NCBI GenBank assembly: GCA_036170245.1
Contig: JAVHOV010000006.1
Coordinates: forward strand, 1-19,393
From: an archaeon
GTDB lineage: Archaea; Iainarchaeota; Iainarchaeia; Iainarchaeales; JAAZKV01
Direction of reading: 5' to 3'
Length of the DNA stretch: 19,393 bases
Shown: piece by piece, positions 1 to 19,393 of the stretch
Layout: the number at the start of each line of letters is the position of its first letter
Numbering within the stretch: position 1 is the stretch's first letter
The notes under the pieces: generated by a model
What the model saw: the letters and a program-made list of their open reading frames with translations, nothing else
The model's database searches: none
Told to the model about the DNA's origin: nothing
Position numbers and translations under genes: made by a program

Positions 1-602
1 AATTATTAAATCTTCAAGATGTTGATGCATCAATTGACGGAACAGGATTTTCAAACACTAACCCAAGTCATTATTATCAGAAACGTATTGACGGTAAAGA
101 GGTCAAAAACTATACAAAAACAGTGTTTTTGACCGATAATAAAACCAAATTGATTTTGAATCTAAAAACAACAACTGATCATTCGCATGAAACAAATTAT
201 TTTAAACAAACAGTTTCTGAAGTTGCAGATTGTTTGAAAATGATTCTTGCAGACAAAGGTTACGATTCGACGTCAAACAGAAAATTTTGTTGGAAACAAA
301 ATATCGAAGTTCATATTCCTTTTAGAAAATGGGGTGAATCAAGAATGCAAGAATATGGGACGCCTTCTATACGCAAAATGCATGAAAAGAAATTTAGTAA
401 AATTAAGTACAATCAACGTTCACTTATCGAGTCTGTGAATTCTGCTATCAAACAAACCCTCGGAGGGTTTGTTAGAGCTCGCAGTGCGAGCAATCAACAA
501 AAAACAGTAACAATCAAAGCACTAGCATACAACATCGAACACATCGGACGAATCATAAAAATTAAGCTTTGGATACAAACCAAATAGGATTTCTACAGAA
601 CC
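1..602 (+). mobile_element. IS5-family insertion sequence, right-hand part (left end outside window)
   Basis: DDE transposase ORF is open from the window edge to 587. It is followed immediately by GGATTTCTACAGAACC (587-602), which resembles right terminal inverted repeats of archaeal IS5-type elements (from recall; left IR not visible). Confidence 0.75.
3..587 (+). CDS. IS5-family DDE transposase, 5'-truncated by window
   Basis: Frame is open upstream of the ORF-track start (LLNLQDVDASIDGTGFSNTNPSHYY...). DDE motifs IDGTG, ADKGYD and YNQRSLIESVNSAIK. Confidence 0.9.
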   Translation, partial: LLNLQDVDASIDGTGFSNTNPSHYYQKRIDGKEVKNYTKTVFLTDNKTKLILNLKTTTDHSHETNYFKQTVSEVADCLKMILADKGYDSTSNRKFCWKQNIEVHIPFRKWGESRMQEYGTPSIRKMHEKKFSKIKYNQRSLIESVNSAIKQTLGGFVRARSASNQQKTVTIKALAYNIEHIGRIIKIKLWIQTK

Positions 603-650
603 ATGCATAATAAAATAATTAAATACAAAGAAACATAACATATTTTCATA

Positions 651-2432
651 ATGGTTGAATTTGTTTTTGTAAGTATTAGCAGAATTCCTCTAAGACAAAG
701 AGTACTAATGGATAAATTAGAGGAAAAGGGGATTAGCACTAAAATAATTTCAATGCAAACATTATACTCAAACATATTTGATGAAAAGGGAGAAGACAGT
801 TTTCTTAAAAAGAAAAAAACTGAAGAATTCAAAGCAGGGGTTGATGCTTACTTACAAGGAGTAAAAAGCAAAATAGAAGGAGCCCAGTTTTTTGGAATGA
901 CCCTCTTTGATACAATTGGGGAAAAGGAAACAAGCTTTGTTATTTCAAAAGCAATAAAAAAATATTTTCTAAAAAGTACGCTTATTGCGGGAGGACCAGC
1001 ATTTAATTCAAATCCAAATGCATTTCTAAAAGAATCTGGCGCGGATTATGCTTTACGCGGAGAAGCAGAAAACACCCTACCAAAATTAATTGAAATATTA
1101 TCAAAAAGAAAAGAAGGAAGAATTGAAGACATCCAAGGAATAATGTTTAAAAAAGAAGGAAGAATATACTCCCACTCGCAGGCAGCAAAACTTACGCCTC
1201 AAGAAATACAAAATTCAAAATTTACTTATGTAAAAGAAGGAAACATTGCTTTCACATATTCTGAACGAGGGCGCAAAAATGCATGCATATTCTGCACAAT
1301 TCCAAGAAAAGGAAACCCAATAATGATCAAAACAGAAACAATTATTGAAGGGATGGAAAAACTAGCAGAAAATAAAAACATAAAACAAATTTCATTCTTG
1401 GATGATCACTTCTTTAGTGACACAAAAAGAGCAAATGAGCTCTTAGATGAAATCATAAAAAGAAAATTAAACAAAAGATTTGTTTTTGACTGTGCAGCAA
1501 CAATTGAATCGTTGTTGAAAAATGGAAAACCAAATTTAGCATTCATGCGAAAAATAAAAAGGGCAGGAATTTTAGGAATGGAAATAGGGCTTGAAGCACT
1601 CAATGACAATATGCTAAGAGAGCTAAAAGGAAACAGATACACAAAAGTACAAGCAATTGAAGTGCTAAAAGCTCTCAAAAAAACAGGCCTTGCCACAAAC
1701 AACTATCTTCTCGCTGGAGGAATAAACACAAGAGCAAGGGATTTTATGGACTCATACTACTCAGCACTAAGACTTGAAATGAAAGGAACTGCAAATTTTT
1801 ATACAACTGCAATGATTGGAGCAACAAAGAAAACCCCCATCTACAAACAAGCTGAAAAAGAAAATTCTTTATTTACAATGACTGGCAGAAAGGTAGGGCC
1901 ATTAAGAGAAGGAAGAACAGGTTTTAGACTTGCAATACCAAAAGATGAAGAATTAAGAAAATTATTCCTTGAAAAGTTAAGAAAGAGACAAGGAAGACAA
2001 CTTACTTCAGAGGATTTGCCAAGAGTAATAAAAATGGGACAAGAATCAAAAGATTTAGTTGCACAAAAATATGCAAGAAAACTCCAAAGAATCCAAGGAG
2101 AAGACAACGCAACAACAACCATGCTTGAAAAAATTGCAAACAATGTTAGAGCACACTTTGCTGCAAGAGAAATGCAAAAACAAGGAATCAAATTTACTAT
2201 TCCTAATTTGAAAAAATTCTTACAAAACCCAAAAATAAAAGAAGCAGTAAACTCGCTCGCATACAAAACATATTAATCATATATGACACAAATGATTGCT
2301 TCAAGAAAATTAAAAGGAATAGAAAGGCTTAGAGCTATACAAAAAATGAGAAAAACAACAGGAATTGGACAAACCTTTGAATTTAATCAAAAAAAATTTA
2401 ACAAATTGCACGCCGGCAGAAAGGTTAGTTAA
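651..2432 (+). pseudogene. B12-binding-domain radical SAM protein, probably inactivated (ORF 651-2276 plus in-frame tail to 2432)
   Basis: B12-domain motifs IAGGP and ADYALRGEAE; rSAM core FLDDHF and IGLEALND. The cluster motif reads RGRKNACIFC (RxxxCxxC; CGC at 1272-1274 where TGC is expected). TAA at 2274-2276 is followed by 51 more open in-frame codons ending at TAA 2430-2432. Confidence 0.65.
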
Positions 2433-2539
2433 CTATTTATAAGTAACCTCTTACGCAAGTATATTTGGAAACACTAAAGGGAATTATTTTTAGCCAAAAA
2501 TATTCTCAAAAAAGTATTTCCACACTTGAGGTGAAAAGG

Positions 2540-3496
2540 ATGGCTGCAAAAAAGATTGAAAGAATAGAAGATTTACCAGGAATTGGAGAAGGAGCTGCTA
2601 AGAAATTAGAAGAAGCAGGATACAAAACGCTTGAAGCAATGGCTGTAGCAAGCACAAGCGAATTAAAAGAAATTGCGGGACTAGGAGAAGGAACTGCAGA
2701 AAAAGCAATCAAAGCTGCAAGAGATGCACTTGATATGGGATTTGAAACAGCTGACATATTAGCTGAAAAAAGAAAACTAATTGGAAAAATAACTACAGGA
2801 AGCAAAGAACTTGATACACTAATTGGCGGAGGAATTGAAACACAATCAATTACCGAAGTATATGGAAAAATGGCAAGCGGAAAATCACAGTGGTGCTTTC
2901 AAACTGCAGTAACTGTACAACTACCAGTTGAACAAGGGGGACTTGCAGGAGGGTGCTTGTATATTGACTCAGAAAATTCTTTCAGACCTGAAAGAGTAAT
3001 ACAAGTTGCAAAGAAATTTGGACTTGATGTTGATGAAATTTTAAAAAACATTCATGTTGCAAGAGCATACAATGCAGAACACCAAATGATTTTGGCTGAC
3101 AAAGCTGCAGAAATGATTCCTGAAAAAAATATTAAATTATTAATAATTGATTCACTCACCGCACAATTCCGTTCAGAATTTGTTGGAAGAGGAACTCTAG
3201 CTGAAAGACAGCAAAAACTAAACAAACACATGAGAACACTACAGAAAATTGCAGAAATGCAAAACGTTGCAATACTTGTAACAAACCAAGTAATGTCAAG
3301 ACCTGATGTTTTGTTTGGAGATCCAACTGAACCAGTTGGAGGAAACGTTGTAGGACACGCAAGCAAAACTCGATTGTATTTAAGAAAAAGTAAAGAAGAC
3401 AAGAGAGTTGCAAAACTAGTTGATTCACCAGCACTGCCTGATGGAGAAGCATTATACAGAATTACTGAAAATGGAATTGAAGATACTGAAGAATAA
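2540..3496 (+). CDS. radA: DNA repair and recombination protein RadA
   Basis: N-terminal HhH (IEDLPGIG), GFETA polymerisation motif, Walker A GKMASGKS, IIDSLTAQFRSEFVGRGTLAERQQKL, RVAKLVDSP. ATG 2540 is preceded by SD GAGGTGA (2528-2534). Confidence 0.97.
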   Translation: MAAKKIERIEDLPGIGEGAAKKLEEAGYKTLEAMAVASTSELKEIAGLGEGTAEKAIKAARDALDMGFETADILAEKRKLIGKITTGSKELDTLIGGGIETQSITEVYGKMASGKSQWCFQTAVTVQLPVEQGGLAGGCLYIDSENSFRPERVIQVAKKFGLDVDEILKNIHVARAYNAEHQMILADKAAEMIPEKNIKLLIIDSLTAQFRSEFVGRGTLAERQQKLNKHMRTLQKIAEMQNVAILVTNQVMSRPDVLFGDPTEPVGGNVVGHASKTRLYLRKSKEDKRVAKLVDSPALPDGEALYRITENGIEDTEE

Positions 3497-3521
3497 AAAA
3501 AATCCAAATAAACTATTTAGG

Positions 3522-3551
3522 GCCTGCTGATTTAGCAGGCTTTTATTTTTT
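3522..3551 (+). terminator. Hairpin plus T-tract after radA
   Basis: GCCTGCT-gattt-AGCAGGC followed by TTTTATTTTTT. Confidence 0.65.
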
Positions 3552-3571
3552 AACTAAATTTGGTGTTAAAA

Positions 3572-3835
3572 ATGTACAAAATTGATTTTATAGATGAATG
3601 GGACAGACACTTTAAAAAATTTGATAAAAACATCCAGCAAATAATAATTAAAAAAATAGAAAAACAAACCGAAGGAACAAAAACAAGACACTTAAAATTA
3701 GGTATTGACTTTTATGTAGTTGAATTAGGACAATACAGAATAGCAATAAAAATTGAAGAAGAAAAAAGAATTAAAGAAATTTGGTTTGTGGGAAACCACA
3801 AGCAATATGAAAAATGGTACAAAAGCTTCTTTTGA
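3572..3835 (+). CDS. RelE/ParE-superfamily toxin-like protein
   Basis: 87 aa with RelE-type pattern MYKIDF...FKKFDKNIQQIIIKKIEK...GQYRIAIKI...IWFVGNHKQYE. ATG 3572 has GGTG upstream. Confidence 0.75.
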   Translation: MYKIDFIDEWDRHFKKFDKNIQQIIIKKIEKQTEGTKTRHLKLGIDFYVVELGQYRIAIKIEEEKRIKEIWFVGNHKQYEKWYKSFF

Positions 3836-3877
3836 AAGCTTTATATATTTTTTGTATAAAAAACATATGTGATAAAA

Positions 3878-4144
3878 ATGGATACTTTAGTCAACATAAA
3901 CGGCGTTCCCGAAACAGTATTAAATCTGCTAATGGAAAGAGGATATTTCAAAACAAAAGCTGAAGTAATACGTGCAGGAATAATTGAACTTGGAAACAAA
4001 TATGGAATGGATTTGAAAACTCCTGAGGATTTAGAGATGATGCTTGTAGCACTAAGAATAAAAAAAGAAGAGAAGGAAATGAAGAAAAAAGGAAAAAAGG
4101 TTTTAAGCTTAGAGCAAGTAAAGAAAAAATATAATTTAAAATAA
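3878..4144 (+). CDS. Ribbon-helix-helix (CopG/ParD-like) putative antitoxin
   Basis: beta-helix-helix pattern TLVNI...LNLLMERGYFKTKAEVIRAGI and a C-terminal LSLEQVKKKY segment typical of RelB-type antitoxins. Lies next to the toxin and has its own TATA-like TTTATATA at 3840-3847. Confidence 0.7.
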   Translation: MDTLVNINGVPETVLNLLMERGYFKTKAEVIRAGIIELGNKYGMDLKTPEDLEMMLVALRIKKEEKEMKKKGKKVLSLEQVKKKYNLK

Positions 4145-4152
4145 AAAAATAA

Positions 4153-5295
<1,143 letters not shown>

Positions 5296-5397
5296 TTAAA
5301 TGGGGTGAAAAGGATATTTAATTCTACTTTGAAAGAATAAAAAGCAAGAATAAAACAAAACTAAGGGATTTAAGCTTTTTCTAATAAGAATTAAGTT

Positions 5398-5663
<266 letters not shown>

Positions 5664-5811
5664 ATAAAAACAACCAAAACCAGCCATTCTTATTCAAATC
5701 GGCAAAATAAGCCATTATAATCCAAATTAGAAAGAGCTAATTTTTCGTTAAAAAACAAAAGGTTTTTATATTCAAAAAACGTTCAATTAACACCGAAAGG
5801 TGACTTAAAAA

Positions 5812-5988
5812 ATGGTTTTTGAAAAGAAAATGTCAGTAAAAGATTTAATTGAACAAATGAGAGAAGAACTAAAAAAAGAGCAGGACGAAATAGCACCAAC
5901 AAGAGCAGCTAGAACACAAAAGAAAAAACCGGCTAAAAAAGTTGCTGCTAAAAAAGCAAAAACAGTTAAGAAAAAGAAAAGAAAATGA
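5812..5988 (+). CDS. Small basic protein (58 aa) with Lys/Ala-rich histone-H1-like tail; missing from ORF track
   Basis: MVFEKKMSVKDLIEQMREELKKEQDEIAPTRAARTQKKKPAKKVAAKKAKTVKKKKRK. SD AGGTGA at 5798-5803 and TATA-like TTTTTATA at about 5763. Confidence 0.75.
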   Translation: MVFEKKMSVKDLIEQMREELKKEQDEIAPTRAARTQKKKPAKKVAAKKAKTVKKKKRK

Positions 5989-6017
5989 AAAACCTTTTTT
6001 AGATTTTTCATTTTTTT
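5982..6017. terminator. Inverted repeat between convergent genes
   Basis: AAAATGAAAAA (5982-5992) pairs with TTTTTCATTTT (6004-6014), followed by a T-run. Confidence 0.45.
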
Positions 6018-6041
6018 AAAAATGTTGTTTTTGAAAAAGAC

Positions 6042-6371
6042 TTACTCCTTTTCTTTCTTAGTCTCCTTTTTAATTTCCTTCTCAGTTTCCTTAATTAATT
6101 TAGATAAAACTTCAGAAACTACTTCAAACAACTTCCACCCTTCTGCACTAGCATAGAATTTCTTTACACCTATTGTAAGAGTACCGTGAATTTCATGCTG
6201 AACTCTTAACCCACCCTTAGCATAATCTTTCAAAGCAAGCTGCAACTTTGTGTTTGTTCCAACTTTCTTAAAAAATCTCTCAAGGGACTTCTCAAAAAAA
6301 GCTAAATCAACCTCATCAATTTTATCAAATTTCACTAATGTTACATTAGGAAAATTCTCTAGTACAACCAT
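6042..6371 (-). CDS. HPF/RaiA (S30EA)-fold protein, putative ribosome hibernation factor
   Basis: 109 aa, beta-alpha-beta-beta-beta-alpha pattern ending HEIHGTL...FYASAEGWKLFEVVSEVLSKLIKE, matching the HPF C-terminal signature. SD GGAGG at 6379-6383. Confidence 0.6.
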   Translation of the reverse strand: MVVLENFPNVTLVKFDKIDEVDLAFFEKSLERFFKKVGTNTKLQLALKDYAKGGLRVQHEIHGTLTIGVKKFYASAEGWKLFEVVSEVLSKLIKETEKEIKKETKKEKE

Positions 6372-6448
6372 ACAAAAACCTCCAAAAAATACTCTTGATA
6401 AAATAAGTACTACCTAACTCATTAAAAAAGAATTGACTCATATCCATA

Positions 6449-8209
6449 ATGATGCTTATTGACGAAAAAAATGAAAATTACCCTTTTCTTTGGGAACAAC
6501 TGGAAAAACACACCCCAAAAGAATATGAAAGAATAAAAAGAGTGTGTGAAACTCTTTTGAAAAAAGATTTGCCAAAAAGCACAATAGAAGGAATCATACT
6601 AAAAACAATACTAAAAGAAAAAGAACTATCTGCTGAAGAAAAACAAAAATTTAGTTCAGAAGCAAACACTATTGCGGAAAACATGATACAAATAGAAGAA
6701 GTAATTCAAAGAAACTATTCAAAAATTCCAAGCGAAACAATAACCTCAATTATTCTTACTCTTCCAGAAGATTTCCAACCAATAATTGCAGAAATTGAAG
6801 AGACAACTGATGCTTTATTCAATAAAGAAAAAATGAGTTATGAAAACAAATATGCTCAAAAAGCAAGCGAAATATGGCTTCCATTAGCCGTTAAAATTGG
6901 AATGAGCGACTGCGAATGGAAAATACAGGATTTTGCATTTAAAATAATTACCCCCCAAGGTTTTGACAAAATAAAAAAACTTGTAAACAAAACAAGAGAA
7001 GAAAGAGAAGCACTTATTGAAGAAGTAAGAAAAGAAATACAAAAACTTCTTGAAGGAAAAATAAACGCTACAATTGTTGGAAGACCAAAAAGCTTCAAAT
7101 CAATTTTTGATAAACTCAAAAAAACAACATTTGAAAAAATGCATGATATTTATGGGATAAGAATAATCTGTGACAAAGAAAAAGACTGCTATGAAGCACT
7201 CGGGCTTGTCCACTCAAAATATGAAATAATACAAGAAGCTTTTGATGATTATATTTCAAAACCAAAACCAGACGGATACAAAAGCATACACACTGCAGTA
7301 CGAAGAAAAAATGATGTAATTGAGGTGCAAATCAGAACCTGGGCACACCACTTAAGAATCACGGGAGAATCATACTGGACTTACAAAAAAGTTTCAAAAG
7401 ATAATATGTTTGAAAAAGAATTAAGCTGGGAAAGACAATTACTTGAATGGCAAAAAGCTACTGGAAAAGAAAGAACAAACAAAAAAGTGGTTGGAAATAA
7501 ATTATTTATTTTTACTCCAAAAAATGATGCAATTGCTCTCCCTAAAGGCGCAACGGTAATTGATTTTGCTTTTGCAGTACACACGGATGTGGGAAAAAAA
7601 GCGGAGAAAGCAAAAATTAACGGGCAATTTGCACCGCTTGAAACAAAACTAACCAACTTAGACAAAGTAGAAATTATTACTAATGAAAAACCCCAAATGA
7701 AAAAGAATTGGTTGCAAAACGCAGTAACTGAAAAAGCTAAAGGAAAAATTAAAACTTTCTTTGGAATGATTAAAAAGAAAGAAAAAAAAGAAACTAAACT
7801 TGATACAAAAAATACTAAAAAAATAAAAATGGCTGAATGCTGCCACCCCCTGCCCGGAGAAGATGTAATTGGGGTTAAAACAACAAAAAGAAAAATAATT
7901 GTACACAAAAAAGATTGTGTTAATATTTCAAAAATAAGCAAAGACAAATTAGTAAACATTGACTTTGAAAGAGAAAAAGGAGAAACAGGAGTAAGAGTTA
8001 AAGCAATTGACAGACCGGGGCTTTTAGGAGAAATCTTAGAAGAAATCAAAAATTCTCAAGCAACCCTCAAAAACACTAATTTCAAAATAAAAAAGAACGG
8101 ATATGCTGACGCAATCTTTATTTTAGAAATCAAAAGTGCTCAAAAACTTGAGAAACTAATTGAAAAAATTGCAGATATTCCTTCAGTGCAGTTAGCTGAA
8201 AGAATTTAA
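6449..8209 (+). CDS. Long RelA/SpoT homolog: degenerate HD, (p)ppGpp synthetase, TGS, ZFD, ACT/RRM
   Basis: Synthetase motifs GRPKS, DIYGIRII, DDYISKPKPDGYKSIHT, EVQIRT. TGS FTPK...LPKGATVIDFAFAVHTDVG. ZFD AECCHPLPGE...HKKDC. ACT DRPGLLGEI. No HDxxED hydrolase motif. Confidence 0.93.
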   Translation: MMLIDEKNENYPFLWEQLEKHTPKEYERIKRVCETLLKKDLPKSTIEGIILKTILKEKELSAEEKQKFSSEANTIAENMIQIEEVIQRNYSKIPSETITSIILTLPEDFQPIIAEIEETTDALFNKEKMSYENKYAQKASEIWLPLAVKIGMSDCEWKIQDFAFKIITPQGFDKIKKLVNKTREEREALIEEVRKEIQKLLEGKINATIVGRPKSFKSIFDKLKKTTFEKMHDIYGIRIICDKEKDCYEALGLVHSKYEIIQEAFDDYISKPKPDGYKSIHTAVRRKNDVIEVQIRTWAHHLRITGESYWTYKKVSKDNMFEKELSWERQLLEWQKATGKERTNKKVVGNKLFIFTPKNDAIALPKGATVIDFAFAVHTDVGKKAEKAKINGQFAPLETKLTNLDKVEIITNEKPQMKKNWLQNAVTEKAKGKIKTFFGMIKKKEKKETKLDTKNTKKIKMAECCHPLPGEDVIGVKTTKRKIIVHKKDCVNISKISKDKLVNIDFEREKGETGVRVKAIDRPGLLGEILEEIKNSQATLKNTNFKIKKNGYADAIFILEIKSAQKLEKLIEKIADIPSVQLAERI

Positions 8210-8277
8210 TTTCTTAAAAACATCTAAAACGTATTTATTTAAACCATTTTAACACAATCCTAAAAGGAAGTGATTGG

Positions 8278-9444
8278 ATGAAACCTATACTACAAATAAT
8301 TATGTTTGCTACACTCATAGCATTAATTGGAACAGCTTTTGCTGCATTCCCAGAAGTAACCCAAGTGAGTTACACACCAAGTCCTGCAATACCAGGAACA
8401 ACAATAACTTTTTTGGTACAGTTAGAAAATAAAGATTCAACAGCACAAAAAGGAGTAACTGTTAGTTTAGAAGACACATACCCTTTTACTGTAAAATCAA
8501 CCGAAACTGAATCAAACCCAAGAGTTGTTGGAAATATTGATGCTTTTGGTAAGGCTTTAATTCAATTCACTCTATATGTTGATTCAACAGCAGAAAACAA
8601 AACATATTCAATCCCTGTTATAATAAAAGTGCAAGGGGACGAAAGCGGGAAGAAAACAAACCACAACATACTTGTTAGTGGAAAAAATCCAATTGTAAAA
8701 ATAGTTTCAGTAACTGAAGAAAAATTACTTCCTGGAGAAGAAAAAGAAATTAACTTTACTTTACAAAATGTAGGGACAAGCCCAGCAAATTATGTTGTTC
8801 TTGAAATGCAAGAAGACAGAACAATTACTGCAACAGGCGCAATAGTTGAAAGAGATGTTACTTCACTAGGGGCAGCTGCAACTAATGTAGGAACAATAAA
8901 TCCGGGTGAAACAAAAATAGCCACATTAAAAGTTAGTGTAAGCAATACTGCAATAATAAAAAATTATACCCTTCCAATAATGATATCCTATAATGATCAA
9001 ACAGGAACAAGAACTTCAACTATTTCTTATGTAGGATTAAAGGTATTTGCTACAGCAGACCTTGATGCTACAATAAAGGAAAATCTGAACGGTTCAATAA
9101 CTGTAGAACTATTCAACAAAGGCTTAGGAAAAGCTGAATTTACTTTAGTAGAACTTGAAGCTACAGGGGCAACTATAGACAAACCAAAACAATTCATTGG
9201 AACTTTAGGGCCAAATGATGTAGACACTGTAAAAACAAACATAAACTACACACAAACAGATGCTACTCTAAAAGTAAAAATAAGTTACTTGGATTCTGAT
9301 GCAAAACAAAAAGTAAAAGAAATAATCCTAAACCCAAAAGGACAAATAGCAACACAAGAAGGGTCTAATTGGTTACTAATTCTTGTAGTACTAGTTGTAA
9401 TTGGGGCAGGAGTATACAACTTTGTTTTAAAGAAAAGAAAATAA
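8278..9444 (+). CDS. Secreted, membrane-anchored Ig-like (COG1361/CARDB-like, S-layer-domain) protein
   Basis: Signal peptide ending AFA, repeated PG.....F.L.N.G beta-sandwich motifs, C-terminal TM helix plus basic tail KKRK. Confidence 0.75.
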   Translation: MKPILQIIMFATLIALIGTAFAAFPEVTQVSYTPSPAIPGTTITFLVQLENKDSTAQKGVTVSLEDTYPFTVKSTETESNPRVVGNIDAFGKALIQFTLYVDSTAENKTYSIPVIIKVQGDESGKKTNHNILVSGKNPIVKIVSVTEEKLLPGEEKEINFTLQNVGTSPANYVVLEMQEDRTITATGAIVERDVTSLGAAATNVGTINPGETKIATLKVSVSNTAIIKNYTLPIMISYNDQTGTRTSTISYVGLKVFATADLDATIKENLNGSITVELFNKGLGKAEFTLVELEATGATIDKPKQFIGTLGPNDVDTVKTNINYTQTDATLKVKISYLDSDAKQKVKEIILNPKGQIATQEGSNWLLILVVLVVIGAGVYNFVLKKRK

Positions 9445-9457
9445 TTAATGTTAAATA

Positions 9458-9493
9458 AAATGTTGTGGTTTTATACCCCAACATTTCTTTTTT
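9458..9493. terminator. Hairpin between convergent genes
   Basis: AAATGTTG-TGGT...ACC-C-CAACATTT followed by a T-tract. Confidence 0.5.
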
Positions 9494-9831
9494 TAATCCT
9501 TCAATTTTAATTTCCAGCCAGCAGAGCGCACCAATGTTTTTGAAACAGGCTTTGAAACAAAAGGGATTTTGGCAGAAAAAAATTTTCTTGCAACCATTAA
9601 TTTTCTTGCAGCACTTTTTCTTTTTCTTGAAATGACCCTGACAATCGACTTGCTGTCAGGCTCGGTTGAGTTATACTCCCCAACAAAAAGCCTTTTTGGA
9701 TTTGCCAAACGATTAACCAACTTCAAACGAGTCTTTGCACTTCTTCCCGCAAAAAAAGAATCTCCAAATTCAATACGTGCTCTTGCCATTCTATTATGAT
9801 GAAGTCTTGCCTTAGATGCAACTAGTTTCAC
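9493..9831 (-). CDS. Highly basic hypothetical protein
   Basis: 112-aa Arg/Lys-rich ORF with GTG start 14 bp downstream of the KaiC-like gene; fills the intergenic space. Confidence 0.55.
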   Translation of the reverse strand: MKLVASKARLHHNRMARARIEFGDSFFAGRSAKTRLKLVNRLANPKRLFVGEYNSTEPDSKSIVRVISRKRKSAARKLMVARKFFSAKIPFVSKPVSKTLVRSAGWKLKLKD

Positions 9832-9845
9832 AAAAAGTCACTTTT

Positions 9846-10580
9846 TTATAATTTGTAATCATCTTCAACTTTTAAAATTTTTATTCCAGAATCTGTAATC
9901 TGCAAAGGATGCAAATCTTCATTATGTTTTGTTGCTCTCATCTTTCTTATGTGAAGAGTTCTGTTTGACTGAGTACCAATACCCATATAGTGAAGAACAA
10001 TTACTCCATCAGCAACAAATTCTTCAACACCATACTTTCCTAACTGCTTAGAATCTTCATTAATTTCAGTAGTAAACATTGTTGTAACACCAGCTCTTGC
10101 CAAAAGATAAATCATCTTCAAAACTGCCTTTCTAACATCCTGTTCATTATCTAAATTCAACCCTAAAGCAGGAATTGAATCAATAACAACACGCTTAGCT
10201 TTAATTTTCTTAATAGCCCTCATTAATTCCAACAATAACTTATCAAGATCAAACCCGGTTGCTGGCAGAGAAAATTCTTCATCACTTGGAATACCAAGTT
10301 TAGCCATTGTCCCATCAACAACCTTAATCATGCTAGAGTCTTCTAAAGCCCTCAAGTTCCAGCCAAATCTTAACATATCTTCTCTAATCAAATCAGGTCT
10401 TTCATCAAGAGTCAAATAAACTCCAGGCTCATTCATCTTTGCACCATTAACTAAAAATTGAGTAGCAAAAATAGTTTTACCAGTACCAGTTCCCCCTGAA
10501 ATAAGAAAAGCTCTTCCTTCAGGCAAGCCACCTTCAACTAACTCATCAAATCCTGTAATACCTGTTCTAACTCTATTCAT
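9846..10580 (-). CDS. Single-domain KaiC-like RecA-superfamily ATPase
   Basis: RVRTGITGFDEL..GGLP, Walker A GGTGTGKT, RVVIDS, EEFVADGVI, RTLHIRKMRAT. Confidence 0.9.
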   Translation of the reverse strand: MNRVRTGITGFDELVEGGLPEGRAFLISGGTGTGKTIFATQFLVNGAKMNEPGVYLTLDERPDLIREDMLRFGWNLRALEDSSMIKVVDGTMAKLGIPSDEEFSLPATGFDLDKLLLELMRAIKKIKAKRVVIDSIPALGLNLDNEQDVRKAVLKMIYLLARAGVTTMFTTEINEDSKQLGKYGVEEFVADGVIVLHYMGIGTQSNRTLHIRKMRATKHNEDLHPLQITDSGIKILKVEDDYKL

Positions 10581-10648
10581 AAAAATCAACTACTAAAATA
10601 GACTTTTGTGGATTATAAATCTTTTCACAAGACAAGAAAAAGAAAAAA

Positions 10649-10722
10649 TGGGACTGGCGAGATTTGAACTCGCGACACCATGGTCTTCAGCCATGTGCTC
10701 TCCCAGGCTGAGCTACAGTCCC
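10649..10722 (-). tRNA. tRNA-Phe(GAA)
   Basis: Acceptor GGGACTG/CAGTCCC, anticodon arm CATGG-CTGAAGA-CCATG, T loop TTCAAAT; CCA not encoded. Confidence 0.95.
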
Positions 10723-10739
10723 CTGGTAAACAAAATCTT

Positions 10740-11390
10740 TCAAGAAAAGCTTTTTAAGGGGGAGCTTAAGAGAGCTTTTGCACGAGCACTTTTATAAGGA
10801 TTTGAAAACCCAATTTCATCCATCCATTTATGCAAATTACCCTTACCATACAAACAAACTTTATAGGTTCTATGCTTTGATAATTTACTAAAATAAGACC
10901 TTATTTTAGTTACTCTAAAACCTTTAATTAAAAGAGTGTTTTGAACTTGTTCTGCAAGAATAATACTAGAAGTAGTTAATTCTAAAGAAGGATATTTTTC
11001 AACACCAGGCTTTTTTGAACAAAAAACACTTCCATCTGTGTCAAATAATCCTTTTAAAACAAACTTTAATAACTCCAAGTCAGACAAAATGAATTCAGGG
11101 ATTTTTGCATTTATTGCTTTTCCTGCCCCTGCAAAGAAATTAAATTCATTAATTAACCTCAAACAATACTCTTTAGAATAAACAGAAATTCTTACACCAT
11201 TAGAACGAAATTTAGAAAACACTGTTTTATTACAAACAATTTGAATAATTGAACACAAATATTCAAAATATGCTTTATCTGTAACAGGATTTCCAGTCAA
11301 TCCAAAAATATACTTTTGACTTGCTAATGAAACAAACCCATCACCAAGTAAAGCACCTAATAACTCACATTCTTCTTTAGAAATATACAT
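10740..11390 (-). CDS. Free-standing two-motif LAGLIDADG endonuclease-like protein
   Basis: Motifs LLGALLGDG and VLKGLFDTDGSV, C-terminal IGFSNPYK; no intein splicing motifs. Confidence 0.85.
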   Translation of the reverse strand: MYISKEECELLGALLGDGFVSLASQKYIFGLTGNPVTDKAYFEYLCSIIQIVCNKTVFSKFRSNGVRISVYSKEYCLRLINEFNFFAGAGKAINAKIPEFILSDLELLKFVLKGLFDTDGSVFCSKKPGVEKYPSLELTTSSIILAEQVQNTLLIKGFRVTKIRSYFSKLSKHRTYKVCLYGKGNLHKWMDEIGFSNPYKSARAKALLSSPLKSFS

Positions 11391-11474
11391 TACAAAAATA
11401 TTTTTTGTTAAAAATAAAAACCCTTGGAAACTAATTTGCCGGCGTAAATTTTAGTTTTTGAAGACTAAAGAAAA

Positions 11475-12379
11475 TTACTGCCCTTTTGTTATAACTATAA
11501 TATTACCTAAAAGAATCAAAAATCCTCCAATAATAACCGGAAAGGTTAATGGCTGAGCTAAAAAAATAACTGAAAGAACAACTCCAGAAACTGGTTCAAG
11601 CAACATTAAAATTCCTGCAGTTATTGTTGAAACTCTTTTTGCCCCAGCATAATAAAGCAAGTGAGCCCCAATAACAGGAACCAGACTAAACAAAATAATT
11701 AAAACAAAAACAAACAAAGGAAAATCAAGTGAAAGACCTACTACATTTGGAAATGGCGCAAAAAGAACCATTAAAGGATAAACAAAAATATACACTAATG
11801 CTCCAACTCCTGAACCAAAAAAGAAAATCCATAATGGAGAAAGCTTCCTTTTGCTTGCAACACTACCAACAACAATCCAAAGTGATAAAAAATTCCTCCA
11901 AACAAAGCAAAGATTACCCCAAGCAAACTACTTGAAGAAGTTAGTTCAAAAGGATTTACTAAAAAAACAACTCCAATCAAAACCAAAATCCCAGCAATAA
12001 TCTGGTACTTTGAAACACTCTCTTTTAGAAAAAAATGACTAATCAAAATTGTCCATAATGGCTGAGCACACAAAAGCAAAACTACAACTGCAACTGAAGC
12101 TCCAAAAACAACTCCCCCAAACTGACAAAGAACAACACACTCAGAAACAATTGCATAAAAAATTAAAATTTTTAAATTTTCTTTTACTCCTTTAAATCCA
12201 ATTTTAATCAAAAAAGGAACAACAAACAAAGAAGCTAACACACAAGGAATTGTTGAAATTTGAAAAAGAGACAAACCTAAACTAGAAAAAACACTTCCGC
12301 CAAAAACAATTAACCCACAAAGAATCCCACTCATTGCTAAAAACAAAAACCCTTTTGTTTTCTCATTAATGTTTTGCAT
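11475..12379 (-). pseudogene. EamA/DMT-family transporter split by a 1-nt frameshift
   Basis: Both parts carry EamA motifs (QPLWTILISHFFLKE; LLEPVSGVVLSVIFL). Adding one base to the A6 run at 11887-11892 gives a continuous GGIFLSLWIVVGSVASKRK...GVGALVYIFVYP. Confidence 0.8.
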
Positions 12380-12457
12380 AAAATAAAGAAGAACACTACA
12401 AAATATAATACTAAGGCAAAGAATAATTTAAATTAAAAAATAATTTAAAATGAAAAT

Positions 12458-12642
12458 TAAAACTAGAATAAAAATAAGCGAGCCCGTAGGGAATCTAACG
12501 CCGCAACCCCTTTCCTAACCAAGCAAAGCTTTTGCTTTGCGGGCCACGCAAAAGTCAATACTTTTGCTAGGAGGTGTTGCATACCCAAACTAAATAAAAC
12601 TAAAACTATAATAAAAATAAGCGAGCCCGTAGGGAATCGAAC
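12458..12642. repeat. 42-bp direct repeat (40/42) containing the tRNA-Lys 3' end, copies at 12458-12499 and 12601-12642
   Basis: TAAAACTA(G/T)AATAAAAATAAGCGAGCCCGTAGGGAATC(T/G)AAC. Confidence 0.85.
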
Positions 12643-12694
12643 CCTAGACACCCAGATTAAGAGTCTGGTGCTCTACCGACTGAGCTACGGGCCC
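12622..12694 (-). tRNA. tRNA-Lys(CTT)
   Basis: Acceptor GGGCCCG/CGGGCTC, anticodon arm CCAGA-CTCTTAA-TCTGG. Confidence 0.95.
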
Positions 12695-12764
12695 TGAATT
12701 ACGGTAATTACTAGTCTTTCTTTAGTAATTACTTTTCAATACTTTTTGAAAAAGTAAATGCAAG

Positions 12765-12837
12765 CGAGCCCGTAGGGAATCGAACCCTAGACACCTGGAT
12801 TAAAAGTCCAGTGCTCTACCGACTGAGCTACGGGCCC
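12765..12837 (-). tRNA. tRNA-Lys(TTT)
   Basis: Same body as the CTT copy, anticodon arm CTGGA-CTTTTAA-TCCAG. Confidence 0.95.
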
Positions 12838-12913
12838 ACCAATTGCATTCCTTTAAAAGAAATTGCCCTGAAAAGATTTTTAAAGATGCGTAAAAAGCAA
12901 GAAAGGCGAAAAA

Positions 12914-13462
12914 ATGGGTAAAAAGGATTTTGTAGTAATAAGATATGGACATAGAGATGTTAGAGATTATAGAGTAACAAGCCACTGTGCATTAGTTTCA
13001 AGAGCATTTGGAGCAAGCAAAATAATTGTCTGCGAGTCAAAAGACCCTATTGCAGAAAACACCCTTAAAGGGGTAACTGAAAGATGGGGGGGAAGCTTCA
13101 AAGTTGAATTTATAGAGAACTGGAAAGATGCAATTGAACAACTAAAAAAGAAAGGATACACAACAGTACACCTAACCATGTACGGAATTCCTATTCAAGA
13201 GATTGATGAAAAAATAAGAACTCTTGATAAAGTTGCAGTACTAATCGGATCACAAAAAGTTGAACGAGAAGTATATGATACGGTAGATTATAATATTTCA
13301 GTAACAAATCAACCGCATAGTGAAATAGCTGCACTGGCAGTTTTCCTTGATCGAGTACAAAAAGGAGAGGAATTAAACAAAGATTTTAAAGGATCACAAA
13401 TACAAATAATTCCACAAGAAAGAGGAAAAAAAGTAATTAGCACAGATAAAAGAAAAAAATAA
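12914..13462 (+). CDS. trm56: tRNA (cytidine(56)-2'-O)-methyltransferase
   Basis: RYGHR..RDYRVTSHCALVSRAFGA, HLTMYG, GSQKV, NQPHSEIAALAVFLDR. Confidence 0.95.
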   Translation: MGKKDFVVIRYGHRDVRDYRVTSHCALVSRAFGASKIIVCESKDPIAENTLKGVTERWGGSFKVEFIENWKDAIEQLKKKGYTTVHLTMYGIPIQEIDEKIRTLDKVAVLIGSQKVEREVYDTVDYNISVTNQPHSEIAALAVFLDRVQKGEELNKDFKGSQIQIIPQERGKKVISTDKRKK

Positions 13463-13507
13463 AAGAATTCTATAGAGTTTAAAAACACTTAGTAAAGGGA
13501 ATAAATT

Positions 13508-14041
13508 ATGCCTTCAAAATCATTAACTGACCTGGTGCTTGTAAAAGAGTTGCTTGACACTATTGGTGGAGAAGACGCAATTACATTAGTTAAATTATGT
13601 GAAAAAAAAAGGTCTATGACAACTGATGAAGAATTGTCAAAAAAGATGAACAAAAAAGTAACAGAAGTGAGGGCAACATTAAACAAATTACATTTTAGAG
13701 GAATTGCATGTTACCAGAAAGCAAGGAACCAAAAAACAGGCTGGTATAATTATACTTGGGAAATAAAGAAAGATAGAATTGCTGATATTATAGAAGAACA
13801 ACAAAAGGAAAACCTTGAAAAATTGAACAAAAAGATGAATTTAGAAGCAGATTATAGTTTATTTGATTGTGCAAAGTGCAATCATAGAGAAGTGTTTGAA
13901 GTAGCGGCAGAATATAACTTTTTGTGCCCAATATGTGGGGGAAGCATGACTTCCGCTAATGACCCAAACAGACAAAAGGAATTGACAGGAAAAATAAAGA
14001 AGATAGAACTAGAAATAGAACTTCTAAAGAAAATGAAGTAG
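13508..14041 (+). CDS. tfe: Transcription factor E alpha subunit
   Basis: Winged helix TDEELSKK...EVRATLNKL, GWYNYTW, Zn ribbon CAKC...FLCPICG; adjacent to trm56 as in many archaea. Confidence 0.93.
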   Translation: MPSKSLTDLVLVKELLDTIGGEDAITLVKLCEKKRSMTTDEELSKKMNKKVTEVRATLNKLHFRGIACYQKARNQKTGWYNYTWEIKKDRIADIIEEQQKENLEKLNKKMNLEADYSLFDCAKCNHREVFEVAAEYNFLCPICGGSMTSANDPNRQKELTGKIKKIELEIELLKKMK

Positions 14042-14201
14042 AAACACTAAAACCTGGACACATTTTATAGTTAGTAGTTGAAAAGAAAGAAGATTGGAAC
14101 AATCTTTTTTAACAAAAATAAAGATAAAAAACAAATAAAACTATAAAAAAACCATTAAAAATGGTTTTTAAGTTATAATAAGGTTAATTAGCCTTAAAAC
14201 T

Positions 14202-14276
14202 AGCGGGGTAGAGCAGCCTGGAGTGCTCGCCGGGCTCATAACCCGGAGGTCGGAGGTTCAAATCCTCTCCCCGCTA
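14202..14276 (+). tRNA. Initiator tRNA-Met(CAT)
   Basis: A1-U72 pair (AGCGGGG/CCCCGCT) and three consecutive G-C pairs closing the anticodon stem CCGGG-CTCATAA-CCCGG. Confidence 0.95.
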
Positions 14277-14607
14277 TAGTGAGTTTTAACCTATTTTTTA
14301 GTTAAATTATCTTAAAAACAACCCCTTTAGTTCCACCACTAATATAATCTAATAAATACGACAACTGACTTAATTTTGCTGTTTTTTTATTCACTCTAAA
14401 AACCCTTTTTTTTAGCCATTTAAAAAACCCCTAAAAAGGGGCTAAAAATGAACTCTCACAACAGAGCAAAAACAACACAACTTCACATACCCCCTAAAAA
14501 GAACTAAATCAACATAGCTCACTTGTTGTAAAATTGACTAAAATTACACAAAACATATTAAAAAACAAAAAAACTAAAAGCCACAAAATTAAAAACAAAC
14601 AAACTAA

Positions 14608-14724
14608 GTAATTACAAGTAATTACACGTAATGAGGTGTAATGAGGATAAGCACAACTCATTACCGTAATGTTTTTAAATCATTACGGTCATTATATTAA
14701 TGACGAGAAAAAAGTGGTAATGAT
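14608..14724. repeat. Cluster of GTAAT(T/G)A(C/G/T) boxes
   Basis: Direct boxes at 14608, 14618 (GTAATTAC), 14628, 14638 (GTAATGAG) at an exact 10-bp period. Inverted boxes at 14657 (CTCATTAC) and 14679 (ATCATTAC). Further boxes at 14666 and 14717, the last overlapping the downstream start codon. Confidence 0.85.
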
Positions 14725-15154
14725 GGGAATTATAGAAACAATCAAACAAATACTTGGAATCAAGCAAAAAGTAGCCCAAGCAAGTGCTCAAACTATCCAA
14801 GTGAGTGAGATTAAGAAAGGGATAGAAGTAAGGTCAATTTGGGACTTCTTACAGTTTAATGAACATACACAAGCTTTTCACCTAGCTAGCGTCATACGCT
14901 TTGATGAATGGGTTACAATGGATGAAGTGAGAAGAAGGATATTTGACCTTTTTCAAGTAGATTATGAAAATGAACGCTCACTTTACCCGTATCTTAAGAC
15001 AATGGTTGATGTAGGACTTATTGAGAGCAATAATATTGGCGGAAAACGCAAATGGAGAAAGAAAGATCTACTAATCAAAATTGAAAAAGAGATAAAAGAA
15101 GAAGAAAAACAAACTCAAACAGAAAAAGAAGCTACAATCCAAGCCCAAAACTAA
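14720..15154 (+). CDS. Winged-helix (PadR/AspA-like) DNA-binding protein
   Basis: VTMDEVRRRI...NERSLYPYLKTMVDVGLIES..GGKRKWR resembles the PadR-type recognition helix and wing (SLYP.L..L...GLI). ATG 14720 preferred over 14669. Confidence 0.7.
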   Translation: MMGIIETIKQILGIKQKVAQASAQTIQVSEIKKGIEVRSIWDFLQFNEHTQAFHLASVIRFDEWVTMDEVRRRIFDLFQVDYENERSLYPYLKTMVDVGLIESNNIGGKRKWRKKDLLIKIEKEIKEEEKQTQTEKEATIQAQN

Positions 15155-15293
15155 TTAAGAGCACAAAAATGCTTCTTTTTTTCATCTTTTTAATTAAAAC
15201 AGATAAAATAAAGGTTCCATTTAACTTCATTTCTTGGACATATTTTGAAATTGATTAACAAAGTTATTTTGCCAATTTAAGCCATTATATGTA

Positions 15294-15386
15294 GTAATTA
15301 CCAAGTTTTGATAAATAAAGAAGGACTTATTTTACAGTAATTACCTTAAAAAGAGTTAAAATTTAAGTTGAAAAAAAAGTAATTAC
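15294..15386. repeat. Three GTAATTAC palindromes spaced 43 and 42 bp
   Basis: Exact copies at 15294, 15337 and 15379. Confidence 0.85.
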
Positions 15387-15392
15387 TCACTT

Positions 15393-15983
15393 TTAAAGTT
15401 GAGCAGGATTTTTTAGTTTCTTAAATAACTCATAGAACTCAATTAAACTCTGTGATTGCTGGTAAGTTTGCTTAAACCATTCAAGATCCACTATCCCTTG
15501 AGCTTCTTTTACTAAGGCTGCTTTATAACCCGAGTCTGCTCCACTTTGAGTTGCTACTCTTTTCATCTCATTAAGAAGTAAGGCTTTACCCTCAACTCCT
15601 TCAACAAATTTTCTGTTTAAAAGAGTCTCAATTGAAACAGCTACTTCTTTTTCAGGAAGATCCTTTTCATTCAAGAAATAAGTACACTTCCAGTCCCCTT
15701 TTTCCTGCCAATGATGGGTTGGATTCTTACCTGTTTTAAAAAATTCTTGTAAAGTTTGAAATGCTACTTGGGGTATTATTACACAATTTTTACCTGGTTG
15801 AATATAAGGGTAATTTGAAAGAATACCTTCTCGGTGATAATGGTAGGTTTTTCCAGATCCTTTATAGACTGCTTGAGTATATCCATAAATTCCGCGAAAA
15901 AGTTTTTGATAAGTATAAGAAGAATGTTTGGTTGAATCAGGAAGAATAAATCGGTATTGAACAAAATATGCTTTTATTGACAT
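15393..15983 (-). CDS. Hypothetical protein, N-terminal region possibly Cas2-like ferredoxin fold
   Basis: Clean 196-aa ORF with G-rich SD. The pattern YFVQYRF...YQKLFRGIYGY...GIL...KNCVIIP...LQEFFK suggests a Cas2/VapD-like beta-alpha-beta-beta-alpha-beta fold (by-eye inference). Confidence 0.6.
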   Translation of the reverse strand: MSIKAYFVQYRFILPDSTKHSSYTYQKLFRGIYGYTQAVYKGSGKTYHYHREGILSNYPYIQPGKNCVIIPQVAFQTLQEFFKTGKNPTHHWQEKGDWKCTYFLNEKDLPEKEVAVSIETLLNRKFVEGVEGKALLLNEMKRVATQSGADSGYKAALVKEAQGIVDLEWFKQTYQQSQSLIEFYELFKKLKNPAQL

Positions 15984-16235
15984 TTTAACACCCACCCCAC
16001 GCTTCCATTACTACCTTATAATAATATAATAAAATATTTCTTATGTATAGTATATATACATATTGTTATTAGTTACTAATTCTTTCTTTTTCTTTTTTTA
16101 GGTAAAAGGAAAGGGTGTCCAAGAAATGAGGAGATTTTTAAGGGTTAAAAAAAGGGTTGAAAAGAGATTAAAAATTGAAAAAATAGGTTCTAAAGTTAAG
16201 GTAGGTTAATTAAAAAATGAAAGTAAGGGGAGGCC

Positions 16236-16559
16236 TTACCTTCTAGAATATTTATATCTCAATTGAGAAGCAGCAGTACTTTGTTCTTGTGCTTCTTCTT
16301 TAGGCTGTTCTGTAAAAGGTATTTCTCTGCTTGAAACAATAATAATATCCTTTACTGACTTAACATTCCTGTATGGAATGCTTTTCTCAGCCAAGATCTT
16401 CTTTGCATCTGATTTAGTTTTAACTTTCAAAGGCTCAGTAGTAATGGTTTCAAGTTTACCTTTTTCAAGGTTTATGATTATATCATACACTTTACCTTTA
16501 TACCCAGCTTCAAAGTCATAAACATCCATGCCGAAAAGTTTTGACAATCTAACGCTCAT
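16236..16559 (-). CDS. PRC-barrel protein (CdpB-like)
   Basis: LSKLFGMDVY...GKVYDIIINLEKGKL...IPYRNVKSVKDIIIV; SD GGAGG upstream. Confidence 0.85.
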   Translation of the reverse strand: MSVRLSKLFGMDVYDFEAGYKGKVYDIIINLEKGKLETITTEPLKVKTKSDAKKILAEKSIPYRNVKSVKDIIIVSSREIPFTEQPKEEAQEQSTAASQLRYKYSRR

Positions 16560-16771
16560 AAATAATCCTCCCTTAGAGTTTTTGTTACGCTAAGAAAGAC
16601 GGTGAAGTATTTAAATCTATTCCTTAAAATAAAAAAACAATCTTTAGTTTGGAAAACAAAATAACAGCGCATATACATAATTTGTTGGGTTTTTTAAGTT
16701 TTAAAATAATGTTTTTTGGACTTGACTTTTATTAAAGGAACAGTGGGGGGTAAGGGGCGGAGGTTAATTTT

Positions 16772-17722
16772 TTACAATTTATCAAGAGGACTAACAACTT
16801 TTTTGAGTTGATCATTTGCAACACTAGTATAAATTTGGGTGGTGTTTAGACTTGAGTGACCTAAAAGAGTTTGAATATATCTAATATTAGTTCCAGCTTC
16901 AAGTAAGTGAGTAGCATAAGAATGTCTTAAACAGTGGGGGGTAACATGTTTGTTTATCCCAGCATTAATCGCTGCTGCTCTTACAATTCTTTGAATTGTA
17001 TCAGTAGTGATTGGCTTTCCATTTTTTTTAGAAAAAACAAATTCTGATTGAATTTTCTTTTTTGCCAAATATTTTTTTATTCCATGAATCCACTCTTTTG
17101 AAAGAATAATAATTCTGTCTTTATTTCCTTTTCCTGCTCTAACTGTTGCAGTTCTCTCTTTAAAATTTAGTTCCTCAACTTTAATTTTAGTTACTTCACT
17201 TACTCTACACCCAGATCCATACATGAATTGCAGCATTAAGCGGTTTCTTCCAAAGTGTGTGCTTTCAAATAATTTTTTTATTTCGTCTCGAGTAAGAACT
17301 TTTGGCAAGGATTTAGCTTTTTTTGGGATTTTAATTTCTTCAAGAATTGCTTTCATATGATTTTTTTTAAACAAGTATTGCATTGCAGCATGAACCAAAG
17401 ACAAAGTTGCATTATTACAACCAACTTCTTTTTTATGGGCAAGGTAGGAAATCAGATCCTGTTTTACTAAAGCCGCAAGGGGTTTATTGATAAAATAAAT
17501 CATTTCGCGCGTGTAAATAAGATACATTTTGATTGTTTTAGAAGAATAGCCTTCAACAATAAGTTCTTGTTTTAATTGAGTTAAAATTGATTCAAAATTT
17601 GGGTTTAAAATAAGCTGATTAGTTTGTGCTTGAGTTAAAGGAATAATTTCTTTAGTGGAAGAAGGAAGGGGGAGAGTGGTGGCAATTTGTTGAGTAGGTT
17701 GTTCTGGTAGATTATCCTGCAT
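16772..17722 (-). CDS. Tyrosine recombinase, XerA/XerC-D-like
   Basis: Intact catalytic set: GCRVSE (R), GKGNKDR (K), HCLRHS (HxxR), LLGHS (H), TQIYT (Y). N-terminal core-binding domain GYSSKTIKMY. Confidence 0.92.
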   Translation of the reverse strand: MQDNLPEQPTQQIATTLPLPSSTKEIIPLTQAQTNQLILNPNFESILTQLKQELIVEGYSSKTIKMYLIYTREMIYFINKPLAALVKQDLISYLAHKKEVGCNNATLSLVHAAMQYLFKKNHMKAILEEIKIPKKAKSLPKVLTRDEIKKLFESTHFGRNRLMLQFMYGSGCRVSEVTKIKVEELNFKERTATVRAGKGNKDRIIILSKEWIHGIKKYLAKKKIQSEFVFSKKNGKPITTDTIQRIVRAAAINAGINKHVTPHCLRHSYATHLLEAGTNIRYIQTLLGHSSLNTTQIYTSVANDQLKKVVSPLDKL

Positions 17723-17840
17723 TTTAATCAGTACCTTTTAGGGGTTTTTTCTTTAAATAAGTGCTCTTTTTTTAACAAAAGTTTAATAATTTTTTTTAAA
17801 AAAGTAAGGTTTTTAAACGCAAAAGGGATAATCTTACTAT

Positions 17841-18098
17841 ATGTTAAGAAAACCACAAAAACCTCCAGAAGGAGCTAAAATGAAGGAAACTGCTGACATG
17901 GTTATGTGGCGAAAAGAGTTTGAAAAAATGAAAGTAGAAGATCATAAGAGCAAATTAAAAGAACTTGGGTTGGACGATGAAGATTTAGCTGAATTTGATG
18001 CTCTTGAAAAAGGAGAAACAACTCTTGACGCAGAACTTGGCGGCGAAGAAGTAAAAGAAGTCCCAAAGGAAGTTAAAAAACAAATAAAGAAAAAATAA
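17841..18098 (+). CDS. Small charged hypothetical protein
   Basis: 85-aa ORF, TATA-like TTTTTAAA about 25 bp upstream, coding-like composition. Confidence 0.65.
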   Translation: MLRKPQKPPEGAKMKETADMVMWRKEFEKMKVEDHKSKLKELGLDDEDLAEFDALEKGETTLDAELGGEEVKEVPKEVKKQIKKK

Positions 18099-18174
18099 TT
18101 CTGCTTTTATTTTTTAAGTAATTTTTTTGCTTAAAAAATATTTTTTTTAATTTTAAAAATTTGATTTAATTTAC

Positions 18175-19041
18175 TTATTTTTTAGTGGCTCTAATTCCAG
18201 AACTCTCTTTATGATATTTGACATTAACAAAACCAGCTTTAATTAACATTTTTTCAATAGTGGGCCAGTACTCAGTTCCTTTGGTTTTTCCAGGGTTTGG
18301 ACAGTAATGATAAAGAAGGCCCTTTGATTTTAATACTCTATAAAGTTGTGCATAAAATTCGCTTGAAAATAATTCTTTTCCAAAAGAAGTTGTTGGGGGG
18401 TCATGTAAAATTCTGTCAATTGAATTACTTTCAATTGTTTTAATTTTATCATAAACACTTCCAATTGTTAAGTTAATTTTTTTATTAGTGAACAGCTCTT
18501 CTGAAAAAGGATTATACTCCGCCATTTTCAAAACATTTTCATCTTTTTCAAAAACAATTACTTTCTCGCATTCACTTTTATTTGCTTCAATAATTGAAGT
18601 ATACCCCAAACCACAGCAGCAGTCAAGAACAATTCCTTTAATTGGTGAAATTTCTTTAACCATTAATTCAGCGCTGGTTTTTGGGCTAATAGTTTTGAAT
18701 CGGTGCATTGGAACACTTGATAGCATAATTGTGGGCCAATCTGCAGTAGGTTTAAGTTTGTAATAAAGATTAGTTTCCTCGCCAAACATTTCAATAGCAA
18801 GAACATACCCATCAACAATAGTGTAAAAAGTTTCCTCTTTTGTTTTTTTTAATTCATTAAAACTAACTTTTTCATTTCTAATTAAAGCAAATTTTTCTTC
18901 ACCATTAATTAAAATTTTTTCTTGGGTTTTTCCTAAGTCCAAACTCATCAAAAGCAAGGTTTGTCCAGGAAAAGAAGTGTTTGACTTAGCTGAAAGTATC
19001 TTTTCTGCATCCTTTTTGGTCAAAATGGCAAATTTATGCAT
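18175..19041 (-). CDS. Archaeal class I SAM-dependent methyltransferase (COG2521-like)
   Basis: SLDLG, PTIMLSSVPMHR, VLDCCCGLGYTSI, EKDENVL..AEYNPFS, ILHDPP, ELFSSEFY. Confidence 0.85.
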   Translation of the reverse strand: MHKFAILTKKDAEKILSAKSNTSFPGQTLLLMSLDLGKTQEKILINGEEKFALIRNEKVSFNELKKTKEETFYTIVDGYVLAIEMFGEETNLYYKLKPTADWPTIMLSSVPMHRFKTISPKTSAELMVKEISPIKGIVLDCCCGLGYTSIIEANKSECEKVIVFEKDENVLKMAEYNPFSEELFTNKKINLTIGSVYDKIKTIESNSIDRILHDPPTTSFGKELFSSEFYAQLYRVLKSKGLLYHYCPNPGKTKGTEYWPTIEKMLIKAGFVNVKYHKESSGIRATKK

Positions 19042-19144
19042 TATAATCAAGTATGTAGGTATGAAAAGGTTTATATATTACCTCAGCACAGGTATGTATT
19101 GGAGCTATTTTTTAAAGTTTCCTAAAGTTCAAAAAGGTGAGTCT

Positions 19145-19357
19145 ATGAGTCATATATTGCTAAAGATGGATGTAGATGAGGAACTGAGACTAAGTCTCCT
19201 TGCTCAAGAATTAAAAATGAGATCTAAGCAGCCTGAAGCCTGGACTAAAACAAAGTTTAGAAAATACGCGAACTTTGGAAGAAACAGGAATAAAACTGCA
19301 GAAGAAATCTTAAACGCAGAACCAAAAACAATGGCAAAGTCAGCTTTAAAGAAGTAA
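19145..19357 (+). CDS. Hypothetical protein (70 aa)
   Basis: ATG 19145 follows SD AGGTGA (19135-19140); TATA-like TTTATATA at about 19070. Confidence 0.55.
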   Translation: MSHILLKMDVDEELRLSLLAQELKMRSKQPEAWTKTKFRKYANFGRNRNKTAEEILNAEPKTMAKSALKK

Positions 19358-19393
19358 TATTCTTTTAGAGTTAATTGTCAATATCTTTTTAGA

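Follow-up and report, generated by a model that had tools for sequence, protein, structure and literature searches.

A long RSH of the Iainarchaeales with a degenerate hydrolase domain and an altered synthetase end, a candidate (p)ppGpp synthetase in a family that has lost the hydrolase-type paralog

The window, by which is meant the whole stretch of 19,393 nucleotides that was analysed, comes from an archaeal genome (G000, 867 kb, 86% complete) of JAAZKV01, a family of the order Iainarchaeales, and carries a gene for a long RSH protein, P0001, together with the features collected in Table 1. The window's family is represented here by 38 genomes and the remainder of the order by a further 158. 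Two types of long RSH are found in the order, a synthetase type (paralog A), to which P0001 belongs, and a hydrolase type (paralog B).

Table 1. Positions in the window of the RSH gene, its parts and two neighbouring features.
Feature	Position	Strand	Basis
Long RSH P0001, synthetase-type paralog A (586 aa)	6449..8209	+	Pfam, long-RSH structural relatives, AlphaFold model
Pseudo-HD domain, aa 12-170, with K52/T53 in place of the His-Asp pair	6482..6958	+	alignment to SpoT
Synthetase domain, aa 183-315: R212, K214, K222, D233, R238, AFDD 264-267, Y277, H281, E292, Q294, R296	6995..7393	+
Remodelled synthetase end, aa 301-313, shorter by two residues and with Tyr309 (7373-7375) in place of RelA His354	7349..7387	+
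TGS domain with His378 (7580-7582)	7493..7687	+	Pfam TGS, alignment
AH-region remnant: a single helix plus a short linker rich in lysine	7688..7819	+	residues 442-456 pLDDT under 50
Zinc finger C464, C465, H486, C490 and basic TTKRK segment	7820..7963	+	alignment to RelA
ACT/RRM domain	7964..8206	+	Pfam ACT_4, structural match
HPF/RaiA-like ribosome hibernation factor, divergent from the RSH with 77 bases between them	6042..6371	-	Pfam of relatives, model, Foldseek
Archaeal SRP RNA	5394-5667	+	

The conserved neighbours of the RSH locus are HPF, Tgt and a KaiC-like gene, and no conserved antitoxin-like neighbour was found among the loci of the window's family. Profile PF02482 matched 15 of 24 aligned HPF-like members but not the window's protein alone; the model of the latter (pLDDT 90.8) shows the beta-alpha-beta-beta-beta-alpha fold of HPF, and its top Foldseek matches are all HPF/pY proteins (E 2.5e-5). 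This gene is divergent from the RSH in 31/35 loci of the window's family and lies near paralog A in 7/21 other loci, and an HPF-like gene is present in 144 of the order's 196 genomes. Elsewhere the HPF-like domain forms one protein with CBS domains, the arrangement of HibA. The pairing of RSH and HPF may represent inherited gene order: one 92% complete genome of the family (G033, locus L172), in which the RSH is cleanly gone between HPF and the downstream gene, kept HPF. Stand-alone archaeal HPF forms are reported from 8% of archaea, the majority of them DPANN or Nitrososphaerales, in the accessible portion of PMC13324472, in whose main text neither ppGpp nor Iainarchaeota occurs; the HPF/RaiA-like and HibA proteins described there have the fold of the RSH gene's neighbour in the window, a putative silencer of ribosomes.

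Other features of the window were recorded in passing. A bacterial-type queuine tRNA-guanine transglycosylase (4153-5292, minus strand; TIGR00430 score 389 against a cut-off of 307) accompanies the locus across the family, and a lysine-rich open reading frame of 58 aa (5812-5988, plus strand) without a Pfam match shows strong conservation of its first 25-29 residues in some 30 loci of the family. A ParE-like toxin scoring at the cut-off (3560-3835, plus) is followed by a small unmatched frame, possibly an antitoxin (3869-4144, plus). Further along are a LAGLIDADG-like frame adjoining tRNA-Phe (10740-11390, minus) and a tyrosine integrase (16772-17722, minus), and a fragment at the contig end (3-587, plus) looks by eye like part of a transposase.

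P0001 is a real gene, native to the chromosome of a member of the Iainarchaeota (DPANN). Its setting is archaeal, as the sequence-only reading had supposed, with RadA, Trm56 and TFE, all above their NCBIfam cut-offs, and the SRP RNA flanking it. Its nearest homologues are labelled Ca. Iainarchaeum or Diapherotrites by their sources, orthologues are present in 35/38 genomes of the window's family, gene order around the RSH is kept in about 30 loci of that family, and positions 5300-9500 are covered by single contigs, with no difference, in two sequencing runs that are possibly the source. A bacterial contaminant or a chimeric contig, the latter a danger recognised from the start, has nothing in its favour except the bacterial ancestry of the RSH family; both are refuted by the synteny conserved across the window's family, and we regard either artefact as extremely improbable. 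The premise that long RSHs are rare in archaea fails for this phylum, in which PF04607 was matched in 162/215 genomes.

Pfam matches in P0001 cover RelA_SpoT (residues 211-314, E 6e-30), TGS (353-411) and ACT_4 (513-585), and its closest solved relatives are long RSHs. The AlphaFold model (pLDDT 87.7, built from 127 sequences) has as its best structural match 6S2U, the Rel of T. thermophilus with AMP and ppGpp bound (Z 26.3, rmsd 2.7 over 291 residues). Pseudo-HD, synthetase, TGS, zinc finger and ACT domains thus follow one another in a single chain, the domain set of a long RSH; the toxSAS proteins (FaRel, FaRel2, CapRel, Tas1), in contrast, are small synthetases that come with an antitoxin and have neither TGS nor ACT. 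P0001 is the sole RSH detected in its genome at 86% completeness.

The loss of the hydrolase HD motif, claimed from the sequence alone, is confirmed. K52 and T53 occupy the place of H72 and D73 of E. coli SpoT, none of the nine scored SpoT hydrolase residues is kept, and HD_4 reaches 14.9 bits against a cut-off of 27.2. Across 106 family sequences, 35 of them from genomes of the family and the other 71 being proteins of the family type, the HD site is kept in none, and none has the motifs RxSGxPY-H, HDxxED and KxxDxxxN intact. Invariant columns number 4/158 in the pseudo-HD domain, none of them catalytic, compared with 25/133 in the synthetase domain of the same sequences. The synthetase domain is under purifying selection, with pN/pS of 0.07-0.28 in six pairs (uncorrected).

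Less straightforward is the statement that the synthetase motifs are intact. It stands for the nine core residues R212, K214, K222, D233, R238, Y277, E292, Q294 and R296, whose roles are described in the available parts of PMC7983052 and bioRxiv 670703 and which are invariant in 106/106 family sequences. It does not stand for the end of the domain, where the AExGxAAHW motif has become HLRITGESYW in P0001 and all 106 share a two-residue deletion and Tyr at the position of E. coli RelA His354, nor for the G-loop, where the Asn position is Asp275 in P0001. Outside the window's family, His occupies the His354 position in 249/252 sequences scored: 60/62 paralog A proteins of other families (the remaining two have Asp), 111/112 bacterial-type proteins (the remaining one has Tyr) and 78/78 further proteins read from 80 loci. 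Asp was seen at this site in L052 and L134, from one other family without paralog B, and Tyr in P0199, an Alicyclobacillus Rel. P0001 has no histidine at either candidate site, Y309 by sequence or S308 by the RelP register, and Y309, W310 and Y312 are themselves invariant in 106/106. The G-loop Asn is kept in 8/35 and the Lys in 24/35 members of the window's family, as against 55/62 and 61/62 in other paralog A proteins and 112/112 in bacterial-type sequences, so that this relaxation is seen only in the window's family. In RelSeq the two residues contact the guanosine ring (accessible text of PMC7983052), a role that is mapped onto P0001 by register.

The counterpart of RelA His354 in RelP, His190, binds the ATP ribose (PMC5794853, available part), and H354Y is described, in the portion of PMC4154780 that could be consulted and there by citation of another paper, as reducing RelA synthesis; no report of an M. 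tuberculosis equivalent of H354Y was found in the literature searched. H354Y was tested in a sequence context different from that of P0001. In the P0001 model, residues 298-312 form an unbroken helix (block pLDDT 78 and 68) that superposes on RelP up to residue 311, and the deletion produces an E-to-Y spacing of 20. Because the helix is continuous and its end-point register fits RelP, the His site may, according to the model, have been rebuilt rather than weakened.

The determinants from which a ribosome-associated enzyme had been proposed all survive comparison with RelA. His378, in VHTDVG, aligns with the TGS histidine H432, C464, C465, H486 and C490 align with the CCHC zinc finger, and the ACT domain is present; in the window's family zinc finger, TGS and ACT are conserved as strongly as the synthetase or more so. 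Together with the dead HD site and the invariant core, these features suggest a synthetase-only enzyme of ribosome-associated type, as first described. The TGS-to-zinc-finger linker is, as had been noticed, much shortened: the distance from the TGS His to the CC pair is 86 residues, whereas RelA has 180, SpoT has 159 and a set of 104 bacterial-type sequences spans 159-193. The short linker was rejected as a peculiarity of P0001, since relatives with an intact HD site, one of them labelled Woesearchaeota, have 95-103 residues. AFDD, likened at first to the acidic ExDD of RelA, aligns with EFDD and both Asp are kept, but the Glu is Ala in 30/35 of the family, and E-x-D also occurs in the HD-intact relatives P0113, P0152, P0198, P0216 and P0224, for which reason AFDD was rejected as proof of monofunctionality.

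In four trees, paralog A, paralog B and the HD-intact short-linker relatives (one carrying the label Woesearchaeota and six whose taxonomy was not shown) fall on one side of a branch that separates them from up to 101 bacterial-type rows, with support of 100/99 in the careful tree. Paralog A, paralog B and the window's family are each supported groups, the last nested inside A. The subfamily models and phylogeny suggested as a check place P0001 inside paralog A and not as an orthologue of RelA; it falls among the short-linker proteins, away from E. coli RelA, and scores 269 against a cut-off of 728 for the RelA model NF008124 and 360 against 499 for the bifunctional Rel model TIGR00691. Bifunctional short-linker Rel proteins of DPANN type (L079, labelled Woesearchaeota; P0107, P0113, P0152) belong to the same clade (100/99) and have AH regions of 95-103 residues, but keep both active sites and the His. 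A and B were joined as sisters with support of 50/63 in the careful tree and not with the mixture model, which does not establish a duplication inside the order. The top Atlas cluster for the RSH (606 aa) is 68% bacterial among members with a record. No bacterial donor is named because the bacterial sampling is narrow, being composed of relatives returned by other searches, with candidate-phyla and spirochaete Rel not knowingly included.

A separate hydrolase had been predicted for such an enzyme. The order does have a candidate for it, in the form of another long RSH and not of a small alarmone hydrolase, and this candidate has been lost from the window's family. This paralog B, found in many genomes outside the window's family (among the 61 genomes first searched), is present in about 75/158 non-family genomes of 16 families, as counted by a best HD_4 E of at most 3e-31 with exclusion of G168, whose match is an A copy. 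Its HD motifs are all intact, its synthetase Arg, Glu and Gln are lost and its zinc finger is absent. Across 40 HD-intact rows, consisting of the 39 B proteins read and L118, an unrelated HD fusion, the HD site is kept in 40/40, the synthetase core in 0/40 (Glu lost in 40/40) and the TGS His in only 3/40. Within the order, dead domains thus decay in both types, the HD site being kept in 0/106 of the family's A proteins, whose synthetase core is in contrast invariant; in other families 0/62 paralog A proteins pass a seven-residue HD test, a few, such as L120, keeping part of the site. These data point to a complementary pair of RSH proteins, a probable (p)ppGpp maker (A) and breaker (B), in many members of the order.

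Paralog B, seen in the order at L055, at L061 and at a further 37 loci, lies beside argS, and of 13 B loci 12 have ArgRS, mostly directly upstream. A profile search found no B in the 38 genomes of the window's family, 35 having A only and three neither. In the source genome argS is assembled mid-contig with B missing after it, and the slot after argS is empty in 12/12 family argS loci read, of 33 found; upstream of argS is a membrane protein of 237 aa (G000:C9:13503-14216, minus strand), presumably akin to a queuosine-precursor transporter. Two genomes, G050 (97% complete) and G051 (99%, one contig), likewise have no paralog B and a His-intact A only, so loss of B does not require the His change; in the window's family, all of whose members show both, the two events may have come in either order.

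Several isolated forms were noted. Paralog B proteins of 478-488 aa (L090, L096, L098, L104, L105, L113) appear to stop before ACT. A small HD protein of 196 aa occurs in G016 of the window's family (L116:1926-2516), a stand-alone synthetase of 191 aa in G060 (L066:4257-4832), and the HD fusion of 413 aa in G171 (L118:1408-2649). Fast-evolving paralog A proteins characterise two other families (L065, L141-L143; L124-L128), the protein of one of them measuring about 460 aa and lacking both zinc finger and ACT, and the HPF profile found no match in these families (0/22, 0/7). Outside the window's family, paralog A (L034-L053, L120) is often near genes for a KaiC-like protein (16/21), triosephosphate isomerase (14), LysRS (8) and SerRS (7).

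Genome-wide, an HD_4 search of the source genome (86% complete) returned only P0001 itself and no small alarmone hydrolase. Four Nudix genes and two other HD genes are present, Ppx/GppA was not found, IMPDH gave a sub-threshold match only, and PurF-like and PRPP-synthetase-like genes are labelled as such from sequence. The genome encodes uL11 and, at the A-site-finger position of an Rfam alignment, a full-length 23S helix that we take to be the A-site finger. His378, zinc finger, ACT, this helix and uL11 suggest that P0001 may sense ribosomes.

Taken together, these data lead us to propose, with a probability of roughly one half, that P0001 represents the synthetase side of an archaeal division resembling that of RelA and SpoT, that its activity was damped once its partner B had been lost, and that it likely works as a ribosome-triggered (p)ppGpp synthetase. 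As is the case for RelA, zinc finger and ACT would dock at the A-site finger and His378 would read the 3' CCA end of deacylated tRNA; R212 and R238 would stack the ATP adenine, D233 and E292 hold Mg2+ and Y277 stack the acceptor guanine, and pyrophosphate would be passed to GDP or GTP to give (p)ppGpp. Loss of the ATP-ribose histidine would reduce output far enough for the cell to bear it in the absence of an RSH hydrolase, clearance would fall to a Nudix enzyme, another HD enzyme or dilution, and alarmone and HPF might jointly shut down translation. A precedent for damping comes from E. coli, in which spoT loss selects non-inactivating relA alleles. Against this proposal count the absence of most of the AH region that wraps tRNA in RelA, the clean loss of the RSH from G033, the failure to detect (p)ppGpp in two model archaea, both of which lack these RSH enzymes (PMC8646023, available part), and the fact that the partly accessible literature yielded no archaeal ribosome shown to activate an RSH.

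The same invariant core would suit a fully active RelA-like (p)ppGpp synthetase, along the lines first proposed, in which the deletion rebuilds the helix after the pattern of small synthetases; its product would then be removed by a hydrolase other than an RSH. That Y309, W310 and Y312 are invariant in every family sequence suggests selection of the new state, the continuous model helix has an end-point register matching RelP, and His-intact lineages live without paralog B as well; yet no histidine is available at Y309 or S308 where nearly all outside sequences have one, and H354Y lowers RelA activity, which makes undiminished activity rather unlikely. At the other extreme, a catalytically dead nucleotide-binding sensor of ribosomes or tRNA, or a hibernation cofactor working with HPF, would account jointly for the His change and for the loss of a hydrolase grown useless, and would suit both the conservation of the zinc finger, TGS and ACT and the frequent head-to-head HPF. 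It is distinctly unlikely given that none of the 106 family sequences departs from the catalytic base E292, the metal ligand D233, Q294 or R296, whereas B, whose synthetase did die, lost the Glu in 40/40 rows.

A changed acceptor is also conceivable, P0001 then being a pyrophosphokinase whose product is (p)ppApp or a capped 3' CCA end on uncharged tRNA, in the manner of the adenine-specific toxSAS but serving as a housekeeping dormancy switch. RSH folds are capable of such chemistry (PMC11782079, accessible part), the relaxed G-loop is on the guanine side, the ATP-donor and metal residues are invariant and the ppGpp hydrolase paralog is gone. Y277, H281 and xFDD are kept, however, the locus has no conserved antitoxin-like neighbour, the protein has the domains of a long RSH and in the tree it lies inside paralog A; no sequence rule predicting the acceptor was found in the parts of the literature at hand, and we consider this alternative distinctly unlikely. 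A bolder scenario, and a quite improbable one, would have the Iainarchaeota run a full stringent response coupled to their archaeal ribosomes and assembled, separately from that of Proteobacteria, out of two long RSHs, one of them RelA-like and the other purely a hydrolase, after which the window's family dropped the hydrolase and rebuilt the pocket for a non-guanosine acceptor ((p)ppApp or reversible capping of uncharged tRNA), giving a housekeeping dormancy switch paired with HPF.

Among known systems, E. coli RelA [hS] (PDB 5IQR, 5KPV) shares with P0001 the pseudo-HD domain and dead hydrolase site, synthetase core, TGS His, CCHC finger, ACT and acidic xFDD. It differs in tree position, in length (744 vs 586 aa) and in AH region (180 vs 86), and P0001 has Tyr and the deletion at His354 and no hydrolase partner in its genome. 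The division into putative maker and breaker by the order's A/B pair is as complete as that of RelA and SpoT[Hs] in Moraxellaceae, where the SpoT of A. baumannii (PDB 7QPR), like paralog B, combines an intact HD site with a decayed synthetase and loss of the TGS His (available text of PMC9974481). The two pairs are of separate origin by tree, B has no zinc finger whereas A. baumannii SpoT keeps one, some B forms lack ACT, and the window's family has no B.

Multidomain RSH forms are said to have been found in uncultured archaea by Rinke in 2013. A 2023 review does not mention the present archaeal lineages, and Atkinson 2011, in its accessible part, gives archaeal RSHs as small forms only. RelA/SpoT genes in 69% of Diapherotrites and 41.7% of Woesearchaeota, with a proposed bacterial origin, are already in print (PMC8407392); the available text of that work concerns the same gene family and lineage and treats presence only, without motif analysis, a paralog split or a His-to-Tyr family. 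The A/B paralog pair and the fixed His-to-Tyr change appear to be new, neither having been found in the open-access literature searched, Fig. S34 of PMC8407392 aside.

The Iainarchaeales accordingly offer testable parts for an archaeal stringent response, namely a candidate maker whose domains may sense ribosomes, a putative breaker that complements it and an HPF-like hibernation factor, and their apparent division of labour would repeat that of Moraxellaceae RelA and SpoT[Hs] by a separate route. The window's family provides a natural case in which the synthetase was kept without an RSH hydrolase and has a substitution fixed at a site already probed by mutagenesis in RelA, and it bears both on how a lone synthetase is tolerated and on the role of the histidine at position 354.

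Follow-up and report, generated by a model that had tools for sequence, protein, structure and literature searches.

What does a small winged-helix gene do when it lies among repeated copies of one short palindrome? In the window, a 19,393-nucleotide stretch of an Iainarchaeota genome, we found that GTAATTAC is present seven times within 2.7 kb, always between genes, as compared to a mean of 0.31 and a maximum of 4 copies in 200 dinucleotide shuffles. The original prediction, made from the sequence alone, had listed these positions and their intergenic placement, and every coordinate is correct, as are the spacings of 21, 10, 43 and 42 bp within clusters and the variant boxes at 14628, 14638, 14657, 14679 and 14717. 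Because two further variants, at 14688 (GTCATTAT) and 14697 (TTAATGAC), join those already noted, the array at the promoter of the gene comprises nine boxes (Table 1), with steps of 10, 10, 10, 19, 22, 9, 9 and 20 bp between successive boxes. Genome-wide, the motif is not over-represented (22 sites in 866,866 bp, where Markov models of different order give approximately 12–31); however, 7 of the 22 sites lie in the 2.7 kb around the winged-helix gene, the concentration at one locus that had been expected. The shuffles, the genome count and conservation in orthologs together rule out chance or a genome-wide word bias as the source of the boxes.

Table 1. Positions of genes, boxes and origin-like elements around the winged-helix gene (window coordinates).
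Feature	Position	Strand	Remarks
tRNA-Lys(CTT)	12621..12694	-	ARAGORN; directly downstream (minus strand) of two satellite boxes
Two satellite GTAATTAC boxes	12704..12732	.	21 bp apart, between tRNA-Lys genes
tRNA-Lys(TTT)	12764..12837	-	ARAGORN
aTrm56 tRNA methyltransferase	12914..13462	+	Pfam PF01994; neighbour in 70/81 loci
Transcription factor E alpha	13508..14041	+	Pfam PF02002; neighbour in 74/81 loci
tRNA-Met(CAT)	14201..14277	+	ARAGORN; upstream of the winged-helix gene in 82/98 loci
Promoter array, nine boxes	14608..14724	.	Consensus GT[A/C]AT[T/G]AC; likely operator and centromere-like site; box starts 14608, 14618, 14628, 14638, 14657, 14679, 14688, 14697, 14717
TATA-like box TTTTTAAA	14672..14679	+	Boxes on either side; conserved anchor in 70/93 loci
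144-aa winged-helix protein	14720..15154	+	Single-copy; predicted homodimer
N-terminal amphipathic helix, codons 1-13	14720..14758	+	Predicted membrane-targeting sequence
Winged-helix domain, codons 39-118	14834..15073	+	Invariant RSLYPYLKT recognition helix
Boundary motif TCTTGGACA	15232..15240	+	Separate from the box system
Three satellite GTAATTAC boxes	15294..15386	.	Steps of 43 and 42 bp; flanking genes converge at their 3' ends
Conserved 196-aa protein	15393..15983	-	Ferredoxin-like N-terminal domain and helical C-terminal part; 79/81 loci
ORB-like element A	15993..16013	-	Consensus TAnTAgTGGAAGTGTGGGG; likely Orc1/Cdc6 box
AT-rich tract	16016..16080	.	89% A+T; candidate unwinding element
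PRC-barrel protein	16236..16559	-	Pfam PF05239; between ORB-like elements; 76/81 loci
ORB-like element B	16730..16750	+	Inverted relative to A
XerA recombinase	16772..17722	-	NCBIfam NF040815, 248 bits against a cut-off of 220; 69/81 loci

The boxes had also been predicted to recur beside orthologs. We found them upstream of 78 of 79 orthologs, where they tile the TATA region with a period of ~10 bp; the mean is 5.3 boxes per ortholog locus as compared to 0.33 in shuffles, and 911 of 931 pair distances (summed by hand) fall in bins at multiples of ~10 bp. The array extends over the BRE region, the TATA box and the putative start site in 70 of 93 loci, and the first in-frame ATG is mostly 28–34 nt 3' of the TATA-like box. 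This geometry, with boxes flanking the TATA box, fits the autoregulation that was proposed. A sigma-70 promoter scan, a type unsuited to archaea, stayed below shuffle level.

While the promoter array is near-universal, the satellite boxes in the tRNA-Lys spacer and the downstream spacer are patchy in relatives. A pair like the one between the tRNA-Lys genes is found ~2 kb upstream in several close relatives only, a box is present in the spacer downstream of the winged-helix gene in 15 of 98 loci, and 72 of 95 loci are without satellite boxes. The remaining 23 hold 51 boxes beyond the promoter zone, as compared to 0–9 for 15 control palindromes.

The winged-helix gene is single-copy in 160 of 215 Iainarchaeota genomes, is kept in 55 of 58 good genomes and, in the searches made, occurs in one order of Iainarchaeota only. 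When 1.84 billion representatives were searched with a profile, no more than 39 hits came back, and the family forms only 39 clusters at 50% identity. The winged-helix fold claimed from the sequence is supported by the predicted structure, whose best matches are PadR, Fur and BlaI-type repressors with Z of 8.6–9.0 (PadR 5dym: Z 9.0, rmsd 1.9, 67 aligned; FurB 2o03: Z 9.0). The Pfam PadR profile (PF03551) scores 14.2 bits, below the family cut-off of 27, and hits 78 of 91 family members weakly (best member E 8e-05). The Fur family was rejected: the C-terminal metal-binding dimerisation domain is absent, none of the 91 members has a Fur Pfam hit, and the C-terminus consists of one strand and a charged helix, with no invariant cysteine and one near-invariant histidine. 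A sequence search of the PDB returned nothing below E 0.18, no Foldseek match reached E 0.001 with the model of this protein or of its 196-aa neighbour, and the Atlas remote-homolog search gave only leads under 0.9 for the winged-helix protein and nothing for the neighbour, which has only a generic ferredoxin-like fold match (Z ≤7.5). The 144-aa protein is predicted to form a homodimer, with a score of 0.56 as compared to 0.00 for the best of three controls, agreement between runs in at least 77% of contacts and pLDDT of at least 78; for solved homodimers this mark was reached in 20 of 30 cases, and for single chains in 1 of 23. The protein likely binds the GTAATTAC boxes ahead of its own gene.

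The amphipathic helix at the N-terminus is conserved and is carried on a variable stretch of 34–105 residues. Its moment is at least 0.6 in 80 of 89 orthologs and its net charge at least zero in 88 of 89; N-termini across the proteome have a median moment of 0.40 and a 95th percentile of 0.64, and 3.6% of N-termini in the same genome score as high as the helix in the window. The helix resembles the SepF membrane-targeting peptide quoted in PMC8187382. We infer that it enters the membrane, though it could instead bind a protein.

The gene lies at what is likely the chromosomal origin (oriC), for which the signs are mixed. An inverted pair of ORB-like elements, which we take to resemble the canonical ORB and which are likely Orc1/Cdc6 boxes, is found 0.8–1.6 kb downstream of the gene, and its two elements are the best-scoring hits in each of the 4 genomes scanned. 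ORB-like elements are present in 81 of 93 and 76 of 83 spacers, and a shorter form is found upstream of cdc6 in 6 of 6 loci. Of the features of archaeal Orc1/Cdc6-dependent origins, inverted ORB-like repeats around AT-rich DNA are present and an adjacent cdc6 gene is absent: wherever one contig carries both genes (9 of 9 genomes), cdc6 is 47–174 kb away, and in the four long contigs that we examined for skew the distance is 47–140 kb. The motif TCTTGGACA is ruled out as an origin element, since its copies are scattered over the genome at the ends of genes. Gene order around the winged-helix gene is conserved as a whole in relatives (81 loci), and parA, parB and segA are absent from the conserved neighbours of the gene in these loci. 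ParA/MinD-type genes are located elsewhere in 5 of 5 genomes, and ParB had no match in the same number (completeness 86–99% where given).

We took skew at fourfold sites with coding-strand bias removed, because raw GC skew was uninformative in G004 and pointed to cdc6 in G032, where its minimum is at 820.6 kb, beside that gene. In all four long contigs, the corrected skew switches at the winged-helix locus; one statistic is discordant and one interval is broad. In G032, the switch is at 766–772 kb, the gene is at 770 kb, and the fit is 56 log units better than at cdc6. In G129, the G-C switch is at 462–464 kb and the gene at 464.6 kb, while the T-A and keto statistics favour 162 kb by more than 130 log units. 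In G004, the best corrected fit is at 164 kb (interval 164–270 kb) with the gene at 165.5 kb, and the G-C statistic favours 486 kb instead. G089, which was sampled, changes sign across the locus, with a G-C shift opposite in direction to T-A. From left to right of the locus, T-A skew turns positive after being negative in G032, G004 and G089; in 86 other loci pooled, it is negative to the left of the site and not clearly positive to the right, and G-C has no trend. In PMC5905446, a Diapherotrite origin is placed beside cdc6. The G032 case suggests that raw GC skew and corrected skew may indicate different places, the first cdc6 and the second the winged-helix locus ~50 kb off, and this conflict bears on origin assignments in Iainarchaeota.

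The original prediction favoured a structural role over simple repression, and rested this on the boxes downstream of the gene and between the tRNA-Lys genes. Those boxes are lineage-restricted; the role itself gains support because the locus is at a likely origin and the protein has a conserved membrane-anchor-like helix. Our best explanation, to which we give a probability of roughly 45%, is that the protein is an autorepressed origin-to-membrane tether that works like RicO or RocS on an operator-centromere of the AspA/SegB type. The predicted winged-helix dimer would bind the phased GTAATTAC boxes ahead of its own gene, probably stacking along one DNA face, and would thereby repress that gene, while the N-terminal helix would keep the region of the origin attached to the membrane. 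Such a tether could serve chromosome segregation in cells without detectable ParB, and in some lineages satellite boxes within ~3 kb would provide further sites for the protein. The boxes, their phasing, conservation and confinement to one locus, the single-copy spread of the gene and the amphipathic helix come from sequence; the fold and the dimer come from models.

A somewhat unlikely but serious alternative is that the protein is an autorepressing PadR-like transcription factor, or a nucleoid protein, for which the boxes are an operator only; the helix would then act in membrane sequestration, sensing or protein contact, and proximity to the origin would reflect gene dosage or frozen gene order. 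The cover of the promoter by the array, the weak PadR hits and repressor-type fold matches, and the many loci without satellite boxes all agree with this, and the gene may lie near the origin by descent, given that its surroundings are syntenic throughout. However, we found no second conserved target. Between 29 and 41 genes per genome have an upstream box in the four genomes compared, and three other orthologous pairs have common single variant boxes, each in two genomes only; because no gene other than the winged-helix gene keeps upstream boxes in all four, no dispersed regulon was found (for G129, 760 of 985 kb of the main contig was covered, and G000 is fragmented). Among the tandem-box matches listed, 97 of 105 are within 5 kb of the winged-helix gene, and non-coding DNA, with 0.66 boxes per kb in G000 and 0.38 in G004, is near the coding background of 0.61 and 0.24. 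A factor kept in nearly all good genomes for self-regulation alone would need another job, and the fact that more than one family has selected boxes where two genes converge at their 3' ends also speaks against an operator alone.

It is less probable that the protein uses the boxes as iterons, either as an initiator of the WhiP or Rep kind or as an accessory factor that regulates origin firing (an activator or a SeqA-like sequestering factor). The short distance to the ORB-like pair and AT-rich tract and the remoteness of cdc6 would suit such a protein. According to PMC3607249 and PMC4010727, WhiP of Sulfolobus is likewise encoded beside an origin, oriC3, without an adjacent cdc6, and binds repeats in and beside its own gene; however, WhiP has tandem winged helices and oriC3 no ORBs, while the Iainarchaeota protein has one such domain and an amphipathic helix, and its locus has an ORB-like pair. 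The ORB and AT-rich spacers of the window are without boxes, and the helix would be left unexplained, although a sequestering factor would explain it. In sister orders, the 196-aa gene and the PRC gene are retained, and most of the 12 loci that we read also have an ORB-like element; the winged-helix gene and box clusters are missing there. Because the protein has one winged helix and the ORB-like pair persists in sister orders without the gene, membership in the WhiP class is not supported. Two small winged-helix genes near the PRC gene in sister orders gave no significant profile match (probability 0.3% and 4%). Of the 160 genomes with the gene, 108 have tandem boxes, as do 5 of the 55 without it and 0 of 19 from the sister orders that lack it; the joint absence of gene and boxes in sister orders is one evolutionary event.

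We consider it improbable that a different protein, such as a general Iainarchaeota regulator, binds the boxes and that the winged-helix protein is its target and does something unrelated. The box and the recognition helix hardly vary, too little for covariation to show, but the boxes are confined to the winged-helix gene and vanish with it in sister orders, and the predicted dimer suits a palindromic array. A replication terminus, at which the protein would be an anchoring or occlusion factor acting with the neighbouring XerA, is very improbable: xerA is adjacent in 69 of 81 loci and skew polarity is not uniform (G-C reversed in G089), but the ORB-like pair is present, T-A skew rises across the locus in three contigs, and in G032 genes are oriented away from each other near 819 kb and toward each other at 356 kb, which puts the locus on the origin side.

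Against the origin-to-membrane tether, one cluster of 5–14 boxes is small beside the nine sites over ~700 kb described for RicO, most boxes are where a plain autorepressor would place them, and we identified no motor or polar partner. We tentatively propose, as a plausible assignment, a one-protein origin anchor of Iainarchaeota, in which an order-specific dimer would polymerise on a phased operator-centromere by an orc1-distal oriC and insert its helix into the membrane. In the literature searched, which left subscription papers mostly outside, we found no published account of the box and protein system. Chromosome segregation in archaea, above all in small-genome DPANN lineages, is described as largely open in PMC5120986; if the tether is real, it would be a first named segregation factor for DPANN archaea. 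The protein, the defined 8-bp site and the chromosomal location are concrete enough for in vitro tests that need no culture of the organism.

The AspA-ParB-ParA system of pNOB8 and SegAB of Sulfolobus, as outlined in PMC5120986, have a dimeric site-specific protein and palindromes upstream of its own gene that may be operator and centromere at once, and AspA is a winged-helix protein whose dimers stack as it spreads upstream. At the promoter level, the Iainarchaeota locus resembles them, with boxes at 78 of 79 orthologs and a predicted homodimer. In contrast, they use one 23-bp palindrome, as compared to many phased 8-bp boxes here, and the outline describes no membrane helix; the 144-aa gene is without an adjoining segA. 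No PDB chain matched the protein sequence below E 0.18, and AspA, which may nevertheless be a homolog, is not among the fold matches listed. Because neither parA nor parB is beside the gene, membership in an AspA-ParBA system is not borne out. PadR/Fur/BlaI-type repressors share the fold and an operator over the promoter, but the protein is below the PadR cut-off, has no Fur-type metal domain and no regulon found, and has an extra N-terminal helix. Noc of Bacillus subtilis also joins site-specific DNA binding to the membrane through an N-terminal amphipathic helix; Noc belongs to the ParB family and has many dispersed sites, while the 144-aa protein is a winged helix with one box cluster.

The 144-aa protein has features of the tether class, namely a DNA-binding domain with a terminal (here N-terminal) helix and a motif confined to the origin region in one cluster. 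RocS of Streptococcus pneumoniae is likewise described as a membrane-anchored DNA-binding protein for chromosome segregation, but with a C-terminal anchor and working with ParB, which had no match in our five genomes. The account of RicO and ricS in Staphylococcus aureus (bioRxiv 10.64898/2026.03.06.710092) gives a DNA-binding domain with a terminal amphipathic helix and a specific motif near the origin; RicO bridges origin and membrane in a cell whose partition system is incomplete. RicO has the reverse domain order, with an N-terminal DNA-binding domain and a C-terminal helix, and ricS is an 18-bp non-palindromic site, while here an 8-bp palindrome forms one phased cluster at the protein's own promoter. 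We saw no sequence relationship to RicO in the small family of the 144-aa protein; if this protein is a tether, it would be an archaeal, independently evolved counterpart of RicO and RocS.

The gene at window 14720..15154 (+ strand) encodes a 144-aa winged-helix protein (box protein) and is accompanied by copies and variants of the palindrome GTAATTAC (boxes). All seven GTAATTAC copies of the original prediction were found where it had placed them, as compared to a mean of 0.31 and a maximum of 4 in the shuffled window. The host genome (G000; 866,866 bp, 43 contigs) holds 22 copies, a total inside the Markov-model expectation, and 7 of the 22 fall in the 2.7 kb here. We surveyed 81 ortholog loci, 79 with sufficient upstream DNA, and found that orthologs are flanked by boxes as had been anticipated: 78 of the 79 have an exact box at most 260 bp from the start, 57 have at least two, and boxes with at most one mismatch average 5.3 per promoter as compared to 0.33 in shuffles. 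Distances between boxes cluster at 9–11, 18–22, 28–32, 38–42, 49–53, 59–63 and 69–73 bp, and by a hand sum 911 of 931 pairs fall in these clusters, although the loci are related and the counts not independent. In 70 of 93 non-redundant loci, a TATA-like element has boxes on either side, and the first in-frame ATG mostly lies 28–34 nt 3' of that element; therefore, a protein bound there would block the promoter.

The predicted concentration is supported: in the complete genome of a relative (G004), the box-gene promoter is the sole cluster of at least three boxes; the host and two further Iainarchaeota genomes (G032 and G129) have a few extra loose triplets, mostly in coding DNA, and the box gene is the only gene with upstream boxes in all four. 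The tandem-box pattern is present in 108 of 160 genomes with the box gene, 5 of 55 without it and 0 of 19 in sister orders. Among the matches listed for 41 genomes with both positions, 91 of 105 lie within 600 bp of the box gene, 6 others within 5 kb and 8 elsewhere; this count is separate from 45 listed matches in genomes for which no box-gene position was listed and from 151 unlisted matches. Boxes outside the promoter zone (satellite boxes) are patchy, with a box in the downstream spacer of 15 of 98 loci and many spacers absent. However, satellite boxes are under selection: there are 51 in 23 of 95 loci vs 0–9 for 15 control palindromes, and the distant family to which G032 belongs has them as well.

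The box protein has 313 homolog matches, labelled Iainarchaeota/Diapherotrites or unclassified archaea; a few records titled as other groups have the same gene order. In a profile search of 215 genomes of the phylum, 160 have the gene, as do 55 of the 58 of high quality; among the matches listed, it is single-copy in each genome. The 19 phylum genomes outside the order gave no match, and a full scan across 1.84 billion representatives yielded 39. The winged helix of the original prediction is modelled by AlphaFold at residues 39–118 (mean pLDDT 77.6), with generic structural matches to PadR 5dym (Z 9.0, rmsd 1.9, 67 aligned) and FurB 2o03 (Z 9.0). PadR membership was rejected with a Pfam score under the cut-off, and Fur membership with no metal domain. 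A homodimer of residues 28–135 is predicted with a score of 0.56 vs 0.00 for the best control (runs share at least 77% of contacts, pLDDT at least 78). Of the solved homodimers, 20 of 30 reach this mark, as does 1 of 23 single chains; resemblance to solved dimers may help to pass it. The predicted interface takes in the invariant T50, Q51, T94, V96, D97 and G99.

Missed by the original prediction is an amphipathic helix at residues 1 to ~13 in nearly all orthologs. A hydrophobic moment of 0.6 or more was obtained for 80 of 89 (median 0.73), as compared to a median of 0.40 and a 95th percentile of 0.64 for host proteome N-termini, a contrast somewhat flattered by the longer region scanned in orthologs; the window's own helix (0.67) is equalled by 3.6% of host N-termini. 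Net charge is at least 0 in 88 of 89. Between helix and domain lie 34 to 105 residues, depending on the ortholog (two picks at 20 seem misplaced), a variation that fits a flexible tether. In sequence, the helix is similar to the N-terminus of G032 SepF and to the membrane-targeting peptide of Haloferax SepF (PMC8187382), and it may bind membrane.

The order trm56, tfe, tRNA-Met, box gene, then the convergent 196-aa ORF, PRC barrel and xerA is found in 69–79 of 81 loci. The 196-aa protein has no match in Pfam or NCBIfam. In sister orders (L263–L266, L271), pilin-like genes stand where the box gene is here, and a different small winged-helix gene lies beside PRC, at the place of xerA, with no profile match to the box-protein family.

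Features of the window and of a shared spacer in the host genome
Feature	Position	Observation
DDE transposase fragment	window 123-587
ParE/RelE-like toxin	window 3560-4144	probable antitoxin partner
Free-standing LAGLIDADG-type ORF (PF14528)	window 10740-11390	adjoins tRNA-Phe; similar ORFs near tRNAs in other loci
Truncated tRNA-Lys-like copy	window 12463-12570	GCGAGCCCGTAGGGAATC at ~12478; follows two tRNA-Lys genes; may mark old integration site
CTCACT word	window 14550-14600 region of orthologs; also window 15386	in many orthologs, found repeatedly 40-100 bp ahead of the box array
Promoter array	window 14608 to 14724	9 boxes; consensus GT[A/C]AT[T/G]AC
Boundary motif TCTTGGACA	window 15232-15240 and 16116-16124	mostly just beyond gene 3' ends; each genome has 3-6 copies in non-coding DNA
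196-aa protein	window 15393-15983 (-)	class-wide conservation, 402 homologs; ferredoxin-like domain, invariant YQKLF..YGY.Q motif
ORB-like inverted pair	window 15993-16013 and 16730-16750	matrix top two matches
Palindrome TTATGTA-N8-TACATA	window 16041-16062	~30 bp from ORB-like element A; in most orthologous spacers among those listed, again near xerA in some
Short ORB-like words	G000:C14 12679 and 12733	spacer shared with G129

An inverted pair of TAnTAgTGGAAGTGTGGGG, which we take to be akin to the canonical ORB, lies around the PRC gene (present in 81 of 93 and 76 of 83 spacers). When the loci of the test genomes were left out of matrix training, the pair still took the top two ranks in all 4 genomes; it adjoins an 89% AT tract, which it encloses in the window together with the PRC-barrel gene. 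All 6 cdc6 loci compared (L001, L135–L139) have a shorter ORB-like form upstream of the gene; none was seen upstream of cdc6 in G032. The cdc6 upstream spacer also heads sepF in some genomes; in G032, sepF is close upstream on the opposite strand (C1 813646–817948). Where cdc6 and the box gene share a contig (9 genomes), they are 47–174 kb apart.

Raw skew is uninformative in G004 and has its minimum beside cdc6 in G032; a Diapherotrite origin was placed beside cdc6 in a previous study (PMC5905446). When we used fourfold-degenerate sites and subtracted coding-strand bias, the minimum was at 769.8 kb in G032 (box gene 770.1–770.7), 166.1 kb in G004 (165.3–165.8) and, for G-C, 461.7 kb in G129 (464.4–464.9). 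Change-point fits gave 766–772 kb in G032, with an advantage of 56 log units over cdc6 (G-C, with 65 genes, is uninformative there), and 462–464 kb for G-C in G129, 44 better; T-A and keto in G129 favour 162 kb by >130 units, and the G004 fit is broad (164–270 kb), with G-C favouring 486 kb. The T-A switch in G129 (C1, ~162–168 kb) lies close to a long spacer that contains short ORB-like words and is shared with the host, possibly a second or former origin; the full matrix gives no score there. In 100 kb sampled from G089, another Iainarchaeota genome, T-A rises across the box-gene locus from –0.11 to +0.10 and G-C falls from +0.20 to –0.09; at cdc6, G-C does not clearly change sign. The T-A values for 86 additional loci are –0.30 on the far left, –0.16 on the near left and +0.03 on the right (interval spans zero), and the right side has the higher value in 35 of 46; G-C has no trend. 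We hold with good confidence that the box-gene locus is an origin, and window 15993–16750 is likely oriC, distant from cdc6 and beside xerA.

Taken together, the box system is real, kept through the entire order and tied to a likely origin; the tether step is a proposal. The array is phased, conserved and single-locus, and it covers the promoter of a gene present in single copy. We suggest, with a probability of roughly 0.45, that the box protein is a self-repressing origin-to-membrane tether: its dimers would stack along one DNA face, repress the box gene and offer several helices to the membrane within 1–2 kb of the origin, and each new origin would thereby be held at the envelope. A search for ParB in 5 genomes found it in none of them, and ParA/MinD-type genes are unlinked to the box gene. 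A self-repressing regulator whose helix serves another role fits the promoter geometry but accounts neither for the missing regulon nor for the boxes that lie between 3' ends; it is a somewhat doubtful alternative. A role as initiator or as regulator of the origin is unlikely, since sister orders keep the 196-aa gene, the PRC gene and mostly an ORB-like element without the box gene, and the window's origin spacers have zero boxes. It is quite improbable that a different protein binds the boxes. Gene orientation in G032 points to a terminus near 356 kb, and a terminus role for the box-gene locus is barely credible.

In a library with few subscription papers, a literature search found nothing on this box/protein system. 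The original prediction had likened it to AspA of pNOB8 and to WhiP; the box gene does not belong with AspA-ParBA, whose cassette it lacks, nor is the single-domain box protein a WhiP, and an ORB-like pair is present. By analogy, AspA and SegB would share an operator-centromere layout with the box system (PMC5120986), and the proposed tether would work like S. aureus RicO (bioRxiv 10.64898/2026.03.06.710092) and pneumococcal RocS.

What the first reader, a model, noticed from the sequence alone, without database searches (positions are those of the whole stretch)
14281..16235. Candidate replication origin without a neighbouring orc1/cdc6, marked by a strand-bias switch
Seen: intergenic DNA at 14281-14600 is C/A-rich on the plus strand (CCCC runs, very few G), whereas 16100-16235 and 16741-16765 are G-rich. 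Codon third positions appear to flip too. Left-side minus-strand genes (tgt, KaiC-like) favour G/T endings (aag, cag, tat, ggt), while the right-side minus-strand methyltransferase favours C/A endings (aac, acc, tac, ccc); plus-strand genes mostly show the mirror pattern, though trm56-tfe are mixed. Established: leading strands are usually G/T-rich, so a C-to-G switch on the plus strand implies diverging forks. A very AT-rich tract at 16016-16100 could be the unwinding element. Archaeal origins normally sit beside orc1/cdc6, but none is in this window; the interval holds a wHTH gene, an unknown gene and repeat boxes next to a tRNA. This recalls the WhiP-type origin of Sulfolobus (oriC3). Inference: an origin using a non-canonical local initiator or accessory factor.
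Basis: partly seen in the sequence, partly recalled or inferred. Interest (0 to 1): 0.85.

Follow-up and report, generated by a model that had tools for sequence, protein, structure and literature searches.

The report
Replication origin far from its initiator
In a group of tiny uncultured archaea (Iainarchaeota), the chromosome's strand bias changes at a conserved pair of inverted DNA boxes that bracket a predicted cell-division gene, so this is likely where DNA replication starts, probably recognised by an Orc1/Cdc6 initiator whose gene lies tens of kilobases away and not, as is usual, next door.

Summary
Inside the window codon bias does not flip: it fades from about -0.12 to -0.04 per codon, and the methyltransferase stays G/T-class. 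Relatives supply the proof of place. The change point lies within 4 kb of this locus in 9 of 11 genomes. The intergenic switch here ranks 1 to 5 of 61-170 positions in 5 of 5 long contigs, against 27-138 at cdc6. rRNA genes point away in 5 of 5, which favours origin over terminus. Two inverted ORB-like boxes with G-strings (15993 minus, 16729 plus) bracket an AT-rich tract and a PRC-barrel gene in 32 of 34 loci. Their core recurs in the cdc6-1 promoter in this family. The boxes persist in genomes where the winged-helix gene was not found, so a WhiP-like initiator is unlikely. Best reading: an origin served by Cdc6-1 in trans; binding is untested. The scan noted this locus before on other DNA, with conflicting verdicts.

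The parts
15993..16014 (-). Box A: ORB-like element (consensus ATTAGTGGAAGTGTGGGG; half-dyad AGTGGAA plus G-string), G-string pointing outward; it overlaps the ribosome-binding/start region of the unknown gene
   Evidence: Best PWM hit of the genome; present in 34 of 34 loci, but these were the training set
16729..16750 (+). Box B: inverted partner box just behind the xerA stop codon, G-string pointing outward
   Evidence: Second-best PWM hit of the genome; not in the training set, found at >=14 bits in 32 of 34 loci, 515-1134 bp from box A, median 730
16016..16100 (.). AT-rich tract just inside box A, candidate unwinding element (inferred); holds a TTATGT-N11-ACATAA-type palindrome at 16041-16063
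   Evidence: 88% AT, top 0.05% of 85-mers; palindrome pattern in 23 of 34 loci, its ACATAA half in 34 of 34
16211..16232 (+). Weak inner box that would pair with box A across the AT-rich tract
   Evidence: 11 bits; an inner box at >=9 bits occurs in only 5 of 34 loci
16236..16559 (-). Stand-alone PRC-barrel protein gene lying between boxes A and B; such proteins act in archaeal cell division (inferred for this one)
   Evidence: PF05239 E=8.5e-9; solved PRC-barrel chains 8qzo/8onw E=1.8e-7; matches in 142 of 151 genomes; family role from passages of bioRxiv 10.1101/2023.03.28.534520
16560..16728 (.). Second AT-rich spacer inside box B, with TTATGTA half-site(s)
   Evidence: 75% AT; TTATGTA in 28 of 32 xer-PRC intervals
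14321..14342 (-). Box C: third, weaker copy in the tRNA-wHTH spacer, same orientation as box A
   Evidence: 12.9 bits here; a copy at >=11 bits in 23 of 30 loci
14608..14702 (.). Array of GTAATTAC palindromes and half-sites over the promoter of the winged-helix gene
   Evidence: Densest cluster in G000, G018 and G038, tied second in G051; at least one GTAATTAC in 30 of 30 loci; alignment A1
14720..15154 (+). Single-copy winged-helix protein, restricted to this order in the genomes searched; start most likely 14720, not 14669
   Evidence: 114 of 125 genomes of the order, 0 of 7 of other orders; model pLDDT 77, generic winged helix, best Z 9.2 tied among Fur/PadR; start from alignment
15294..15386 (.). 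Three further GTAATTAC sites between two converging genes, where no promoter is expected
   Evidence: present in only 4 of 32 such intervals in a wider set, so not a conserved part
15393..15995 (-). Conserved unknown protein (about 196 aa; predicted ferredoxin-like N-domain and helical C-domain), always next to box A in this order
   Evidence: 34 of 34 loci; model pLDDT 89; best VIA Z 7.0, not diagnostic; no Pfam or NCBIfam family; 83 representatives at E<=0.001
16772..17722 (-). Archaeal XerA recombinase gene on the outer side of box B
   Evidence: NF040815 248 bits, above cut-off 220; in 32 of 34 loci
14201..14277 (+). tRNA-Met(CAT), initiator type by its anticodon-stem G-C pairs (read from the sequence)
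   Evidence: in 28 of 30 loci
12914..14041 (+). trm56 and tfe, the conserved left flank; strong codon polarity ends after trm56

Best explanation
This locus is likely the single main chromosomal replication origin of Iainarchaeota, and Orc1/Cdc6-1 made from a distant gene would bind its two inverted ORB-like boxes (A at 15993, B at 16729) in trans. Shown: the strand-composition change maps here in relatives, the box pair is conserved and nearly unique in each genome, cdc6 genes lie 46-175 kb away in five long contigs, and the box core recurs in the cdc6-1 promoter in this family. Inferred from known archaeal origins: each box-bound Cdc6 would load one MCM hexamer inward, the AT-rich tracts inside the boxes would melt, and forks would leave in both directions with the G/T-rich strand leading. 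The G-string-less copies in the cdc6-1 promoter would be autoregulatory sites. Unusually, a whole PRC-barrel gene lies between the boxes (median 730 bp apart). The winged-helix protein most likely binds the GTAATTAC array at its own promoter and is a later, order-level addition (autoregulator or origin accessory factor), not the initiator.
For: Place: least-squares change point of orientation-corrected third-position keto bias within 4 kb of the wHTH start in 9 of 11 genomes, from 4 of 5 families. True sign flip in G051, G038, G025 and G058. Intergenic T-A skew, corrected for flanking gene orientation, is negative on the tfe side in 9 of 9 genomes and positive on the xer side in 7 of 9. The intergenic switch at the boxes ranks 1/163, 2/170, 5/144, 1/61 and 2/80; at cdc6 genes it ranks 69, 138, 71, 35 and 27. 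Own genome: of 33 of 43 contigs placed on G018, all 17 on the tfe side have one polarity, and 9 of 12 two-strand contigs on the xer side have the opposite sign. Direction: 16S genes point away from the locus in 5 of 5 genomes and 23S in 4 of 4 found, on the G/T-rich strand where tested. Architecture: boxes A and B are the two best hits in G000 and an inverted pair in 32 of 34 loci. [quoted passage not shown] The box shares AGTGGAA and a G-string with Pyrococcus ORB1 (PMC1904270 passage). Link to cdc6-1: its promoter has the best core score of 790 upstream regions in G000, with a core also in G018, G019 and G051. An inverted core pair lies 13-176 bp upstream of cdc6-1 in 7 of 8 relatives of this family. 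No misassembly: one unbroken contig covers 12791-18000 in 4 of 4 runs, which may be the source of this DNA, and synteny is shared.
Against: No binding, origin mapping or coverage gradient was measured. In the window, and in G018, G019 and G009, codon bias only weakens on the xer side and does not reverse; G019 stays at -0.3 to -0.95 of the tfe-arm value for 115 kb. The two arms are unequal and this is unexplained. G060 gives 12 kb with a wide interval, G026 is uninformative, and bootstrap intervals are wide for G018, G019 and G038. On codon bias the boxes rank only 16/163 in G018 and 14/138 in G038. The 5' TTCC half of the ORB dyad is not kept. The cdc6-1 promoter link is family-limited: none in G038 and 0 of 72 genomes outside the family with the pattern; only G051 and G100 show other forms. 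Box A overlaps the start region of the unknown gene, so part of its conservation may be a ribosome-binding site. Resolution is 2-4 kb, so skew cannot separate the boxes from the GTAATTAC array. Gene orientation is mixed: codons pointing away are 0.32-0.79 per arm and above 0.6 on both arms only in G038. Three of the five rRNA tests are one genus with rRNA near the antipode. The published origin of one Diapherotrites genome was placed next to cdc6 (PMC5905446 passages); I did not test that genome.
Confidence: 0.6

Rival explanations
1. It is the origin, but the boxes are read by the lineage-specific unknown protein (15393-15995), acting as initiator or as a cell-cycle regulator that also controls its own gene and cdc6-1.
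For: Box A overlaps this gene's start in 34 of 34 loci. The gene stays beside box and PRC in G172 and G175 of another order. Its N-domain has many invariant aromatic and basic residues. The box lacks half of the ORB dyad.
Against: The predicted fold is a generic ferredoxin-like domain with no AAA+ or winged-helix part. G177 has a box pair around PRC with no match to this protein (94% complete). G-strings are kept at the locus and dropped in the cdc6-1 promoter, as expected for ORB versus mini-ORB sites.
Confidence: 0.14
2. One reading: the winged-helix protein is the local initiator and the GTAATTAC array is its iteron cluster.
For: The gene is single-copy in 114 of 125 genomes of the order. 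The array is the densest such cluster in the genome. Raw keto-skew minima fall at the wHTH gene in G051, G018, G019 and G015. Extra sites lie downstream of the gene in some genomes.
Against: It was not found in 7 of 7 genomes of other orders, of which G172 and G175 keep box/PRC/box. The protein has one small winged helix, while WhiP is described with two (preprint passage). The raw minimum is expected there because gene orientation flips at that junction. The array sits on the gene's own promoter. Downstream sites occur in only 4 of 32 loci.
Confidence: 0.1
3. It is the replication terminus or a dif site served by the adjacent XerA, with the A/C-rich strand leading.
For: xerA is adjacent in 32 of 34 loci. 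Archaeal forks are believed to end near dif (PMC4640148 passage). Long co-oriented gene runs on C2 and C40 carry A/C-class codons.
Against: rRNA genes would all be head-on. The ATAA-N6-TTAT core of Thermococcales dif is not conserved: scattered hits in 12 of 34 loci at unrelated places, none in this window's locus. XerA was not found beside the pair in G172 or G175. The architecture is ORB-like, and G/T-leading is the general rule (own knowledge).
Confidence: 0.07
4. It is no origin: a conserved cell-cycle gene cluster with shared operator boxes, and the composition step reflects old inversions or expression differences between the flanks.
For: The incomplete reversal in genus g1; a second codon-polarity change near 162 kb in G018 with no box; boxes at promoters of cdc6-1 and the unknown gene.
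Against: The step recurs at the same gene cluster in four families with different flanks, on both gene strands and in intergenic DNA. In G018 one polarity runs unbroken for 520 kb from this point. Box B and box C sit behind a stop codon and behind a tRNA.
Confidence: 0.09

Closest known systems
Orc1/Cdc6-dependent oriC1-type origins (Pyrococcus oriC, Sulfolobus oriC1, Haloarcula hispanica oriC1)
   Same: Inverted boxes with AGTGGAA and a terminal G-string, arranged minus/plus around AT-rich DNA; switch of strand bias.
   Different: The 5' TTCC half-dyad is missing, the G-string follows 4 nt after GGAA against about 11 in Pyrococcus ORB1, the boxes are 515-1134 bp apart with a protein gene between them, and no cdc6 is adjacent.
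ORB origins remote from cdc6: Thermococcus litoralis and T. sibiricus (453 and 349 kb; PMC4640148 passage), Hyperthermus butylicus oriC (preprint passage)
   Same: An ORB-type origin without an adjacent initiator gene, so action in trans has precedent.
   Different: Those are single-species exceptions. Here the separation is the rule across an order and is seen in sister orders, with a fixed gene neighbourhood of its own.
Sulfolobus oriC3 / WhiP
   Same: A winged-helix gene and repeats near an origin with no cdc6 next door.
   Different: oriC3 has neither ORB nor mini-ORB (PMC4010727 passage), whereas this locus has ORB-like boxes. The winged-helix protein is small, single-domain and narrower in range than the boxes.
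XerA/dif
   Same: An archaeal XerA gene at a skew switch.
   Different: No conserved dif-like core was found, and the polarity evidence points to divergence of forks.

Membership tests
Orc1/Cdc6-dependent archaeal oriC | Strand-asymmetry switch with forks diverging | tested here: met
   reversal is full in 4 genomes and partial in genus g1
Orc1/Cdc6-dependent archaeal oriC | Inverted box pair, minus then plus, G-strings outward | tested here: met
   32 of 34 loci; layout compared with PMC3936714 passage
Orc1/Cdc6-dependent archaeal oriC | Canonical ORB dyad with both TTCC and GAA motifs | tested here: not met
   PWM consensus keeps AGTGGAA but has ATTA in place of TTCC; canonical motif from PMC1904270 passage
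Orc1/Cdc6-dependent archaeal oriC | AT-rich tract between the boxes | tested here: met
   88% AT at 16016-16100, top 0.05%; unwinding itself untested
Orc1/Cdc6-dependent archaeal oriC | cdc6 gene adjacent (usual, not obligatory) | tested here: not met
   46-175 kb away in 5 of 5 long contigs; other contigs in G000
Orc1/Cdc6-dependent archaeal oriC | Cdc6 binds the boxes and loads MCM; initiation mapped | not testable with these tools
   Only indirect: box core in cdc6-1 promoters of family f1
WhiP-type origin (Sulfolobus oriC3) | Adjacent WhiP homolog with two winged-helix domains | tested here: inconclusive
   144-aa protein with one generic winged helix; no NCBIfam hit, one weak PadR hit in Pfam; no direct comparison with WhiP was run
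WhiP-type origin (Sulfolobus oriC3) | No ORB or mini-ORB at the origin | tested here: not met
   ORB-like pair present
WhiP-type origin (Sulfolobus oriC3) | IR(+)/ucm/IR(-) motifs | not tested
   Motifs seen in preprint passage; not scanned
XerA/dif terminus | Archaeal XerA gene | tested here: met
   NF040815 above cut-off
XerA/dif terminus | Conserved 11-6-11 dif site at the locus | tested here: inconclusive
   One core pattern (ATAA-N6-TTAT) is not conserved in 34 loci; a divergent dif was not excluded
XerA/dif terminus | Converging forks, rRNA pointing toward the site | tested here: not met
   rRNA genes point away in 5 of 5 genomes

The most novel reading that the evidence does not exclude
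Iainarchaeota use a gene-spanning origin. Two half-dyad boxes about 730 bp apart load helicases that must meet across a transcribed cell-division (PRC-barrel) gene, coupling initiation to divisome expression. Two lineage-specific proteins encoded on the spot (a ferredoxin-fold protein at box A and a winged-helix protein with a parS-like array) act as initiation or segregation factors. The unequal strand bias of the two arms reflects asymmetric firing.
Probability: 0.18. Interest if true: 0.82.

Novelty: new variant of a known kind. Interest (0 to 1): 0.6.

Why it matters
It gives a concrete, testable origin for a DPANN phylum where my searches found only a cdc6-adjacent placement from raw GC skew (PMC5905446; searches). 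If right, rotating or interpreting these genomes at cdc6 misplaces the origin by tens to more than 100 kb, and initiator-adjacent predictors would miss it. It also offers a variant origin box, an origin with a gene between its boxes, and two orphan proteins with specific DNA sites to test in vitro. Supplements of the Ori-Finder-Arch preprint (Tables S1, S4) were not seen and may list predictions for this phylum.

Tried and rejected
Raw GC skew of the window follows gene orientation and does not locate a switch. In G038 the raw GC minimum of the sampled 388 kb is at 798 kb, while T-A and keto minima are at 764-766 kb, beside the boxes at 769 kb; cdc6 ranks for G038 could not be computed because of a sampling gap. 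Per-gene fine mapping across orthologs was too noisy to place the switch among wHTH, unknown, PRC and xer (medians -0.43, -0.66, +0.08, -0.28). Repeat finding missed the boxes. Rfam found only tRNAs and SRP RNA. The protein atlas gave no named family for either orphan. Foldseek gave no match at E<=0.001 for either model, and VIA matches were generic; my guesses of AspA-like and Cas2-like folds did not appear in the listed rows, which excludes neither. No RNA holder was listed, and contig depths cannot give a peak-to-trough ratio. A second origin near G018 162 kb was considered; no box or tRNA is there. A link of the TTATGT palindrome to the Sulfolobus ucm/UBP was read up (PMC12141716 passages) but not tested. 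DNA around cdc6-1 outside the genomes already held was not obtained, so promoter evidence outside family f1 is thin. No complex prediction was run.
Full report
Setting. The window is contig C6:1-19393 of an 867-kb, 43-contig, 86% complete genome. Homolog names place it in Iainarchaeota/Diapherotrites. The finding's interval holds tRNA-Met, a winged-helix gene, an unknown gene and, just beyond, a PRC-barrel gene and xerA. Both cdc6 genes are on other contigs.

Checking the observation. The genome has a strong strand-linked split of synonymous codons into G/T-ending and A/C-ending classes. In the window, however, polarity does not reverse. It is -0.06 to -0.16 per codon up to trm56 and -0.02 to -0.07 from tfe to the methyltransferase, which is still G/T-class; the sign turns only after 19.6 kb on C6. 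The step is real (p=5e-5) but cannot be placed more finely than 13.5-19.6 kb from this contig.

Relatives fix the place. The winged-helix gene is single-copy in 50 of 61 relatives searched. In the 30 best-matching loci, tfe, tRNA-Met and the unknown gene are each present in 28 of 30 and GTAATTAC in 30 of 30. I fetched long stretches of ten relatives: 800 kb each of G051 and G018, 388 kb of G038, 200 kb each of G019 and G015, and 44-80 kb of five more. The change point of orientation-corrected codon bias lies within 4 kb of the locus in 9 of 11 genomes; G060 gives 12 kb and G026 ends 4 kb past it. Bootstrap intervals are tight in G051, G015, G009, G025 and G058, and wide in G018, G019 and G038. 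Intergenic T-A skew within 50 kb is negative on the tfe side in 9 of 9 genomes and positive on the xer side in 7 of 9. A sliding 30-kb switch statistic ranks the boxes 1, 2, 5, 1 and 2 of 61-170 positions on intergenic DNA and 1, 16, 14, 4 and 2 on codons; cdc6 genes rank 27-138 and 35-127. cdc6 genes are 46-175 kb away in these five contigs. Placing 33 of G000's 43 contigs on G018, all 17 on the tfe side share one polarity; on the xer side 9 of 12 two-strand contigs have the opposite sign, one is mixed, two are weakly the same, and three one-strand contigs are weakly the same.

Origin or terminus. 16S genes point away from the locus in 5 of 5 genomes and 23S in 4 of 4 found; three of these genomes are one genus with rRNA near the antipode. 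G/T-rich leading strands are the general rule (own knowledge). In G051 the bias is strongest near the locus and opposite signs meet diffusely about half a genome away. The dif core pattern I tested is not conserved. Gene orientation supports divergence clearly only in G038.

Aligned spacers show a box, consensus ATTAGTGGAAGTGTGGGG, at the start of the unknown gene. A matrix trained on that copy alone finds an inverted partner behind xerA in 32 of 34 loci, 515-1134 bp away, with the PRC-barrel gene between. In G000 the two are the best hits of 8 at >=13 bits. A third copy lies behind the tRNA in 23 of 30 loci. A strict pattern search of 54 genomes showed both boxes around PRC in at least 19, counted by eye, with 30 rows not listed. 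The layout, C-run on the left and G-run on the right of AT-rich DNA, is that of H. hispanica oriC1 (PMC3936714, passages) and of the ORB(-)/DUE/ORB(+) pattern (bioRxiv 10.64898/2026.08.15.744077, passages). Against Pyrococcus ORB1 (PMC1904270, passages) the box keeps AGTGGAA and a G-string but lacks TTCC, so it works like an ORB but fails one membership feature.

Who binds the boxes. The core without G-string scores highest, of 790 gene-upstream regions in G000, in the cdc6-1 promoter (shared with its divergent neighbour). It is also there in G018, G019 and G051, not in G038, and not before cdc6-2 in the three full promoters examined. An inverted core pair lies 13-176 bp upstream of cdc6-1 in 7 of 8 relatives of this family and in 0 of 72 other genomes with that pattern; G100 has a full box 18 bp upstream. 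Self-regulation of initiators through their own sites is known for DnaA and proposed for Cdc6 (own knowledge; search, listing only). The winged-helix profile matches 114 of 125 genomes of the order and 0 of 7 of other orders. In 5 of those 7 tested, G172 and G175 keep unknown gene, box, PRC, box in tight order; G177 and G176 have looser pairs; G171 has no clear locus; XerA was found in one, on another contig; cdc6 is on other contigs in all five. So the oldest core is box-PRC-box with the unknown gene, and the winged-helix gene and xerA are narrower. The winged-helix model is a generic single domain; the unknown protein is a generic ferredoxin-like plus helical fold with few relatives.

Mechanism. 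Shown: position, boxes, distance from cdc6, promoter copies. Inferred: Cdc6-1 binds both boxes in trans and loads two MCM hexamers inward, and the AT-rich tracts melt. With boxes about 730 bp apart the hexamers would have to slide together, as modelled for yeast synthetic origins (PMC12440816, passages), or one box pairs with a weak inner site, seen in only 5 of 34 loci. PRC-barrel proteins act in archaeal division (bioRxiv 10.1101/2023.03.28.534520, passages); whether this one does is untested. The GTAATTAC array most likely serves the winged-helix protein at its own promoter.

Unexplained. In genus g1 and G058 the tfe arm is strongly biased and the xer arm weakly; in G018, G019 and G009 codons on the xer arm keep the tfe-arm sign while intergenic DNA is neutral or reversed. 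High expression of co-oriented operons, old inversions or asymmetric firing could each contribute; I could not separate them.

What is known. Origins away from cdc6 are reported for T. litoralis, T. sibiricus (PMC4640148, passages) and H. butylicus. Sulfolobus oriC3 has no ORB (PMC4010727, passages; PMC5333045, passages). [quoted passage not shown] A recent DPANN preprint rotates genomes to ORC1/Cdc6 as a processing step (10.64898/2026.05.13.725050, passages). Most subscription papers and preprint supplements were not searchable. Earlier notes of this scan on other genomes read the locus as a likely origin, as an operator array, or as a boundary motif; the skew mapping, rRNA test, cdc6-promoter link and sister-order comparison here are my own tests.

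Verdict. Probably an origin (about 0.84 across the three origin readings), most likely an Orc1/Cdc6-type origin served in trans (0.6): a new variant of a known kind, interest 0.6.

Noticed in passing
window 16041-16063 and 16560-16728: A second conserved motif: a TTATGT-N11-ACATAA-type palindrome just inside box A (23 of 34 loci) and TTATGTA half-sites inside box B (28 of 32); the strict form occurs once in G000. Binder unknown.
   Followed up: partly
window 6449-8209 (+): RelA/SpoT-type protein with synthetase, TGS and ACT domains in an archaeon.
   Followed up: no
window 4153-5292 (-): Queuine tRNA-ribosyltransferase (TGT) family protein, E=7e-125; bacterial or archaeal type not tested.
   Followed up: no
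window 10740-11390 (-): LAGLIDADG-like endonuclease gene directly upstream of tRNA-Phe.
   Followed up: no
window 12470-12840: Two tRNA-Lys genes with a degenerate tRNA-like piece before them and two GTAATTAC sites between them (12704, 12725).
   Followed up: no
window 2465-3496 (+): RadA-like gene (by eye, not scanned) about 12.5 kb from the boxes; Thermococcus oriC lies beside radA.
   Followed up: no
window 3-587, 3560-4144, 5394-5667: DDE transposase fragment at the contig start, a RelE/ParE-like plus RHH pair, and the SRP RNA gene.
   Followed up: no
G000 C6:19394-19915, just beyond the window: An N gap with the same 31 bases on both sides (likely a scaffolding overlap), then a small OB-fold/SSB-like gene (by eye) 3 kb from box B.
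   Followed up: no
G018 C1 about 162 kb (L098): A second change of codon polarity with no box and no tRNA nearby.
   Followed up: partly
G018 C1:525124; G065 C1:46592; G068 C9:93516: Isolated strong boxes away from the locus in some genomes; possible titration or regulatory sites.
   Followed up: no
G051 C1:980100-980950, G015, G018, G019: Extra genes are tolerated inside the cluster (between wHTH and the unknown gene, or between xer and box B), but none lay between boxes A and B other than PRC in the loci I read.
   Followed up: partly
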